This document shows, piece after piece, positions 1-64,000 of a stretch of DNA of 64,000 bases. Below the pieces are notes generated by a model, which saw only the letters and a list, made by a program, of their open reading frames with translations, did no database searches and was not told where the DNA came from. The position numbers and the translations under genes were made by a program. Origin of the DNA: Verrucomicrobiota bacterium (GTDB taxonomy: Bacteria > Verrucomicrobiota > Verrucomicrobiia > Verrucomicrobiales > V1-33). How positions within the stretch are numbered: the first letter of the stretch is position 1; every line of letters starts with the position of its first letter. The stretch lies in assembly GCA_040386695.1 (NCBI GenBank), contig JAZKFB010000004.1, positions 65,742-129,741 of the forward strand, written 5' to 3'.

Positions 1-591
1 GCGATGGATGCGGACATGTCCCGGCGCCAGGCCGAAGCGGACCAGACCGCCGGAGCGTCTTTTCAGGATGCCCCCGGGACCCTGCTGGCCCTGTTCCCGG
101 CGGAGGAGCGCATCCAGCTTCAGGAACTGCTGGATGGCCGGGACCACTGCCGCATTGCCAGCAGCATCGGGGGCGTGGTGGACAAGCTGGTGAAAACGCC
201 GGGAGATTATCTGCTGGCCGGGGATCATCTGCTGGAAATGGTGGGGCGCCCCAAACACATCACCGCCTTCGTCAGCACGGACGAGGCCGCCGATCTCCAG
301 CCCGGCGCCAAAGTCTGGGTCACACCCGCCCATGGCCGGAAGTGGGCCGTCCACGAAACCACCATCATCCGCGCGGCCCCCGATGCCGAGCGCCTGCCCC
401 TGAGCAGCAAAGCCGGCAGTGGCGCCTATCAGGCCGGACGCCGGATCACGGTGGCGTTCCCGCCGTCCGCCCATGCTTCGGGCCCGGACGCCGTGGCCGG
501 TCTGCTGCCGGGCGAGGGCATCACCGTCCACCTGGCCCATCCCGGGGATCTGTCCCTTTTCCGAAAGCTGAGCACCATGGCGGCGGAGTGA
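1..591 (+). CDS. hypothetical protein, C-terminal fragment truncated by window edge (possibly HlyD/membrane-fusion-type adaptor)
   Basis: Frame 1 is open from base 1 (ORF track 4..591). The segment RIASSIGGVVDKLVKTPGDYLLAGDHLLEMVG...DEAADLQPGAKVWVTP resembles the beta-barrel part of MFP/HlyD adaptors. Third-codon positions are GC-rich. Identity is tentative. Confidence 0.4.
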   Translation, partial: AMDADMSRRQAEADQTAGASFQDAPGTLLALFPAEERIQLQELLDGRDHCRIASSIGGVVDKLVKTPGDYLLAGDHLLEMVGRPKHITAFVSTDEAADLQPGAKVWVTPAHGRKWAVHETTIIRAAPDAERLPLSSKAGSGAYQAGRRITVAFPPSAHASGPDAVAGLLPGEGITVHLAHPGDLSLFRKLSTMAAE

Positions 592-820
592 AAAAGATCG
601 GAAAAAGCAGGTTATTCACATACATTAAGGCGGACATAATTCCGCAGGCGGATTTAAAGTGACCTGGAGTTCTTTAATTGCCGCAAGCGCGGGCGAAGGC
701 AGAAGGTTTATGCCACAAACCTGTCACGCGGCGGAACTCGAATAGCGCGCGGGACTGTGGCATGCCCATGACGGGCGGCTCGGAACAGCCGCCATTCCGT
801 CACCGAACCGAACGCCATCC

Positions 821-3373
821 ATGAAATTAAACTCGCCTTTCCGGACTCCGCCGCTTCTTCTGTCAGTTTTGTTTCTGACATTCCCGGCCCACCGAAGCCG
901 GGGAGCTATTTTATATTCGGAAAATTTTGACGGGGTCACCCTCGGGGCGAACAAGGAGGAGGGCATCACCACCGGCGACGGCGAGCGGAAAGCCCAGACG
1001 GCCGTGTGGACCAAAACGGCGCCCGCAGGCTGGACGGTGGACGATTCCCAGATGCAGGGGCTCGGGGATCCGACCACCGACGGGGTCGTGGAATGGGCGG
1101 GCTGGAGCTTTACCGATCCCCGCTGGTGGGCCTACACCGCCGGCAATCAGAACCGCACGAGCTTCGTCAAAGGCGGCGGCGCCATCGCGGTGACGGATCC
1201 GGATGAGTGGGATGACCTGACCCGCAACGGTCCTTATAATTCCTATCTCGTTTCCCCGCGGATTCCCGTCGCCGCCGCGGCAGGCGCCGAACTCACTCTG
1301 AGATTTGACTCCAGCTGGCGTCCGGAGGTCCCGCAGAAAGCCGTGATTCTTGTCTCCTGGGACAATGGAGCTTTCACGGAAATCCTGCGCTGGGAGGGCG
1401 CGGGCGATAAGCTCCATCCCGAGGGCATGGAGAACGAGACGGTTTATCTGACCCTGACCCCGCCGCCCGGGGCGCAGAACGCGCAGTTCCGTTTCGGAAC
1501 GATCGACGCCGGGAACAACTGGTGGTGGGCCATCGACAACCTGGCGCTTTACAGCGGTGCCGAGCCCCCGCATTTTGAAACCCATCCGGTGAGTCCCGCG
1601 GACACCAACGTGAGTTCCTCCTTCATCGTGGGCACGGGAGCGGCGGTCGATCTGGCGGTCTCGATGGACGGCACTCCGGCTGCCGGGACGCTGCAGTGGG
1701 TGAGAATGAACGGAGCCACCCGGACCGTGCTCACCGGTCAGACCGCCGAGACGCTGTCCCTTCCCTCCGCCGTTCTCGCGGATTCCGGGCTTTACCTCTG
1801 CGAGGCCACCAACGCCGCCGGCACCATCAAAAGCGCGCCCGTGCTGATGACCGTGGCCGGCTTCACCGTCACGGAGCAGCCGCTGGCCCAGACAGTGGCC
1901 GCCACTTTCCCCGCAGCCTTCACGGTGGCGGCGGACAGCACCTTCGCGCTCACCTACCAGTGGTTCAAAGGACCCGAGGCCACGCGTGTGGAAATACCCG
2001 GAGCGACCTCCAGCACCCTGAGCTTCGCCGCCGCCGCTCTGGCCGATGACGGCGTCTACAGTGTCAGAATCAGCGGCACCACGGGCACCGTCCCGTTCAG
2101 CGGGTTCAGCAATGTGGCGCGGCTTTCCGTCCAGCCTCTGCTCATTGATCAGCCGCCGGCCTCGACGGAGGCCGCCCAGGGGGAGGCCGCCAGCTTCGAA
2201 GTCGTGGCCTCCAGCACCGGCACCCCGACCTATCAGTGGCTCTTCCGGGCCATCGGGCAGGCAGGTCCGGCGGCTCCCGTGGATGGGGCCACCGGCTCCA
2301 CTCTTTCCCTGACCTCCGCCTCACGTTTCGGCACGGGTTATTACAGTGTCAGAGTCACCAATCCGCTGGGATCGGTGACCAGTCCGGAAGCCAAGCTCAC
2401 CGTGCATGTGCCGCCTTCCACCACTGAAATTTTCAAGGAAAACTGGCAGAGCGTGGCCCTCGGGCCGAATGTGGAGGAGGGCATCCTCACGGGTGCCGGC
2501 TTCCCCGCGCCCCAAACCGCGGTGTGGTCCCCGGCCGCCCCCAATGGCTGGACCATCGACAACTCCGCCATGCCCGTGCCCTCCCCGGAAAATGTCAGCG
2601 GCACCGACGGCGTGAAGGAATGGTTCGGCTGGTCCTTTGCGGAGCCTGGCTGGTGGAGCACCACGGCCGGTGAACAGGGCCGCAGCGGCTTCTCCAAAGG
2701 CCTGGGGGATTCCGCGGAAACCGGCATCCCCGCCGTCGTGGCCATCGCCGACACGGATGAATGGGATGACCTCGCGCACACCGGCGGCGCCTTCAGCTCC
2801 GCTCTCATCAGCCCCTCCATTTCCCTGGCCGGCACCACTCCCGGCAGCGTGGTTCTGTCCTTCGATTCCTGCTGGCAGCGGGAAGGCAATATGAAGGCCA
2901 TCCTGGAGGTCTCCCTGGATGGCGGCCCTTATCAGCAGGTGCTGTTCTGGACCGACAGCGGTCCCGACACCCACGACAACAACACGGACGAAACGGTCAC
3001 CATTCCCATCAGCACCACCGCCGCCAACACCTCGTTGAAGCTCCGCTACAGCCTCGTGGACGCCACGAATAACTGGTACTGGGCGATTGATAACATCCAG
3101 GTCACCGCCGCCACCACCGCGGTGCCCGGCGTTCCTCCGGTCATCACCTCCATGAATTTCAACGCGGCCACCAAAGTGATCACCCTCAAATGGAAGTCCG
3201 TTCCGCAGAAGGCCTACAAACTCCAGTATTCCCAGAATCTGCAGACCTGGCAGACAGCCGTGCCGAACCTGACGGGCGCCGCCGGAGCGGAAACCGAGGT
3301 TTCCTCCGATGTGGACACGCTCTTCCCCACCCCGCCGGTGCCGGGCAAGCTGTTCTTCCGCATCAGCGAGTGA
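821..3373 (+). CDS. secreted multi-domain protein: two paralogous beta-sandwich-like domains flanking three Ig-like repeats, with a C-terminal FFRI module
   Basis: 850-aa ORF with ATG at 821 and a hydrophobic signal-like N-terminus (LLLSVLFLTFPA). Domain A (aa ~31-245, ends NNWWWAIDNLALY) and domain B (aa ~522-762, ends NNWYWAIDNIQVT) align to each other. Three repeats carry YQW...G(L/V/Y)Y...(T/S)N..G motifs typical of I-set-like Ig domains. Confidence 0.8.
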   Translation: MKLNSPFRTPPLLLSVLFLTFPAHRSRGAILYSENFDGVTLGANKEEGITTGDGERKAQTAVWTKTAPAGWTVDDSQMQGLGDPTTDGVVEWAGWSFTDPRWWAYTAGNQNRTSFVKGGGAIAVTDPDEWDDLTRNGPYNSYLVSPRIPVAAAAGAELTLRFDSSWRPEVPQKAVILVSWDNGAFTEILRWEGAGDKLHPEGMENETVYLTLTPPPGAQNAQFRFGTIDAGNNWWWAIDNLALYSGAEPPHFETHPVSPADTNVSSSFIVGTGAAVDLAVSMDGTPAAGTLQWVRMNGATRTVLTGQTAETLSLPSAVLADSGLYLCEATNAAGTIKSAPVLMTVAGFTVTEQPLAQTVAATFPAAFTVAADSTFALTYQWFKGPEATRVEIPGATSSTLSFAAAALADDGVYSVRISGTTGTVPFSGFSNVARLSVQPLLIDQPPASTEAAQGEAASFEVVASSTGTPTYQWLFRAIGQAGPAAPVDGATGSTLSLTSASRFGTGYYSVRVTNPLGSVTSPEAKLTVHVPPSTTEIFKENWQSVALGPNVEEGILTGAGFPAPQTAVWSPAAPNGWTIDNSAMPVPSPENVSGTDGVKEWFGWSFAEPGWWSTTAGEQGRSGFSKGLGDSAETGIPAVVAIADTDEWDDLAHTGGAFSSALISPSISLAGTTPGSVVLSFDSCWQREGNMKAILEVSLDGGPYQQVLFWTDSGPDTHDNNTDETVTIPISTTAANTSLKLRYSLVDATNNWYWAIDNIQVTAATTAVPGVPPVITSMNFNAATKVITLKWKSVPQKAYKLQYSQNLQTWQTAVPNLTGAAGAETEVSSDVDTLFPTPPVPGKLFFRISE

Positions 3374-3393
3374 TCTGATAAAATCCGGATCCT

Positions 3394-3426
3394 GGCGGCG
3401 GACGGGAAATAATTCTGTCCGCCGCC
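3394..3426 (+). terminator. terminator-like hairpin downstream of 821..3373
   Basis: 10-bp perfect stem GGCGGCGGAC / GTCCGCCGCC with a 13-nt loop, 21 nt after the stop codon. There is no clean T-run, so the call is weak. Confidence 0.35.
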
Positions 3427-3442
3427 CTGTATCCGGGTTTGT

Positions 3443-3478
3443 GATCCGCAGGATCCGGCCGATCCGGCTGATCCTTTC
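3443..3478. repeat. tandem 9-bp repeat, 4 copies (GATCCGCAG GATCCGGCC GATCCGGCT GATCCTTTC)
   Basis: Read directly from the sequence. Intergenic, upstream of the aminotransferase gene. It produces the spurious IRRIRPIRLI translation in ORF 3309..3572. Confidence 0.75.
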
Positions 3479-3508
3479 TCACTCAAATTCCGTCCGCCCG
3501 CTCCGCCT

Positions 3509-4894
3509 GTGCCCGAATTCACCCTTCCCCCCGGCTCCTCCGACCATGGCCTGCTTTCCGAGGGCGATGTGAATTTCACGCCGGGGCGCGCGGCTTTCGC
3601 GGCGGAACATTTGTCAGACCCCACCCGCGATCTGCTGGCGGAGGACGCGGAGGTTTTCCTGCATCAGTCGCTTTCCACGCCCTGCCTCAATGCCCTGAGC
3701 GGCGCGGAGGGCGCGTGGATCACGGATCTGGAGGGGCGGCCATATCTGGATTTTCACGGCAACAACGTCCACCAGACCGGTTTTGCCCACCCGGCGGTGA
3801 TTGCCGCAGTGAAGCGGCAGCTGGACGAACTCAGCTTCTGCACCCGCCGCTACACCTGCCAGGCCGCGGTGGACCTGGCGAAACGCCTGCGCGGAATCGC
3901 GCCGCCGGGACTGACCCGCGTGCTCTTCGCGCCGGGCGGCACCACTGCCATCGGCATGGCCTTGAAACTGGCGCGGGTGGCCACGGGACGCTTCAAATTT
4001 GTCTCCATGTGGGACGCTTTCCATGGAGCCTCGCTGGATGCCATCTCCGTGGGCGGCGAGGCCGTCTTCCGCAAAAACATCGGCCCGCTGCTGCCCGGCT
4101 GCGAGCACGTGCCGCCGCCGGAGCCGCATGGCTGCCCCTTCCGCTGCGGAGCCTCGTGCAGCCTGGCCTGCGCCGACTACATTGAATACGTACTGGCCAA
4201 GGAGGGCGACGTCGCCGCCGTCATCGCCGAGACCGTCCGCTGCACCCCTTTCATTCCGCCGCCCGACTACTGGCAACGCGTGCGCGCCGCCTGCGACCGT
4301 CATGGGACCCTGCTCATTCTCGACGAAATCCCCGTCGGCCTCGGCCGCACCGGCCGCATGTTCGCCTGTGAGCATTACGGCGTGGTGCCCGACATGCTCG
4401 TTCTTGGCAAAGGCCTCGGCGGCGGCGTCATGCCCCTGGCGGCGCTGCTGGCAAAGGAGGAGCTGAACGTCGCCGCCCACACCGCTCTCGGTCACTACAC
4501 CCACGAGAAAAACCCCGTCGCCTGCGCCGCCGGCCTGGCCACGCTGGACGTGATTGAGGAGGAGGGCCTCGTCACCCGCGCGGCGGAACTCGGAGAACTG
4601 GCGCTGATCAAAATGCGGCAGATGGCGGTGAAACATCCACTCATCGCCGAAGTCCGCGGCCTCGGTCTCCTCATGGGCCTGGTGCTGCGGAAACCCGACG
4701 GCTCACCCGCCCGGACAGAAGCCGAACGCGTGATGCACGCCTCTCTGCGCCGGGGCCTGAATTTCAAAATCACCATGGGCCACATTCTCACCCTGACCCC
4801 CGCTCTCGTGCTCACGGAGGACGAACTCGCCCTGGCCATCGGCATCCTCGATGAGGCCCTCACGGAAGTGACGGCCGGCGTTTCCCGACCATGA
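3509..4894 (+). CDS. class III (omega-type) PLP-dependent aminotransferase family protein
   Basis: 461 aa with a GTG start. Motifs are LDFHGNN, FAPGGTTAIGMALKLAR, LLILDEIPVGLGRTGRMFACEHYGVVPDMLVLGKGLGGG (putative PLP lysine in LGKG) and HEKNP. Substrate is unknown. Confidence 0.85.
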   Translation: MPEFTLPPGSSDHGLLSEGDVNFTPGRAAFAAEHLSDPTRDLLAEDAEVFLHQSLSTPCLNALSGAEGAWITDLEGRPYLDFHGNNVHQTGFAHPAVIAAVKRQLDELSFCTRRYTCQAAVDLAKRLRGIAPPGLTRVLFAPGGTTAIGMALKLARVATGRFKFVSMWDAFHGASLDAISVGGEAVFRKNIGPLLPGCEHVPPPEPHGCPFRCGASCSLACADYIEYVLAKEGDVAAVIAETVRCTPFIPPPDYWQRVRAACDRHGTLLILDEIPVGLGRTGRMFACEHYGVVPDMLVLGKGLGGGVMPLAALLAKEELNVAAHTALGHYTHEKNPVACAAGLATLDVIEEEGLVTRAAELGELALIKMRQMAVKHPLIAEVRGLGLLMGLVLRKPDGSPARTEAERVMHASLRRGLNFKITMGHILTLTPALVLTEDELALAIGILDEALTEVTAGVSRP

Positions 4895-4980
4895 ATGACG
4901 GTGCTCTGACACACGATTCCCGCAGCCGATGCTCCGGCACCGGGCAGGATGCCCCGCAGGACAGGAGGAACCCCTGTTCT

Positions 4981-5025
4981 ATCTGATTTCTGACTTCTGA
5001 CCGCTGACTTCTGTTCCCTGACTTT
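4981..5025. repeat. degenerate short tandem repeat built on CTGAC(T)T units
   Basis: ATCTGATTTCTGACTTCTGACCGCTGACTTCTGTTCCCTGAC contains four CTGAC cores 7-14 nt apart. It lies directly upstream of the ATG at 5034. Confidence 0.45.
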
Positions 5026-5033
5026 CCAAACCC

Positions 5034-6938
5034 ATGAAACTTCTCCGTCTCTCATCCTGCCGCGCGCTGTTTCCGGCAGTGCTCGCTCTCGCCCCCATTG
5101 CCGCCAGGGCTCATCCTGACAAAGTGGAGGACCGTCTTCTCATGCACTTCGCCACCGGGTCCACGCCCATCCAGGGCGACACCTGGGAGGACCTGACACA
5201 CCACCTCAAAGCCCGCGTCATGGGGCAGCCGAAGCTCACCCACATCGGCCCCGCGCAGGCCCTTGTTTTCAACGGCCTCAGCGACTGGCTGCTGGCCGCG
5301 CCCGACAAAGCCACCGCCCAGCCCGTCCTGCCGGCAAAGGAAATGACCGCCAGCGTCTGGGTGCGCTTCAACGCCATGCGGGCCGAGGGCGGCCTCTGCG
5401 GCTTCATCCAGGACAACGGCAGTTTTGAGAAAGGCTGGCTCCTGGGATATGACCGCGAGCGCTTCACTTTCCGTCTCTCCAGCGCCGGAGGCAATACGGA
5501 CGGCGACGGCGTCCTGACCACGGTCACCGGCAAAAGCGCCGTGAAACCCGGTCCATGGTATCACGTCGCCGCCACCTACGACGGCGCGGCCATGCGGCTT
5601 TACGTCAATGGCCGGCTGGACGGTGAATCGGCCGCGCAGTCGGGTGACATTCTCTATCCCGATCAGGGAAAGCTGACCGTCGCCGCCTTCGCCGACAAGG
5701 ATGAGCTGGAGATTCTCGACGGCGGCCTCCTTGAGGTGAAAACCTACGGCCGCGCCCTGCCGGAAACCGAAGTCGCCGCCGTCGTGGAGCAGAACGCCGG
5801 GCTGCTCGCCTGGCAGGGCTCGATCAATGGCGATCTCCAGTTTGTGGTGAAGCCTTACCTCCAGGCGGCCTCCACCACCGGCATGAGCATCATGGCCGAA
5901 ACCAGCCGTCCCGCCGCCATGTCCGTGGAATATGCGGAAATCGCCCCGCTCACCGCCACCGCCTCCGTGCCCGCCGGGGCCTCGCCCATCAGCACCGTTT
6001 CCCTGACCGGTCTCAAGCCGCACACCCGCTACTTCTACCGTGTCACCTGCGACGACGGCAGCGGGAACACCGCCCGCAGCGAGGTGAAAAGCTTCCAGAC
6101 CCTCCCCGGTCCCGACGATGCCTGGGCTTTCGGCCTGATCGGCGACACCCAGCGGAACCCCGATGTCACCCGCCAGTGCGCCGAGGGCATCTTCGCCCTG
6201 CGGCCTAATTTCCTGCTCCACGTCGGCGATGTCGTGGACGACGGTTTCGCCAAGCAGCAGTGGGTCTTCGACCTCTTTGAGCCCTGCTCCAAACTGCTGT
6301 CCTACGTTCCCGTCTTCCCGGTCATCGGCAATCACGAGAAAAACTCGCACTGGTATTACGACTACTTCCACCTGCCCGAGCCCGAGTATTTTTACACCTT
6401 CAAATGCGGGAACGCCGAGTTCTTCATGGTGGACACCAACAAGGACGTCTCGCCCGCCAGCGAGCAGTATCAGAAACTGGAGAAAGCTCTCGCCGCCTCC
6501 ACCTCCACCTGGAAATTCACCGCCCACCACCACCCCTGCTGGAGTTCCGACAACGATGACTACGGCGACACCGAGCAGGGCAAGCCCGGCAAGCCCTTCA
6601 GTCAGGGTGAAATCAGGCTGCGCCCTCTGGTGTCACTTTACGAAAAATACGGTGTGGACATCGCCTTCGCCGGCCACATCCACAGCTACGAGCGCACCTG
6701 GCCGATTCTGAACATGGCCGTGAATCAGAAAAAGGGCGTGCGCTACATCGTCAGCGGCGGCGGCGGCGGGAATCTGGAGAAAGCCGCGCCCCAGCGCTCA
6801 TGGTTCAGCATTCACGTCAAAAGCGGCCACCACTTCTGCTTCGCCACCGTCCAGGACCGCACCATCCAGTTCAAAGCCTACGACCTTGAGGGCCGCCTCT
6901 TCGACACCTTCGAACTCACCAAAGCGACCGACCGCTGA
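5034..6938 (+). CDS. secreted LamG-like domain + purple-acid-phosphatase-like metallophosphoesterase
   Basis: 634 aa with a signal peptide (LFPAVLALAPIAARA). The N-terminal half has a LamG/ConA-like pattern (WYHVAATYDGAAMRLYVNG). The C-terminal half has metallophosphoesterase motifs GDTQ, HVGDVVDDG, GNHE, HHHP and GHIHSYER. Confidence 0.85.
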   Translation: MKLLRLSSCRALFPAVLALAPIAARAHPDKVEDRLLMHFATGSTPIQGDTWEDLTHHLKARVMGQPKLTHIGPAQALVFNGLSDWLLAAPDKATAQPVLPAKEMTASVWVRFNAMRAEGGLCGFIQDNGSFEKGWLLGYDRERFTFRLSSAGGNTDGDGVLTTVTGKSAVKPGPWYHVAATYDGAAMRLYVNGRLDGESAAQSGDILYPDQGKLTVAAFADKDELEILDGGLLEVKTYGRALPETEVAAVVEQNAGLLAWQGSINGDLQFVVKPYLQAASTTGMSIMAETSRPAAMSVEYAEIAPLTATASVPAGASPISTVSLTGLKPHTRYFYRVTCDDGSGNTARSEVKSFQTLPGPDDAWAFGLIGDTQRNPDVTRQCAEGIFALRPNFLLHVGDVVDDGFAKQQWVFDLFEPCSKLLSYVPVFPVIGNHEKNSHWYYDYFHLPEPEYFYTFKCGNAEFFMVDTNKDVSPASEQYQKLEKALAASTSTWKFTAHHHPCWSSDNDDYGDTEQGKPGKPFSQGEIRLRPLVSLYEKYGVDIAFAGHIHSYERTWPILNMAVNQKKGVRYIVSGGGGGNLEKAAPQRSWFSIHVKSGHHFCFATVQDRTIQFKAYDLEGRLFDTFELTKATDR

Positions 6939-6953
6939 TAAGCGATGGAACGG

Positions 6954-7565
6954 TCAATGCCTGACGTTCTTTGCTCCTGCCGGGGTCTGCATGAGGCGGT
7001 CGGTCCATGCGATGCCGATCGCGGACAGAATAAAGATGGCGTGAATGATGGTCTGCCACATCACGCCTTCGGCGGTGGGCACAGTCGCGGGGGCCACCAC
7101 CGCAAGGTCGGCGCTGACAGCGGCAGCGGGTTTGCCAATGTCGCCAGCCGCGATGAAGGTTTTCAAAAGATGCACGGAGCTGATGCCGATGATGGCCATG
7201 GCCAGCTTCACTTTGAGCACGGAGGCGTTCACATGGCTCAGCCACTCCGGCTGGTCCGGATGATTGTGCAGGCGCAGGCGGGAGACGAAGGTCTCATATC
7301 CGCCCACGATGACCATCATGAGCAGATTCGAGATCATGACCACGTCGATCAGACCCAGCACAATCAGCATCATGGCCTGCTCCTTGAGTGTCTTCGCCTC
7401 CAGGATCAGATGCTTCAGCTCCTTCATGAAGAGAAACACGTAAACCCCCTGGGCCACGATGAGGCCCAGATAGAGCGGCAGCTGCAGCCAGCGGGAGCTG
7501 AAGATCAGAGTGGGCAGCAGTCCAAGGCGGGGCGGGACAGTCGGAGGAGATGAATTTTCGGTCAT
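6954..7565 (-). CDS. yqhA: UPF0114 / YqhA family inner-membrane protein
   Basis: Clear similarity to E. coli YqhA (SSRWLQLPLYLGL..., GGYETFVS, ISSVHLLKTF, IIHAIFILSA...DRL). Start trimmed to the ATG at 7565. The longer ORF to 7781 adds an Arg/Pro-rich extension that runs through a terminator hairpin. Confidence 0.75.
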   Translation of the reverse strand: MTENSSPPTVPPRLGLLPTLIFSSRWLQLPLYLGLIVAQGVYVFLFMKELKHLILEAKTLKEQAMMLIVLGLIDVVMISNLLMMVIVGGYETFVSRLRLHNHPDQPEWLSHVNASVLKVKLAMAIIGISSVHLLKTFIAAGDIGKPAAAVSADLAVVAPATVPTAEGVMWQTIIHAIFILSAIGIAWTDRLMQTPAGAKNVRH

Positions 7566-7626
7566 ATTCTGGCGTGGGAGCCATGGCGGAAAACGGATGT
7601 TTTGCAAGTGGAGGGCACGGAGTTTT

Positions 7627-7657
7627 AAAAAAAGCGCCACCCCGCCGGTGGGTGGCG
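7627..7657 (-). terminator. intrinsic-terminator-like hairpin + U7 tract in the 5' leader of yqhA
   Basis: On the minus strand: CGCCACCC-ACCGGCG-GGGTGGCG (8-bp GC stem, 7-nt loop) followed by C-TTTTTTT. It lies about 60 nt upstream of the yqhA ATG, with no upstream minus-strand gene to terminate. Confidence 0.6.
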
Positions 7658-7851
7658 GAATTGTTCCATGGCGGCTCTGGCTCCGCCGCCTTCCGGGAGG
7701 AACCTTGTCCCGCCGGAGGGGTCCAGGTAGCCGTTCCGGTAAAGCACCCGGTGCCCGATTCATCCGCGCGCCAAATCCCAAGGGCCGGCGGGCGCGATTT
7801 TATTTGCCGCGCGCCGCACTTTCACCGACCTCACTCAAATCCTCCTCCCGC

Positions 7852-9024
7852 ATGGCTCTGAACTCCGTATCCTCCCGCGAACAAATCGTTATCATCGGCA
7901 GCGGCATCATCGGTCTGGCCCACGCCGTGACCGCCCGCGAGGCCGGTTATCAGGTCACGGTCATCGACCGCGACACCCGTCCCGTGGGCGCGTCCGTCCG
8001 GAATTTCGGCACTATCTGGCCCATCGGCCTGGCTTTCGGGCCGGAACGGGAACAGGGGCTTTGGGGCATGAAACGCTGGCGGGAGCTGGCTCCCCCAGCG
8101 GGTTTCACCGCCGATCCCTGCGGATCACTCAGCGTGGCCTACCGGGAGGAGGCCTGGAGTGTCCTGACCGAATTTTCCGACCAGCCGGAAGCCGCCGCCG
8201 AGGGCTTCACCCTGCTGACCCCGGAGGAAACGCTGACCCGTTTTCCCCTGACCAATCCCGACGGGCTGAAGGGCGCGCTGCTCAGCCCGCACGAGACCTG
8301 TGTCCGTCCCGCCGAGGCCCTCAACGCGCTCGTGGCTTACGCCCGGAGCCTGGGGGTGGAATTTGAACTGGGCGCCTGCGTCATCAAGGTTCATGAAGAC
8401 GCCGTGGAGCTGGCGGACGGCCGGTTTTTCCCCTTCGGCCACTGCGTCATCGCCGCCGGGGAGGACATGAAAACGCTCTTCCCCGCCGAGCTCTCCGCCG
8501 CCGGCATCCGCCCCTGCCGGCTCCAGATGATGCGCAGCGAGCCCATCGCCGGGCGGCTGGGAGCCATCATGGTCAGTGACCTGACCCTTGCCCATTACCC
8601 CGCCTTCAGCCTGTGCCCTTCCCTGCCCGCGCTGAAGCAAAAGATCGCCGGCACCATGGCCGCGCACCTTGACTGGGGCGTCCACGTCATCGCCGCCCAG
8701 CATGCGGACGGCTCCCTGACTCTCGGCGATTCCCATGAATACGGCGGCAGCCTGACCCCGGACCACTGGAGCCATGTGGATAAGCTGGTGTTGGAAAATC
8801 TCGCCAGCTTCACCCGGCTGCCGGACCTGAAAATCGCCTCCCGCTGGCACGGCACCTATCTGAAAAGCACTCTCGGCCAGACCCAGGTCATCCTCCAGCC
8901 GCGCGAACGCGTCACCATGGTCACGGCGATGGGCGGTCTGGGCATGACTCTCTCCTGGGGCCTCGCCCGGCGCACCGTCGCCTCCTGGGGAGATGCCTTT
9001 GAGTCCGTCGGGCCACTGCTCTGA
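7852..9024 (+). CDS. FAD-dependent oxidoreductase (DAO/glycine-oxidase superfamily; resembles the TIGR03364 clade)
   Basis: Start trimmed to the ATG at 7852 (MALNSVSSREQIVIIGSGIIGLAHA...). Has a GxGxxG motif, and ASVRNFGTIWPIG is the pattern I associate with the TIGR03364-type FAD oxidoreductases. Confidence 0.8.
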   Translation: MALNSVSSREQIVIIGSGIIGLAHAVTAREAGYQVTVIDRDTRPVGASVRNFGTIWPIGLAFGPEREQGLWGMKRWRELAPPAGFTADPCGSLSVAYREEAWSVLTEFSDQPEAAAEGFTLLTPEETLTRFPLTNPDGLKGALLSPHETCVRPAEALNALVAYARSLGVEFELGACVIKVHEDAVELADGRFFPFGHCVIAAGEDMKTLFPAELSAAGIRPCRLQMMRSEPIAGRLGAIMVSDLTLAHYPAFSLCPSLPALKQKIAGTMAAHLDWGVHVIAAQHADGSLTLGDSHEYGGSLTPDHWSHVDKLVLENLASFTRLPDLKIASRWHGTYLKSTLGQTQVILQPRERVTMVTAMGGLGMTLSWGLARRTVASWGDAFESVGPLL

Positions 9025-9132
9025 TTCCCCGATTCCTGGCTCCGGACACTTTGGCATCAGCTGGCATCCAAACGCCGCCATTTTCAATTCCCTGCTTGGG
9101 AAAACCGGAGGCCTGCGCATGGTCGCCGGGGA

Positions 9133-9726
9133 ATGGACATTCTTTCGACGTCGCTCACGCTGCTGTTGGTCATGGACCCTCTCGGGAATATCCCGAATTT
9201 CATGGCCGCTCTGCGGCAGGTGCCGGAGGAGCGGCGGCTGCGCATCATCTTCCGGGAGTGCCTGTTCGCCCTGGGCATTCTGCTGGCGGTGCTGGCGGGA
9301 GGACGCGGATTCATGGCCATTTTCGGCCTCAGCGCGGAGGCGCTGCGCATCTCCGGCGGCATCATGCTGTTTTTGATCGCCCTGCGCATGATTTTTCCGC
9401 CCGAAGGCGCGGAAAAGTCCGAAGGTATTCTGGAGGAGCCCTTTATCGTCCCGCTGGCCACGCCGCTGATTGCCGGTCCGTCGCTGATCGCGACCATCAT
9501 GGTTCTGGCGGGGAATCCCACCATCAGCCGGCCCGGCGTCTTCGCCTCCATTCTGGCCGCCTGGTGTGTCAGCACCCTCATTCTGCTGAGCGCTCCCTTT
9601 TTTGCCCGTGTCCTCGGGCGACGGGGAATCATGGCGGTGGAGCGTCTGATGGGCATGCTCCTCGTCGTCGTCGCCGTGCAGATGTTCCTCGACGGCCTGC
9701 ACCTTCCCTCCCGCGTGCCGGGGTGA
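9133..9726 (+). CDS. MarC (UPF0056/NAAT) family integral membrane protein
   Basis: 197 aa, multi-TM. The N-terminal LLLVMDPLGNIPNF motif and the GGIMLFLIALRMIF segment are typical of the MarC family. Confidence 0.8.
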   Translation: MDILSTSLTLLLVMDPLGNIPNFMAALRQVPEERRLRIIFRECLFALGILLAVLAGGRGFMAIFGLSAEALRISGGIMLFLIALRMIFPPEGAEKSEGILEEPFIVPLATPLIAGPSLIATIMVLAGNPTISRPGVFASILAAWCVSTLILLSAPFFARVLGRRGIMAVERLMGMLLVVVAVQMFLDGLHLPSRVPG

Positions 9727-9986
9727 GCCTTCTCATGAGGCGGAGGAAGCAAAACCCTGCCGTCCCCTGCCCGCTCCTCTCAGGGCGGAGCCGTCAGCTT
9801 TTTCAGCACTTCCTGGCGGCGGTCCTCCTGACGGATTTTCAGGGCCCAGGCCTGAGCGCCGGCCGGATCGGACGGGTTCACCGCCAGCGACAGCGTTTCC
9901 GCGCCCTTTCCGAATCCGGACAACCGTGACGGTGGCCCGGTGAATGCGGGGCATCCGGAGTTTTGCGGGGACCGTTCTCCCGCGAA

Positions 9987-10244
9987 ATGAGCACGCTTTC
10001 CTTTCCCGCCGGTCTGATGCGCGATCTTTTGGCCTTTATGGACGGGCCGGTTCCTGTGGAATCCGGCCCGGCGCTGATCGATGGCGAGTGGCGCATCACG
10101 CTGGGCGGTCAAACCTTCAGGTTTGAAGCGGAAAGCCCGCGCGGCCCGGAATTCCGCCGGCCGCCGGTGTGGCGGGGGTGGCAGGAACCGCCGCACGGCA
10201 GTCCGCTGCGGGCGGTGGAATTTTACTGCACCACCGGCTTCTGA
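9987..10244 (+). CDS. small hypothetical protein
   Basis: ATG at 9987 (the ORF track starts at a TTG at 9963). GC-rich third positions but no recognisable motif. Confidence 0.3.
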   Translation: MSTLSFPAGLMRDLLAFMDGPVPVESGPALIDGEWRITLGGQTFRFEAESPRGPEFRRPPVWRGWQEPPHGSPLRAVEFYCTTGF

Positions 10245-10368
10245 TCCGCCGGGCGGCCTGGCTTTCGGACAGGCGGACCACCTTCGAAAAAACCATCAAC
10301 CCCGGTGGTCGTTTTTTCGTAATCCGTTCACACTGGCGGGTTTCCCGCCATTTCCCCCTGCCCGCTTT

Positions 10369-10677
10369 ATGAATACCCCCGCTCCTCAAAATTCCGCCCC
10401 GGAGGTTTCCGTGAATATTGGCTCCTCCGATGGGGAGAAATGCGAAATTCAAATCGATCCCAAATCCGCCCAGTCATTCATCCGCTTTCTCCTCCACCGG
10501 GAGATCCGGCTGCTGCCGCCGGAGGGCGGAGTGGCGCGGACCCTTGACTGGCAGGTGGAAACTCAGGGCGTGCCGCCGCGGCATTCCTTTTTTGCCTACA
10601 CCACGGCGGACAACCTGAAGGATCTGACCGCCGAGTGGAAAGCATCGGGGTCGCGGGAGGTGATCGCCGGTCAGTGA
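10369..10677 (+). CDS. small hypothetical protein
   Basis: ATG at 10369 inside ORF 10081..10677. The upstream part of that ORF is Arg/Gly-rich noise. The sequence downstream of the ATG looks globular (KCEIQIDPKSAQSFIRFLLHREI...). Confidence 0.4.
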   Translation: MNTPAPQNSAPEVSVNIGSSDGEKCEIQIDPKSAQSFIRFLLHREIRLLPPEGGVARTLDWQVETQGVPPRHSFFAYTTADNLKDLTAEWKASGSREVIAGQ

Positions 10678-10871
10678 GTCCATCGTGCGGTCTCCCTCCG
10701 GCCTGATTTTTCAGGCGCGCGGAGGGAAAGAGGAAATTCAGAGTCACCGTGTCACGCGGCCGGCCTGAATTTCCAAGGGAATGTGCAACGGGATACTCCC
10801 CCGCGGAAGCCGGCATGACACCGGCCCCGCGGGATTCCCGTTCCGCTGGAATCCAAACTCATTCCCTATCC

Positions 10872-11618
10872 ATGAAATTCACGATGCTCCGCCTCCTGGC
10901 CCTGGCCGGCCTGCTTTCCTCCGTAAAGCTCTCGCCGGCCTGCGAAATCAAGCTGAACAATGATCCCGCTCTGGCAAAATCACCCAGCCTGAAAATCAAA
11001 AACGTCTCCGTCGAATACAAAGCGGACCTGGATGTCATGGTGTTCAGCATGGATCTGGAGGGCGAGGCCGGCAAAACGACCCCGAAAGCGGCGGGCCAGC
11101 TTGATGGCGCCCCGGTGCTGGCGTACGTTTTTCCCACCTCGCTCAAAGCCGCCGATGTGGGCATGGGCAAAGCGGAGGGGATTGTCGCTCTGGCCATCAC
11201 CTCGCATCCCGATTTTGATGACACCCCGCTCTGGGACGAGAACGCGAACGGGGATTACAACGACGACAAAAAGATCTGGCACACCCACTGGGCGCTGCTG
11301 GTCAAGGACGACCGGGTGCCCGGCGGCCTGTCCGTGAAGGAGTTCAAAAAGGGCGATAAAAAGGTGGTTCTGCCGCCCACGAACTGCGGTATGCCCATGT
11401 ATCTGGATGCCGCCGGGCATTCCGTTGTGGAACGCGGCAACACCATCCGCGCGGTGGTTCCGGCTTATTTTCTGCACCACAAAACGAAGTTCAGCTTCGA
11501 CGGCGTGGCCTGTTACATGCAGGTCAACACCTCCTGCATGTCCCGTCCGATGCTGGGGGTTTACGAGGTTTATTCCGTGGCCTCGAAGGATCTCAGCCTG
11601 CCTTACAAAACCAAATAG
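10872..11618 (+). CDS. secreted hypothetical protein
   Basis: ATG at 10872 gives a signal peptide MKFTMLRLLALAGLLSSVKLSPA. 248 aa with no family recognised. Confidence 0.65.
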   Translation: MKFTMLRLLALAGLLSSVKLSPACEIKLNNDPALAKSPSLKIKNVSVEYKADLDVMVFSMDLEGEAGKTTPKAAGQLDGAPVLAYVFPTSLKAADVGMGKAEGIVALAITSHPDFDDTPLWDENANGDYNDDKKIWHTHWALLVKDDRVPGGLSVKEFKKGDKKVVLPPTNCGMPMYLDAAGHSVVERGNTIRAVVPAYFLHHKTKFSFDGVACYMQVNTSCMSRPMLGVYEVYSVASKDLSLPYKTK

Positions 11619-11640
11619 CGCCCGCGCCCGGAATTCAGGC

Positions 11641-13422
11641 TCAGCTGTTGCCGGAGAAAGCGGCCTGCCATTTTTCCAGAGCCGTCCGCAGCTCGGCGGC
11701 GCGCAGGGGTTTGGTCAGATAATCGTTCATGCCGGCGGCCAGGCACTTTTCCCGGTCGCCGGCCATGGCGTGGGCTGTCAGGGCGATGATGTGCACGGGT
11801 AGATGCGGAAAATCCCGGCGGATGCACCTTGCGGCCTCATACCCGTCCATCTCCGGCATGCCGCAGTCCATGAGAATGATGTCGTAGGGACTCCTTTTCA
11901 GCGCCTCCACCGTTTCGACCCCGTTGGCCGCCACCACCGCCTGATACCCCATCTTCTTGAGCTGCAGCAGCGCCACTTTCTGATTCACGGTGTTGTCCTC
12001 CGCCAGCAGAATCCGGGCTTTGCGCGGTCCGGCGGAATCGGCCGGGGAAAGATCGGGGATGGTGATGCCTGTTTCCCGCCCCGGGTGGCTTTCGCGGGGA
12101 ATGCCCGCCGGGCCGGCAGCCGCCGGGGAGTTACCGGGAGGGAAGCGGGCGGTGAACCAGAACCGGGAGCCCTCGCCGGGAACACTCTCCAGCCCCATCT
12201 CCCCGCCCATCATCCCCACCAGCCGGCGTGAAATGGCCAGCCCCAGTCCGGTGCCGCCGTATTTCCGCGTGGTGGAGGCGTCCGCCTGACTGAAGGGCTG
12301 GAAAAGCCGTATTTTCTCCCCGCCGCTGATGCCGATCCCGGTATCCCGCACCTCAAATCTCAGAACCGCCGCCCCGGCATCGCCGGAAATCCGGGACACG
12401 CCGAGCACCACTTCACCCCGGGGCGTGAATTTCACGGCATTGCTCAGCAGATTCAGCAGCACCTGCCGGAGCCGGCCCTCATCCCCCCGGATCCGCGGCG
12501 GAATGGCCGGATGCAGTTCACTGGACAGCCGGAGGCCTTTGGACCCCGCGGCTCCGCTCACGATCTCCAGAGTGGTTTTCACAAGCTGCCGGAGATCAAA
12601 ATCCGAGTCCTCAAAAGTGAGTTTTCCAGCTTCGATTTTGGAGAAATCCAGAATGTCGTCGATCAGGGTCAGCAGCAGCTCGCCACTGTGGCGGATGGTT
12701 TCCGCGAAGCTGCGCTGCTCGGATGAAAGTTCGGTGTCCAGCAGCAGGCCCGCCATGCCCAGCACTCCATTCATGGGAGTCCGGATTTCGTGACTCATCG
12801 TGGCCAGAAACTCACTTTTGGCCCGGTTGGCTGATTCCGCGGCCTCCTTGGCCTGTTTCAGCTCCTGCTCCGCGCGGCCCCATCCGGCCTCCACCACCTG
12901 CAAAGCCTCCAGATCCCGCCGGTGGCGCTCGGCGGCCAGCCGCAGGGACACTTCTCCGGTCACCTGCCCGGCCAGGGCCGTCATGATGCCGATGTCCTGC
13001 TGCGTCCATGTCCGGGGCTCGAAATCCATGACGCAGAAAGCCCCCACCGGCGCTCCCTTCTCAGCGTAAACGGGAACTCCGAGGTAGGAGCGGACACCGA
13101 ATTCGCTGACCGCCGGATTATCCTTCACCATGGGATGCACCCGGGCATCCTCCACCACCAGTGTCTCGGAAAAAGCCACCACATACTTGCAGAATGAGTG
13201 ACTCAGGGGAGTCCCGCGGTCCGTGGCCGGAGCCCCCGTGAGGCCGCACTGGCTTTTGAAAAACTGGCGGTCCCTGTCAATCACCGAGATCAGCGCCACC
13301 GGCACCCCGAGCACCTGGCGGGCCAGGGCCGTGAGGGTGTCAAACGCCGGCTCAAGCGCGGGATCCAGCAGAAATGGCGGGGGGGCAGGGCCTTTTTTTA
13401 CCGAATTTTCCTGTGCCAGCAT
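11641..13422 (-). CDS. cytoplasmic hybrid sensor histidine kinase (GAF - HisKA - HATPase_c - receiver)
   Basis: H-box [16 protein letters not shown] boxes [18 protein letters not shown] and GGTGLGLAI. Receiver domain [12 protein letters not shown]...[12 protein letters not shown]...TKP. The N-terminal region is GAF-like, and no TM segment is present. Confidence 0.9.
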
Positions 13423-13571
13423 GAACGGAATTTACCGTCAGTTTACCGCCGGAAGCAAGCACCGGATACCCGCGAAGGAGTATTCCGTGAGGAAACGCCG
13501 GCTCCGGCGGGATTCAACCATTTCCGGGCCCTGGATCCGCCGTCCTCCCCCAAGGCCGCCGCCTCCTTCTG

Positions 13572-15857
13572 TCAGGGAATTCTTTTCACCCGGTAGAAGA
13601 CTCTGGAAGTGCCCGCGGGCAGCGTGGTGTCCGTGAAACCGGCGGTGGCCCCGGCGGCGGTGACATTGGGCGTCAGGTCGTCCCATCTGGAAAAATCAGC
13701 CGTGCGCTGGACGGTGTAAACCGCCCCGGCCGTGGAGGGCCATGCTAGGGTGACCTGCCCGGCGGCGGGGCCCCGGACCAGCGAGGAGATCTCAAAGCCG
13801 GCGGAGACGGGCGGCGTGCCCGCGCCGTTGATCATGATGCTTTGGATCTCGCTCCGGCTGAGGGCTTTTTTATAAATGGCGATGTCGTCCAGCTTGCCGT
13901 CAAAAGGAAAACCCAGACCGTTGTCGTCGCCCGCTCCGAGATGGAGATTCAGGGAATAATTCGGAGTGTACTGCGTGGGGGCCGACCGGGAGGTGTCCAC
14001 AGCCGCGCTCTCGCCGTTGACCCACAGCGTTTTGGTGTCCGTGGCGGCATCGTAGGTGATGGCCAGATGCGTCCAGGAGCCGACCACCACGGCCGGACCG
14101 CTGACATCATCCCAGTTCACCACCCCCTGCCCTGTCCAGAACGCCCAGCGCCCGCCATCGGCGTTGTAAAGAATATAACCGTTGGTCTCTCCGCCGCCGC
14201 CGTGGACGCGGCTGGTGACCGGCGAGGCATATCCGCTGGTGCCGTCGGCTTTGGCCCACAGCGTGACCGTGAAGCTGGTGGGATTCAGCAGCGCGTCGAA
14301 AGGCACCTCAATGTGCCCGCCTTCCGTGAAATCCGCGGCGGCGCCGGTCGCGGCATTGGCTCCCGCCTCGGTGAAACTCACCGCGCCCGGAGCCGTGACC
14401 ACGCCGTTGAACCCGTTGCCGCTGGCGTCATCGGCATTCGCGTCCAGCGGCCACCACGCGACCAGCGGCTTGGCCACCGGCACCTCCGCGTGCAGCACCA
14501 CCGTGATATTCGGCGTCAGCGGATCATCGGTGCTGACCAGCATCCGGCTGACAAAGGATCCGTCCTCCAGCAGCGGATCAAACACCACCTCCACCGTCCC
14601 GGTCGCGCCGGGAGCGAGGGTTTCCGGGAATTTGGTGACCGTGAAGGCCGCCATATCCGGACCGGCGGGCGTGACGGCACTGACATTCAGAGGCAGGGCC
14701 GCCCCGTCGTTGCGCAGGGTGAAAGATTTGGTCAGCGTGCTGGTGCCGGCCGGAAGCGTTCCGAACTCCAGCCGCTCCGTCAGGGACACGACGCTGGGAT
14801 CGTGAATGAACCCCGTGACCGTCACCGGCTTCACGGGATTCACCGCTGAATTGCTGGTCAGCTCCAGAATGGTCTCCACCGCTCCGGAAACCCCGGCGGG
14901 ATTGAACGAGATTCTGACCACGCCCGTGCCGCCCGCGGCAATGGGACCCGGCAGGCTGACCACGGAGAAACTGGCCGCATTGCCTCCGCTGAAAGCCGCC
15001 GCCGTGATATTCAGCGCTTTGGTGGCCCCGCCATTGTTCAGGGTGATGTCAAAGGTCTGGACGGCCCCGGTGAGCGTGAGCGGCCAGGGACTTGGCACCA
15101 GCAGATTCGGATCGGTGGAGGTGTCGGGCTTGATGCCGTTGGTCATGACCTCCTGCACCTGCGCCTCCGTCAGGGCATTGTCCCAGAATCCGATATCATC
15201 CATGCGGCCATCCCAGTAAAAGTCCCCGCCCAGATCCGAGCCCGAGCCGAAATGCATGGCCCGCAGCACATTGGCGGAGATGCCGATGACATCATTCAGA
15301 ACCACCACGCCATTGAGCAGCATTTTCCGCGTGGTCGTGTCCGCATCGTAGGTGATGGCCACATGCGTCCAGGCATTCACGGCCACGGGTCCGGCATCAC
15401 GGTTGTTCCACTGTCCCGACGAGCCATTATTGCCCGCCCAGAAGGTCCAGTTGCCGGCGGCGTCATTGTAAATCATGGGACCGTTGGAGGTCGTGCCGTT
15501 GTCCTCGCGGTTGGTGAATGGCGAGCGGTAGGCCCCGCCGCCCGCCGCTGTGGGGAACGCCCAGAAAGCCAGGCTGAAACTGCCGGACCCGTTCTCGGCC
15601 TGGGTGCCGGGATTCAGGTCCGGGGTATAGGGAATGTCGATGTGGCCCGGACCCGGGAAGTCGGCGGAGGAGCCCGTTTTGCCATTGGCTCCGGATTGTC
15701 CGAACGTCACCGTCCCCACCACCGTGCCGTTGTGGCCGTTGCCGGTGGCGTCCAGCGCATTGGCGTCCAGCGGCCAGTGGGCCACCAGTCCGGCGGAGGC
15801 TCCGACTATTGACATCACGGTAAACCAGCAGGAAAACACCAGGAATTTCATAGGCAT
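13572..15857 (-). CDS. secreted protein with two LamG-like domains, Ig-like middle repeats and a C-terminal FYRV module
   Basis: Signal peptide after the ATG at 15857/15851 (MKFLVFSCWFTVMSIVGASAG). There is a duplicated LamG signature (LVAHWPLDANALDATGNGHNG / LVAWWPLDANADDASGNGFNG; WTHVAITYDA / WTHLAITYDA). Start position is uncertain (15917, 15857 or 15851). Confidence 0.8.
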   Translation of the reverse strand: MPMKFLVFSCWFTVMSIVGASAGLVAHWPLDANALDATGNGHNGTVVGTVTFGQSGANGKTGSSADFPGPGHIDIPYTPDLNPGTQAENGSGSFSLAFWAFPTAAGGGAYRSPFTNREDNGTTSNGPMIYNDAAGNWTFWAGNNGSSGQWNNRDAGPVAVNAWTHVAITYDADTTTRKMLLNGVVVLNDVIGISANVLRAMHFGSGSDLGGDFYWDGRMDDIGFWDNALTEAQVQEVMTNGIKPDTSTDPNLLVPSPWPLTLTGAVQTFDITLNNGGATKALNITAAAFSGGNAASFSVVSLPGPIAAGGTGVVRISFNPAGVSGAVETILELTSNSAVNPVKPVTVTGFIHDPSVVSLTERLEFGTLPAGTSTLTKSFTLRNDGAALPLNVSAVTPAGPDMAAFTVTKFPETLAPGATGTVEVVFDPLLEDGSFVSRMLVSTDDPLTPNITVVLHAEVPVAKPLVAWWPLDANADDASGNGFNGVVTAPGAVSFTEAGANAATGAAADFTEGGHIEVPFDALLNPTSFTVTLWAKADGTSGYASPVTSRVHGGGGETNGYILYNADGGRWAFWTGQGVVNWDDVSGPAVVVGSWTHLAITYDAATDTKTLWVNGESAAVDTSRSAPTQYTPNYSLNLHLGAGDDNGLGFPFDGKLDDIAIYKKALSRSEIQSIMINGAGTPPVSAGFEISSLVRGPAAGQVTLAWPSTAGAVYTVQRTADFSRWDDLTPNVTAAGATAGFTDTTLPAGTSRVFYRVKRIP

Positions 15858-16008
15858 GAACGCGCCGCGTCCGGCATGGACGTTGGCGGGCGGCTCCAGC
15901 TTCGCCGCAGAAGCCATGCCTTTCGATTTTAAATCTCCGCAGACGCGTAGATTCCTGATCCTGAGCCTTTTGCGCAGAACGGCGGAGTCCTGTGATCCAC
16001 CGTGTTTG

Positions 16009-17340
16009 TCAGGAAACTTTGATGCGCTGAGCGACGGGAATATACCGGTTCAGCCAGGCCAGGAAAAAGAAAACCCGCAGCCGCCACCGCACCGCGAACG
16101 ACAGCCTGGTGCGTCCCGCCAGCACCGCGTTGATCGCGCAGACCATGCCGAAACGGTTATAGGGCTGGAAGAAGATCTGGGCGAAGTGGTTTTTGTAAAA
16201 GTTCCCGATGAATTCCCAATACTGGGAAATGCGCCGCCGGTTGTCCCTCTCATAACGCTTCATGCCGGAGGTCATGGACTGGCCGGAGGCGAGGGCCTCG
16301 TGCACGGCCTCCGCGCCCTGCTTGCCGCTGGTCATGGCCAGCATCACGCCGCTGGAGAAGACGGGATCGATGAACCCGGAGGCGTCGCCGATACGCACCA
16401 GACGGGGCGCCACCAGCTTTCCGTTGCGGTAGGAAAAATCCGTCAGCACCCGCAGCGGATCTTTGGCGGCGGCCTGGGTGAAGCGGTCGCCGACCACTTG
16501 GGTCGTGCGGACGGCGTCGTGAAAAATTTTGTCAGGATCCTTTCCCAACGCTTGGAATTCCCCCCGGTCCAGCACCAGACCCACACTCGTTTTGTTGGCC
16601 TCCAGGGGAATCATCCAGAACCAGGAGTTCTCGCGGCGCACCACCAGAATGTCCCCGTATTCCTCGCCCTGCGGCATGTCCACGTTTTCGAAATGGCCGA
16701 AGATGGCCATCTTTTTGTGTCCGGGATAAAACTCCCGCAGGGACGCCTGATTGGCCGTCAGATTCGACAGCCCGCTGGCGTCCATGAGAAAGCCGGCGGA
16801 AACCTCGTGCTCCATGCCGTCGGCGGCGCTCCGGTATTTCACGGTCACGCCGTCGGCGCTGATTTTGTGGGAGATCACCAGCGCCTCCTCCCGGACCCCG
16901 GCCCCGCATTCCCGCGAATGCTTCAGCAGGAGATCATCAAATTTCGACCGCTCCACCTGCACCGCCGTCGGGAATTCCGTGAACGAGCCGTCCGAAAAAT
17001 CCAGCCGCGTTTTCTGCGGGCCATTGCCCATGAGAAACTGGGCCCCGCGCTTCACCATGAACCCTGCGGATTCAATCTTCGGCCACACCCCGAGGCTGTC
17101 GAAAATCGCGCGGTTATACGGCAGCAGGGATTCCCCGATGTGAAAACGCGGGAACTTCTCCTTCTCCAGCACCAGCACCCGCCGCCCCGCTTTGGCCAGC
17201 GTGGTGGCCGCCGTGGAGCCGGCCGGGCCTCCTCCGATAATGACGACGTCCCAGGAGGTTTTTTCAGTGTTTTCGGAAGTCGGGGAAGGCATGGGGAGGC
17301 AGAAATTTATCAGGCTGGGCGGCTCGGAATGAGGCTCCAT
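16009..17340 (-). CDS. flavin-dependent halogenase-like FAD oxidoreductase, paralog 1
   Basis: Motifs: VVIIGGGPAGS, FPRFHIGESLLP, VKRG, WFWMIP (WxWxIP), GDASGFIDPVFSSGV. Hydrophobic C-terminal tail. An alternative ATG lies at 17292. Confidence 0.85.
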   Translation of the reverse strand: MEPHSEPPSLINFCLPMPSPTSENTEKTSWDVVIIGGGPAGSTAATTLAKAGRRVLVLEKEKFPRFHIGESLLPYNRAIFDSLGVWPKIESAGFMVKRGAQFLMGNGPQKTRLDFSDGSFTEFPTAVQVERSKFDDLLLKHSRECGAGVREEALVISHKISADGVTVKYRSAADGMEHEVSAGFLMDASGLSNLTANQASLREFYPGHKKMAIFGHFENVDMPQGEEYGDILVVRRENSWFWMIPLEANKTSVGLVLDRGEFQALGKDPDKIFHDAVRTTQVVGDRFTQAAAKDPLRVLTDFSYRNGKLVAPRLVRIGDASGFIDPVFSSGVMLAMTSGKQGAEAVHEALASGQSMTSGMKRYERDNRRRISQYWEFIGNFYKNHFAQIFFQPYNRFGMVCAINAVLAGRTRLSFAVRWRLRVFFFLAWLNRYIPVAQRIKVS

Positions 17341-17461
17341 CCTTAGTCATGGAAACTCTGTCCGCCAGTCAAAGCCTGGAGATTCCTGATACCAATTCGG
17401 CATCACTGCGATTTCAAAATATTATTTCCGATATCAGCGCGGCCGGCTTACAAGGTTGCAA

Positions 17462-18736
17462 ATGAACGACAACTCTTTCGACGTGATTGTGATCGGTGGC
17501 GGCCCCGCAGGCTCCAGTTCCTCGGCGATTCTGGGTGAGGCGGGGCACCGTGTGCTGCTCCTGGAGCGCGAAAAGTTCCCGCGCTACCACATTGGCGAGT
17601 CGCTGATCCCCTTCACCTACTTCCCGCTGGAGCGGCTGGGTCTGGTGAAGCGCATGCAGGAATCGAACTTCGTCAAAAAGTACAGCGTGTGTTTTGTCCC
17701 GCCCCATGGCCGGACCAGCCAGCCGTTCTATTTCTTCAACAGTTATGACAAGGACACGGTCGCCCAGACCTGGCAGGTGCTGCGCTCGGAGTTTGACGAG
17801 ATCCTTCTCAACAACGCCCGCGACAAAGGCGTGGAGGTTCATGAGCAGACCAAGGTAGACGAGCTGCTGCGCGATGACACCGGCCGCGTGATCGGCGTCC
17901 GCGCCCTGCATCACGATGGCACCGTGAAGGAATATCACGCCAAAATCACTCTCGACTGCACGGGCAAGGAGGCCTTCACCACCGTGCGCAACGGCTGGCG
18001 CGTCCGCGATCCCTATCTCAACAAAGTGGCGGTCTGGACTTATTATAAAGGCTCCCGCCGCGAGCCGGGCATCGACGAGGGACAGACCACGGTCGCCTTT
18101 GTAAAGGACAAGGGCTGGTTCTGGCACATTCCCCAGGCCAATGACATGGTCAGCGTCGGCGTGGTGGCGGAAGGCAAATATCTTTCCCGCGACGGCGTGC
18201 GGAGCCCGGAACTCATCTTCAAACGCGAGGTCGAGGAAAATCTCTGGGTCAAGGAATCCCTCTCCCACGGCGAGCAGACCGGACAGTATTACATCACCAG
18301 CGAATACACCCATCACGCCAAACACTGCGGCAGCGAGGGCCTGCTGCTGGTCGGTGATGCCTTCGCTTTCCTCGACCCCGTGTTCAGCAGCGGCCTCATG
18401 TTCGCCATGAAAAGCGGCGTCATGGCCGGCGAGGAGGTCAGCAAGGGCCTCAGGGAGGGCAATCTGAAACCCGGGCGTTTCGCCGAATACGGCCGCTTCC
18501 TGCGCGATGGCGTGGAGAACATGCGCAAGCTGGTTTACGCCTTCTACAATCCCGACTTCAGCTTCGGCAAACTCATCCGCAACCACCCCGACGCCCAGAC
18601 CTCCGTCACCGACTGCCTCAGCGGCGATGTGAACAAGGACTACTCCGTCCTCTGGGACCAGATCCGCGAGCTGGTCCCGCTGCCGGAGGAATTGCCCCTC
18701 GGCGAGCCGCTGGTCCGCGAGGAGGCGGCGGCATAG
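17462..18736 (+). CDS. flavin-dependent halogenase-like FAD oxidoreductase, paralog 2
   Basis: ATG at 17462 (the track start at 17456 is a TTG). Motifs: VIVIGGGPAGS, FPRYHIGESLIP, VKKY, WFWHIP, GDAFAFLDPVFSSGL. Confidence 0.85.
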   Translation: MNDNSFDVIVIGGGPAGSSSSAILGEAGHRVLLLEREKFPRYHIGESLIPFTYFPLERLGLVKRMQESNFVKKYSVCFVPPHGRTSQPFYFFNSYDKDTVAQTWQVLRSEFDEILLNNARDKGVEVHEQTKVDELLRDDTGRVIGVRALHHDGTVKEYHAKITLDCTGKEAFTTVRNGWRVRDPYLNKVAVWTYYKGSRREPGIDEGQTTVAFVKDKGWFWHIPQANDMVSVGVVAEGKYLSRDGVRSPELIFKREVEENLWVKESLSHGEQTGQYYITSEYTHHAKHCGSEGLLLVGDAFAFLDPVFSSGLMFAMKSGVMAGEEVSKGLREGNLKPGRFAEYGRFLRDGVENMRKLVYAFYNPDFSFGKLIRNHPDAQTSVTDCLSGDVNKDYSVLWDQIRELVPLPEELPLGEPLVREEAAA

Positions 18737-18752
18737 ACACCTATCACAGAAG

Positions 18753-18777
18753 CGGGAGCACAGGCGTCTCGCCTGTG
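18753..18777. repeat. left copy of a 25-bp inverted repeat (itself a hairpin)
   Basis: CGGGAGCACAGGCGTCTCGCCTGTG is the exact reverse complement of 19278..19302. It contains an internal 8-bp stem CACAGGCG/CGCCTGTG. Confidence 0.85.
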
Positions 18778-18825
18778 TGCTTGGGCTTGATCATTTTTCG
18801 TGGTTTGAGGCCTTCCTGAAAGAAT

Positions 18826-18904
18826 GGGCACCTCTAAAAACCCCGGAATTCGGCCAGATTTCCCCGCTGACCGGCGTCGGAAAAGGTGGTTTTTAGAGGT
18901 GCCC
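18826..18904. repeat. 17-bp perfect inverted repeat (long hairpin, 45-nt spacer)
   Basis: GGGCACCTCTAAAAACC (18826-18842) and GGTTTTTAGAGGTGCCC (18888-18904), read directly from the sequence. Confidence 0.8.
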
Positions 18905-18957
18905 GAATGAGGCACAGCTTGCATACAAAAACTTCCTTTTTCAAAAATCCGTGGTCC

Positions 18958-19206
18958 ATGTCCCTTCAAGTTTGCCCCCGATGCCAAAAGAAAGCGTTCA
19001 CATGGTCCGTGGACGAAGAGATGTCGAAGTTCACTATTTGGCATTGTGGCGATTGTGGCTACGAATCGTCTGAGGACGAAAAGCAGGAAATGACCTGCTG
19101 TCATTGCGGCCAGGAGCGCGGCAGTTTATTACTGAAAGATGACGAAGGATTTCACCGGTGGTGCTTTGGTTGCGGCCTGTTTGAACCCACGAGTGAGTCA
19201 CTTTGA
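18958..19206 (+). CDS. small double zinc-ribbon protein (four CxxC motifs)
   Basis: MSLQVCPRCQKK...HCGDCGYE...TCCHCGQE...WCFGCGLFEP gives two CxxC...CxxC pairs. ATG at 18958, with alternatives at 18907 or the track start 18886. The local DNA is lower in GC. Confidence 0.5.
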   Translation: MSLQVCPRCQKKAFTWSVDEEMSKFTIWHCGDCGYESSEDEKQEMTCCHCGQERGSLLLKDDEGFHRWCFGCGLFEPTSESL

Positions 19207-19277
19207 ACAGCATCAACAGAAAACGCCCGGGCAGCGGCGGCATCAGCATTCTTTTAAAATCCTCACACACAGCAACG

Positions 19278-19302
19278 CACAGGCGAGACGCCTGTGCTCC
19301 CG
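19278..19302. repeat. right copy of the 25-bp inverted repeat
   Basis: CACAGGCGAGACGCCTGTGCTCCCG is the reverse complement of 18753..18777. Confidence 0.85.
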
Positions 19303-19329
19303 TCTCAAGCCTATGACGTGTAATCTGAC

Positions 19330-20853
19330 ATGAAACGCGCCCCGATTCTCTATCTCATCATCCTCACTCTGGCTGTCGTTCCGATCGCCGCCATTCTGCA
19401 TTTCGGTCAGTCCCGGTCAGCTCCGGAAGCGCAACCCGCCGTCATTGCGGTCAGCCACGCCGCAGCCGCCCAGCCCGCGGCACCCGCAGCGGCAGCGGCA
19501 GCTCACGCGGCCAACGGCGTGTCAGCCGGGACCACAATGCCAGCGCCGGCGCCATCGGCGGTGGATTCCATGCTGGCCGCGCTCCGCGAGAATTTCCACA
19601 CGCCGCTCAGCTATCTGTTTCTACAGCTGGTGATCATCCTCACGGTTTCGCGGATGATGGGGAAAATCTTCACGCGCCTCGGCCAGCCGGCGGTGGTGGG
19701 GGAAATGGCGGCGGGCATTCTGCTGGGACCGTCGCTCTTCGGACTGCTGGCGCCGGACCTGTTTCAGTCCGTGTTTCCCCCCAGCTCCTTCGGCAATCTG
19801 AAACTGCTGAGCCAGGTGGGCGTGTGCTTTTTCATGTTCGCCGTGGGCATGGAGCTGAATGTGAACCACGTCCGCAGCAAAGCCCCCTTTGCGGTGGTTG
19901 TCAGCCACTCCGGCATTGGGATCTCCTATCTGCTGGGGGTGATTCTCGCCTGGTTTCTGTATCAGGACATGGCCGCGCCGGGCACGCGTTTCCTTCCCTT
20001 CGCGCTCTTCATGGGCATCTCCATGAGCATCACCGCCTTTCCGGTGCTGGCGCGCATCCTCCAGGACCGGGGCATGAGCCGCACCCGGCTGGGGAACACC
20101 GCCATCACCTGCGCGGCGGTGGATGATGTCACCGCCTGGAGCATCTTCGCCTTTGTCGTGGCCATGGCCCGGACCACGGGCATGGCCGGCTCCGCTCTGA
20201 ATCTGCTGCTGGTGGGCCTCCTGACCGCAGTGATGCTGCTGATGGTGAAACCCGGGCTGATCCGGTGGATCGGACCGCGTCAGCTTCAGAACGAGACTCC
20301 GTCAAAGGACACCATCGCGCTGGTCATCTGCATCGTCGTGTCGGCGGCGTTCTGCACCGAACTGATCGGCATCCACGCCCTCTTCGGCGCCTTTCTGGCC
20401 GGAGCCATCATGCCGGACACCCAGGGCTTCCGCCACAAGCTGGCGGTGCGCATTGAAAATTTCTGCTCCATCCTGCTTCTGCCGCTTTTCTTCGCCTTCA
20501 CCGGCCTGAGGACCCAGATCGGCCTGCTGGGCGACTGGCAGGGCTGGCTGCTGTGCCTCGGCATCATCGCCGTGGCCACCCTGGGGAAACTCGGCGGCAG
20601 CGCCGTGACCGCGCGGCTCACAGGCATGAGCTGGAGGGATTCCCTGCAGCTCGGCGCGCTCATGAACACCCGCGGTTTAATGGAACTGATTGCCTTGAAT
20701 ATTGGCTACGATCTGGGCATTCTCCCGCCGCGCATCTTCACCATGCTCGTGATCATGGCTTTGGCCACGACCATGCTGACCGGTCCGCTGCTCACCCTGT
20801 TTGGCTCCCGCCAGCCCGTCCCCGACGGCTTGCCGGAACCCGCGCCGCGCTGA
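19330..20853 (+). CDS. CPA2-family cation:proton antiporter (Kef/NapA-like)
   Basis: 507 aa and polytopic. The segment LQLVIILTVSRMMGKIFTRLGQPAVVGEMAAGILLGPS and the overall TM pattern are typical of the Na_H_Exchanger/CPA2 family. Confidence 0.9.
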   Translation: MKRAPILYLIILTLAVVPIAAILHFGQSRSAPEAQPAVIAVSHAAAAQPAAPAAAAAAHAANGVSAGTTMPAPAPSAVDSMLAALRENFHTPLSYLFLQLVIILTVSRMMGKIFTRLGQPAVVGEMAAGILLGPSLFGLLAPDLFQSVFPPSSFGNLKLLSQVGVCFFMFAVGMELNVNHVRSKAPFAVVVSHSGIGISYLLGVILAWFLYQDMAAPGTRFLPFALFMGISMSITAFPVLARILQDRGMSRTRLGNTAITCAAVDDVTAWSIFAFVVAMARTTGMAGSALNLLLVGLLTAVMLLMVKPGLIRWIGPRQLQNETPSKDTIALVICIVVSAAFCTELIGIHALFGAFLAGAIMPDTQGFRHKLAVRIENFCSILLLPLFFAFTGLRTQIGLLGDWQGWLLCLGIIAVATLGKLGGSAVTARLTGMSWRDSLQLGALMNTRGLMELIALNIGYDLGILPPRIFTMLVIMALATTMLTGPLLTLFGSRQPVPDGLPEPAPR

Positions 20854-20931
20854 GTTCCTCCTCTCCTTCCTCCATTTCTCTGATTCCTCGAAACTCACGT
20901 CTTCTCCTCCCCGCTTTTCGTTTTCCCAGCT

Positions 20932-22494
20932 ATGAACAATGAGGCTCCCGGCGGCAGCGCCAGTTATGATGTCGTGGTCATCGGCGGCGCGCTTTCCGGT
21001 GCCGCCACCGCCACCCTGCTGCTGCGCCACAATCCGGGAATCCGCGTGCTCATTGTCGAAAAATCCGCCACCCTCGGCCGGCGGGTTGGCGAGGCCACAG
21101 TGGAGATCAGCGGCTACTTCATGAGCCGCGTGCTGGGCATGACCCAGTATCTCAACGAGAACCATCTTGTGAAGCAGGGCCTGCGGTTCTGGTTCAAAAA
21201 CGAGGAGGTCACCAACGTCTCCGAAGCCAGCGAACTGGGCGCGAAATACCTCTCCCGCATTCCCTCCTACCAGCTCGACCGCGCCACCTTCGACGAGGAG
21301 GTCCTCCGCCGCGCCGTCGCCGCCGGAGCCGAGCTGATCCGCCCCGCCACCGTCTCCAATGTGGAGCTGAACGACGGCGGCCCGCAGTCGATGGAGATCA
21401 AACACGGCGACAGCACCCGGAAAATCACCACGCGCTGGATCGTCGACGCCTCGGGGCTCGCCGCCGTGCTGGCCCGCAAAAACGGCTGGTGGAAATCCAA
21501 CACCGAGCACCCCACGGCCGCCGCCTGGTCGCGCTGGAAAGGCGTCAAGGACTGGGACAGCCGCGAGCTGGCGGTGAAATATCCCGCCTGGTCCCGCGCC
21601 GTTTACGGCATCCGCAACACCGCCACGAATCACATCATCGGCGACGGCTGGTGGAGCTGGTGGATTCCTCTCAAAGGCGGCGATGTCAGCGTCGGATTCG
21701 TCATCGACCAGCGCATCGCCAGCTTCACCGAGGAGGGCGGCAAGCTCGGCGACCGCATCAAAGCTTTCCTCATGAAACACCCCGTCGCCCGCGAAATGCT
21801 GGCCGACGCCACCTTCTGCGAGGAGGACATGCACTGGCGGAAAAATCTGGCCTACTACAGCACCACCTTCGCCGGCGACGGTTTTGTGCTCGTGGGCGAC
21901 GCCGCCGCGTTCATGGATCCCTTTTACAGCCCCGGCATGGACTGGATCTCCTTCACCACCAGCAGCGCCGCCAATCTCATCACCCAGCAGCGCAAAGGCA
22001 AACCCATGGCCGGACGGGTCGTGGATTATAACCGCGATTTCCGCGTCAGTCACCGCCGCTGGTTCGAGTCCCTCTACAAGGACAAATACGAATACATGGG
22101 CGAATTCGACCTCATGAGCCTCGCCTTCCGCCTCGATCTCGGGCTGTATTACTGGGGCGTGGTCGAAGTGCCGTTCAATGAGGGCGAGGAGGCGCTTTTC
22201 GCCCCGCCCTTCTCCCCGCCCAGCGGCCGCCTTTTCGCGGCGCTCATGAGCACCTACAACCGCCGCTTCGCCAAAATCGCCCGCCGCCGCCGCCGCACCG
22301 GCACCCTCGGCCGCGCGAACGCCGGCAAGCGCCGCCTCATCCCCGGCTTCATGCTCAAGCGCAGCAATATGCTCACCCTCTTCCCCATGCTCGCCGAATG
22401 GGCCTGGCTGGAAATCCGGGAAGGCTGGCGCAGCTGGCTCGACGATTCCTCCCCCTACCCGGCTCCGGCCCCCCAGGCGAAAGCCAGCGCCTGA
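20932..22494 (+). CDS. flavin-dependent halogenase-like FAD oxidoreductase, paralog 3 (divergent)
   Basis: Motifs: VVVIGGALSGA (variant dinucleotide motif), RRVGEATVE, VKQG, WSWWIP, GDAAAFMDPFYSPGM. Has a long C-terminal extension with a basic and amphipathic tail. Confidence 0.8.
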   Translation: MNNEAPGGSASYDVVVIGGALSGAATATLLLRHNPGIRVLIVEKSATLGRRVGEATVEISGYFMSRVLGMTQYLNENHLVKQGLRFWFKNEEVTNVSEASELGAKYLSRIPSYQLDRATFDEEVLRRAVAAGAELIRPATVSNVELNDGGPQSMEIKHGDSTRKITTRWIVDASGLAAVLARKNGWWKSNTEHPTAAAWSRWKGVKDWDSRELAVKYPAWSRAVYGIRNTATNHIIGDGWWSWWIPLKGGDVSVGFVIDQRIASFTEEGGKLGDRIKAFLMKHPVAREMLADATFCEEDMHWRKNLAYYSTTFAGDGFVLVGDAAAFMDPFYSPGMDWISFTTSSAANLITQQRKGKPMAGRVVDYNRDFRVSHRRWFESLYKDKYEYMGEFDLMSLAFRLDLGLYYWGVVEVPFNEGEEALFAPPFSPPSGRLFAALMSTYNRRFAKIARRRRRTGTLGRANAGKRRLIPGFMLKRSNMLTLFPMLAEWAWLEIREGWRSWLDDSSPYPAPAPQAKASA

Positions 22495-22842
22495 TTCCTT
22501 CGGTAATCAAAAACGAGCCCATCGGTGGCATGCGCCCGCCGTTGTGCATGAATCCTGCTTTGCACCTGCGAAGAGACTTCCGCAGGCGGCGTTTACCGTT
22601 TTTTTGAAACCGGGCAAGTCCGAGAGCTTGGATAAAGGGCGGAAATTGGGGCCGACCTGATTTCACAATTTGCTCCTGCGATTTAACCTTGCTTTTATTT
22701 TGTGGGTTTTCCGGTATTTTTCTCTTTTCAGAGGCCTAATTAATGAAATCCTGATGAAAAATTGTGCATTTTGCCGTTTAAAAATGTATTAAACAGGCAT
22801 TCCTTCTTCGAGAGAATAAGAATTGAAGCTTTTTTCTGAATA

Positions 22843-25800
22843 ATGCGTATGATTATTCAGTTTGGACAACCTGAACGGAATAAACCCCTTATCCAGTCTC
22901 CCGTCATGAGAAAAGTTATACCGAAATTCTTAATTCACAGGCGCATACCGGAATCACAGTCAGGACTTTCAAGCGGAGCGCCTCCGCAGGCCGTCTGGCT
23001 TGCGGCCCTCGCCTCCCTTGCCGCAGGCCCCCTTCAGGCAGCCCTCACTCCCTACTGCTGGATGCGGCTGGGGGAGACGGGCAGTGTGAGAACGGATTCC
23101 AGCGGCGCGAACCGCACCTTCACTTCCGCCTTTTCAACTTCCTCGACGGGCGCCGGCCTCGGAGGGCAGGATTCCTCCGTCATTGTGCCCACCGGAGTCG
23201 GCGGCCCACTCGGCGCGGCGGGCGGTCCGGTCAGCGCCATCTCCTCCCGCTGGGGATCCCTGAACACCCGGACTTCGGGCATGTGGATTGAAGGACCCAA
23301 CGGCGCCGTGGGAGTGGACCAGTGGAATCTGCCCGCCACCAACTGGGTCATGGAATGCTGGCTCCTGCCGGTGGAGAATGGCACCACCAAAAGCAGCGGC
23401 TCCAACCAGGCCATTTTCGTCGGAGCGGGGTCCAATAACAATGGCGCACAGGCGGGTGGTTTGAGATTCAGGATTGCCCCCGATCTTGACGTGGATGGAC
23501 TTCCCACCGGACCCCAGACCATTTTCCTGGAGGATATCGCCGCCACCCAGCCGCATCCTCTGAACACTCCGGAAAGCCCCCGCGATCCCATTCCTTTAAG
23601 GGTCGGCACTCCGGTGCCGATGGACACCACCAAATGGATGCATGTGGCCGCCGTGAATGACAATGGTTCGGTGACCTTTTATGTGAACGGAGTGGCCAGC
23701 GGAACCCCGGTCACAGGCACCAGCGCGCCCCACGGATCCCCCACCATCGGCTCCGGTCCCGACACCCGCCTGCCCTTCAATGGTTATCTGGACGAAATCC
23801 GCTTTTCCACCTTTGCCCCCGGCGCCTTTACCGTCAGCGATCTCCTGCTCCGGCCTGCCGGCCCGGCGGTCCTCGCTCAAATGCCGGCCACCCTGTCCGT
23901 GTGGGAAGGCGGGGCCGCTCCTTTTGAAGTGGGAATCGCCTATGATGAAACCGCCACTTATCAATGGAAGCTTGGGGGCGCGCCACTGCCCGGAGCGACC
24001 TCCGCCGAATACCTGCTGAGTTCGGCGGCTCCCGCCAACAGCGCCGGCGTTTACTCCAACGCCATCACCAGCGGCGGGGTGACCGTCACCAGCTCCAATG
24101 CCACTCTGACAGTCGTTCCGGTCAAAACGGCGGACACCAATTTCTACCGGACCTCCGTCCAGGCCGAAGCCTCGCTGCTGGCCTTTTTCCCCGTGGACGG
24201 CGACACCGGCACCACGGTCACCAACACCAAAAACGCGGCCCTCAACGGCACCCTCGCGGCAGGCGTTTCCTACGACGGCCGCACCGACCGCTCACTGGGT
24301 CAGCGGGCGCTGCGGTTCAAAGGAAATGCCGGCGTCGATCTGCCGGCCAATGCCACTCTGGAGTTTCCCGGCGGCACCGGCACCATTGAAGCCATCGTTT
24401 ATCTCCAGCCTGCGGGCAGTCAGGGAGAAGCCACTCTCTTCTCCCTCGCGGATGGTGATCTCTCTTATTACAAAGTCAGCGCGGGGCTCGGCGGAGGTTC
24501 CCTGACCTTTACCAATGACGCCCTGGAACAGGCCGTGACCTGGTCCGTGCCCGCAAATCTCCGGAACCGCTTTGCCCACGTCGCCTTCACGTTTTCCAGC
24601 GTCCCGCCCGTCGCCATCGGCGATCCCGTCACCTATGCGGTCACCGCTTACGTTGACGGAGAATCTCTCGGTGCCAAACCCTTTGTCTCGTTTGGGAACA
24701 ACCCGGGATTGCCGGCGCATATCGGCTCGGCCGGTCTGAACGGCGATGAACTCGCCCAGTCTCCCTGGCAGGGAACCATTGATGAGCTGGCGGTTTACAG
24801 CACCGCCCTGCCCGCCACCACCATCGCCGTCCACAATTCCCGCTTCAAATTCGGCACCGCGGTTGCCCCGCCGGAAATCACCACTCAGCCCACCGGCACC
24901 CGGAATCTGCTTGCCGGCGGCGCTCCCGCCTTCCGTGTGGTCAGCACCGGCACCGCCCCCCTCAGCTATAAATGGCAGCGGAACGGCGCGGATATCAGCG
25001 GCAATCCCACGGCCACCACCTCCACTCTGGTCCTGAACAACTCCACGGCCGCCATGTCCGGCGCCTACACCGTGACGGTGACCAATCCCCAGGGATCGGA
25101 CTCCAGCGATCCTTTCACCGTGAATTTCGCCGCCCCTCCGGACACTTATTCCGGATTCGTGCTCGCGGACAATCCCACCGCTTACTGGCGTGTGAATGAA
25201 GCCTCCGGCACGGTCATGAAAGACTACGCTGGCGGACTGGATGGAACGTATTCCACCACGGCCACCCTCGGCACCGCCGCCCAGGCCTCCATGGCCCCGG
25301 ACACCGCCCTCCGGCTCACGGCCACCGGCACTCCCATTTCCAATGCCACGGTGCCCTTCACCCCGGTGCTCAATCCCAGCGGAGCGTTCTCCCTGGAATG
25401 CTGGGTGAAACCCACGGCCTCCGGGGACACCGCCCGCGCCGTGATCTCCGCTCAGAACCGCAATGCCGGGCGCTCCGGTTACGTCCTCTACCAGGGCCTC
25501 AACGCGGGAGCCGGCTGGGAAGTCCACCTCGGCGTCGCGGAAAGCGTGAAATTCATCCAAAGCGAGGTCCCCGCCGTCGCGGGCCGCTGGGACCATGTGG
25601 TCATCACCTGGAACGGCTCCGACACCGCCCGGCTTTATGTCAATGGCGTCGAGGAGGCCACCCACGTGAACGCCACCGCCGCCGCCGCCGAGCAGGGACC
25701 TTTCCGTCCCAATCTCGAAGCGCCTCTGGAAATTGGCACCCGATTCGGCGGGGGCATCCCCTGGGACGGCACGGTCGATGAAATCGCCTTCTACAACCAG

Positions 25801-27165
25801 GCTCTTACCCTGGAGCAGGTCCGCAAGCACCAAAGCATCGCCTGGGTGCCCGCCACCATCACGCAGGCACCACCCGCCACCGCCACCGCTCTGGAAGCGG
25901 GGAACCTGACCCTCACCGCGCAGGTGAGCGGCTTCCCCAATACCTACCAGTGGATGAAAAACGGCGTCGCCCTGGAAGTGGATGCCGCCCATTACCCGCA
26001 GGGAGTGACCTCCCCCTCGCTGGTCATCGCCGGCGTCGTCCAGGCGGACGGCGGAGCTTACCAGCTGGTGATCACGAACCCTCTGGGCAACCAGAGCACC
26101 GCAAATACCACGGTCACTTTCGCTGCGGACACCAGCCCTCCCTCAGTGGCCTATGCCACAGGTGATGGCAGTCTGCGCCGGGTGCGGGTGGGTTTTAACC
26201 GTGCGGTCACCCCCGAAACCGCCGGTCTCGCCGCCAACTACACCCTGACCGGCGGCCTCAAGGTCAGCAGCGTGGTTTTGACGGCCGGGGCCTCCGTGGT
26301 GGATCTGATCCTGACCAGTCCCATGACTCCCGGCGCCACCTATGGTCTGAGTGTCAGCGGTGTCAGAGATGAGCGCATCAACCATAATCTCATCGCGGCC
26401 AACCTCACCCCATTCAGCGGTCTGAGTCTCACTCCGGGAGTTCTCTCTCTTGATTTCTATGGAGGTATCACAGGGAACAACGTGGAGGATCTGAAAGGCG
26501 ACACCCAGTTCCCGGACGGGGTTTACACCAGCACCACGCTGACCAGCTTCAGCACCCGGGCACTGACCGGCGGGGACCTGGCCACTAATCCGGCCTACGC
26601 CGCCCTCGGCCTGGGTGGCAACTACGGCACTCATGTTTACGGCTGGATCACACCGGCGGTGAGCGGGAACTATACCTTCTTCCTCAACAGCGATGACGGC
26701 TCGGAACTCAATCTGAGCACCGACAGCAATCCCGCGAACGCTGATATGATCGCCTACATGTCGGTGTGCTGCACAGGCTGGAAGGAACCGGCGGCGAGCG
26801 TGGTGGAGACCTCCTCCCCCATCGCTCTGGTGGCCGGGAAAAGCTATTACATCGAAGCTTACCAGAAGGAAGGCGGCGGCGGCGATTACCTCGAAGTCGC
26901 CTGGCGCCTCGCGGGCGACACCACCGCGGTGGGCGCGCTTCAGCCCATTCCGGCCAGCGTCCTCTCCGGCTATGCCACCATCCCGCTGGTCGGAATGGGG
27001 CAGCCCGTGGTGGCCAATGGCCAAGTGGCCATTACCTGGGGTGGAACGGGCAAACTGCAGCAGTCCGACGATCTGATTATCTGGGCCGACGTGTCCGGCA
27101 ATCCCGTCAGCCCTTATGTGAGCCCAGTCGCCGGACGCAGGTTCTACCGCCTGGCTGTCCCCTGA
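22843..27165 (+). CDS. giant secreted adhesin-like protein (LamG-like x3, Ig-like repeats, Big-like, PA14-like, C-terminal FYRL module)
   Basis: 1440 aa. LamG-type signatures (WMHVAAVNDNGSVTFYVNG, WDHVVITWNGSDTARLYVNG). Ig-like YQW/YKW repeats. PA14-like segment (GNYTFFLNSDDGSELNLS...YYIEAYQKEGGGGDYLEVAWR). An alternative ATG lies at 22906. Confidence 0.85.
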   Translation: MRMIIQFGQPERNKPLIQSPVMRKVIPKFLIHRRIPESQSGLSSGAPPQAVWLAALASLAAGPLQAALTPYCWMRLGETGSVRTDSSGANRTFTSAFSTSSTGAGLGGQDSSVIVPTGVGGPLGAAGGPVSAISSRWGSLNTRTSGMWIEGPNGAVGVDQWNLPATNWVMECWLLPVENGTTKSSGSNQAIFVGAGSNNNGAQAGGLRFRIAPDLDVDGLPTGPQTIFLEDIAATQPHPLNTPESPRDPIPLRVGTPVPMDTTKWMHVAAVNDNGSVTFYVNGVASGTPVTGTSAPHGSPTIGSGPDTRLPFNGYLDEIRFSTFAPGAFTVSDLLLRPAGPAVLAQMPATLSVWEGGAAPFEVGIAYDETATYQWKLGGAPLPGATSAEYLLSSAAPANSAGVYSNAITSGGVTVTSSNATLTVVPVKTADTNFYRTSVQAEASLLAFFPVDGDTGTTVTNTKNAALNGTLAAGVSYDGRTDRSLGQRALRFKGNAGVDLPANATLEFPGGTGTIEAIVYLQPAGSQGEATLFSLADGDLSYYKVSAGLGGGSLTFTNDALEQAVTWSVPANLRNRFAHVAFTFSSVPPVAIGDPVTYAVTAYVDGESLGAKPFVSFGNNPGLPAHIGSAGLNGDELAQSPWQGTIDELAVYSTALPATTIAVHNSRFKFGTAVAPPEITTQPTGTRNLLAGGAPAFRVVSTGTAPLSYKWQRNGADISGNPTATTSTLVLNNSTAAMSGAYTVTVTNPQGSDSSDPFTVNFAAPPDTYSGFVLADNPTAYWRVNEASGTVMKDYAGGLDGTYSTTATLGTAAQASMAPDTALRLTATGTPISNATVPFTPVLNPSGAFSLECWVKPTASGDTARAVISAQNRNAGRSGYVLYQGLNAGAGWEVHLGVAESVKFIQSEVPAVAGRWDHVVITWNGSDTARLYVNGVEEATHVNATAAAAEQGPFRPNLEAPLEIGTRFGGGIPWDGTVDEIAFYNQALTLEQVRKHQSIAWVPATITQAPPATATALEAGNLTLTAQVSGFPNTYQWMKNGVALEVDAAHYPQGVTSPSLVIAGVVQADGGAYQLVITNPLGNQSTANTTVTFAADTSPPSVAYATGDGSLRRVRVGFNRAVTPETAGLAANYTLTGGLKVSSVVLTAGASVVDLILTSPMTPGATYGLSVSGVRDERINHNLIAANLTPFSGLSLTPGVLSLDFYGGITGNNVEDLKGDTQFPDGVYTSTTLTSFSTRALTGGDLATNPAYAALGLGGNYGTHVYGWITPAVSGNYTFFLNSDDGSELNLSTDSNPANADMIAYMSVCCTGWKEPAASVVETSSPIALVAGKSYYIEAYQKEGGGGDYLEVAWRLAGDTTAVGALQPIPASVLSGYATIPLVGMGQPVVANGQVAITWGGTGKLQQSDDLIIWADVSGNPVSPYVSPVAGRRFYRLAVP

Positions 27166-27195
27166 AAATCACACAACGGATCACAGCCTTCCGCA

Positions 27196-27229
27196 ACCAG
27201 CCCGCCCTGACCGGCGGGCTGGTTTTTTC
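27196..27229 (+). terminator. rho-independent terminator of the 22843..27165 gene
   Basis: 11-bp stem ACCAGCCCGCC / GGCGGGCTGGT, 6-nt loop, followed by TTTTTT. It sits 31 nt after the stop codon. Confidence 0.75.
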
Positions 27230-27456
27230 GTCTCTTCGCTTTACTGCCCCTTTCTTTCCGGAGTTCCCCCCAGGGTGACCAGGATTGGGGCCGCACCCTG
27301 CACCTGCACCTGCAACTTGCGCCGGAGGCCGGATCCGCATAGGCCGTTTCTGATGGATTGTGCAGCCAGAAGCCGAAGCTCCGGCAAAACAGGGAAAGAC
27401 CCGGTATCCGCTTGCCGCTTTCCCCTCCCTGCGGAGCTCTCAAGCCCCAAGTCGGT

Positions 27457-27510
27457 AAAAAGAAAACCCTGACGGCCGCTCCATTTGTGGAACAGCGGTC
27501 AGGGTTTTTG
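27457..27510. terminator. bidirectional terminator-like hairpin (A-run / stem / T-run)
   Basis: AAAAAGAAAA - CCCTGACGGCCGCT ... AGCGGTCAGGG - TTTTT. The stem is imperfect. It lies about 30 nt downstream of the bcp-like stop on the minus strand. Confidence 0.5.
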
Positions 27511-27536
27511 AAAATAACTTCTGCCGGTGCCGGCGC

Positions 27537-28067
27537 TCAGCTGCCTTTGATTTTGGCGACGGCCTCCAGCACTTTGGCGGTGTGGGTCGCGGGATCCACG
27601 GCGGGATCGCTCCAGACGATGTGGCCTTCCTTCACCAGAAAGGACTGGCGTTTGCTGAAGCCCAGGCGGACCATGGGGACTCCGAAACCTTTGACCAGCT
27701 TGCCCTCAGGATCAGCGAGAAGGGTGAAGGGCAGTTTGTATTTTTCCCTGAAGGCCTTCTGCGCCTCGGGCTTGTCCATGCTGACGCCGAGAATCTGAAC
27801 ACCGGTGTCCGTGATTTTGGAATATTCATCCCGCAGGCTACAGGCCTGTTTGGTGCAGCCGGGAGTATCCGCTTTGGGATAAAAATAAATCAGCGTCAGA
27901 CCTTTTTTATAAGTTGCGGCAAGGTCAAAATCCTTGCCATCCTGATCCTGCACCGTGGCCGTGGGAGCAAGAGCGCCCTGGGCGAGAGGCTCAGCGTGAC
28001 TGGAGGTCAGCATGTAGGCCGCAAAGAGGCCAATGCTGAGAACGGCGAGGAAAAGGGCTTTGAGCAT
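27537..28067 (-). CDS. bcp: Bcp-type peroxiredoxin (thiol peroxidase) with an N-terminal signal/anchor
   Basis: FYPKADTPGCTKQACSLRD matches the Bcp active-site region (E. coli FYPKAMTPGCTVQACGLRD). The N-terminus MLKALFLAVLSIGLFAAY is hydrophobic. Confidence 0.85.
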   Translation of the reverse strand: MLKALFLAVLSIGLFAAYMLTSSHAEPLAQGALAPTATVQDQDGKDFDLAATYKKGLTLIYFYPKADTPGCTKQACSLRDEYSKITDTGVQILGVSMDKPEAQKAFREKYKLPFTLLADPEGKLVKGFGVPMVRLGFSKRQSFLVKEGHIVWSDPAVDPATHTAKVLEAVAKIKGS

Positions 28068-28188
28068 ACCGGGGAATTTTAGGAAAACTTAAGGGAGGTT
28101 AATTATTTTGTCGAGAAACGTTTCCTTCATTTTCAACGGCCCCGACCCTTGATTAAATTTCCAGGAAATCAAGTCCTGTTCCATTTTC

Positions 28189-29250
28189 CTACTGCACTTC
28201 CTCACGCGAGCCGGAATAAAGCCATTTGACCACCTTTTCATCCCGGATGAGAGCGATGAGTTCCGTGGGAATGGGACCAAAAATCGCATTGTCCACAGTG
28301 CACTGCAGAGTGCCGGTCCAGAAAGTTTTGCCCTCAATCTCCTCAATGTTCAGGCTGCCCCAGGCCGTCACGCGGTCCGCCGTGGTTTCCTTGATCTCCC
28401 GGGCCTGAAGACTTTGCATCATGGCCGCGATGACGCCCTTGTCATCCACCTTCGGCCTGGGCCCGGCGGCGGCCAGCTCAGCCGCCGTGGCTCCATTGCC
28501 GCGGGACTTCAGGTCCCTGGCGCGCTGACGCTGCTTCATGACCTCCTCGGTTTTGAAAGCTTTGAATTTGTCATAAAGCATCGTCAGACTCTGCTTCAGA
28601 TCCGTGTTGGCCAGCGGCACCATGCTCCGCGAGGGATCCTCCTTGTTCCGCATCAGCACCAGCATTCCCTGCACCATGCCCACCGCGAGGGCATCGGATT
28701 TCTCAGGAAGCCTGATCTTGCCGCCGGGACCCTCAAAAGTGACCGCCACCAGTGTTTTGACCGTGCGGGGAAAAGCCCTGCTGGGGATGCTGGACCATTC
28801 CCTGGTGATTTCATCGATAGGCTTGAAGGACGGCAGCGGATAGCGGGTCTCGATTTCGTCCACGGCGGGGCCGGCCGCCGTGACGGCGGTCTCCGTGCCG
28901 GAGCCGGCCATGCCTTTATCATCCGGCGGAACTTCCGGCGGCGCGGAGGAACTGTCCGCCGTTTTCGGCTTATTTTTCCGCATGGTTTCCGCCAGCTGCG
29001 AGGCCGCGCTGGAAATATCCTTCTTCGGCGGACCTCCACTGGTTTTGGACGTGCCGGAGGACTCCCCTTTGGCGTCCACCGCCGCCTGCACAGTGGCCTC
29101 GAAGGCTTTTTTGGCGGCGGCTTTCTTGGCGCCCATCCAGTTCACCACGTCAGGATGGAGAAACCATCCCGCCGCAACGGCGAGGGCGACGACCAGAAGA
29201 TTGAAGACGATTTTCATCGGAAAAGGGGCACGGAAATTACGGGCGACCAT
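28189..29250 (-). CDS. membrane-anchored hypothetical protein
   Basis: 353 aa. N-terminal TM segment (IVFNLLVVALAVAAGWFL), then a Lys/Ala/Ser/Pro-rich linker, then a globular C-terminal half. An alternative ATG lies at 29217. Confidence 0.6.
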   Translation of the reverse strand: MVARNFRAPFPMKIVFNLLVVALAVAAGWFLHPDVVNWMGAKKAAAKKAFEATVQAAVDAKGESSGTSKTSGGPPKKDISSAASQLAETMRKNKPKTADSSSAPPEVPPDDKGMAGSGTETAVTAAGPAVDEIETRYPLPSFKPIDEITREWSSIPSRAFPRTVKTLVAVTFEGPGGKIRLPEKSDALAVGMVQGMLVLMRNKEDPSRSMVPLANTDLKQSLTMLYDKFKAFKTEEVMKQRQRARDLKSRGNGATAAELAAAGPRPKVDDKGVIAAMMQSLQAREIKETTADRVTAWGSLNIEEIEGKTFWTGTLQCTVDNAIFGPIPTELIALIRDEKVVKWLYSGSREEVQ

Positions 29251-29678
29251 TACCAGGTCCCGTCACGGAAGCAAGGCGGAACCCCTTCCTGATTCCGGAA
29301 AACCAGGCATAAAAAAACATAACGGCTCCCCACTTCCCAAACCCCTCCCCGCCAGTGAACGGGCGGTAATCCGCGCCTCCTCAAACAAGCCCGCAAGCCT
29401 GACTTCCGTGATATGCCGCAGGTCATTCTGATACCCCGGCGGCAATCGACGGCCTTGATCTGAAGATCCTGATCATGGCCCCGGGCGCATGACGGAGGAT
29501 CAGCGTCGGCGCGGGGCCAAAAGGCCCCCGCCTTTATGACTGGGCCTGAATGGCAGTGAACCATCCTTATGACAAACATGGTCCAGGCGCGGGCTTTTCA
29601 GGCGCGGCATTGCCGATCCGGCGGAGATCCCCTCCATCCCCGCTGTGGGGGAAATATCCTTTCCTCTGAGGCGGCCGA

Positions 29679-30317
29679 TCACAATTTACCTGCTTTTCTC
29701 AGCCCGCTATAATAATCCCGCGCGCTCTTGGCGCCGGGGTCCACTCCCCGCTTTACCAGCTTGCCCGTAGTCAGGTCGAACTCGCAGACGCCTTTATCGA
29801 TCAGGACCAGACGGAATCTGCCCTTTCGAATCCCATTGGGCTCCGTCTGAACTTCAGGCAGCCATTGATAGTGGCTGGTGGATTCCTCCAGGGCTTGCTT
29901 GTTCCGGATCAGTTGCCGCACCTGATATTGCCGAAGCAGCTTGCCTCCATCATAAAACGCCACGGCCAGATCGGTTTGCTTGTCCCTGTCACTGGCCCAG
30001 AGACCAAAACGGATAAAATAACGGCCATCGTCAGAGATATAACCTTGGTAAGTATACCAGCCGGAAACCCTCCAGAGTTCGCGGAAAGAGCCGTTCTCCG
30101 TCAGGGTATAAGCAACTCCCGCAGGTTGGCACGGACTGAAATTTTTCCCGCCCTCCCTCTTCCCAATATCCGGAATCATCTTGAAAAAACAGCCACCACC
30201 CGGTGAGGCAATGATGCGGGGTGTCCACTTGGCCGGTAAATCCGCCCACGAGGCGTGAGAAAGGGAAATCGTGAAAACCAGCACCCGCAAAGGAAAGGAG
30301 AGAACACAGCAGAACAT
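29679..30317 (-). CDS. secreted hypothetical protein in a lower-GC segment
   Basis: The ATG at 30317 gives a signal peptide MFCCVLSFPLRVLVFTISLSHA (the track start at 30371 is a TTG). In the overlap with ORF 30176..30616, this frame has the more GC-rich third positions. Confidence 0.55.
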   Translation of the reverse strand: MFCCVLSFPLRVLVFTISLSHASWADLPAKWTPRIIASPGGGCFFKMIPDIGKREGGKNFSPCQPAGVAYTLTENGSFRELWRVSGWYTYQGYISDDGRYFIRFGLWASDRDKQTDLAVAFYDGGKLLRQYQVRQLIRNKQALEESTSHYQWLPEVQTEPNGIRKGRFRLVLIDKGVCEFDLTTGKLVKRGVDPGAKSARDYYSGLRKAGKL

Positions 30318-30616
30318 GGACAAACGGGTGATTTTCCGGGTAGATATATCGTTGAACGGCTTTCGCCGCAATGAGATGCGGCATATGGCTCATTCTTCGC
30401 TGCTGCCAGGCTGGCCTCGGCTCCATGGACCAAACTATGCAATCCACGAAGAGCCTTCACGTCCCAGGGGAGCCTGCGCTGGGCGTGATAAGCCTTGTGC
30501 GCCTCAATAAGCCGGGCTTCCAGCGCCTCAAGGGACGGCATGGGATTGAGACGAACAACCGGCTCACGCGCAGGGTCGTTTCCTGGATCGTTCCCCGAAC
30601 TCGGAATACTCGTCAT
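30176..30616 (-). CDS. possible small ORF translationally coupled (ATGA) to the upstream giant gene; C-terminal half doubtful
   Basis: The ATG at 30616..30614 overlaps the TGA at 30615..30613 of gene 30613..34842. The first ~80 codons look coding. The remainder overlaps 29679..30317 in a frame with poor third-position GC. Confidence 0.3.
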   Translation of the reverse strand: MTSIPSSGNDPGNDPAREPVVRLNPMPSLEALEARLIEAHKAYHAQRRLPWDVKALRGLHSLVHGAEASLAAAKNEPYAASHCGESRSTIYLPGKSPVCPCSAVFSPFLCGCWFSRFPFLTPRGRIYRPSGHPASLPHRVVAVFSR

Positions 30617-33600
30617 TCACTTGGTTTGCTGGTCAGGAATTTGAGGAGTTCGAGGGCTTCGCGTTCGGGGAGGGATTCGAGGAGGCCGGGGGGCATGAGG
30701 GACTGCTCCAGCTTCTGACGTTCCCTGATGGCGGATTTGGGAATGGTGAGGGTTTCCGTGATGGTGCGGAGGGTGAGGGAATCCGGCTTGTCGGCGGCGA
30801 TGCTGCCGGAGAGGACCGTGCCGTCGGTTTTGGTGACGATGACCAGCTGGAAGTCCTCGCCGATGACGGCGTTGGGATCGACGATGTTTTCGAGGAAGTA
30901 ATCGATGCCGTTGCGCCAGGAGCCCGCGAGGTCAGGGCCGAGTTTGCGCTCCGTTCCGCCGCCCATGGTGTGGCAGGTGGCGCAGACGCGGTCGAAAACC
31001 AGCTGTCCCTTGGCGCTGTCGTAGGCCCAGAGGGGAGCTTCGCTGAAGGTCTTTTTCAGGCGGGCGATGCTGGCTTTGCCCTCGGCGCTGGACTCGTTGA
31101 ATTTGCCCCAGACTTTCTCCAGGCGGGCGTCGAGCGCGGGGTCCTTGAGGTTGCGCATCTGGCGGATGTGCAGGGTGGTCAGCTGTTTTTTGTCGAAGCC
31201 GCCGTCCTCCATGGATTTCACCAGAGCCAGGGCGTAAGTGGGGCGGCTGATGAGCGTGGCCAAAGCGGAGGCGGCATCGGCGGGTGAGAAGTCTTTCATG
31301 CCCGCGAGGAGACGGGCGGCGATGGCGGGATCGTTGGAGCGGGTCAGCTGCGGGAGGACGGCGGAGCGGAAAGCGGGGTCGTCGAGGAGTCCGGCAAAAA
31401 CGGGCAGAGCTTCGGGATCGCCGGTGCGGCGCAGTATGTCGAAGGCCGAGCGGCGTTCGGCGCGGGGCAGCGAGGCATTGGCCAGCACGGTCCTCATGCG
31501 GGCGAGCACGGCTTTGTCTCCGAAGATGGCGGAGAGCTGCTCGGTATCGGCGCGCACAGCGGCGTCCTGACTGGAGCTGAGGCGCGACTCCACGGTCGGC
31601 CAGGAGGCGGGCATGGGCAGGGAGGCTTCGGATTGCAGCGCGAAGGCGGCGATGCGCACCGCGCGCTCGGCGGCGGGAGGCGGCAGGAGGGCGAGGGTGG
31701 AAGTCAGAGCCTCGCGACCGGCGGGTGTCAGCGCGGCATACCAGCGGATGGAGTCGGCGAGGTCCGTGAGGGAAGTTTTGGAGGCGATGGCCAGGGCCTG
31801 CGGGAAGTCGGAGGCGGCGGTTTTGGCGAAGCCACTCCAGATGAGTTTGGGCAGAAAACGGTCGCTGGCATCCTCGCTGTGGGCGGAGAGGGAAGTGGTC
31901 AGCGGCCAGACATCAGCGGCCGGCAGGAAGGGAAGCGCGGAGGCCAGGGCCAGGCGGACGACGGGCGAGGGATCGGTCTTCGCCAGATTCGTCAGGGTGG
32001 CGGCATCCAGGCGCGGACTGCCGGCTTTTTCCGTGGCCAGCTGCACGGCCCAGGCGCGGACAGTTTCGGCGGGATTGGCGAGGGCTTTGGTCAGGCGGGC
32101 GGCGCTGAGGTTGCCGGTCTGGTGCAGCGACCAGAGGCCGCGCAGGGTGGTGGAGGCGTCGGCGGAATCGGCGAGAGATTCCAGGGCGGCCACGGTTTCG
32201 GCGGCGAGGGGAGCGGCGGCGGCGCGTTCCTGCAGGAGGCGGCGGGCGGTGCGGCCATACCACTGATTTTTGTGAGTCTGAAGCGCGGCGAGCTGGGCTT
32301 CGGTGGCGGAGGAAAGGTCGGCTTTCACCGGCTTATAGGTCGCCGCCCAGGACATGCGGTAAACGCGGCCATTGCTGCGGTCCCACTTTTCCTCAATGGG
32401 CGTGTGGCAGTGCTGCTGGTCGCACCAGTCGATGATGTAAACCGCGCCGTCCGGGCCGGTCTGGAGATCGACAGCGATGTAGCGCGGATCCGGCGTGTAA
32501 AGCATGTCATAACCGGCGTGCATGGTCTCGTAGCCGGAACCCTGGGGCACATTCACCTGATGATTCATCTGATGGCCGTGGAGGTTGTGGGTGAAGAGGT
32601 GGTTGCGGTAAATATCCGGCCAGTTGTCGCCCTGGTAGATGAGGGTGCCGACGTGGGAATGACCGCCATAAACAGTGGTGGTGCCCGGCTTGCCCGCGCC
32701 GCCCTCGCCGCTGTCATATTTGGCGGCGGCGGGCAGGTAGTTTTTCAGGCCGGGGGCGAAATCGGTGCCGACAGGAGAGATGTAAGGAGCGTAGTTGCCG
32801 TTCGCCTGATTCCAGAACTGTCCGCCGCGGATGACGTGGGTGGTGCCGCCGCCGCCGTAGAAACTGCGGCAGTGGGTCATGAAAAGATGACCGGCATCGT
32901 TGTAGTCGAGACCCCACTGATTGCTGCCGCCGCTGGCGAAGATTTCAAATTCCTTCCGCACGGGATGGAAGCGCCAGACCCCGGCGTTCATGAGCAGGCG
33001 CTGATTTTCGGGCGTGCCGGGTTTGCCGACGAGGGATTTGGTGAAGACGCCCTGACAGCCGTAGAGCCAGCCGTCGGGTCCCCAGGTGAAACTGTTGAGG
33101 GTCTCGTGCGTGTCCTGGTAGCCCCAGCCATCCAGGAGCACCTCGGCGGGACCATCGGGTTTGCCGTCGTGGTTTTTGTCAGGGATGAACAGCAGCTCCG
33201 GCGCGGCGCCGATGTAAACGCCGCCGAAACCGACTTCGATCCCGCTGGCGAGATTGAGTCCCTCCATGAAAACCGTGCGGGTTTCGAAGTTTCCGTCGCC
33301 GTCCCTGTCCTCCAGAATGACGATGCGGTCGCGGCCTTTGCCTTCGGGCTGCTTGTTGGGATAACTGATTCCCTCCAGCACCCAGAGCCGGGCTTTTTCA
33401 TCCATGCAGAAGGCGATGGGCTGCACGACCTCGGGCTCGGCGGCGATGAGCTGGGCCTGGAATCCGTCGGTCAGTTCCATGCCGGCCACGATTTTCTGAG
33501 CCTCGGCGTTGTTGGCCGGCGTGGGTTTGGCGGGGTTCGGGCGGAGGTGCCAGAGGACGGGGCTTTGGCTCACGCGGCTGCCGGTGGCGGCTTCGCGCTC

Positions 33601-34842
33601 GGGCGGGAGGTCGTGGAAAACGAAGTCGTCAAAATTGATATGCCCCCAGCCGTTTTTCGCGCGGTCGATGAGGCGGACAAAGGCTTTCTGTCCGGCCAGA
33701 GGGCGCATGTCCACGATCTCACGGTGCATGTCCTCCTCGAAACGTCCGGCGGCGGTGTGGAAGACCTTGCCGGTGTCCGCGTTCACGATTTCCGCGCGCA
33801 CGGCGGCGACTTCCCCACCGCCGCCAATGAGAAAACTGGCCCAGGGATGCGTGACGGAAAAGGGGGCGGAAGTCAGGACGCCGGTGCCGGCGTCGTTTTG
33901 GGTGGACTCGTAGTTCCCGACCCAGAAATTGCCCACGTGACGGCTGTATTGACCGGGCTTGCGGCGCTGCACGGTGTCGCCTTCGACCGGCTGTCCGGCC
34001 CAGCCGTCGCCCTCGGCGGTCCAGTCCTCGAGGTTGCCTTTTTCAAAGCCGAGGTTCAGCACTTTGCCTTTGTCGTCGGTGGCCGGGAAGGAGGGCGTGA
34101 CCGTCGGCGCGGCCGCAGCGGCGGACGCCAGGGCGGGCGGGAGCGCGGTTTTGCCGAGGGTTTTCAGACCGATGTTTTTGAACTGCACCTTTGCGGGCCC
34201 GGGACCGGCGTGAAGCTGGAAGGCGATGCGGCCGCTGTAGTCGGCGGCTTTGGTTTCGTGGTCGTCGAGCGCGCCGAAGAACACGCCGTTGACCCAGACC
34301 TCCATGTGCGGCCCGGCGGCGCGGATGCGGTAGTGATTCCAGTCACCGGCTTTGGGAACGCTTCGGAAGGAGACGGCCTCGGCGAAAGGATCCACCCAGC
34401 GGCGGCCATCCGGCGAGATGGAGACGCGGGTGCCGCGCTCCATGATCAGCTCGCGGCCGTGCTCGTCGTAGATGCGGCCCAGCCATTCCGCGCCGGCGTC
34501 GAGATCGGCCTGGTAGCCGATGGCGTGACCGTCGTCGGCGCGCCTGCTGCGGATCTGCACGCCGCTGTTGGCCGCGGGGCCGCCGGTGATGCGGTAGTCC
34601 AGCTCCAGCTCGAAATCATCGACCTCGCCTTTCCAGAAAATCCATTCGTTGGTTTTCAGGTCCGCGCCGTTGGCGATTTCTCCGGTGATCGCGCCGTCCT
34701 CAATGCGCCACATCCCCGGCGTGCCCTCCCAGCCGTTGAGCGTGGAGCCGTCGAAAAGCGACTGCGTCTCCGCCGCCCGGCTGGACGGCAGCACGGAGAG
34801 GGAAAACGCGAGGATGAGCGCGGGGCGGGAGAGCGGAATCAT
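30613..34842 (-). CDS. giant DUF1080-like + lectin-like + putative membrane-bound-dehydrogenase (beta-propeller) + HEAT repeats + C-terminal cytochrome c (PVC-type heme-binding CxxCH protein)
   Basis: 1409 aa with a signal peptide. N-terminal LFDGSTLNGWEG...WRIEDGAITG (DUF1080 pattern). The dehydrogenase-domain region includes LIAAEPEVVQPIAFCMDEKARLWV. Ala/Leu-rich HEAT-like repeats follow, then a C-terminal CATCHTMGG heme motif. Confidence 0.9.
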   Translation of the reverse strand: MIPLSRPALILAFSLSVLPSSRAAETQSLFDGSTLNGWEGTPGMWRIEDGAITGEIANGADLKTNEWIFWKGEVDDFELELDYRITGGPAANSGVQIRSRRADDGHAIGYQADLDAGAEWLGRIYDEHGRELIMERGTRVSISPDGRRWVDPFAEAVSFRSVPKAGDWNHYRIRAAGPHMEVWVNGVFFGALDDHETKAADYSGRIAFQLHAGPGPAKVQFKNIGLKTLGKTALPPALASAAAAAPTVTPSFPATDDKGKVLNLGFEKGNLEDWTAEGDGWAGQPVEGDTVQRRKPGQYSRHVGNFWVGNYESTQNDAGTGVLTSAPFSVTHPWASFLIGGGGEVAAVRAEIVNADTGKVFHTAAGRFEEDMHREIVDMRPLAGQKAFVRLIDRAKNGWGHINFDDFVFHDLPPEREAATGSRVSQSPVLWHLRPNPAKPTPANNAEAQKIVAGMELTDGFQAQLIAAEPEVVQPIAFCMDEKARLWVLEGISYPNKQPEGKGRDRIVILEDRDGDGNFETRTVFMEGLNLASGIEVGFGGVYIGAAPELLFIPDKNHDGKPDGPAEVLLDGWGYQDTHETLNSFTWGPDGWLYGCQGVFTKSLVGKPGTPENQRLLMNAGVWRFHPVRKEFEIFASGGSNQWGLDYNDAGHLFMTHCRSFYGGGGTTHVIRGGQFWNQANGNYAPYISPVGTDFAPGLKNYLPAAAKYDSGEGGAGKPGTTTVYGGHSHVGTLIYQGDNWPDIYRNHLFTHNLHGHQMNHQVNVPQGSGYETMHAGYDMLYTPDPRYIAVDLQTGPDGAVYIIDWCDQQHCHTPIEEKWDRSNGRVYRMSWAATYKPVKADLSSATEAQLAALQTHKNQWYGRTARRLLQERAAAAPLAAETVAALESLADSADASTTLRGLWSLHQTGNLSAARLTKALANPAETVRAWAVQLATEKAGSPRLDAATLTNLAKTDPSPVVRLALASALPFLPAADVWPLTTSLSAHSEDASDRFLPKLIWSGFAKTAASDFPQALAIASKTSLTDLADSIRWYAALTPAGREALTSTLALLPPPAAERAVRIAAFALQSEASLPMPASWPTVESRLSSSQDAAVRADTEQLSAIFGDKAVLARMRTVLANASLPRAERRSAFDILRRTGDPEALPVFAGLLDDPAFRSAVLPQLTRSNDPAIAARLLAGMKDFSPADAASALATLISRPTYALALVKSMEDGGFDKKQLTTLHIRQMRNLKDPALDARLEKVWGKFNESSAEGKASIARLKKTFSEAPLWAYDSAKGQLVFDRVCATCHTMGGGTERKLGPDLAGSWRNGIDYFLENIVDPNAVIGEDFQLVIVTKTDGTVLSGSIAADKPDSLTLRTITETLTIPKSAIRERQKLEQSLMPPGLLESLPEREALELLKFLTSKPSE

Positions 34843-34994
34843 GGAACGAAAAGAAAAGGAAGCGGCGGAGAGGGACGGGAGGGACAGACAGAGAGACGGA
34901 AGGGACGAACGGAAAATTGGAGAATCGCGGGGACTGCGGGAAACGACGTGGTTTTTCAGATGGGCTTATCGTTAAATCCTTTACGGGGAATTCC

Positions 34995-35681
34995 TCAGGG
35001 CCGGGCCACCAGCTTGAGTTCGCTGACCCGGCTCCAGTGCGGAGCCTCCACGGTGCCCTGATAAAACATGAGGGCGATCTGCTCCCTGCCGCCTGCGGGC
35101 CGGGGGGCGGTGCAGGTCCCGGCTTTCAGCCACGGGCCCTCGCCATCCGGCTGGTATTCGCCGGTGATGTTATCGCCCTGCACATTCAGCCGCAGCTTCA
35201 CCTTGCTGGTTTTCAGCGGATAAATGCCCATGGTTTTCGTGGTGTCCTTCTCCTCGCGGCCCATGACGATGCTGAGTTTTCCGTCCACCATCTCCTGACC
35301 GATTTTGACCATGTGGCTGTCATCGAAATACCACACAAGGTCGGTCTGCTCGTATTGGCCGGTGGGCTGATTGTGGACGGTGGCGGTGACTTCCAGGCTG
35401 CCGGAGGCGGGCGCTGCCGGAGCGGGGCGCACGAGAATATTCTTCGCGTCATTGGCCGGGCCCCACATGTTGCCGGGCTCGATTCTCACCTCCAGTCCCT
35501 GTGGGCCGGTGCGCCAGGCGGCTTTGTTTTCCCGGATCCACTTCCAGGGAGCGGCGGGAGCGGCGGCGAAGGTTTCCGTGAAGCCGTCACCGCTGCCCGC
35601 GTGCGCCGTGGTTGGGGACAGGCCGGCGGTCAAAGCGGAAACGAGCACGGCGGCGAGGGCGAAGCAGGGGCGGAGATTCAT
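34995..35681 (-). CDS. secreted ConA/LamG-like hypothetical protein
   Basis: 228 aa with a signal peptide MNLRPCFALAAVLVSALTAGLSPTTAHA. Beta-rich sequence. Family not firmly recognised. Confidence 0.65.
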   Translation of the reverse strand: MNLRPCFALAAVLVSALTAGLSPTTAHAGSGDGFTETFAAAPAAPWKWIRENKAAWRTGPQGLEVRIEPGNMWGPANDAKNILVRPAPAAPASGSLEVTATVHNQPTGQYEQTDLVWYFDDSHMVKIGQEMVDGKLSIVMGREEKDTTKTMGIYPLKTSKVKLRLNVQGDNITGEYQPDGEGPWLKAGTCTAPRPAGGREQIALMFYQGTVEAPHWSRVSELKLVARP

Positions 35682-35909
35682 GCCTCAGCCTGCTCCGGGT
35701 CGGCGGTCAGTGACAAGAAAAATGCGGTCCAGGAAATTACGGCGGCGGCGGAGCTTGCCAGCGGCGGGGAAAACAGGCAGCTTCCCGCGCCATGAACCAT
35801 CCGTTGCGTGCCGCCCGTCGATTTGCTGGATCAGAAATCGGACGAAGAGCGGCGCCCCGCAGCGGCCCGGGTGGAGCAGGCGGCCCTTTCCCCGGAGGGG
35901 AAACAGATA

Positions 35910-36113
35910 TTAGCCGGTGGTTGAGCGCAGCGACACCACCGGAATCGTCCTCCCCGGATGTCATCCATCCCGGAGGGATGGCAGACCATGGCCATAGCCG
36001 GGCGGCACGACCGGCCAGGCTTATGGCGTTCCCGCGTGATCTGGCATCCCTCCGGGATGCAGGGCCGCTTTTGGGGGCTGCCGGTGGTGTCGCTGCGCTC
36101 AACCACCGGCTAA
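35910..36113. repeat. ~200-bp nested palindromic element (33-bp perfect terminal inverted arms)
   Basis: TTAGCCGGTGGTTGAGCGCAGCGACACCACCGG (35910-35942) is the exact reverse complement of 36081-36113. Each arm also self-pairs (CCGGTGG...CCACCGG). Inner imperfect inverted repeats are CATCCCGGAGGGATG / CATCCCTCCGGGATG. Confidence 0.85.
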
Positions 36114-36136
36114 TTTCTGTGAAGCCTCCGGCTTCC

Positions 36137-39103
36137 ATGCAGGGCGAAGGCCATAGGCCATCCGGGAAACCTCTGGTTTCAATTCCGCATCATTCCGCTT
36201 CGCTGGCGTTACTGGTAATGGCCGCCATGGGCGCGCGGCTTGCCGCGCAGGAGGAAAAAGCCGCCCTTCCCACCCTGACCGCCGCGCCCGGCTGGACGGT
36301 GGAATTGGTGGCGGGCCCGCCGCTGGTGGACCGGCCGGTGGAGATGTCGCTGTCGCCGGATGGACGGCTTTTTGTGACCGAGGTGTCGGGAACCAATGAC
36401 CCGGTGAAAAAGCAGCTGATCGACAAACCACACCGCCTGCTTTGTCTGCGGGACACGGATGGCGACGGGAAATTTGACAGCCGCAGCATCTTTGCGGACG
36501 GCCTGTCGTTTCCTGAAGGCTGCCTGTGGTTTGCGGGCTCAATCTATGTCGCCGCCCCGCCGGTGATCTGGAAATTCACCGACAAGGACGGCGACGGCGT
36601 GGCCGAGGAGCGCGCCGTCTGGTATGACGGCAAAACCCTGACCGGCTGCGCCAACGATCTGCACGGGCCCTACGCCGGGCCGGACGGCTGGATTTACTGG
36701 GGCAAGGGCGGGTTTGCCAAACAGACGCATCCCGGCACTGACGGCAAAGTCAGGGAAACCGCCGCCAGCCACATCATGCGCGCGCGGCCGGACGGATCGC
36801 AGGTGGAGGCGGTGATGAATGGCGGCATGGACAATCCCGTGGGCATCACCTGGACGGCCGACGGCGAGTGCATCCTCAGCAACACTTTTCTCCAACATCC
36901 CGGCGGCGGGAAGCGCGACGGGCTGATCCACGCGGTGGAAAACGGGCTGTGGGGCAAGGATCACGATATTATCCAGGGCCTGCCCATCACCGGCCCGCTG
37001 ATGCCCATCATGACCCACATGGGCCCGGCGGCTCCCTGCGGCTTGGCGACGCTGCGGACGGGGGAAATTCTGGCCTGCCAGTTTAATATGCGCAAAGTCT
37101 CGCGGCATGAACTGCGGCCGGAAGGTGCGACTTTCGCGACGGCGGACTCGGATTTTCTGATTTCGGAAAATCCTGATTTTCATCCCACCGATGTTCTGGA
37201 GGACCGCGATGGCAGCGTGCTGGTGGTGGACACCGGCGGCTGGTATAAAATCTGTTGCCCCACCAGCCAGATTGCCAAACCGCAGGTCACCGGCGGCATT
37301 TACCGGCTGCGGCGCACGGGCGGAGCGGCGTTGTCGAAATCGGACCCCGGCCCGGCCACTGCGGCGGCAACTCCTGCTTTGTCTCCGTCTCCCGGGGAAA
37401 CCGCCGCTGACAAAATCTGGGCCGCCGTCCGCCGTGGCGATGCGGCATCGGTCCGCGCGCAGCTGCTTCCTGGCACCGCCGCCCCTGCCCGCGCGGCCGC
37501 TCTGGCCGCCGGGCGCCTGCGCGACCGCGAAGCCGTTCCTGCGCTGCTGGCCTGCCTGAAATCCACGGACGCCGGAATCGTCCGCGCCGCCGCCGAAGCT
37601 CTGGGCCGCTGTGCGGCCCCCGGGCCCGATGCCGTGCAGCCGCTACTGGAGGCGCTGCGGCTTTATCCGGACGACCGCTTCATCCAGCATTCGGTGAGCG
37701 ATTCAATCCGCCTGCTGGCGGATGATGCCATTTTGTCAGCCGCCTGGAAAACCGAAACTTCCCCCGCCGTCAAAGCCGCCCTGCTTTACGCCGCCCACAG
37801 CCGGGGCGGAGTCTGGCCGGACGCCGCCACGGTTCTGCCCTGCCTGGCCACCGGCACGCCGAAAGCCCTGAGGGAGGCCGCCCTGCGGCTTTGTCAGGAT
37901 CACAGGGACTGGGCGGAGGAAGGCGGCAAAGCTCTGGGCGGCCTGACGGCGGACGGCGCTCCTTTGCCCGGGGATTTTGTGGCCCTGGCCACCGCCTGGA
38001 TGGACGCGGATTCCATGCGCGGGACCGTCGCCCGCTGGCTGGATCAGCCCGGCACGTCCGCCAGCGCTCTGAAAGCCATCCGCGATGCGGAGCTGAAGGA
38101 TCTTCCGGCCGAATTTCCGCCGCCGCTGCTGCGGCTGCTGGAGCGCGGCCAGGGGCTGGAGGTCGTGGCCACGCTCAAAGGACGCGCCCGCCAGCCTTTT
38201 GTCCCCGCGCTGGAAAAACTGGCGCATGGCACCGGTTCCACGCCGCCCAATGTTCAGGCCCTGCGGCTTCTCGATCCCGCGCCCTTGGACGATGAACTTT
38301 TCGCCGGCCTTCTGAAGCGGCTGCCAGCCAAAACCGGCGACACCCTGCCCGAGGGCCTGGGCGCTGTTCTGGCCGCCGCTCCCCTGACGACTTCCCAGCG
38401 CGCCGCCTTATTGAAATTCCTGCCCCTGGCCGGACCGGTGGAGCTCCCCGGTCTGGTGGCCGCTGTGGCCCGGCAGCCGGACGAAGCCATCGGCCTGGAG
38501 CTGCTGCATCTGCTGGATCAGCAGCACCTTCTCACCAGCCTGCCGCCGGAGCTTCTCACTCAAAAGCTGGCGGCTTTTCCGGCACCTGTGAAAGCCGCCC
38601 TGAAATCGCTTCAGGACCGGGAACTGGCCGCCGCCGCCGCCCGCCGGGCGGGTCTGACGGAAATCGCCGCCGCCGCCGCCAAATCCGGTGACGCCGCGCG
38701 CGGTCATCTCGTTTTTCAAAGCGCCAAAGCCGCCTGCGCCACCTGTCATCAGATCGGCTATAAAGGCGGCGCCCTGGGCCCCGATCTGTCCAATATCGGC
38801 GCCATCCGCACCGAGCTGGATCTGCTGGAGGCCGTCACCCTGCCCAGCGCGGGATTTGTCCGGAGCTACGAGCCCCTTCTGGTGAAACTGAAGGACGGCA
38901 GCGCGCAGTATGGCATCCAGCGCAACCGCAGCGACCGGGAACTCACGCTCGGCGTGCCGCCTGACGTGGAAATCCGGATTCCCCTGACGGAGATCGTCAG
39001 CACCGAGTCCGGCGAATTTTCCCTGATGCCCGCCGGATTCGGGGAATCGCTCACGCGGACGGAGCTGACCGATCTGGTGGCTTTCCTGAAGTCCCTGCGC
39101 TGA
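36137..39103 (+). CDS. putative membrane-bound-dehydrogenase domain + HEAT repeats + C-terminal cytochrome c (PVC-type heme-binding CxxCH protein), paralog of 30613..34842
   Basis: Start trimmed to the ATG at 36137 (alternative 36218), because the longer ORF from 35792 runs through the palindromic element. Contains WTVELVAGPPLVDRPVEMSLSPDGRLFV, HEAT-like repeats and a C-terminal CATCHQIGYKGG motif. Confidence 0.85.
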   Translation: MQGEGHRPSGKPLVSIPHHSASLALLVMAAMGARLAAQEEKAALPTLTAAPGWTVELVAGPPLVDRPVEMSLSPDGRLFVTEVSGTNDPVKKQLIDKPHRLLCLRDTDGDGKFDSRSIFADGLSFPEGCLWFAGSIYVAAPPVIWKFTDKDGDGVAEERAVWYDGKTLTGCANDLHGPYAGPDGWIYWGKGGFAKQTHPGTDGKVRETAASHIMRARPDGSQVEAVMNGGMDNPVGITWTADGECILSNTFLQHPGGGKRDGLIHAVENGLWGKDHDIIQGLPITGPLMPIMTHMGPAAPCGLATLRTGEILACQFNMRKVSRHELRPEGATFATADSDFLISENPDFHPTDVLEDRDGSVLVVDTGGWYKICCPTSQIAKPQVTGGIYRLRRTGGAALSKSDPGPATAAATPALSPSPGETAADKIWAAVRRGDAASVRAQLLPGTAAPARAAALAAGRLRDREAVPALLACLKSTDAGIVRAAAEALGRCAAPGPDAVQPLLEALRLYPDDRFIQHSVSDSIRLLADDAILSAAWKTETSPAVKAALLYAAHSRGGVWPDAATVLPCLATGTPKALREAALRLCQDHRDWAEEGGKALGGLTADGAPLPGDFVALATAWMDADSMRGTVARWLDQPGTSASALKAIRDAELKDLPAEFPPPLLRLLERGQGLEVVATLKGRARQPFVPALEKLAHGTGSTPPNVQALRLLDPAPLDDELFAGLLKRLPAKTGDTLPEGLGAVLAAAPLTTSQRAALLKFLPLAGPVELPGLVAAVARQPDEAIGLELLHLLDQQHLLTSLPPELLTQKLAAFPAPVKAALKSLQDRELAAAAARRAGLTEIAAAAAKSGDAARGHLVFQSAKAACATCHQIGYKGGALGPDLSNIGAIRTELDLLEAVTLPSAGFVRSYEPLLVKLKDGSAQYGIQRNRSDRELTLGVPPDVEIRIPLTEIVSTESGEFSLMPAGFGESLTRTELTDLVAFLKSLR

Positions 39104-39293
39104 CCTTTTCTCCGGCTGCGGCAAAACCAGTAAATATCCGGACAGTGCCGTTGCGTAAAAATTGCGTAACGCGCCGTATTTTGATGACTAATTCGCGGAA
39201 ACCATTTAGTTTCACCGAGTTTTCATCCATTGCGGCTACAGCCCGCAGTGGAGTTCCTCCTTGGAGGGACCGGCACCACAACCCGCTCCTGTC

Positions 39294-40904
39294 ATGGTTT
39301 TCACCTCCTTCGCTCTCCTGTCCCGCCGGTTTTTTCCGGCAGGGGCCGCCGGACTTATGATGGGCTCCGCCCTGGGGGCCGAGGATTTGCTTGTTAACAA
39401 CTTCGACACCGCCGCCGAAGTCCCCCAGTGGCCGACGGACGAATATCCGTCCAAGCCGAACAATTTTTGGGAAAGATGGTGGGGGGACGCAATCATCGAC
39501 GGGCAGTCCATGTCCTTTGACGCCACGATGGACGCAGCCGGCAGTGCGGCGTCCGGATCCATGAAAGTGGTGGTGGATTTCGACAGGCAGACGGCGAACC
39601 ATGAGCAGTTTTCCGTCGTCCGGTATCTGAATCCCTCACCCATTGACGGCAGCCAGTATCTCAGTCTGGAAATGGACATCCGGTACAAGCCCGGATCCGT
39701 GACCCGGCCGGACGGCACTTTTGGCTACCTTGAAGTGGGATTCTCGACTGAGGCTCCCCTCAATGGCCAGATCTACGCCCGGCAGATGGCGGTCCCGGCT
39801 TCGGCCGCCGACGGGTGGCTGCATATCTCCGCCCCCATCAACAAGACGGTGGCGAATATTGAAAGGATCAGCGGCATCCATTTCAAAATGTGGATGGGCG
39901 GAGCCACTGACCCCATCGGTAACAGCACCTTCTGGGTGGACAATATCCATCTGAAAGCTCCGGAAGTGGTGGAGGAAGCCCCCATCCCGGTCATCCGGGT
40001 GGAGCCCGCCACTCCCGGCCTGCATCTTGTCTCCAGCGGGGCCGGCATTTATGACCGGCAGACGCTGCGGACCACGACGCCGGAGTATTCCTGGGTGGGG
40101 CGGACTCAGCCGGTGACTTATTCCTTCACCATTAAGGAATTTCCTCCGACGGCCGGCTACACGGCTTTCCTGTACCTGACGCCGGGCAGTGGTCTGGGCA
40201 CCGGATTAAACTATGTGGATTACAGCGCCGACAACTGTCTGGTCCTTTTTCTCAATAACAACGCGGACGGCAGCGGCGGCATGAGACTGGCCTACAAGGA
40301 CAGCGCGCCCAACAGTAACGGTCAGGCCGGGCATGATTATTGGACCGCTGATGACGGCACCGGCAAAGGAGGATCCCTCGCTTTTGTCAACGGAGGCAGC
40401 ATTCTGGGCACCTGGTCCCTTACTTTCGAAAACAGCACCAGCGCCACCATCACCTCGCCCGACGGACAGACGGCATCCGCCACCCTGCTGCCGGAAACAG
40501 CGGCCAAATATGCCAATCCCCTGTATGCCTATTTTGGCGCGGTGCCGGGGGATGCCGCCCGGCAGGGACAGACGGCCATTTTCTCGCGGATCAAAATCAC
40601 GGGCACGGAAAATCCCATCGACGAGGATTTCTCGGTGCTGCCCTTCAGCCCGCTTCTCGAAAAATCCGCCTCCGACGCCAATGGCATCCAGCAGGTGACC
40701 CGGGGGGACACTCCCTTCTGGGTCAAGTGGACCCTGCCGGCCGTGGGTTATAAACTTCAACAAAGTCTTGACCTTGGAGTCACCGGCTGGCAGGACATGA
40801 GCGTGACCAACGCCCTGACTGTCAAAGGCGAACGCTGTGTCCTTCTGAATGCGGTGGATCTTCCGGATCCCAAGCGGGGCTTTTTCCAGCTTTTGAAACC
40901 CTGA
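39294..40904 (+). CDS. secreted protein with an N-terminal CBM-like beta-sandwich and a C-terminal FFQL module
   Basis: ATG at 39294 (the track start at 39261 is a TTG). Signal-like MVFTSFALLSRRFFPAGAAGLMMGSALGA. The ending ...TFWVDNIHLKAP is typical of carbohydrate-binding-module-like domains. Confidence 0.7.
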   Translation: MVFTSFALLSRRFFPAGAAGLMMGSALGAEDLLVNNFDTAAEVPQWPTDEYPSKPNNFWERWWGDAIIDGQSMSFDATMDAAGSAASGSMKVVVDFDRQTANHEQFSVVRYLNPSPIDGSQYLSLEMDIRYKPGSVTRPDGTFGYLEVGFSTEAPLNGQIYARQMAVPASAADGWLHISAPINKTVANIERISGIHFKMWMGGATDPIGNSTFWVDNIHLKAPEVVEEAPIPVIRVEPATPGLHLVSSGAGIYDRQTLRTTTPEYSWVGRTQPVTYSFTIKEFPPTAGYTAFLYLTPGSGLGTGLNYVDYSADNCLVLFLNNNADGSGGMRLAYKDSAPNSNGQAGHDYWTADDGTGKGGSLAFVNGGSILGTWSLTFENSTSATITSPDGQTASATLLPETAAKYANPLYAYFGAVPGDAARQGQTAIFSRIKITGTENPIDEDFSVLPFSPLLEKSASDANGIQQVTRGDTPFWVKWTLPAVGYKLQQSLDLGVTGWQDMSVTNALTVKGERCVLLNAVDLPDPKRGFFQLLKP

Positions 40905-40994
40905 AACCTTTCCCGCGCCTGGAGCGCGGATCCCTTTTCCTGACGTAGAGTCCGGCCTCCGGGGGGTGGCCGGACTTCAACTCGGGAACCACCC

Positions 40995-41032
40995 GGCCGT
41001 TCCCGTTCAAAAAACGGGAACGGCCCTTTTTT
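40995..41032 (+). terminator. rho-independent terminator after 39294..40904
   Basis: 13-bp perfect stem GGCCGTTCCCGTT / AACGGGAACGGCC, 5-nt loop, then CTTTTTT. Confidence 0.75.
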
Positions 41033-41050
41033 CAGCGCTCCGGACCGGTT

Positions 41051-41929
41051 TTAAAGGATTCCCAGCCGTGTCATCACCGCGCTCAGCTCGTCCTGTTTGG
41101 CGGCGGGCATCGGAACCATGGGAAGGCGGAGGTCGCCTCCGATAAGCCCTTTGAGGGCCATGGCGGCTTTGATCGGCACCGGGTTGCTGTCGAGCTTCAG
41201 AAAAGCGCTGAGCAGGGGATAAAGCCGGCGGTGCAGACTGCGGGCCCCAGGCAGATCGTCCGCCAGAGCGGCGTTGACGAGAGCGCTCATTTCCCCGGGA
41301 ATGAGATTCGAGGCCACGCTGATCACACCGGTCGCGCCGACCGAGATGAACGGCAGGGTCATGGAGTCATCGCCGCTGAGCACCGTGAAGTTTTCCGGCA
41401 GGGCGGCCACCAGCTGATTCACCCGCTCCACACTGCCGCTGGCCTCTTTAATGCAGACCACATTCGGGCAGGCTTCGGCGAGCCGCACGGCGGTTTCGAC
41501 AGGAATCTCGATGCCGCAGCGGCCGGGGACGCTGTAGAGAATGACTTTGCATTTCGTGCTGTCGGCGACGGCTTTGAAATGCTGGAACAGGCCTTCGGGC
41601 GAGGGCTTGTTGTAATAGGGCGCCACCTGAAGCACGGCCTCGCAGCCGGCGGCCTCGGCGCTGGCGGTGAGTTCGATGGCCTCATCCGTGCTGTTGGAGC
41701 CGGTGCCGCCGATGACGGGGCCGCGGCCCCGGGCGCACTCCACGGCGAGGCGGATCACGGCTTTGTGCTCGTCGTAGGAAAGCGTGGGCGACTCTCCGGT
41801 GGTGCCGACGGGGACAATGCCGGTGACGCCGTTTTCAAACTGGGCATCCACCAGCTTGCGGAAGGCCTCCTCGTCCAGAGAGCCGTTGCGGAAAGGGGTG
41901 ACGAGGGCTGTGAAAGTGCCGCGGTACAT
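41051..41929 (-). CDS. dapA: 4-hydroxy-tetrahydrodipicolinate synthase
   Basis: Start trimmed to the ATG at 41929 (MYRGTFTALVTPF...). Motifs GTTGESPTL, YNKP and IKEASG (catalytic Lys) are present. The upstream part of ORF 41051..42340 is Arg/Gly/His-rich noise that overlaps dapF. Confidence 0.9.
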   Translation of the reverse strand: MYRGTFTALVTPFRNGSLDEEAFRKLVDAQFENGVTGIVPVGTTGESPTLSYDEHKAVIRLAVECARGRGPVIGGTGSNSTDEAIELTASAEAAGCEAVLQVAPYYNKPSPEGLFQHFKAVADSTKCKVILYSVPGRCGIEIPVETAVRLAEACPNVVCIKEASGSVERVNQLVAALPENFTVLSGDDSMTLPFISVGATGVISVASNLIPGEMSALVNAALADDLPGARSLHRRLYPLLSAFLKLDSNPVPIKAAMALKGLIGGDLRLPMVPMPAAKQDELSAVMTRLGIL

Positions 41930-42018
41930 GGGGATAGTGAGTTTGCTGTTTGAAAAATAAAAGATTTTTGCCGGAGGCGCGCCGACCGGGAAACGGGCGG
42001 CGGAAGGAGGAGCGGGTT

Positions 42019-42828
42019 TTAAAGAATCGTGCTTCCCTTGAAAACCATATCCGCCGGACCGGTGAGAGTCACCTCGCGGAAGCTTTCGCCGTCCCGGGTG
42101 AAGCCGACCTCCAGGGTGTCGCCGCCCTTCACCTTCACCGAGATAGGGGAAGGATCGCCGCTGAGCAGATGGTGAATGATGGCGCTGGCGACCATGCCGG
42201 TGCCGCAGGCCAGGGTCTCGTCCTCCACCCCGCGCTCGTAGGTGCGGATGGCGATGGCCGAAGGCCCGGTGACGCTGGCAAAATTCGCGTTCGTGCCCTT
42301 CGGGGCGAAAGCGGTGTGGTAACGCAGGGCCGCGCCCCATTCCCGGATCGGGACCTCCTCCAGATTTTTCGTCAGCACGACCGCGTGGGGCACGCCGGTG
42401 TTCAGGAAATGCACGACCTGATTCGTGCCCGCCACGTCGAGGGTCAGGCCGGATTTCAAATCCACGGGGTCGCTCATGTTCAGCCGCACCTGATCACCGT
42501 GAAAGGTCGCGCCGATCACGCCGGCGGGGGTCTCGAAACTCACCTGCTCCAGCGACTGACCGTTGAGGAAATTCGTGAACCGCGCAAAACACCGCGCGCC
42601 ATTGCCGCACATCTCGGCCTCGCCGCCGTCGGCATTGTAATACCTCATGCGGAAATCCGCGCCGTTCTCCGCCGGCTCCACCGCCAGCAGTCCATCCGCG
42701 CCCACGCCCCGGTGGCGGTCGCAGAGGCGGGCGATGGCCGCGCCGTCCAGGCGGTGGCGCAGGTCGCGGTTGTCAATGACCACAAAGTCATTGCCCGCGC
42801 CGTTCATTTTCCAGAATTCAATCTCCAT
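42019..42828 (-). CDS. dapF: diaminopimelate epimerase
   Basis: KMNGAGNDFVVID, CGNGARCFARF and the second active-site Cys region ETLACGTG are all present. Confidence 0.9.
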   Translation of the reverse strand: MEIEFWKMNGAGNDFVVIDNRDLRHRLDGAAIARLCDRHRGVGADGLLAVEPAENGADFRMRYYNADGGEAEMCGNGARCFARFTNFLNGQSLEQVSFETPAGVIGATFHGDQVRLNMSDPVDLKSGLTLDVAGTNQVVHFLNTGVPHAVVLTKNLEEVPIREWGAALRYHTAFAPKGTNANFASVTGPSAIAIRTYERGVEDETLACGTGMVASAIIHHLLSGDPSPISVKVKGGDTLEVGFTRDGESFREVTLTGPADMVFKGSTIL

Positions 42829-42856
42829 ATCATCAAACAGGCTTTTAAAAAGGGGC

Positions 42857-43663
42857 TTAAACGGACTTCACGGCATCAACAAGCGGTTTCACAAACGCCG
42901 CCAGCTCCGCCTGCGCCCTTGGCGTTCCTCCGTGGGTCTGAATGACTTTCACAATGGCGCTGCCCACCACCACACCGTCGGCGGACTGCGCGACCTCCCG
43001 CGCCTGCTCCGGGGTGGAGATGCCGAAACCGACGCAGACGGGAGCGGTGACGCCGCCCGCTTTGATCACCGCGACCTGGCTGCCGATGTTGGTGGCCAGA
43101 GTCGTCTGCGCCCCGGTCACGCCCTCACGGGAGATGTAGTAAATAAAACCCTGCGCGCCCGCCGCCAGCTGATGGATGCGCGCCTCCGGCGTGGTCGGCG
43201 CGATGAGGCAGATGCGCTGGAGACTTTTTCCGCCCAGCAGCTCCTCATTCAGCGGGGCCTCGTCCGGCGGCAGATCCAGGAGCAGCACCCCATCGGCTCC
43301 GGCGGCGGCGGCATCCGTGTGGAATTTCTCGAATCCGTAGGCGTAGACCGGATTCAGATAAGTGAAAAGCACGAGCGGAATCTGCGACACCTCCCGGATG
43401 CGGCGGATCAGTTCCATCACGCCCACCGTGGTCGCCCCGGCTTCCAGCGCCCGCTGCGCCGCCAGCTGATTCACGATTCCGTCCGCCAGCGGATCGGAGA
43501 ACGGCAGCCCCAGCTCAATCACGTCCGCCCCGCAGGCCTCCAGCGTCAGCACATTGGCCAGCGTCTCCTCCATGGACGGGTCCCCGGCGGCGATGTAGGC
43601 GACAAAGGCCCGGCGGCCGGACTGGCGCAGGGCGGCGAAAGTTTGATCGAGACGGGAGGGCAT
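42857..43663 (-). CDS. trpA: tryptophan synthase alpha chain
   Basis: Start trimmed to the ATG at 43663. Motifs are FVAYIAAGDP, GADVIELGLPFSDPLADG and YYISREGVTG...GFGIS. Confidence 0.9.
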   Translation of the reverse strand: MPSRLDQTFAALRQSGRRAFVAYIAAGDPSMEETLANVLTLEACGADVIELGLPFSDPLADGIVNQLAAQRALEAGATTVGVMELIRRIREVSQIPLVLFTYLNPVYAYGFEKFHTDAAAAGADGVLLLDLPPDEAPLNEELLGGKSLQRICLIAPTTPEARIHQLAAGAQGFIYYISREGVTGAQTTLATNIGSQVAVIKAGGVTAPVCVGFGISTPEQAREVAQSADGVVVGSAIVKVIQTHGGTPRAQAELAAFVKPLVDAVKSV

Positions 43664-43869
43664 GGGAAAATCCGCGCGCACGGCGGGCCGGAGACATACC
43701 CCGTCCCCACCGCAGGGCAAGCGCCCGGAACGTCTTCGGCAAACCATTACCGTATGCCATCCGGGCGGCATGAAATTACCCAGGCTTCCTGCCTCTCAAG
43801 CGGAATCCCCCTGATTTGCCGGCTTTGATTCTGACAAAAAGCAGGTTATAAAGGGCAGAAACCCGATTC

Positions 43870-45063
43870 ATGACACCAGAAGAACTGACAGCCCTGATTC
43901 TTGCCGGCGAGAAGGACCACGTGGAACGCACACGGTCCACAACGGACACCAACAAATTCCGCGAAGCAATCTGTGCTTTTTCCAATGACCTGCCCGGACA
44001 CGGGAAAGCGGGATTCTTGCTTATCGGAGTAGCCGATAATGGGGACCCGGTCGGCCTTGAAGCCACGGATGCCCTTCTCAAACAATTCACCAACTACCGC
44101 GATGACGGCCAAATCCTGCCCCAACCCTTAGTTAGTGTAACCCACCAGGCCCATCCACAGGGAGGTGGTGATGTCATCATCGTGGAAGTTCTTCCCCACG
44201 ATCTGCCTCCTGTGCGTTTCAAAGGACGCACCCATATTCGAGTTGGTCCCCGCAAAGGCACCGCCAGCGAATCCGAGGAACGCGTGCTCATGGAGCGCCG
44301 CAGCTCGAATTTCCCGACATTTGATGCCACGCCCTGCCCTGAAGGCGAATTGCGGCGCATGGACACCGAGACCTTCCGGCTGACTTACCGTCGGCAGGCC
44401 ATCGCACCGGAGGTGATTGCCGAAAATCACCGCAGCGTGGAGGAACAGTTCGCCGCACTCCGTTTTTACAATCTTCGGCGGAATTGCCCGACCAATGCCG
44501 GGATGCTCGTTTTTGGTGACGATCCGCTCGATATTTTCCCCGGCGCCAAAGTTCAGTTCGTTCAGTTTGCGGGTTCCGATCTGGCGGACGAGGTCCTCGC
44601 CGATAAAATGTTCACGGGAAATATCATCACGCTTCTCGCTGAAATGGACAGCTTTCTGAAAGGCAGGTTTACGCAAAAGCCTGTGCCTGTTTCCGATCTC
44701 CGGGAGGAGACGGTCTTCGATTTTCCCAGAGAAGCGGTCAGGGAGCTTCTGATGAACGCCATTGTTCACCGCGATTACCAGTCCACCAGCCCCGTGCGTT
44801 TCTATCAATTCAGCGACCGCATTGAAATTCAAAATCCCGGCGGGCTGTACGGCGATGCCTCGCCGGAAAACTTTCCACGGGTTAATTCCTACCGTAATCC
44901 CATCATTGCCGAAGCCATGCATGTTCTCGGCTATGTGAACCGGTTTGGCCGCGGGATCGCCCGCGCCAAACGGGCATTGTCGGAAAACGGCAGCCCGGAC
45001 GCCAGGTTTGATTTTCAAACCAGTCACTTTCTTGCCGTTATCCCTAAACATTCCCTGCGATGA
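43870..45063 (+). CDS. AlbA_2/Schlafen-like DNA-binding domain + HATPase_c_4-like (RecG-C-like) ATP-binding protein
   Basis: 397 aa. The N-terminus has E..HVERTRS...FREAICAFSNDLPGHGKAGFLLIGVADNGDPVG (AlbA_2 pattern). The C-terminus has VRELLMNAIVHRDYQ...IEIQNPGGLY...RNPIIAEAM...VNRFGRGI. Confidence 0.8.
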   Translation: MTPEELTALILAGEKDHVERTRSTTDTNKFREAICAFSNDLPGHGKAGFLLIGVADNGDPVGLEATDALLKQFTNYRDDGQILPQPLVSVTHQAHPQGGGDVIIVEVLPHDLPPVRFKGRTHIRVGPRKGTASESEERVLMERRSSNFPTFDATPCPEGELRRMDTETFRLTYRRQAIAPEVIAENHRSVEEQFAALRFYNLRRNCPTNAGMLVFGDDPLDIFPGAKVQFVQFAGSDLADEVLADKMFTGNIITLLAEMDSFLKGRFTQKPVPVSDLREETVFDFPREAVRELLMNAIVHRDYQSTSPVRFYQFSDRIEIQNPGGLYGDASPENFPRVNSYRNPIIAEAMHVLGYVNRFGRGIARAKRALSENGSPDARFDFQTSHFLAVIPKHSLR

Positions 45064-46067
45064 AAATTCTCTCTTTTTTCAACAATAAAGGGGGAGTCGG
45101 AAAAACCACGCTGGTTTATCACCTGGCGTGGATGTTTGCCGATATGGGCAAACGCGTGCTTGTGGCTGACCTTGATCCTCAGGCCAACCTGACCTCCATG
45201 TTCCTGAATGACCGGGAATTGGAATCTCTATGGGACCCCGACGACGGGAAACATCGGAGTATCATGGCTCCTCTCCGGCCCCTGATTGAAGGGGTTGGCG
45301 ATATCAGCGAAAGTCCCTTTCATCAAATTTCTCCGGAAATCAGACTTATCCCCGGGGATCTTGATCTCTCGAATTTTGAATACAACCTCTCCGACGCGTG
45401 GGGCAAATGTCTGGACCGGCAGCCGTCGGCTTTCCGCATCACCAGCTCGCTTCACCGCATTGTAAACCAAGCTGCTGAGGACTTTAACGCGGATCTGGTA
45501 TTTATTGATGTCGGGCCGAATTTTGGTGCCATCAACCGCGCGGCATTGCTCAGCGCGCACGCCCTTGTGGTGCCCGTGGCTCCGGATCTTTTTTCCCTTC
45601 AGGGGCTGCGTAATCTCGGTCCCACTCTTGCCCGATGGAGACAGGATTGGAAAAAACGACTGGCGGAAAATCCCGTTTATGGATTGCTGCTCCCCGAAGG
45701 ACTGATGAATCCTTTGGGATATGTGGTGATCCAATTCGGAATCCATGACAGCCAGCCGATCAAAGCTTACGATAAATGGGCTCGTCGGATCCCAGCCACT
45801 TTTGCCGAGAAAGTGCTGAACCTGCCTGCAAATCCGTTTCTGGATTCTTCAGACAATCCTCACTGCCTCGGACTTCTGAAACATTATCGAAGTCTCATGC
45901 CTATGGCGATGGAGGCCAGAAAGCCCATTTTTCACCTCAAAGCGGCCGATGGCGCCATCGGCGCCCATTCGGCCAGTGTCAAAAATTGCGAGGAGGATTT
46001 CCGGCGGCTTGCCAACGCGATTCTGAATCAACTGGAGGGCATGCCCTTCCTGCAGGCGTGTTACTGA
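45060..46067 (+). CDS. orphan ParA/MinD-superfamily P-loop ATPase with a C-terminal extension
   Basis: Deviant Walker A FNNKGGVGKTT, then VADLDPQANLT and DLVFIDVGP. The ATG overlaps the upstream stop codon (ATGA at 45060-45063). Confidence 0.85.
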   Translation: MKILSFFNNKGGVGKTTLVYHLAWMFADMGKRVLVADLDPQANLTSMFLNDRELESLWDPDDGKHRSIMAPLRPLIEGVGDISESPFHQISPEIRLIPGDLDLSNFEYNLSDAWGKCLDRQPSAFRITSSLHRIVNQAAEDFNADLVFIDVGPNFGAINRAALLSAHALVVPVAPDLFSLQGLRNLGPTLARWRQDWKKRLAENPVYGLLLPEGLMNPLGYVVIQFGIHDSQPIKAYDKWARRIPATFAEKVLNLPANPFLDSSDNPHCLGLLKHYRSLMPMAMEARKPIFHLKAADGAIGAHSASVKNCEEDFRRLANAILNQLEGMPFLQACY

Positions 46068-46172
46068 CGCATCAGGGCACAGTGGGGATTGCTGTTTAAA
46101 GATCCCAGAACTTGAAACTCGGATTTCCCATCCATCACGAATTTTTTCCTCCACATTTGGAAAACTTCAGCC

Positions 46173-46212
46173 GCCCGGTCTTCGGATTGTTCAATTTGAC
46201 CGAAGACCGGGC
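46173..46212. terminator. hairpin between convergent genes (putative bidirectional terminator)
   Basis: 13-bp perfect stem GCCCGGTCTTCGG / CCGAAGACCGGGC with a 14-nt loop. No strong T-run on either side. Confidence 0.5.
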
Positions 46213-46228
46213 ACTTTAACAAAAACGG

Positions 46229-47305
46229 TCACAGTTTGCCCATGGAGTCGTCGAGGGCGGCGATGAGTTCGCCGATGGTTTCGGCGGTTTCGTCGCCCAT
46301 GTTGGAGAGGCGGAAGGTGGTGCCTTTGATCTTGCCGTAACCGCCGTCGATGGCCATTTGATGGTCCTTTTTCATGATGGACACCAGCTTGGCGGTGTCG
46401 ATCTCCCGGTTGTTTTTGACGCAGGTGAGGGACTTCGAACGGTAGCCTTCCGGTGCGAGGAAATCGAGGCCCTGGCGGCGCACCCAGTCGTGGACGAGAC
46501 CGTTCAGCTCCGCGTGGCGGGCGTAACGGGCTTCCAGGCCTTCGGCGAGGATGTCCTCCATCTTGCTTTCCAGGGCGTAGATCAGCGGGATCACCGGGGT
46601 GCTGGGAGTCATGAGGTTGTCCGCGTTTTTGCGGAACTCCACGAAATCGAAATAATACCCGCGGTCCTTCACGGTGGCGGCTTTGGCCAGAGCGGCGTCG
46701 CTGATGGCGAAAAGCGCCATGCCCGGCGGCATCGCGAGAGCTTTCTGCGTGCCCAGCAGCATCACGTCCACGCCGAGTTCATCGAACGGTGTCGGCACCG
46801 CGCTGAAACTGCTGACGGTGTCGGTGATGAGGCTGACGCCGGGGTATTTTTTGACGACGGCGGCGATTTCCTTCAGCGGATTGAGGACCCCGGTGGAGGT
46901 TTCGTTGTGCACGAGGGTCACGGCGTCAAAACCGCCGGCGGCAAGGCGCTCATCCACCATTTCCGCCGTGATCGGCTGGCCCCACTCGACTTTAAGGGCT
47001 TCGGCCTGTTTGCCGCAGGCCAGGGAAACGTCATACCACTTGTCTGAAAATGCGCCGCAGCAGCAGTTGAGCACTTTCTGTGTCACCAGATTGCGGATGG
47101 AGCCCTCCATGACGCCCCAGGCGGAGGAGGTGGAAAGAAACACGGGCCGCGTGGTGCCGAACACCTGCTGCAGCATTGGCATGATGCGGCCGTAAAGCGC
47201 CTGAAAATCCTTGCTGCGGTGACCCATCATCGGCCGAGTGAGGGCCTGGGTGGTTTTGGGGCTGACTTCGACAGGACCGGGGATGAAGAGCTTCGTGTGT
47301 GACAT
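46229..47305 (-). CDS. class V aminotransferase (serine-pyruvate / alanine-glyoxylate aminotransferase family)
   Basis: The ATG at 47305 gives MSHTKLFIPGPVEVSP.... Also has HNETSTG and the GTQKALAMPPG region (putative PLP Lys). Confidence 0.85.
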   Translation of the reverse strand: MSHTKLFIPGPVEVSPKTTQALTRPMMGHRSKDFQALYGRIMPMLQQVFGTTRPVFLSTSSAWGVMEGSIRNLVTQKVLNCCCGAFSDKWYDVSLACGKQAEALKVEWGQPITAEMVDERLAAGGFDAVTLVHNETSTGVLNPLKEIAAVVKKYPGVSLITDTVSSFSAVPTPFDELGVDVMLLGTQKALAMPPGMALFAISDAALAKAATVKDRGYYFDFVEFRKNADNLMTPSTPVIPLIYALESKMEDILAEGLEARYARHAELNGLVHDWVRRQGLDFLAPEGYRSKSLTCVKNNREIDTAKLVSIMKKDHQMAIDGGYGKIKGTTFRLSNMGDETAETIGELIAALDDSMGKL

Positions 47306-47349
47306 GGAGGGAATGGAGGACAGGGGGAGCACGGACTCCGGGGCGGGAG

Positions 47350-49908
47350 TCAACGGGAGTCCGGCCAGATTTTGTATTGCAGCAGGAGTTTGTTCACGAG
47401 ATCGGCAGCGGCACGACCGCGGGGGCCGGGAGCTTTGGCCAACTTTTTCACAATCTCAACGGCTTCCTCATACTTTCCGGCATCCTCCAGCAGCCGCCGG
47501 GCTTTTTCCCCCGCCCGGTGAAACCAGAAATCCTCCGGCGGCGGGTCCGCGGGCAGCGCGGGCGTGACCGGCGGGTCGCTCAGAATGTCATAATAAGCCT
47601 CCAGCGCCTCCGGCAGGCGCTTCAGCGCCTCCAGACACACGCCTTTGCGGAACATCGTCTGGTGCTTCCAGTCGGCGGGCACTTTAGGGTCGCGGATCAG
47701 CTCATCAAAGGACGTCAGCCCCTCCCGGATCTCCTCCGGTTTCCGGCCGGGGGCCGCCAGCAGTTCCCCCCGCACGCTCAGCGCCTGCCAGCGGGTGGTC
47801 CGGTCCACGGCCGGAATGGCGGGCGGCGCGGCCGCCAGAATCTCGTCCACCAGCTGCAGCGCGGCGTCACCTTTCCGCAGCCGCTGATTTAAAAGGGCCT
47901 CCTGCAGGCGGGCCTGCCATTTCAGTTTGCCGTTTCTCTGGAAAACCTCCTCCCACAGGCTGACCGCCTGATCGTAGTTGGCGGGTCCCAGGGCCAGCGC
48001 CGCCTTGCCCGCCCAGAAAACCGCCGCCTCCGCCAGCGGCCCCTGCTGGTCATCACGGGCCAGGGTCTCGAACTGCTGGCGGGCCGCGCTGTACTGCTGC
48101 CGGAGGTAATACATCTCCGCCACTTTCATGCGCAGATCCGAGCGGTCGGCGGAAAGCGGCCAGGTTTCCAGAAATTTCGCCGCTTTGCCCGCCAGCGCCT
48201 CCTGCCCTCCGGAGATTTCGGCCACATAGACATCCAGCAGATCCGCCCGCTCCCGCCGGGCGGGATCGTCCCCCGCCGCCGTCCGCGCCCGGGCCACCCA
48301 GCGCTCCGCCTCCGCCGCGCGCGGGGGATCGGCCCGCAGGTTCAGTTCCGCCAGAGCGATCAGGGCATCAAAATAACGCGCATGATCCGGCAGGGTGGCC
48401 ACAAAGGATTTCAGCCCCTCCATGGCCTCCTCCTGGCCGCGCGAGGCCATGTGCAGCGCGCGCTCCAGCTGAAACTCCGCGCCGGCCATCCGGTATTCCG
48501 CCAGCGGCGAGGCCTCCAGAACCGCCAGCTCCTCCAGCGCCTGCCCGGCGCCGGACTGGAGTTCCGCCACGGCGGCATTGTAGGCGGCGGCGGCGCGCAC
48601 CGACGGATCCGGGGACTGCTGCCCGGCCTGCCGGAAGTTCTGACTGGCCCTGCGGTAACTGCCCGCATCGTAATCCGCCTGCCCCGCCACCCAGTCGGCC
48701 CAGGCCAGCAGGGCCGGGCCCGGGGAAAGATGCCGCAGCTTTTTCAGCACGGAAACCGCCTCCGCCCGCCGTTTCTGAACCGTGTAAAACTGCGCCTGAC
48801 GCAGCAGCGCCTCCGGCAGCAGCGGACTGCCGGTCAGATCCCCGGGAATCGCGGCCCAGGCGGCTTCCGCCGCTTTCAGTTCCCCGGGCGTGTCGGCATC
48901 CGGGGCATCCGCGGCCCCGGCCTCCAGAGCCGCCGCCAGAGCGAATCCGGCGCGCGCCTTCACCTGCGGATCCGGTGAAGCCGCCAGAGTGGCCAGAAAC
49001 GCCTGCGTTTCCTTCGCCGGGGGATTGTTCATGGACTCCAGCTCCCGGAAAGCCGGGGCCAGCACCTCCGGCACCGGCACCGGTGAAAGAACGAGCAGCT
49101 GCTTCAGCACCGGCAGCGCCTCCAGCGAACGCCCCGCCGCCCGCAGCGCCCGCACCCGGCCCAGCATCGCGGCCTGGCGCAGACGCGCCGGCGTCCGGCC
49201 GGAATTCTCCGTGATCAGCGAGAACAGGGACTCCGCGCCCGCCGCGTCCCCCATGGCCAGGGCCACCCGCCCCCGCACATAACGCACCGCCGCCTCCCAC
49301 GGCGCGGGCAGCGAGGCCTGCGCCGGCAGAAGCTCCGAGGCTTCCCGCGCTTTCCCGATGGAGAGCAGCAGCTCCGCGGACCACAGCCGCGCCCGCACCT
49401 GGTGCTCACCGCCGCCGGACGCCGCGGTCAGCGGAGCCAGCAGCCGCAGCGCGCGCGGAACATCGCCGAGGGCGGCCTGCATCCCGGCCTGGCAAAAAAC
49501 CGTCTCCACCGCGTAACGAAAATCCGGAAGCCCCGCCAATGCCTCAAAATCCTTCTCCGCCCCGCGCCATTCCCCCAGTTTGCCCAGGGCCTGGGCATGC
49601 CAGAAACGGGCCTCCGGCAGCGCCTTCAAATCGGGGGATTCCGTCAAAACCCTCGCCTCCGCCGCCTGCCCCGCCCGCACCTGAGCCTCGGCCAGCAGCA
49701 GTTGCACCGCCGTCCGCGCCGGGCCTTTGACTCCCGGGCCGGCCAGCAGACGCGTGAGCTTCACCACCGCCACTTCCGGCAGCCGGTCGCGCAGGGCATT
49801 CACCGACAATTTGTATTCCGGGATTTTGGCCAGTCCGTTGTCCACCGTCTGGGCTCCTGCCAGCGGCAACCAGCCCAGGGTGAAAACGCAGCAGCAGAGC
49901 AACTTCAT
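47350..49908 (-). CDS. secreted TPR-repeat protein
   Basis: The ATG at 49908 gives a signal peptide MKLLCCCVFTLGWLPLAGA. It is followed by about 850 aa of Ala/Leu/Arg-rich helical repeats with TPR-like periodicity. Confidence 0.75.
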   Translation of the reverse strand: MKLLCCCVFTLGWLPLAGAQTVDNGLAKIPEYKLSVNALRDRLPEVAVVKLTRLLAGPGVKGPARTAVQLLLAEAQVRAGQAAEARVLTESPDLKALPEARFWHAQALGKLGEWRGAEKDFEALAGLPDFRYAVETVFCQAGMQAALGDVPRALRLLAPLTAASGGGEHQVRARLWSAELLLSIGKAREASELLPAQASLPAPWEAAVRYVRGRVALAMGDAAGAESLFSLITENSGRTPARLRQAAMLGRVRALRAAGRSLEALPVLKQLLVLSPVPVPEVLAPAFRELESMNNPPAKETQAFLATLAASPDPQVKARAGFALAAALEAGAADAPDADTPGELKAAEAAWAAIPGDLTGSPLLPEALLRQAQFYTVQKRRAEAVSVLKKLRHLSPGPALLAWADWVAGQADYDAGSYRRASQNFRQAGQQSPDPSVRAAAAYNAAVAELQSGAGQALEELAVLEASPLAEYRMAGAEFQLERALHMASRGQEEAMEGLKSFVATLPDHARYFDALIALAELNLRADPPRAAEAERWVARARTAAGDDPARRERADLLDVYVAEISGGQEALAGKAAKFLETWPLSADRSDLRMKVAEMYYLRQQYSAARQQFETLARDDQQGPLAEAAVFWAGKAALALGPANYDQAVSLWEEVFQRNGKLKWQARLQEALLNQRLRKGDAALQLVDEILAAAPPAIPAVDRTTRWQALSVRGELLAAPGRKPEEIREGLTSFDELIRDPKVPADWKHQTMFRKGVCLEALKRLPEALEAYYDILSDPPVTPALPADPPPEDFWFHRAGEKARRLLEDAGKYEEAVEIVKKLAKAPGPRGRAAADLVNKLLLQYKIWPDSR

Positions 49909-50041
49909 TCCGTAAGTAAGACCACGAAACTGCCCGCCCGCGCCCCGCAATGCAACCGCCACCTTCCCCGCAGGCGGACGGCCATTTCCCGGTGCCGCCG
50001 CCATGGCGCGCTGTGGCGGGGGCCGCTTTATTTCTTAAAGC

Positions 50042-50086
50042 CGATAGATCCTATAGGACCTATAGGTCTTATAAGTCCTATGTCCT
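50042..50086. repeat. tandem 9-bp repeat, 5 copies (CGATAGATC CTATAGGAC CTATAGGTC TTATAAGTC CTATGTCCT)
   Basis: Read directly from the sequence. Intergenic between the permease stop (50120) and the TPR gene start (49908). Confidence 0.75.
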
Positions 50087-50119
50087 GGAAATTGTTCCAC
50101 CCCGGCGGCGGCTGACATT

Positions 50120-51319
50120 TCAACTGTCCCGCAGCGCGGAGGCGATCGGCAGGCGGGCGGCGCGGATGGCGGGGAAAAACCCGCCGAGCAGCCCGAGAAT
50201 GGCGGCGGTGATGATGGCGACCACCAGGAGCTTCGGGGTGACGGCAAAAGCGAAGGTGACCTGGCTGAAGGTCTGAAAATTCATGGTCGCGGCCTGGTAA
50301 CCGTCAAAAGCGAAATACGCTCCCGCCGCGCCGATGATCCCGCCGAAAAGCGAGAGAGCGAGGGATTCCGCCAGCACCGAGAAAATCACGGGCATGGAGG
50401 AAAAGCCCAGCGCCCGCAGGGTCGCAATCTCGCGCGTCCGGCTGGAGACGGCGCTGTACATCGTGTTCAGGGCTCCAAAAAGCGCGCCGAAGGCCATCAT
50501 CACGGAGATGAAAACCCCGAAGCCGGTGATGAATCCGCTCAGCATCTCGGACTGGTCAGCGTAGAATTCACTGAGGGGTTTGACCTTGGTTTTCAGTTCC
50601 GGATTTTTCGTCAGGCCGTCCTTGAAAGCCTGGAAATCACTGTCGGATTTCAGCTTCACATACACCGACTGAAAAGTGGTGCCCCGGTTGTAAGCGGGCT
50701 GAAGCACGGCGGCGTCCGTCCAGATTTCGGAATCGGAAATCCCGCCGTCCGTGGAGAAAATGCCGACCACTTCCCAGGTGTTCTGACCGATTTTGAGCTG
50801 ACTTCCCAGATCCAGTCCCGAGAATTCACGGGCGGCTCCCGCTCCCACGATGATCTCGTTCTTGCCGGACTCAAAGCGCCGGCCCTGGAGCATTTTCACA
50901 TTCCCCCGCACCTCAAAGCCGGCGGACTGCACGCCGCGCAGAGGGACGTTGGCGTCGGTGCCGGTGGAGCGTTTGGGCAGATTGATGATGACAAACAGTT
51001 CGGCGGAAGCCAGAGGGCCCTCCGCATTGCGGGCGACTTCCGGAGCGTCGGAAATAATGCGCGTCTCATCCCGGGTGATGCCGCTGGTCATCTCGTTTTC
51101 CGCGCCGGTGCGCAGCACGATGGCCACGCCGGGGGTGGCCGCCGAGGTCATGGTTTTGCGGAATCCCTCGGCGATGGCCAGCACGCCCACCAGCACCGCG
51201 ACCACGCCGGCAATGCCCACGGCGGCGGAGATGGCGGAGCCTTTCCTCGCCGGGATGGAGCGCAGGCTGAAAAGCGAGACCGAGAAGAGCTGGGAAAACC
51301 AGTTGGAGAGTCCAGTCAC
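50120..51319 (-). CDS. ABC transporter permease (MacB/FtsX family)
   Basis: 399 aa with a GTG start. N-terminal TM segment, a large periplasmic domain, and a C-terminal FtsX-type 3-TM bundle (REIATLRALGFS). Confidence 0.85.
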   Translation of the reverse strand: MTGLSNWFSQLFSVSLFSLRSIPARKGSAISAAVGIAGVVAVLVGVLAIAEGFRKTMTSAATPGVAIVLRTGAENEMTSGITRDETRIISDAPEVARNAEGPLASAELFVIINLPKRSTGTDANVPLRGVQSAGFEVRGNVKMLQGRRFESGKNEIIVGAGAAREFSGLDLGSQLKIGQNTWEVVGIFSTDGGISDSEIWTDAAVLQPAYNRGTTFQSVYVKLKSDSDFQAFKDGLTKNPELKTKVKPLSEFYADQSEMLSGFITGFGVFISVMMAFGALFGALNTMYSAVSSRTREIATLRALGFSSMPVIFSVLAESLALSLFGGIIGAAGAYFAFDGYQAATMNFQTFSQVTFAFAVTPKLLVVAIITAAILGLLGGFFPAIRAARLPIASALRDS

Positions 51320-51424
51320 GGTGATGGGAAGGATTGGGGCGGAAAGGCCACAGTTGAAAAAATCGGAGGAAAGAAGCAGGAGGAACCGGAAGCGGCGGAC
51401 GCGCCCCCGGCGGAAAGGATCGGA

Positions 51425-52597
51425 TCAGCCATCGCGCCGCAGCGCCTCCGCGATACGCAGGCGGGAGGCCTGAATGGCGGGCACCGCGCCGGTGATCAGC
51501 CCCAGCAGAATCGCCAGGCCGACGCCGATGATGAGGTCGGAATTGGCGATGTAGAACACCGGCAGCATCGTCGGCACCGGACTGCCCCGCAGGGTGATCA
51601 GCCAGGCCAGCCCCAGCCCGGACAATCCGCCGAGCAGGGCGATGAGGCAGCTTTCCGCGAGCACCAGCACCAGCGTCAGGGAGTTTGTGAAGCCGATGGC
51701 CTTCAGCACCCCCAGCTCCGCATAACGCTCGCGCACCGCCTGGCTCATGGTGTTGCCCGCGACCAGCAGGATCGTGAAAAAGACGGCGCTGAGCACCGCG
51801 ATGATGATGGTGGCGATGTTCCCCATCTGCTGGATGAAGCCCTGCACCATCGCGCCTTCGGGCTCGGCCTTGGTTTCCCAGGGCGAGTTGGCGAACTCGG
51901 CGTCGATCAGTTTGGACACGGCATCCGCGTCCTTGGCGTCCTTCACCCGCACGCTGTACCAGCCGACCATTCCCTTGTCGAGACTGCCGCGGCCCTCCTC
52001 GAAATAATCATAACGGAAGAGAAAACCGGAGGTGTCCGTGTTTTTTCTGGCCCCGGTGTAAATGCCGACGATATCGAATTCCCAGTTGTTGCTGCCGCTT
52101 TCGGTCTGCCAGAGCGGCGAGGTCAGCTGGATGTGATCCCCGATTTTCCAATGCTGTTTATCGGCCAGGGCTTTGCCCACGATGGCTCCGATGCGGTTGG
52201 TCTGCCAGGCCTGCAGCTGCTCCGGCGGCAAAATGAACTCCGGGACGACTTTCAAATAAATATCCTGCTCCACCGGAAAGCTGGGAATCATTTCCGGCTG
52301 GCTGGAATTCATGGATTTATACATCCCGTTGAACCAGGTCTGATGGGCCACCATGGAGACGCCGGGGATGGCCCGGATGCGGTTGCCGTAGCTCATCGGC
52401 AGCAGCTGGATGAAGCTCACTTTGTGCCGCACCACCAGGCGCTCGGCGTCGGTGGCGCTCACGCCGCCGATCAGCGCCATTTTCAGCGCGCAGAGAATGC
52501 CGAAGAGCAGAAAAGCCACGAAGATGGAGAGCAGCGTCAGGGTGGTGCGCAGCTTCTTCCGCTTCAGGTTGCTCCAGATGAGGCTGAAGAATTTCAT
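51425..52597 (-). CDS. ABC transporter permease (MacB/FtsX family), second copy
   Basis: 390 aa beginning [25 protein letters not shown]. FtsX motif ERYAELGVLKAIGF. The start overlaps the ATPase stop codon (ATGA). Confidence 0.85.
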   Translation of the reverse strand: MKFFSLIWSNLKRKKLRTTLTLLSIFVAFLLFGILCALKMALIGGVSATDAERLVVRHKVSFIQLLPMSYGNRIRAIPGVSMVAHQTWFNGMYKSMNSSQPEMIPSFPVEQDIYLKVVPEFILPPEQLQAWQTNRIGAIVGKALADKQHWKIGDHIQLTSPLWQTESGSNNWEFDIVGIYTGARKNTDTSGFLFRYDYFEEGRGSLDKGMVGWYSVRVKDAKDADAVSKLIDAEFANSPWETKAEPEGAMVQGFIQQMGNIATIIIAVLSAVFFTILLVAGNTMSQAVRERYAELGVLKAIGFTNSLTLVLVLAESCLIALLGGLSGLGLAWLITLRGSPVPTMLPVFYIANSDLIIGVGLAILLGLITGAVPAIQASRLRIAEALRRDG

Positions 52598-53295
52598 GTG
52601 GTCTCGCCGGTGGTGGACAGCTGGCCTTTGTCGAGATGCACGGTGCGGGAAGCCCGCGCGGAGGCGTGGGGATCGTGCGTCACCATGACGATGGTTTTGC
52701 CGTGCTCCTGATTCAGGGCCTGGAGCAGGCTGAGAATCTCATCGCCGGATTTGCGGTCGAGATCACCCGTCGGCTCATCGCAGAGAAGCAGCGTGGGGTC
52801 GGTGACAATCGCCCGGGCAATACCCACCCGCTGCTGCTCCCCGCCCGAAAGCGTGCGCGGATAATGATTCAACCGGTGGGAAAGCCCGACCACTTTCAGG
52901 GCGATCTCGGCGTGTTCCCGGCGCTCCTTTTTATTCAAATGCGTCAGGAGCAGGGGAAGCTCCACATTCTTCTGCGCCGTCAGCACCGGCATCAGATTGT
53001 AAAACTGGAACACAAACCCGACATGCCGCGCGCGCCAGGCGGCGAGCTGCCGGTCATCGAGCCCATCCAGGCGGTCGTTCTCAATCTGCACGCTGCCGGA
53101 AGTCGCGCGGTCCAGACCGCCGATCAGGTTCAGCAGCGTCGATTTCCCGGAACCGGAGGGTCCCATGAGCGCGAGGAATTCCCCCTTGGCGACGTGCAGA
53201 TCCAGTCCCGACAGAACGTGAATCTCCTCCGATCCCCGGCGGAAGGTTTTGGTGACATTATCAATCCGGACAAGGCCGGGAGTTTCCGTGCTCAT
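52594..53295 (-). CDS. ABC transporter ATP-binding protein (MacB/LolD-like)
   Basis: Walker [10 protein letters not shown], signature LSGGEQQRV, Walker [13 protein letters not shown]. Confidence 0.92.
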
Positions 53296-54557
53296 GGTTT
53301 TTCCTCTTTGACGCTGCTGCCGTCCACCAGAGCGGCGGGCGGTTGAATGACGACTTTTTCACCCACGTTCAGACCGCCGGCAACCGTGGTCTCGCCGTTG
53401 GAACTGCCGGAAACGGTGACCGCCCGGCGCTCCACTTTTGATCCCCTCACCACCCACACCACGGCCGCGCCCTCGGGATTCACCACCGCTGTCTCCGGGA
53501 CCACAATGACGCGTTTGGGCGTGGTCCTGGTCCCGGGTGTTTTAGCGGGTTCGGCGCCGCTTTGGAACGCGACCTTCACCCCCATCTCCGGCAGGATGCG
53601 TGGATCCAGTTTATCAAAACCGACGCGCACCTTGACGGTCGCCTTCTGGCGGTTGGCCGTGGGGATGATGGCGATGACTTTGCAGGGAATCTGCCAGTCG
53701 GAATAAGCATCCAGAGTGGCCACCACCGGCTGACCGGGCACCACGCGGTGGATAAAGCTTTCATTCACATCGACATCGATCTCCAGCGAACTCATGTCGA
53801 CCAGGGTGCAGATGCCGGTGCGGGTGAATCCGCCCGAGGACATCGGGGAAATCATCTCGCCAGGCTGCGAGTTTTTAATGGTCACCATGCCCGCGAAGGG
53901 CGCGCGGATCAGCATGTCGTCCATCTGCTGTTTCCACTGATCCACCGTGCGGTCCGCCACCACCACATCGGCGGTCTGCCGGACAATCCTCGCTTTCAGC
54001 GCCCGGACTTCGGTTTCGGCGCGGTAAATATCCGACTGGCTGGCGGCATTGCTGGCCGTCAGCTTCGCAAAACGACCGCGCTCCTCCTCGGCGAAAGCGA
54101 GGTTCGGTCCGGTCTCCTCCAGAATCTTTTTGGACGAGTCCAGCTGCGCTTCCGCCAGTTTCAGACCCGCGTCCACATTCGAGGCGTCCAGTTTCGCCAG
54201 CACCTGGCCCAGTTCCACTTTCATGCCCTCCTCCACCAGCACCTCCATCACCTTGCCCGTGACTTTCGAGGAAACCGTGGCCTCCCGCCGCGCGGCCACA
54301 TAACCTGAGGCGTTCAATAAAGTTTTCCCCGCCCCGCCCGATTGCGCCGCGCCGCCGGAAACCACCTCCCTGGCCTCCGCCGTGCGCACCGCAATCGTGT
54401 CCGACTGCCCGTGCCACCAGAAAATCCCGCCTCCCGCCGCTGCCAGCAGCAAAAGAATCACCACCCACTTCCCCGCCCCGCCCCCGGAACGCGCGGGTGC
54501 GGATGAAGCGCTCCGGTCAATGCGCAGTCCATCCAAGGCGGTTTTCTGGGAACTCAT
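53292..54557 (-). CDS. efflux periplasmic adaptor (HlyD/MacA family)
   Basis: 421 aa. N-terminal TM segment (WVVILLLLAAAGGGIFWW), a coiled-coil middle, and beta-barrel segments (IRAPFAGMVT). The stop codon overlaps the ATPase start. Confidence 0.85.
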   Translation of the reverse strand: MSSQKTALDGLRIDRSASSAPARSGGGAGKWVVILLLLAAAGGGIFWWHGQSDTIAVRTAEAREVVSGGAAQSGGAGKTLLNASGYVAARREATVSSKVTGKVMEVLVEEGMKVELGQVLAKLDASNVDAGLKLAEAQLDSSKKILEETGPNLAFAEEERGRFAKLTASNAASQSDIYRAETEVRALKARIVRQTADVVVADRTVDQWKQQMDDMLIRAPFAGMVTIKNSQPGEMISPMSSGGFTRTGICTLVDMSSLEIDVDVNESFIHRVVPGQPVVATLDAYSDWQIPCKVIAIIPTANRQKATVKVRVGFDKLDPRILPEMGVKVAFQSGAEPAKTPGTRTTPKRVIVVPETAVVNPEGAAVVWVVRGSKVERRAVTVSGSSNGETTVAGGLNVGEKVVIQPPAALVDGSSVKEEKP

Positions 54558-54633
54558 CGGCGCTTAAAAGAGCGTTCGGTCTCACAGTTGCAAGCCCTTT
54601 CCAACAGAATCCGCTGATTCCAGGACCGGCGGA

Positions 54634-54759
54634 AGATTTGAACAGAAGGAAGCGAAGGAAGCAAAGAGGAGGGCGGCGATTGTTATTTCAGATCCGAAAA
54701 GAGAAAAACCCATTTTCTCTCCCCTTCTTTGCTTCCTTCGCTTCCTTCTGTTCAAATCT
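54634..54759. repeat. 34-bp perfect inverted repeat with a 58-bp spacer
   Basis: AGATTTGAACAGAAGGAAGCGAAGGAAGCAAAGA (54634-54667) is the exact reverse complement of 54726-54759. Each arm contains GAAGGAAGC x2. The right arm ends 7 nt from the stop codon of the minus-strand gene 54766..55245. Confidence 0.85.
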
Positions 54760-54765
54760 TTTCCC

Positions 54766-55245
54766 TCACTTCGTGTCCTCAAAAAATCCCGAAGCCTCGG
54801 TGGCCACGTTGGTGTCCAGGATCTGCCAATGGCCGGCGGTGAAGTAGAAATAAAAGGTCCAGCGGAGGGGACGTTTTTCCCCGTTCAGCACATACGTCAC
54901 CTCCCGGAGGGTGCGGCCGGCGGCGCGGGCGCGGAGGAATTCCGCTCCGTCGATCTGGCCGGTCATCTCCAGCACGCGGGTGGTGGAGGCCATCAGCTTT
55001 TTCACCATCTCCGGGTTTTCATCCGGGAGGATCGATCCGTCAAAAAGCTTGCCGTAAGCAACCTCCACTTTCCGTTGTTTCAAATACCCGAAAAAACTGT
55101 CCACCCGCGTCCGGATTTCGGCTTCCAGGGTCGAAGCGTCCAGTTTCGCGGGCACCCTGGGTTCGGTGGCGGGTTTTTCGACGGATTTCGTCTGGGCGGC
55201 AGCCATTCCGGCACACAGGAGAAAAGGAATAAGACGGCGGATCAT
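54766..55245 (-). CDS. secreted hypothetical protein
   Basis: Trimmed to the ATG at 55245 (MIRRLIPFLLCAGMAAAQT signal peptide). The rest of ORF 54766..55983 is antisense to the GNAT gene and low-complexity. Confidence 0.55.
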   Translation of the reverse strand: MIRRLIPFLLCAGMAAAQTKSVEKPATEPRVPAKLDASTLEAEIRTRVDSFFGYLKQRKVEVAYGKLFDGSILPDENPEMVKKLMASTTRVLEMTGQIDGAEFLRARAAGRTLREVTYVLNGEKRPLRWTFYFYFTAGHWQILDTNVATEASGFFEDTK

Positions 55246-55407
55246 ACCGCAAAGGAGCCCCGCCCCCGGCCGCACGCAATGGAAAGCCGCGGCGTCACTT
55301 GCCTGCCTGCCTGCCGTCCCTTCGAGTCGCTCTGATCCCCGTCCCGCTGCGGTCAATCTCCAGCACCCTGCCATTGAAACTCCCCTCCACCCGCGCCTCC
55401 TCTTCCC

Positions 55408-56061
55408 ATGATCCCCGAAGTCCCCACGCTGACCGGCCGTTTCATCACCCTCACCCCGCTTGATCCCGTCAGCGATTCCCCCGCGCTTTTCGACATCTCC
55501 CACACCCCCGGCGTCCCGGAAGCCCTCTGGCGCTGGATGCCCGCCGGCCCCTTCGCCGACGTCGAAGCCATGCGGCAATATTTTCAGAACTGGCAGGCCA
55601 ATCCCGATGTCCGCGCCTTCACGGTGCGGACCCTCCCGGACGGCCAGCCGGTGGGCAGCATTTCCCTGATGAGCATCCGCCCGCCCCACGGTGTGGCCGA
55701 GCTGGGGAATATCTGGTATGCCCCCTCCGTCCAGCGGACCAAGGTCAACACCGAGGCCAATTTCCTCCTCCTCCGCCACTGTTTCGAAACTCTCGGTTAC
55801 CGCCGCATGGAGTGGAAATGCAACGCTCTCAACGCTCCCAGCCGCCAGGCCGCCCTGCGTCTCGGTTACCGCTTCGAGGGAATCTTCCGCCAGCACATGA
55901 TCGTGAAAGGCCAAAACCGCGACACCGCCTGGTTCTCCATCATCGACCAGGAATGGGCAAAAACCGGCCAGGCCCTCGCCCACTGGCTTTACGAGGACGA
56001 CTCCCAGGCGCTGGGTAGTCTCACCCGGCTTGGGGAAGGCACCGCCTCCTCCGCTCCCTGA
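55408..56061 (+). CDS. GNAT family N-acetyltransferase (RimJ/RimL-like)
   Basis: 217 aa. The segments VGSISLM...AELGNIWY, NFLLLRHCFETLGYRRMEWKCNALNAPSRQAALRLGYRFEG and ...RDTAWFSIIDQEW are typical of Acetyltransf_3-type GNATs. Confidence 0.85.
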   Translation: MIPEVPTLTGRFITLTPLDPVSDSPALFDISHTPGVPEALWRWMPAGPFADVEAMRQYFQNWQANPDVRAFTVRTLPDGQPVGSISLMSIRPPHGVAELGNIWYAPSVQRTKVNTEANFLLLRHCFETLGYRRMEWKCNALNAPSRQAALRLGYRFEGIFRQHMIVKGQNRDTAWFSIIDQEWAKTGQALAHWLYEDDSQALGSLTRLGEGTASSAP

Positions 56062-56072
56062 AACAGCGCCCA

Positions 56073-56108
56073 GTCCATCAAGCCCACTCCGTCCATCAGG
56101 TCCATCCG
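56073..56108. repeat. short 9-bp-unit repeat (GTCCATCA ... GTCCATCAG GTCCATCCG)
   Basis: Read directly from the sequence. Intergenic between the GNAT gene and the DUF1592-family gene. It produces the spurious MDLMDGVGLMD translation on the minus strand. Confidence 0.55.
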
Positions 56109-56165
56109 CCTGACTTTCAACGATTTAAAGGCAAGGAGCACTGCCCCGCAGGCGTAGTTCTCCCG

Positions 56166-58178
56166 ATGCCCCCCTTTCTCCCCGCCCGCCTGATTTCCCT
56201 GCTGATCCTCGCAGCCGGAGCTGCTTTGGCGCAAACGGAAACCCCGCTCGTCTCCCCGCCGCCTTCCTCTCCCCCGGGAGCTGCGGCACCGTCTCCGGAA
56301 GCGCCCGCCACCCCGGCTCCGTCACCTCCCGCGCCCAAACCCATCCGCAGCGAAACCGTCTGGAAGGAGGAAATCTTCCCCCTTCTCCAGGAATACTGCA
56401 CCGACTGCCACGACAAGGATTCCCAAAAAGGCGGCGTTGACCTCGCCTCGCTGCAGCATCTGCCCGACGCCCGCGCCGCCCTGCGCCTCTGGTGGCGCGC
56501 CAAGGACCAGATGGACGCGAAGCAGATGCCGCCGCCCAAAAAAACGCAGCCCACCGACGCCGAACGCGACCGTCTCATCGCCTGGATCGGGGACAACGAA
56601 ACCTTCCTGCGCGGCGGCGCGGTCCAGGATCCCGGCGAGCACCGCCTGCGCCGCCTGAACCGCACGGAATACGCCACCGCCCTCCACGACCTGCTCGGCA
56701 TTCAACCGGACACGGTCACGGACTTTTTCGCGGAGGAAGGCGGTGGCGGGGAAGGCTTCGACAATGTCGGCGACACCCTCTTCATCCCGCCGGTCATGGC
56801 CGAGCAGTATGTCGCCGCCGCCGATGCCGCGCTGGCCGAAGTTCTCCGGAAGCCGGACCTGAAATCCCGCCTTCTCCCCACCCCGCCCGGCGAAGCCCTC
56901 TCCCCGGAGGAGGCCGCCAAAGCCACGCTCCGCCCGCTTCTCCGCGTCGCTTTCCGGCATTCTCCATCCGACGAAACGCTGGACCGCTACACTGCCATCG
57001 CCACCGGTCGCATGAAACGCGGCGGCTCCTGGGAGGACGGCCTGCGGGTCGCGGCCAAAGCCGTGATCTGTTCCCCCGATTTTCTCCTCCTCCGCGAAGC
57101 CGACCGCCCCGCGAATCCCTCCGCGCCCGCCGCCGTCTGGCCCATCAGCGGCACCGAGCTGGCGACCCGCCTCAGCCTCTTCCTCTGGAGCAGCCTTCCG
57201 GACGCCGCCCTCCTGGATGAAGCCGAAGCCGGCACCCTCACCCAGCCGGAGGTTCTCGAAAAGCAGACCCGCCGGATGCTCGCCGACCCGCGCGCCATCG
57301 CTCTGGCCACGAATTTCGGGGGACAGTGGCTGCAATTCGAAAAAATCCTGACCACCGCCGATCCCGACCGGGGCAAATACAAGTTCAATTCCGACCTCCG
57401 CCGCGCCCTTTACAACGAGGCCGTGCAGTTCTGCGATCACCTCCTGCGCGGCGGCGGCTCGCTCCTGGATGTGCTCGACAGCGACTACACCTTTTTAAAC
57501 AAGCAGCTGGCCAGACACTACGACCTTCCCGATCTGGAGGGCGACGAGCTCCGCCTCGTCAAACTGACCAATCCCAACCGCGGAGGCGCCCTCGGTCTCG
57601 GCGCGGTCCTCACCACCACCTCCCTTCCCCGCCGCACCAGCCCCGTTCTGCGCGGAAAGTGGATTCTGGAACAACTCCTCGGAGCCCCGCCGCCCGCGCC
57701 GCCGCCGAATGTGGGCACCATTCTGGAGGACGACCGCAAAACGAAAAACCCCACCATCCGCCAGGAACTTCAGGCTCATCTCCGCCGCGACGACTGCCGC
57801 GCCTGCCATGCCCGCATGGACCCGCTCGGGTTTTCCCTGGAGAATTTCGACCCCGTCGGCCGCTGGCGCGACACCCTGAACAATCAAAACCTCGACGTCA
57901 CCGGCAAGCTCCCCGACGGCCGCGCCTTCAACGGTCCGGCGGAGATGAAGAAGGTCCTCCTGCAAGAGCAGGACCGCTATGCCCGTAATCTCGCCGTGAA
58001 ATTGCTGTCATACGCGCTCGGACGCGGCATTGAGGCGGCGGACATGCCGGTCATCGCCAAAATGGAGCAGTGCCTGAAGGACAACCAGTTCCAGGCCGCC
58101 CCGCTCATTCTTGAAATCGTGAAAAGCCTGCCCTTCACCCACCGCCGCGCCCAGCCCATCCCGATTCCCGCCGAATAA
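56166..58178 (+). CDS. DUF1592-family protein with an N-terminal CxxCH (planctomycete-cytochrome-c-like) and DUF1587/1595/1588/1585-like regions
   Basis: Signal peptide, then CTDCHDKDSQKGGVDL heme motif, RLNRTEYATALHDLLGI, GGQWLQ, and the C-terminal CRACHARMDPLGFSLENFDPVGRWRD. Confidence 0.85.
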   Translation: MPPFLPARLISLLILAAGAALAQTETPLVSPPPSSPPGAAAPSPEAPATPAPSPPAPKPIRSETVWKEEIFPLLQEYCTDCHDKDSQKGGVDLASLQHLPDARAALRLWWRAKDQMDAKQMPPPKKTQPTDAERDRLIAWIGDNETFLRGGAVQDPGEHRLRRLNRTEYATALHDLLGIQPDTVTDFFAEEGGGGEGFDNVGDTLFIPPVMAEQYVAAADAALAEVLRKPDLKSRLLPTPPGEALSPEEAAKATLRPLLRVAFRHSPSDETLDRYTAIATGRMKRGGSWEDGLRVAAKAVICSPDFLLLREADRPANPSAPAAVWPISGTELATRLSLFLWSSLPDAALLDEAEAGTLTQPEVLEKQTRRMLADPRAIALATNFGGQWLQFEKILTTADPDRGKYKFNSDLRRALYNEAVQFCDHLLRGGGSLLDVLDSDYTFLNKQLARHYDLPDLEGDELRLVKLTNPNRGGALGLGAVLTTTSLPRRTSPVLRGKWILEQLLGAPPPAPPPNVGTILEDDRKTKNPTIRQELQAHLRRDDCRACHARMDPLGFSLENFDPVGRWRDTLNNQNLDVTGKLPDGRAFNGPAEMKKVLLQEQDRYARNLAVKLLSYALGRGIEAADMPVIAKMEQCLKDNQFQAAPLILEIVKSLPFTHRRAQPIPIPAE

Positions 58179-58269
58179 CTCCTGCTTCGCCGCCATTTGG
58201 CTCCTTATATATTAGTACCGTCCGGCCGCCCTCCCTCCCTTGGCTGAAACTAAATTTTCAAAACCGACC

Positions 58270-59664
58270 ATGAATCCCTCCTCTCCCCTCCCGGCTCTCC
58301 GCCGCCGTCAGGTCCTGCGCGGCATCGGCGCCACCATCGCCCTGCCCTTCATGGAATCCCTGGCCCCGCGCGCCGCCCGCGCGGCCACCGCCGCCGGGAC
58401 GCCGCCCACGCGCATGGCTTTCCTGTTCATGCCCAACGGCGTCCACCCCGACAAATGGACTCCGGAAGGCGGCGAAACGGACTGGAAGCTCAGCCCGCTC
58501 CTGGAGCCGCTCGCCGCGCACCGCAACGACGTCACCATTCTCAGCCAGCTTCAGAACGCCTTCGCGGACGGCGGCGACGGCCACTACGCCAAAAGCGCCT
58601 CCTGGCTCACCGGCTTCCGCGTCCGCAAAACCAACGGCCGCGATGTCGATGTCGGCGGCCCCTCCATCGACCAGACCTACGCCGCCCACTGCGGCCATCT
58701 CACCCGCCTTCCCTCCCTGGAGCTGGGCACCGAGCCCGTGCGCAAAGGCGTCGATCTCCAGGTGAATTTCACGCAGCTCTACGGCGGCCACATCGCCTGG
58801 AGGAACCGTCAGGTGCCCCTGCCCGCCGAAATCAACCCGCGCACCTCCTTCGACCGCCTCTTCCGAGAGCGCGGCGAAAATGACCGCCAGACCGCCGAGG
58901 ACACCCGCAGCGTGCTCGACCTGACGCTGGAGCAGGCCAAATCCATGCGCGGCAAAGTCAGCCAGGCCGACCAGCAGCGGCTTGATGAATATCTCGAATC
59001 CATCCGATCCCTCGAAACCCGCATACAGGCCGACATCGCGCGCGTCGCCAGCGGCGAGAACCTCGATCCCGCCGTCAAGGATCAGCTCGCCGTCCTCAAC
59101 CAGCGCATCGACGCCTTCACCAACGCCAAAAACGCCGGCGGCCAGATGCGTCACGACCACACCGAGCACGCCCGCCTGATGATGGATCTCATCGCCATGG
59201 CCTTCTGGAGCGACAACACCCGCGCCGCCACCTTCATGTTCGGCGTCGATGTCAGCAGCAAGAATTTCAGCTTCCTCGAAGGCGTCCATGAGAGCCACCA
59301 CGAAAGCTCCCACCACAGCAATCAGGAGGAGAAACTCGCCCAGTACGCCCGCATCAACCAGTGGCACGTCGAGCAGTACGCCTATCTCCTCGACCGCCTG
59401 AAAAACATGAAGGAGGGCAGCGGCAATGTCCTCGACAACAGCATGATCATGTTCGGCTCCAGCCTGCGGAACGGCAACGCCCACGAGTGGAAAAACCTCC
59501 CCCTCGTCCTCGCCGGCCGCGGCGGTGGCCTCCAGCCCGGCCGCCATCTCGTCAGCAAAAAGGACACTCCCCTCTGCAACCTCTACCTCAGCCTCCTCCA
59601 GCGCAGCGGCATGGACATCAAACAATTCGGCGACAGCACCGCCCCCCTCGCCGGTTTGGTTTAA
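58270..59664 (+). CDS. DUF1552 domain protein with a Tat-type signal
   Basis: The ATG at 58270 gives MNPSSPLPALRRRQVLRGIGATIALPFMESL (the track start at 58240 is a TTG). Contains GDGHYAKSASWLTG and the typical ending ...FGDSTAPLAGLV. Confidence 0.85.
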   Translation: MNPSSPLPALRRRQVLRGIGATIALPFMESLAPRAARAATAAGTPPTRMAFLFMPNGVHPDKWTPEGGETDWKLSPLLEPLAAHRNDVTILSQLQNAFADGGDGHYAKSASWLTGFRVRKTNGRDVDVGGPSIDQTYAAHCGHLTRLPSLELGTEPVRKGVDLQVNFTQLYGGHIAWRNRQVPLPAEINPRTSFDRLFRERGENDRQTAEDTRSVLDLTLEQAKSMRGKVSQADQQRLDEYLESIRSLETRIQADIARVASGENLDPAVKDQLAVLNQRIDAFTNAKNAGGQMRHDHTEHARLMMDLIAMAFWSDNTRAATFMFGVDVSSKNFSFLEGVHESHHESSHHSNQEEKLAQYARINQWHVEQYAYLLDRLKNMKEGSGNVLDNSMIMFGSSLRNGNAHEWKNLPLVLAGRGGGLQPGRHLVSKKDTPLCNLYLSLLQRSGMDIKQFGDSTAPLAGLV

Positions 59665-59914
59665 GCTCTGAGGGTAAAAAAGACCCGGCGGGACCTTTCG
59701 ATGCCCGCCGGGTCAGAAACGGGAACCACACACGATCCCGCTTCCTCCCTTTTATACGTGAAGGGCTGTCCATCAGGTTGATCAAAAATGGAATTCCCCG
59801 GAAATTAAATCCTCCCCCGGCGGAATGCGTGGCTCAAACGGCGGGAATGCCGCATCGGAAGCCTGAGTTTCAGCGTTTAACCGGTGCGGAATTTCCACAC
59901 GCTCCCCGTTGCTG

Positions 59915-60400
59915 ATGAAACTCCTGGAAAAATACCTGAATGACCACCTTTCAGGCTCGGCGGCCGCTCTGAGCCTGCTCCGGACCCTCGCGGACTCCGA
60001 TTCCCGGGAATCCGTATTCTATTTGAAGCTGCGGGATGACATTGCGGAAAACCGTAAAATCCTGACGCAGATAATGCGCGCGGCGGGATTTCAGCGCCGT
60101 CACTGGCTGGAGCATCTCGCGGCTCTGACCTCCGCCGCCGGCCAGCTCCGGCTCCGGTGGCAGGGGCTTTCGGCGGGTCATCTGGGACTGGTGGAGGCTT
60201 TGGAGATCCTGGAGCTGGGAATTCAGGGCCAGCTGCTCCTGTGGCGGTGCCTGAAACAGACAGGCCCGGCGCTGGGACTGTGGGACGAGGTGAATTTTGC
60301 CGGACTGATCATGAGCGCGGAAACCCAGCGGAATCAGGTGGAAACCCGGCGGCTCACAGCGGCGAAACGGGCTTTCTCCCGCGGAGCGGATGAGGCTTGA
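59915..60400 (+). CDS. hypothetical helical protein
   Basis: ATG at 59915 (the track start is a TTG at 59909). 161 aa and predicted helical. No family recognised. Confidence 0.5.
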   Translation: MKLLEKYLNDHLSGSAAALSLLRTLADSDSRESVFYLKLRDDIAENRKILTQIMRAAGFQRRHWLEHLAALTSAAGQLRLRWQGLSAGHLGLVEALEILELGIQGQLLLWRCLKQTGPALGLWDEVNFAGLIMSAETQRNQVETRRLTAAKRAFSRGADEA

Positions 60401-60802
60401 GCGGCGCGGGCTTCATGAAGGCACAAACCGCGCCATAGAGCCATGCCGTCTGAATGATCCCGCTCACCAGTTTTCCGTGTTTGATTTTTTTAACTGCTTG
60501 ACCTGCTGGTTCTTAATGTTTATTTGATTCGTATTAAATTAATTATTTTGATTCATTAGTTCGACTTTGCTAATTCCCCGGTGGCGCAGGCTTCCAGCCC
60601 GGTGATTTCCTCCATTTTCTTTCATTTAACAAAGTCGAATTAGTCAGCTCTCCCATCTGCGGCTGCCGGGATGCGCAGCGGATTATCCGGCCTGGGATCA
60701 GGCGATCCCGTGAATTTTCTTATTCCCGCTTTGGGCACAGGCATCGGGATTTCCCCTCAAATTCAATCACCCGGACAGTAGAAAAACCACCTATTAAAAC
60801 CA

Positions 60803-61381
60803 ATGAGCATCAAACCATTCGTCATGGCGTTTCTGTTTTCTGCCGGAGCGGCCCAGGCCAGTATCTGGAATTTCACGCTGGATCTGGCAGGCGCGAATGA
60901 GTCACCGCCGGTCGTCTCCGCGGGAACCGGCTCAGGCACGGTCTCCATTGATGATGTCGCTTTCACCCTGCAGCTGGATGTCACTTTTTCCGGCCTCACG
61001 GGAACGACCACCGCCACCCACATTCATGCGGCGACGGCGGTCCCGTTCGCCGGTAATGCCGGCGTGGCCACCACAACCCCCACTTTCACCGGGTTTCCCT
61101 CAGGAGTCAGCAGCGGGTCCTACAGCCAGCTTTTCGACATGACCCTGGCATCCAGCTACAATGCCACTTACATCACCAACAACGGCGGCACCACAGCCTC
61201 CGCCTTTGCCGCGCTGCTCGCCGCCGCCAACAATGGGCAGGCCTATCTTAATATTCACACCAGCACCTCCCCCGGCGGGGAGATCCGCGGATTCGTGACT
61301 CCGGTTCCGGAGACGGGCTCCAGTGGTTTGCTGCTTCTGGGGGCTGCTGGCTGCGGTTTGTTCCGCCGGCGGGTCAAATAA
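60803..61381 (+). CDS. CHRD-domain protein with a PEP-CTERM sorting tail
   Basis: Signal peptide. CHRD-like pattern (NESPPV...GTGSGTVSID...HIHAA...AYLNIHTSTSPGGEIRG). The C-terminus PVPETGSSGLLLLGAAGCGLFRRRVK is a PEP-CTERM motif followed by a TM segment and a basic tail. Confidence 0.85.
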   Translation: MSIKPFVMAFLFSAGAAQASIWNFTLDLAGANESPPVVSAGTGSGTVSIDDVAFTLQLDVTFSGLTGTTTATHIHAATAVPFAGNAGVATTTPTFTGFPSGVSSGSYSQLFDMTLASSYNATYITNNGGTTASAFAALLAAANNGQAYLNIHTSTSPGGEIRGFVTPVPETGSSGLLLLGAAGCGLFRRRVK

Positions 61382-61468
61382 TCCATTCCAGCCGGAAATT
61401 TCCGCCCGCCATATCCCGCCTGAGAGCTGTGAAGCTCCAGGCGGAATGCGATGCTCCGCCTGGAGCGG

Positions 61469-62251
61469 TCAGGGTTTGGCGGTCACGGTGATGTCGTCAA
61501 AATCCACCGGCAGTTCCGAATAAGGCGCGGCCCAGACGGAGGCCTTGCCGGTGGCGGGCGGGGTTTTGGCGGCGAACGTCAGTTGAGGGGCGTCCGGGCG
61601 CGGCTGGCCCTCCGCCCACAGGCGGCCCTCGACCGCCGAGCCGCCGTCCGCGGAGGCGGTGACGCTGAATTCGAAATTCGTCCAGGCACCGGATTTCCAC
61701 TCCAGAGGAACCTTGGCGACCACCGCATCGTCCTTCATCACCTGCAGCTCCTTGTCCGCCGGCGCGGCCAGCAGCCGGTAACCGCTGACACCATGCAGGC
61801 CCACGCCGAACCGGGGAAAGCTGCGGCGCTTGCCGGTCGCCCGGATGCGGGCGGTGACGGTGGCTCCGCCTTTGACTGATTTCCCAACCAGCACACCGCC
61901 GTCCACAATGGGTGAGGGATTCATTCTCAGGGCTTTATTGCCACTGTCGTCCTCGATGGTGAACTTCGCCTCAGCGTCCGAAACCATGTAATCCGAAGGC
62001 AGGTCACCGGGTTCATCCTTGGAAAAGTCAATTTTCACGGTGTCCCCGCCGGCAGCGCCCGCAGGTGACGCCGGAGCAGCAGGTGACGGCTCCGCAGGGG
62101 AAGCCGGGACCGCCGCCTCAGACGCGGGTTTGGCTCCGGACGGGGATTTTTCCTGAGCCCGGGCGGTCGGCGGCGTGACTCCCGTTCCCAGTGTCAAAAC
62201 TAAAGCGGTCAGACGGAAGGAAGCGGAAAAGGAGAGGGGAGGCTTACTCAT
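61469..62251 (-). CDS. secreted ConA/LamG-like hypothetical protein
   Basis: 260 aa. Signal-like N-terminus, a Pro/Ala-rich linker, then a beta-rich domain. The start overlaps the end of the upstream FtsX permease gene by 8 nt. Confidence 0.6.
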   Translation of the reverse strand: MSKPPLSFSASFRLTALVLTLGTGVTPPTARAQEKSPSGAKPASEAAVPASPAEPSPAAPASPAGAAGGDTVKIDFSKDEPGDLPSDYMVSDAEAKFTIEDDSGNKALRMNPSPIVDGGVLVGKSVKGGATVTARIRATGKRRSFPRFGVGLHGVSGYRLLAAPADKELQVMKDDAVVAKVPLEWKSGAWTNFEFSVTASADGGSAVEGRLWAEGQPRPDAPQLTFAAKTPPATGKASVWAAPYSELPVDFDDITVTAKP

Positions 62252-64000
62252 GGCGCAGGGAGTCGGTCAAACGCCGGCCCAGCGCGAGCCGGGCGGCGAT
62301 CTGGCAGAAAATAAGCCCGCCCGCCACCAGACTTATCAGGAGAATGGAGAGCAGCCGCACGGGCATGCCGCCGGCTCCGGCGAGCTTCAGATTCGGCCAC
62401 ACCGCCAGCAGAGCGGTGCCGGTGCCGAGCACCACGGCGCTCAGGAACAGGAACCAGTGCTCGGCCAGCACCATTTTCCGCAGCTGGCTGTTTTTGAAAC
62501 CCACGGCGCGGAGCAGCGCGAACTCCGCCTGCCGCTCCAGGACCTGCCGCGCCACCAGCACGCCCAGGCCCACCGTGGACAGAATCAGCGCCAGACCGCC
62601 GAGAGTGGAGAAAATCGTCAGATACGTGTTCTGCACCGCCTGATACTGCGCCAGCCGCTCCGCCGCCGGGACGATGGCAAGGCCCCGGTTCGCCAGCTGG
62701 CGCACCACCGCCGCCCGCCAGATTTCCGCCTGCGCGGGCTCGGCATCGGCGAGGAAATACCGGAATCCGCCACTGTCGGGATACAGTTTCACAAACGCCG
62801 CGTCGCCGATAATCACATTCCCCTGCAGCACGGTGCCGCCCAGCAGCGCCACCAGGCGCAGCTTCACCGGATTCCCCTGCCCGTCCGGCACGGTGATCAC
62901 ATCACCCGCGTTTTTCCCGAGGGCGAACATCGCGGAATACTGATCCATGATGGCCGGGATGGTGCCATCGGTGGGCTTTTGGTTCAGCAAAGTCCAGGGG
63001 GACGCGCCGGGCGCCGGGCGGATCTCCGAAGCGAAGCCGGTGAACGGGAACGCCTCGCGCGCGGCCAGCGTCCTTGGATCGACACCTAAAACGCGGGGGG
63101 TCTGCGCGCGGTTCAGATTCAGGCAGGAGGCCTCCTCGCCATCACGGGCGCGGAACGGCACCACCATCACTCCCTTGGTTTCATCCGCCTCCAGATCCCA
63201 GGCGGAGCGGCCGGACACGCTGTTGAGGTCCTCATAAACCGGCAGGGTGCTGGTGCCCAGGAGCGCGAATCCACCGGTGCCGGTTTCACGGCCCGAAGGC
63301 ATCCGCGTGGCGTCCTGACGGAAGGCGTTCAGCGCCACCACCATGAAAATCCCCGACGCCAGCAGCCCCGCCATGGCCATGCTGCGGCCCCGCCGGCGCA
63401 CGGCGTTGCGCACGCCCAGCTGCCACAGGCCGGGCACGCCCTCCTCCGAAACCGCTCGCTCCGTCCGGCGCAGTTTCCAGCCCAGCAGCCGCAGGCCGTC
63501 CGCCAGCAGCAGCGCGGAGGCTCCGAAAAACAGCATCGGCACCAGATGCGGCGGCGATGTCCGGGTCATGTAAAGCATCACCAGACCACCCAGCGTCAGC
63601 AGCCCGATGGGCAGCATCCGCCACCGGCGGGAGATAACAGGGGTTCCGGAATCAATTACCGCCACCTTCGCCGCCTCCGTCAGGGAAGCTCCGGAAAGCA
63701 GCGCCCGGGGCTGCGCCTTCAGAATGCGGCGCGTGGCCAGCCATACGGACAACAGACTGAGAACCAGCGTTCCCGCCCACGCGATGATCAGCGTGACCGG
63801 CTTCACGGTGTAAAGGAATTTCAGGCCCAGCGCCGCATCCGCCCAGTCCCGCTCCAGCTTGCCCAGTGTCCATTTGGTGTAAAGCAGACCGAGCAGGACA
63901 CCCACCAGCGCCGACGGCACCGCCACCCACAAACCCTCGGCCGTAAACAGCCGCCGGACCTCCTTCGCCCGCCAGCCCGCCGCCCGCAGCAGGCCGATCT
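62244..64000 (-). CDS. large FtsX-family ABC permease, N-terminally truncated by the window edge
   Basis: The frame stays open beyond the annotated TTG at 63932 up to base 64000 (…IGLLRAAGWRAKEVRRLFTAEGLWVAV…, an FtsX motif). A second FtsX repeat follows (FALLRAVGFKNSQLRKMVLAEH). Confidence 0.8.
   Translation of the reverse strand, partial: IGLLRAAGWRAKEVRRLFTAEGLWVAVPSALVGVLLGLLYTKWTLGKLERDWADAALGLKFLYTVKPVTLIIAWAGTLVLSLLSVWLATRRILKAQPRALLSGASLTEAAKVAVIDSGTPVISRRWRMLPIGLLTLGGLVMLYMTRTSPPHLVPMLFFGASALLLADGLRLLGWKLRRTERAVSEEGVPGLWQLGVRNAVRRRGRSMAMAGLLASGIFMVVALNAFRQDATRMPSGRETGTGGFALLGTSTLPVYEDLNSVSGRSAWDLEADETKGVMVVPFRARDGEEASCLNLNRAQTPRVLGVDPRTLAAREAFPFTGFASEIRPAPGASPWTLLNQKPTDGTIPAIMDQYSAMFALGKNAGDVITVPDGQGNPVKLRLVALLGGTVLQGNVIIGDAAFVKLYPDSGGFRYFLADAEPAQAEIWRAAVVRQLANRGLAIVPAAERLAQYQAVQNTYLTIFSTLGGLALILSTVGLGVLVARQVLERQAEFALLRAVGFKNSQLRKMVLAEHWFLFLSAVVLGTGTALLAVWPNLKLAGAGGMPVRLLSILLISLVAGGLIFCQIAARLALGRRLTDSLRHE

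Follow-up and report, generated by a model that had tools for sequence, protein, structure and literature searches.

Two overlapping genes for a Schlafen-GHKL protein and a ParA-like ATPase in a Verrucomicrobiota genome: a candidate mobile conflict module

What is the function of two overlapping genes of lower GC content inserted among biosynthetic genes, and do they form a unit? The question arises at positions 43772 to 46228 of the window, i.e., the whole stretch of 64,000 nucleotides of Verrucomicrobiota DNA (contig JAZKFB010000004.1) analysed here. An earlier note, made from the sequence letters, had proposed a horizontally acquired module, possibly devoted to defence. We consider it rather probable that this locus is a self-contained, horizontally mobile and translationally coupled effector-plus-regulator conflict module, most likely anti-phage and acting by abortive infection. 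Its elements are the following:

43772..43869, + strand: upstream intergenic stretch, presumed promoter region, between the divergent trpA and ORF1
43870..45063, + strand: ORF1 ("Schlatpase", 397 aa), with a Schlafen/AlbA_2 RNase-type domain, a linker region and a minimal GHKL ATPase, and no HTH
43909..44259, + strand: SLFN_AlbA_2 domain of ORF1, aa 14-130 (Pfam E 1e-13), with E14-x4-E19-x-T21 and a CAFSN box at aa 35-39
44743..45039, + strand: GHKL (HATPase_c_4) ATP-binding domain of ORF1, with N-box E292xxxN296, QNPGG 321-325 and GRG 360-362 (Pfam aa 308-390)
45060..45063, + strand: ATGA stop/start overlap, translational coupling
45060..46067, + strand: ORF2 (335 aa), ParA/Soj-like deviant-Walker-A ATPase of the 3PG5 (DIP2308) clade
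45081..45110, + strand: deviant Walker A motif NNKGGVGKTT, with signature lysine K10 and P-loop lysine K15, conserved in the ORF2 alignment
45174-45176, + strand: catalytic Asp D39 of ORF2, aligned with Soj D44 and HpSoj D41
45876..45968, + strand: most conserved ORF2 segment, aa 273-303, LKHYRSLMPMAMEARKPIF.LK..DGAIGAH
46173..46212, no strand assigned: hairpin (arms 46173-46185 and 46200-46212) between the convergent ORF2 and aminotransferase genes

The description given in the earlier note is largely borne out. Both ORFs are confirmed, a public annotation of this contig, made independently, yields the same two products, the ATGA overlap can be read directly at 45060-45063, and all the peptides cited are present in the translations. 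The island of lower GC is real as well: the pair has a GC content of 0.545, against 0.648 in the 4 kb on either side (0.51-0.58 in 500-nt windows across 43750-46250, 0.61-0.67 in the flanks), and a hand count gives 23 G+C in the 60 nt of 45061-45120. The flanking genes are those that had been named, i.e., trpA, dapF and dapA on one side, and a class-V aminotransferase (Aminotran_5), with a TPR protein, on the other. The pair is directly bordered by trpA and the aminotransferase gene, and this housekeeping neighbourhood counts against a conflict module. Upstream of ORF1, putative promoter elements can be recognised by eye (TTGATT at 43825-43830, a 16-nt spacer, TATAAA at 43847-43852); a consensus promoter scan does not call them, and returns one internal promoter-like site at chance level. 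As for the 13-bp hairpin said to close the island, its perfect stem is present (13-nt arms 100% complementary, 14-nt loop, dG -30 kcal/mol, z -4.3), but it has no U tract, the terminator scan does not call an intrinsic terminator there and, with the stop codon of the convergent aminotransferase only 17 nt away, it could serve either this gene or ORF2. No tRNA gene was found in the window and no integrase among the neighbouring genes; between 43000 and 47000 there are neither repeat arrays, nor meaningful flanking direct or inverted repeats (only short two-copy matches), nor Rfam matches at E<=0.1. Thus, none of these mobile-element hallmarks accounts for the movement of the cassette.

The domains of the first protein are those previously proposed. 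SLFN_AlbA_2 (PF04326) scores 52 bits at the N-terminus for a cut-off of 25, and HATPase_c_4 (PF13749) covers aa 308-390 (E 1e-16); Pfam finds neither an HTH nor a helicase domain. The ORF1 structure model is poor; derived from a shallow alignment (22 sequences at >=69% identity), it has a pLDDT of 61, leaves aa 119-225 unresolved and is usable for domain-level Foldseek only. At this level, it matches 3LMM, SLFN11/12/13/14/5 and the SAMD9 tRNase domain, as well as histidine-kinase CA domains and PDK folds. In PADLOC, the SLFN-pAgo model covers aa 14-328, and models of pAgo-associated proteins also match. ORF1 has more than 5000 homologues. With the nuclease motif as defined in 10.64898/2026.05.29.728809 and PMC13056530, E14 and E19 are invariant in all 125 family members considered, and the SAFAN "Schlafen box" is present as CAFSN, with F37 and N39 invariant or nearly so. 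In the GHKL domain, N296, G324 and G362 are invariant, and E292 and G325 are conserved. Position 21, where the canonical Ex4(E/D)xK motif has its Lys, is a Thr flanked by Arg20 and Arg22; among about 125 members, Thr occurs in 103, Lys in 20 and Ser in 2. Because of this prevailing Thr, nuclease activity of ORF1 is not assured, and the substitution counts against a conflict module. The 20 members retaining the Lys form clade B, in which E292 of the GHKL domain is replaced by Q. The AlbA_2 domain had been regarded as a nucleic-acid sensor; the domain is indeed there, but it is better read as a nuclease effector, one whose motif Lys is replaced.

The second protein is, as had been recognised from its motifs, a deviant-Walker-A ATPase: Pfam assigns AAA_31 (E 1e-31) and CbiA, K10, K15 and D39 are all present, and D39 corresponds to the Asp that is replaced in the structures of Soj D44A (2BEK) and HpSoj D41A. 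A PDB profile search aligns it with 3PG5 over its full length (positions 1-325 of 330, E 4e-41). The AF2 model (pLDDT 78, pTM 0.82) finds 3PG5 as its best Foldseek match (TM 0.69-0.76), followed by Soj, pNOB8 ParA-DNA, McdA and ParA2. Hence, Pfam, profile and Foldseek searches, which the earlier note had called for, uphold the domain identities of both proteins. The clade of 3PG5-type proteins comprises 688 cluster representatives at E<=1e-30. The C-terminal extension of roughly 120 aa previously ascribed to ORF2 is overstated: Foldseek alignments of the model with Soj-type ParAs run over about 325 columns, and the extra length consists partly of an insertion around aa 50-90 and partly of C-terminal residues with a conserved motif. 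Sequence alignments with Soj end near aa 200. The columns of this segment (aa 273-303) are invariant in the family alignment, and the motif is partly retained in 3PG5. In the monomer model, aa 279-308 are predicted to be disordered (pLDDT <50); the segment is a candidate interface.

Is the association of the two genes more than a coincidence? A search with ORF1 gave 80 genome loci, in 68 of which a ParA-like gene lies directly downstream; conversely, ORF2 led to 76 evaluable metagenome loci, at least 73 of them with an ORF1 homologue upstream. Of 132 pairs from other genomes, 121 retain the 4-nt overlap (ATGA in 103, GTGA in 18). The two families have also co-evolved: their pairwise distances correlate (r 0.71), a value reached by 0 of 500 permutations. 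A natural-looking fusion protein of 731 aa (P0367, SLFN-GHKL-ParA) also supports the pairing; that this one credible fusion is a single metagenome sequence counts against a conflict module. A second fusion (P0434, 690 aa) was discarded as an artefact, its middle part being Arg/Ala-rich and frameshift-like. Bacteroidota homologues (48-50% identity) have no ParA gene and carry a C-terminal HTH_24, whereas the ParA-linked Schlatpases stop right after the GHKL domain: the C-terminal wHTH and the ParA-like partner are alternatives in these proteins. The pairing is thus not due to chance, and the cassette is a unit travelling across many bacterial phyla. The locus tags of the two best PDB matches, 3PG5 (DIP2308, for ORF2) and 3LMM (DIP2311, for ORF1), are neighbours in C. 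diphtheriae, and an ancient pair was suspected there; this adjacency was rejected, as the C. diphtheriae ParA-like gene is flanked by FecCD/ABC genes, VanZ and GH25, and 7 kb of the contig around it contain no Schlatpase.

An intact deviant Walker A motif and catalytic Asp, a fold whose nearest relatives after 3PG5 are Soj, pNOB8 ParA and McdA, and a cognate partner gene that is always adjacent could also be those of a positioning system, in which ORF2 would pattern on the nucleoid and distribute ORF1 oligomers, as cargo or adaptor in the manner of McdA/McdB or ParA/ParB, for housekeeping or for the partition of a DNA element. We hold this to be very unlikely. Clustering of 1527 neighbouring ORFs from 162 loci reveals no conserved third gene beside the ParA-like gene, hence no recurrent parB or replication partner; no parB was noticed in any annotated locus. 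This speaks against a partition remnant and agrees with the reported lack of ParB, parS-like repeats and plasmid or origin context here. With the genes being neighbours in unrelated genomes as well, the refuting conditions set out in the earlier note have, within the reach of computation, all turned out in favour of its interpretation. The gene order, partner first and ParA second, does not fit positioning either, and ORF2 stays far below the NCBIfam cut-offs (ParA_partition 67 bits vs 180, RepA 75 vs 348, and likewise SopA and MinD, 24 vs 725 and 23 vs 213). Moreover, members of the clade are paired with NADase or RNase toxin domains and sit in defence operons, as described below.

Horizontal acquisition, inferred earlier from this one locus, fits the wider data. 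The distribution of the pair is patchy and cross-phylum, its GC is below that of the flanks in 85 of 101 loci, the flanking genes differ even among relatives that are 72-82% identical, and identity between phyla is still about 68%. The cassette is rare on plasmids, with no close homologue in 72,556 plasmid records (all matches <33% identity); the phage record collection likewise holds homologues of <33% identity only. In IMG/VR, the pair occurs on 2 of 2.9 million viral contigs, a scarcity that counts against a conflict module.

Some relatives of the cassette lie inside defence operons. With P1 and P2 denoting the ORF1 and ORF2 families, direct scans gave the arrangement HmaA-[P1-P2]-HmaB at loci L047 and L080, and container scans or clustering placed HmaA directly upstream of the pair at L066, L075, L104, L116 and L158, so that 7 cassette loci from at least 4 phyla are linked to Hma. 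At L173, a type 1 BREX operon encloses the pair (BrxC-PglX-[P1-P2]-PglZ-BrxL). In published data, 62.7% of Hma systems have embedded genes, and defence was seen for 7 of the 9 such candidates that were assayed (10.1101/2024.01.29.577857). In at least 1017 taxa, BREX and BREX-related loci have Schlafen-minimal-HK-wHTH proteins as auxiliary effectors (PMC12839542). tRNA cleavage by Schlafen domains is known from three characterised bacterial systems (PMC13056530, PMC13462974, 10.64898/2026.05.29.728809); for two Slfn-HisKinase proteins, assays in E. coli showed no defence (PMC13056530). Most loci, this window included, have housekeeping neighbours, and among the 120 nearest neighbours scanned few family matches are to defence families. 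No model of PADLOC-DB v2.0.0 covers the pair, which counts against a conflict module. In the PADLOC check suggested earlier, no system model was matched by both proteins: ORF1 matches pAgo-linked Schlafen models only, ORF2 matches PDC-M28B only over a Walker-A stretch (aa 4-39), and the relatives behave likewise. The pairing of a ParA-like ATPase with a Schlafen-GHKL protein has no name or description in the searched literature, so that the impression of an unrecognised combination was right. The defence idea itself is favoured by the Hma and BREX embedding and by the toxic partners of the ParA-like clade, but most loci lie outside defence islands. On its sequence, the cassette can be regarded as a credible, apparently unnamed module of defence or toxin type.

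Database labels ("transcriptional regulator", "ATP-dependent DNA helicase RecG", "chromosome partitioning protein") would rather make of it an ordinary regulatory pair without any conflict function. High sequence conservation and the housekeeping neighbours in this window go in that direction; the mean column identity of ORF1 and ORF2, 78-81%, is unusually high for defence genes and counts against a conflict module. Still, ORF1 has none of the HTH or helicase domains implied by these names, which are automatic carry-overs from Pfam family titles, and a patchy spread across phyla, a GC deficit, a variable context and embedding in BREX and Hma operons make such a role highly improbable.

The 3PG5-type ParA-like clade has other partners. 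A SIR2_2 gene lies directly downstream of the ParA-like gene in 5 distinct places (L168, L169, L170, L171/L172 and L175), and the two SIR2 proteins scanned (L169 and L170) match ThsA, LmuA and Dsr models. One member is fused to a RES domain (P0438). Others occupy prophage moron or hotspot sites, as in P22-like phages (c2-gp24), downstream of gene A in P2-like phage, and at the Pf1 prophage end. In 2013, a combination of ParA/Soj and HEPN genes was put forward as a predicted toxin-antitoxin system (PMC3710099). The same logic (Anantharaman et al. 2013) could be applied here: ORF1 would be an RNase toxin and the ParA-like protein its antitoxin, neutralising it through a nucleotide-dependent conformational change or phosphorylation, in an addiction module selected for selfish persistence and with no dedicated anti-phage role. 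The tight bicistronic unit with its overlap, the solitary position of the pair among housekeeping genes in most loci, and the pairing of the clade with the classic toxin domains RES and SIR2 are compatible with this scheme. It is nonetheless an unlikely account, given the embedding within BREX and Hma operons, the sister modules at prophage defence hotspots and the rarity of the cassette on plasmids. It also overlaps our preferred reading, since many toxin-antitoxin-like modules are abortive-infection systems.

Taken together, these partners allow a broader but tentative proposal, which we regard as possible without favouring it: 3PG5-type ParA-like ATPases may form an unrecognised family of defence regulators or sensors, ATP-dimerising and probably DNA- or nucleoid-linked switches gating interchangeable toxic effectors (the Schlafen-GHKL RNase; the SIR2_2 and RES NADases; possibly HEPN and DUF3024). 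The Schlatpase-ParA cassette would be the most widespread member and a new anti-phage class.

How could the conflict module work? ORF1 would be the effector, combining a Schlafen-type RNase domain with a minimal GHKL ATPase. By analogy with SLFN-pAgo, binding of ATP to the GHKL domain may drive oligomerisation and thereby produce an active Schlafen nuclease; once assembled, this nuclease would cut tRNA and stop translation. ORF2, a putative ATP-dimerising ParA/Soj-like ATPase, would form a complex with ORF1 and gate it. Because the closest ParA-less Schlatpases carry a C-terminal winged-helix DNA-binding domain, we infer that ORF2 supplies, in place of this wHTH, a regulated, ATP-dependent function linked to DNA or the nucleoid. 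It may keep the nuclease inactive, held or positioned, until a cue of infection alters the ATP or DNA state of ORF2.

Schlafen-GHKL proteins are the largest bacterial Schlafen class (34% of pSlfns, PMC13056530; about 60,000 proteins, 10.64898/2026.05.29.728809), and for none of its stand-alone members has a function been demonstrated or a trigger become known. At 2.2 kb, the cassette is a compact, sharply delimited and very widespread form of this class with an obligate partner, which opens the question of its regulation to genetics (Walker A, D39, E14/E19, E292). Natural mechanistic variants are available in the Thr/Lys and Glu/Gln exchanges that distinguish the two Schlatpase clades. If the broader proposal is true, it would provide a first function for the abundant stand-alone Schlafen-histidine-kinase proteins. 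If the ParA-like clade does gate several effectors, ParA/MinD-type ATPases, so far known for partition and positioning, would join STAND, ABC, AAA+ and GHKL proteins as immune-switch ATPases, and the state of the nucleoid or DNA could be tied to abortive infection.

Among known systems, the closest to ORF1 is the Schlatpase or pSlfn-HisKinase, the N-terminal module of RzAgo (10.64898/2026.05.29.728809, PMC13056530), with which it shares PF04326 followed by PF13749, the acidic residues of the nuclease, a SAFAN-like box and the Bergerat residues for ATP binding. Unlike SLFN-pAgo, ORF1 has neither an Argonaute core nor an HTH, and its motif Lys is a Thr (the sister clade has the Lys, but E292Q); the obligate separate ParA-like partner appears in neither paper. 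The stand-alone HisKinase fusions tested so far gave no defence (PMC13056530) and, among the cited papers, tRNA cleavage with ATP-driven oligomerisation is known for RzAgo, Cash and RorSlfn5 only. The Schlafen-minimal histidine kinase-wHTH effectors (PMC12839542; clusters 1, 2 and 7 of PMC13462974) belong to the same protein family, and BREX/Hma embedding is common to them and to relatives of the cassette. In contrast, the cassette has a ParA-like gene instead of the wHTH, and no BREX, Hma or restriction-modification system lies near the pair in this window. RorSlfn5 (Ig-like sensor), EcoSlfn7 (DUF262) and Cash (Csx15, cA4-activated) likewise combine a Schlafen RNase with a regulatory module and are activated through oligomerisation, but their sensors are different and fused rather than separate, with no ParA-type ATPase. 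On the ORF2 side, the solved structure that comes nearest, C-terminal part included, is PDB 3PG5 (DIP2308 of C. diphtheriae), a structural-genomics target that is uncharacterised; identity is about 26-28%, and DIP2308 is solitary. ParABS and orphan ParA proteins (Soj/Spo0J, McdAB, pNOB8 ParA) have the same overall fold as ORF2, with its deviant Walker A and catalytic Asp, whereas ORF2 has sub-cut-off scores, no ParB/parS, an extra insertion and C-terminal motif, and a nuclease-ATPase as partner. Finally, the ParA/Soj + HEPN (MAE_18760) dyad, itself a prediction (PMC3710099), also couples a ParA/Soj-type ATPase to an RNase-type toxin gene; the effector is here Schlafen + GHKL rather than HEPN, and fusions with a Schlafen domain occur in some cases in the MAE_18760 HEPN family (PMC3710099).

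The lower-GC island described in the earlier note carries two overlapping genes, both of which were recovered, with the ATGA overlap that it had read between them, and an independent public gene call of the contig gives the same two products. The features of the locus are:

43870–45063, plus strand: ORF1, open reading frame call, 397 aa
45060–45063, plus strand: ATGA overlap, ORF1 stop and ORF2 start
45060–46067, plus strand: ORF2, open reading frame call, 335 aa
46173–46212: hairpin with a perfect 13-bp stem

The GC content ranges from 0.51 to 0.58 over the pair versus 0.61 to 0.67 on either side (0.545 overall versus 0.648 for flanks of 4 kb in either direction), which bears out the compositional claim. 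The position of the pair also proved to be as described, with the minus-strand genes trpA, dapF and dapA upstream of it and a class-V aminotransferase gene downstream, together with TPR protein and MacB/FtsX genes. The hairpin has a dG of -30 kcal/mol and a z-score of -4.3 versus shuffles; its stem stands, but it lacks a U tract and is not called by the terminator scan, so that its description as a terminator has to be softened. No tRNA gene, repeat array, flanking repeat or Rfam match was found around the pair. The TPR gene (window 47350–50004, minus strand, 884-aa protein) reaches a GC content of 0.72–0.74 around 48250–49750, for a window average of 0.63, and a similar gene (859 aa) lies near the cassette of Luteolibacter yonseiensis (L001 3111–5690).

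We then asked how constant the association of these two genes is. An ORF1-alignment scan, using one genome per species, gave 80 loci in Verrucomicrobiota, Planctomycetota, Acidobacteriota, Bacteroidota, Burkholderiales, Gammaproteobacteria, WOR-3, Latescibacterota, Binatia and Thermodesulfobacteriota, and a ParA-like gene is found directly downstream, on the same strand, in 68 of them. Searching metagenomes with the ORF2 alignment gave another 80 loci, of which 71 have an ORF1 homologue directly upstream; the two genes are therefore conserved neighbours across many phyla. In four of these metagenomic loci the contig leaves no space upstream. In two (L109 and L148) the upstream homologue is present and its alignment stops about 130 nt short, and in L114 the protein encoded upstream is highly divergent, HATPase_c_4 being its only recognisable domain. 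The 4-nt stop/start overlap is conserved in 121 of the 132 evaluable pairs (ATGA in 103, GTGA in 18), and the pairwise distances of ORF1 and ORF2 are correlated over 120 pairs (Pearson 0.71, a value reached by none of 500 permutations). Clustering of 1527 neighbouring ORFs revealed no third conserved gene. This directional co-occurrence, the overlap, the co-divergence and the lack of a third gene establish the pair as an obligate, co-evolving bicistronic unit, and it is a real, sharply defined and widely distributed two-gene cassette. In the metagenomic protein P0367 (731 aa), SLFN, GHKL and ParA-like domains are fused in this order across a junction that looks natural; another candidate fusion, P0434, was rejected as a frameshift artefact.

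The horizontal acquisition proposed for the module is supported by its composition and by its contexts. The pair is less GC-rich than its surroundings in 85 of 101 loci (median difference -3.4 points), while its GC content still follows that of the host (r 0.80), and relatives 72–82% identical occupy unrelated gene contexts. The cassette has an AraC-type regulator gene on one side and a MOSC-domain gene on the other in L. yonseiensis, adjoins MauE and rhodanese genes in an uncultured relative, and is flanked by Queuosine_synth-family and TerB-like genes in Phragmitibacter flavus. One Planctomycetaceae genome carries copies 68–69% identical. No mobility genes were seen adjoining the pair.

The domain search agreed with the assignment initially made for ORF1, i.e., SLFN_AlbA_2 at aa 14–130 and HATPase_c_4 at aa 308–390 (Pfam). 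No NCBIfam model matches it, and its PADLOC matches are only the Schlafen-Argonaute model and pAgo-associated proteins. Its AF2 model is poor (pLDDT 61), and the Foldseek matches obtained with it are at the domain level: 3LMM, mammalian SLFN5/11/12/13/14 and the SAMD9 tRNase domain, as well as histidine-kinase or PDK ATP-binding domains. The two-domain unit of Schlafen and GHKL was recently named "Schlatpase", in a study where the assembled Schlafen nuclease cuts tRNA (10.64898/2026.05.29.728809), and at the level of its domains ORF1 fits the definition of a Schlatpase (pSlfn-HisKinase protein). The Schlafen-histidine-kinase fusion is the commonest bacterial Schlafen architecture, and neither of the two fusions assayed in E. 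coli was defensive (PMC13056530). In an alignment of 126 family members, the acidic residues of the Ex4(E/D)xK motif (E14 and E19) are invariant; also conserved are the CAFSN box and, in the GHKL domain, E292, N296, G324 and G362. At the lysine position of the motif, ORF1 of the window and 103 of the 126 members have a threonine (Thr21). The 20 members of sister clade B keep the lysine, and all have the GHKL catalytic Glu replaced by Gln; mutation of this Glu in RzAgo, a SLFN-pAgo protein, abolished ATP hydrolysis and kept ATP binding (10.64898/2026.05.29.728809). The swap, i.e., Thr with Glu in the GHKL N-box in clade A and Lys with Gln in clade B, is perfectly correlated (20/20), and both clades have the same type of ParA partner (L095–L162 subset of the family alignment).

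The deviant Walker A motif of ORF2 is intact (K10 and K15), and its Asp39 lines up with the Asp that is mutated in the structures of Soj D44A and HpSoj D41A. ORF2 scores far under every curated partition, MinD or BcsQ threshold. Among solved structures, its closest relative is DIP2308 (3PG5), an uncharacterised protein matched over its full length (E 4e-41), and the AF2 model of ORF2 (pLDDT 78, pTM 0.82) superposes on it at a TM of 0.69–0.76; the next Foldseek matches are Soj, DNA-bound pNOB8 ParA, McdA, the pSM19035 delta protein and ParA2. ORF2 possesses the ParA catalytic core, yet it fails the tests for a partition ATPase, and it is a member of the uncharacterised 3PG5 clade, which numbers 688 cluster representatives at E<=1e-30. 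The most conserved stretch, aa 273–303, is a candidate interface, and aa 279–308 have low confidence in the monomer model. The wording of a 120-aa C-terminal extension needs to be softened.

The ORF1 homologues without a ParA-like neighbour are mostly from Bacteroidota and 48–50% identical. The three that were scanned (L065, L068 and L077; 473–497 aa) end in a winged-helix HTH_24 domain (E 3e-6 to 4e-13), whereas the ParA-linked proteins stop right after the GHKL domain. This suggests that the ParA-like ATPase may assume the DNA-linked role of the HTH. The Vicinamibacterales chromosome OZ220718 has two ORF1 homologues, 51% identical (L059, near 6.35 Mb, and L062, near position 600), with no ParA-like gene detected downstream of either, and in a Binatia MAG (L075 8001–10655) a Schlatpase stands alone between hmaA and hmaB, as a natural single-gene variant of the cassette embedded in Hma operons.

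In some relatives, the cassette is embedded in known defence operons. A full-length HmaA helicase gene lies directly upstream in seven loci, from WOR-3, Verrucomicrobiota, Binatia, Planctomycetota and metagenomes, with the HmaB methylase gene after the cassette where the sequence reaches far enough, and in one IMG/VR contig the cassette sits inside a type 1 BREX operon (BrxC-PglX-[P1-P2]-PglZ-BrxL, P1 and P2 being the ORF1 and ORF2 homologues). This fits published data: 62.7% of Hma systems contain embedded genes, and seven of nine tested candidates defended (10.1101/2024.01.29.577857), while Schlafen-minimal-HK-wHTH proteins serve BREX and related systems as auxiliary effectors in at least 1017 taxa (PMC12839542). 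L. yonseiensis (L001) has other conflict genes near its cassette, i.e., a GmrSD_N gene overlapping a HEPN (MAE_28990 / RiboL-PSP) gene about 4 kb downstream (14747–16533) and a ParE toxin gene about 7 kb upstream.

The ParA-like clade itself has other toxic partners. A SIR2_2 gene lies directly downstream of DIP2308 relatives (40–44% identity) in all four cases examined, and the two SIR2 proteins scanned (L169 and L170) match ThsA, LmuA and Dsr models. These form a sister two-gene module, with often overlapping genes, which no system in PADLOC-DB v2 covers:

L168, 7001–8892: ParA-like + SIR2_2 module
L169, 925–2813: ParA-like + SIR2_2 module
L170, 237–2110: ParA-like + SIR2_2 module
L171, 131–2031: ParA-like + SIR2_2 module
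L175, 7388–9314: ParA-like + SIR2_2 module

On L175, a viral contig with a P2-type replication gene A, the two overlapping genes are just downstream of gene A, which is the old/tin hotspot position in phage P2. In the metagenomic representative P0438 (545 aa), a ParA-like domain is fused to a C-terminal RES domain, of an NAD-degrading toxin family; its Walker A is degenerate, with no lysines. Another protein, P0393 (595 aa), joins a ParA-like domain to an unannotated 270-aa tail. In P22-like phages, an ORF2 homologue lies between the c2 repressor gene and gp24, which is the sieB/bstA position, behind a DUF3024 protein that matches the PADLOC candidate PDC-S43 (E 2e-41); Salmonella phage ST160 (L164 3515–5068) and phage SE1 have this arrangement with a full-length homologue, in a moron position. 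A homologue is also found at the end of a Pf1 prophage record (L165, AY324828, 4073–5026); in this filamentous Pseudomonas prophage it is a 317-aa protein next to the att site, annotated "putative regulatory protein", and its Pfam alignment suggests a truncated N-terminal P-loop region. On a Vibrio plasmid, a homologue is near a small serine resolvase, "mobile mystery proteins" A and B and a type I restriction-modification system; this Vibrio campbellii copy (L163, NZ_OX411214, 4184–6002) is full-length, 33% identical, directly after the resolvase and without a Schlatpase, in what looks like a defence islet.

We also considered a positioning or partition role for ORF2 and an ordinary regulatory role for the pair. 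Both are unlikely, because no ParB or parS was seen, ORF2 scores below the family thresholds, toxin domains are the partners of its clade and copies of the pair lie inside defence operons. Several observations speak against a defence role: the neighbours are ordinary at most loci, including the window (by family counts, the 120 nearest-neighbour proteins are mostly diverse housekeeping families, with few restriction-modification or Hma matches), the conservation of both proteins is unusually high, plasmids and phages seldom carry the exact pair, and ORF1 is missing the Ex4(E/D)xK lysine. As published benchmarks, 69.6% of all pSlfns have known defence genes nearby, and the number of defence genes per locus is 1.9 for pSlfns versus 0.13–0.19 for housekeeping loci (PMC13056530).

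On balance, we consider it fairly likely that the pair is an effector-plus-regulator conflict module, probably anti-phage. ORF1 would be the effector, an ATP-assembled Schlafen RNase acting on tRNA, which ORF2 would bind and gate through its own ATP-dependent dimer cycle. This gating would probably take place on DNA or the nucleoid, in place of the HTH of the sister proteins, a detail in which we have much lower confidence than in the module as a whole. An infection cue would then release or activate the nuclease and lead to translational arrest. The main rival, which overlaps with this conflict module, is a selfish toxin-antitoxin module with ORF2 as the antitoxin; the ATPase of a ParA/Soj and HEPN dyad, predicted in 2013 as a toxin-antitoxin system, was given that role (PMC3710099).

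The cassette makes the regulation of the most abundant class of bacterial Schlafens testable, and it points to a clade of ParA-type ATPases recurring with several toxic effector domains. As the earlier note supposed, it corresponds to no named system that we could find: PADLOC-DB v2.0.0 has no model for it, and the ParA partner is not mentioned in the Schlafen, BREX, Hma-embedding and serine-recombinase literature examined, nor was a description retrieved by full-text search, although a very recent name is possible. In comparison with known systems, we rate the pair as a conflict module built on a Schlafen, whose separate regulator is new, and equally as the addition of a new effector to the predicted ParA/Soj-toxin dyads.
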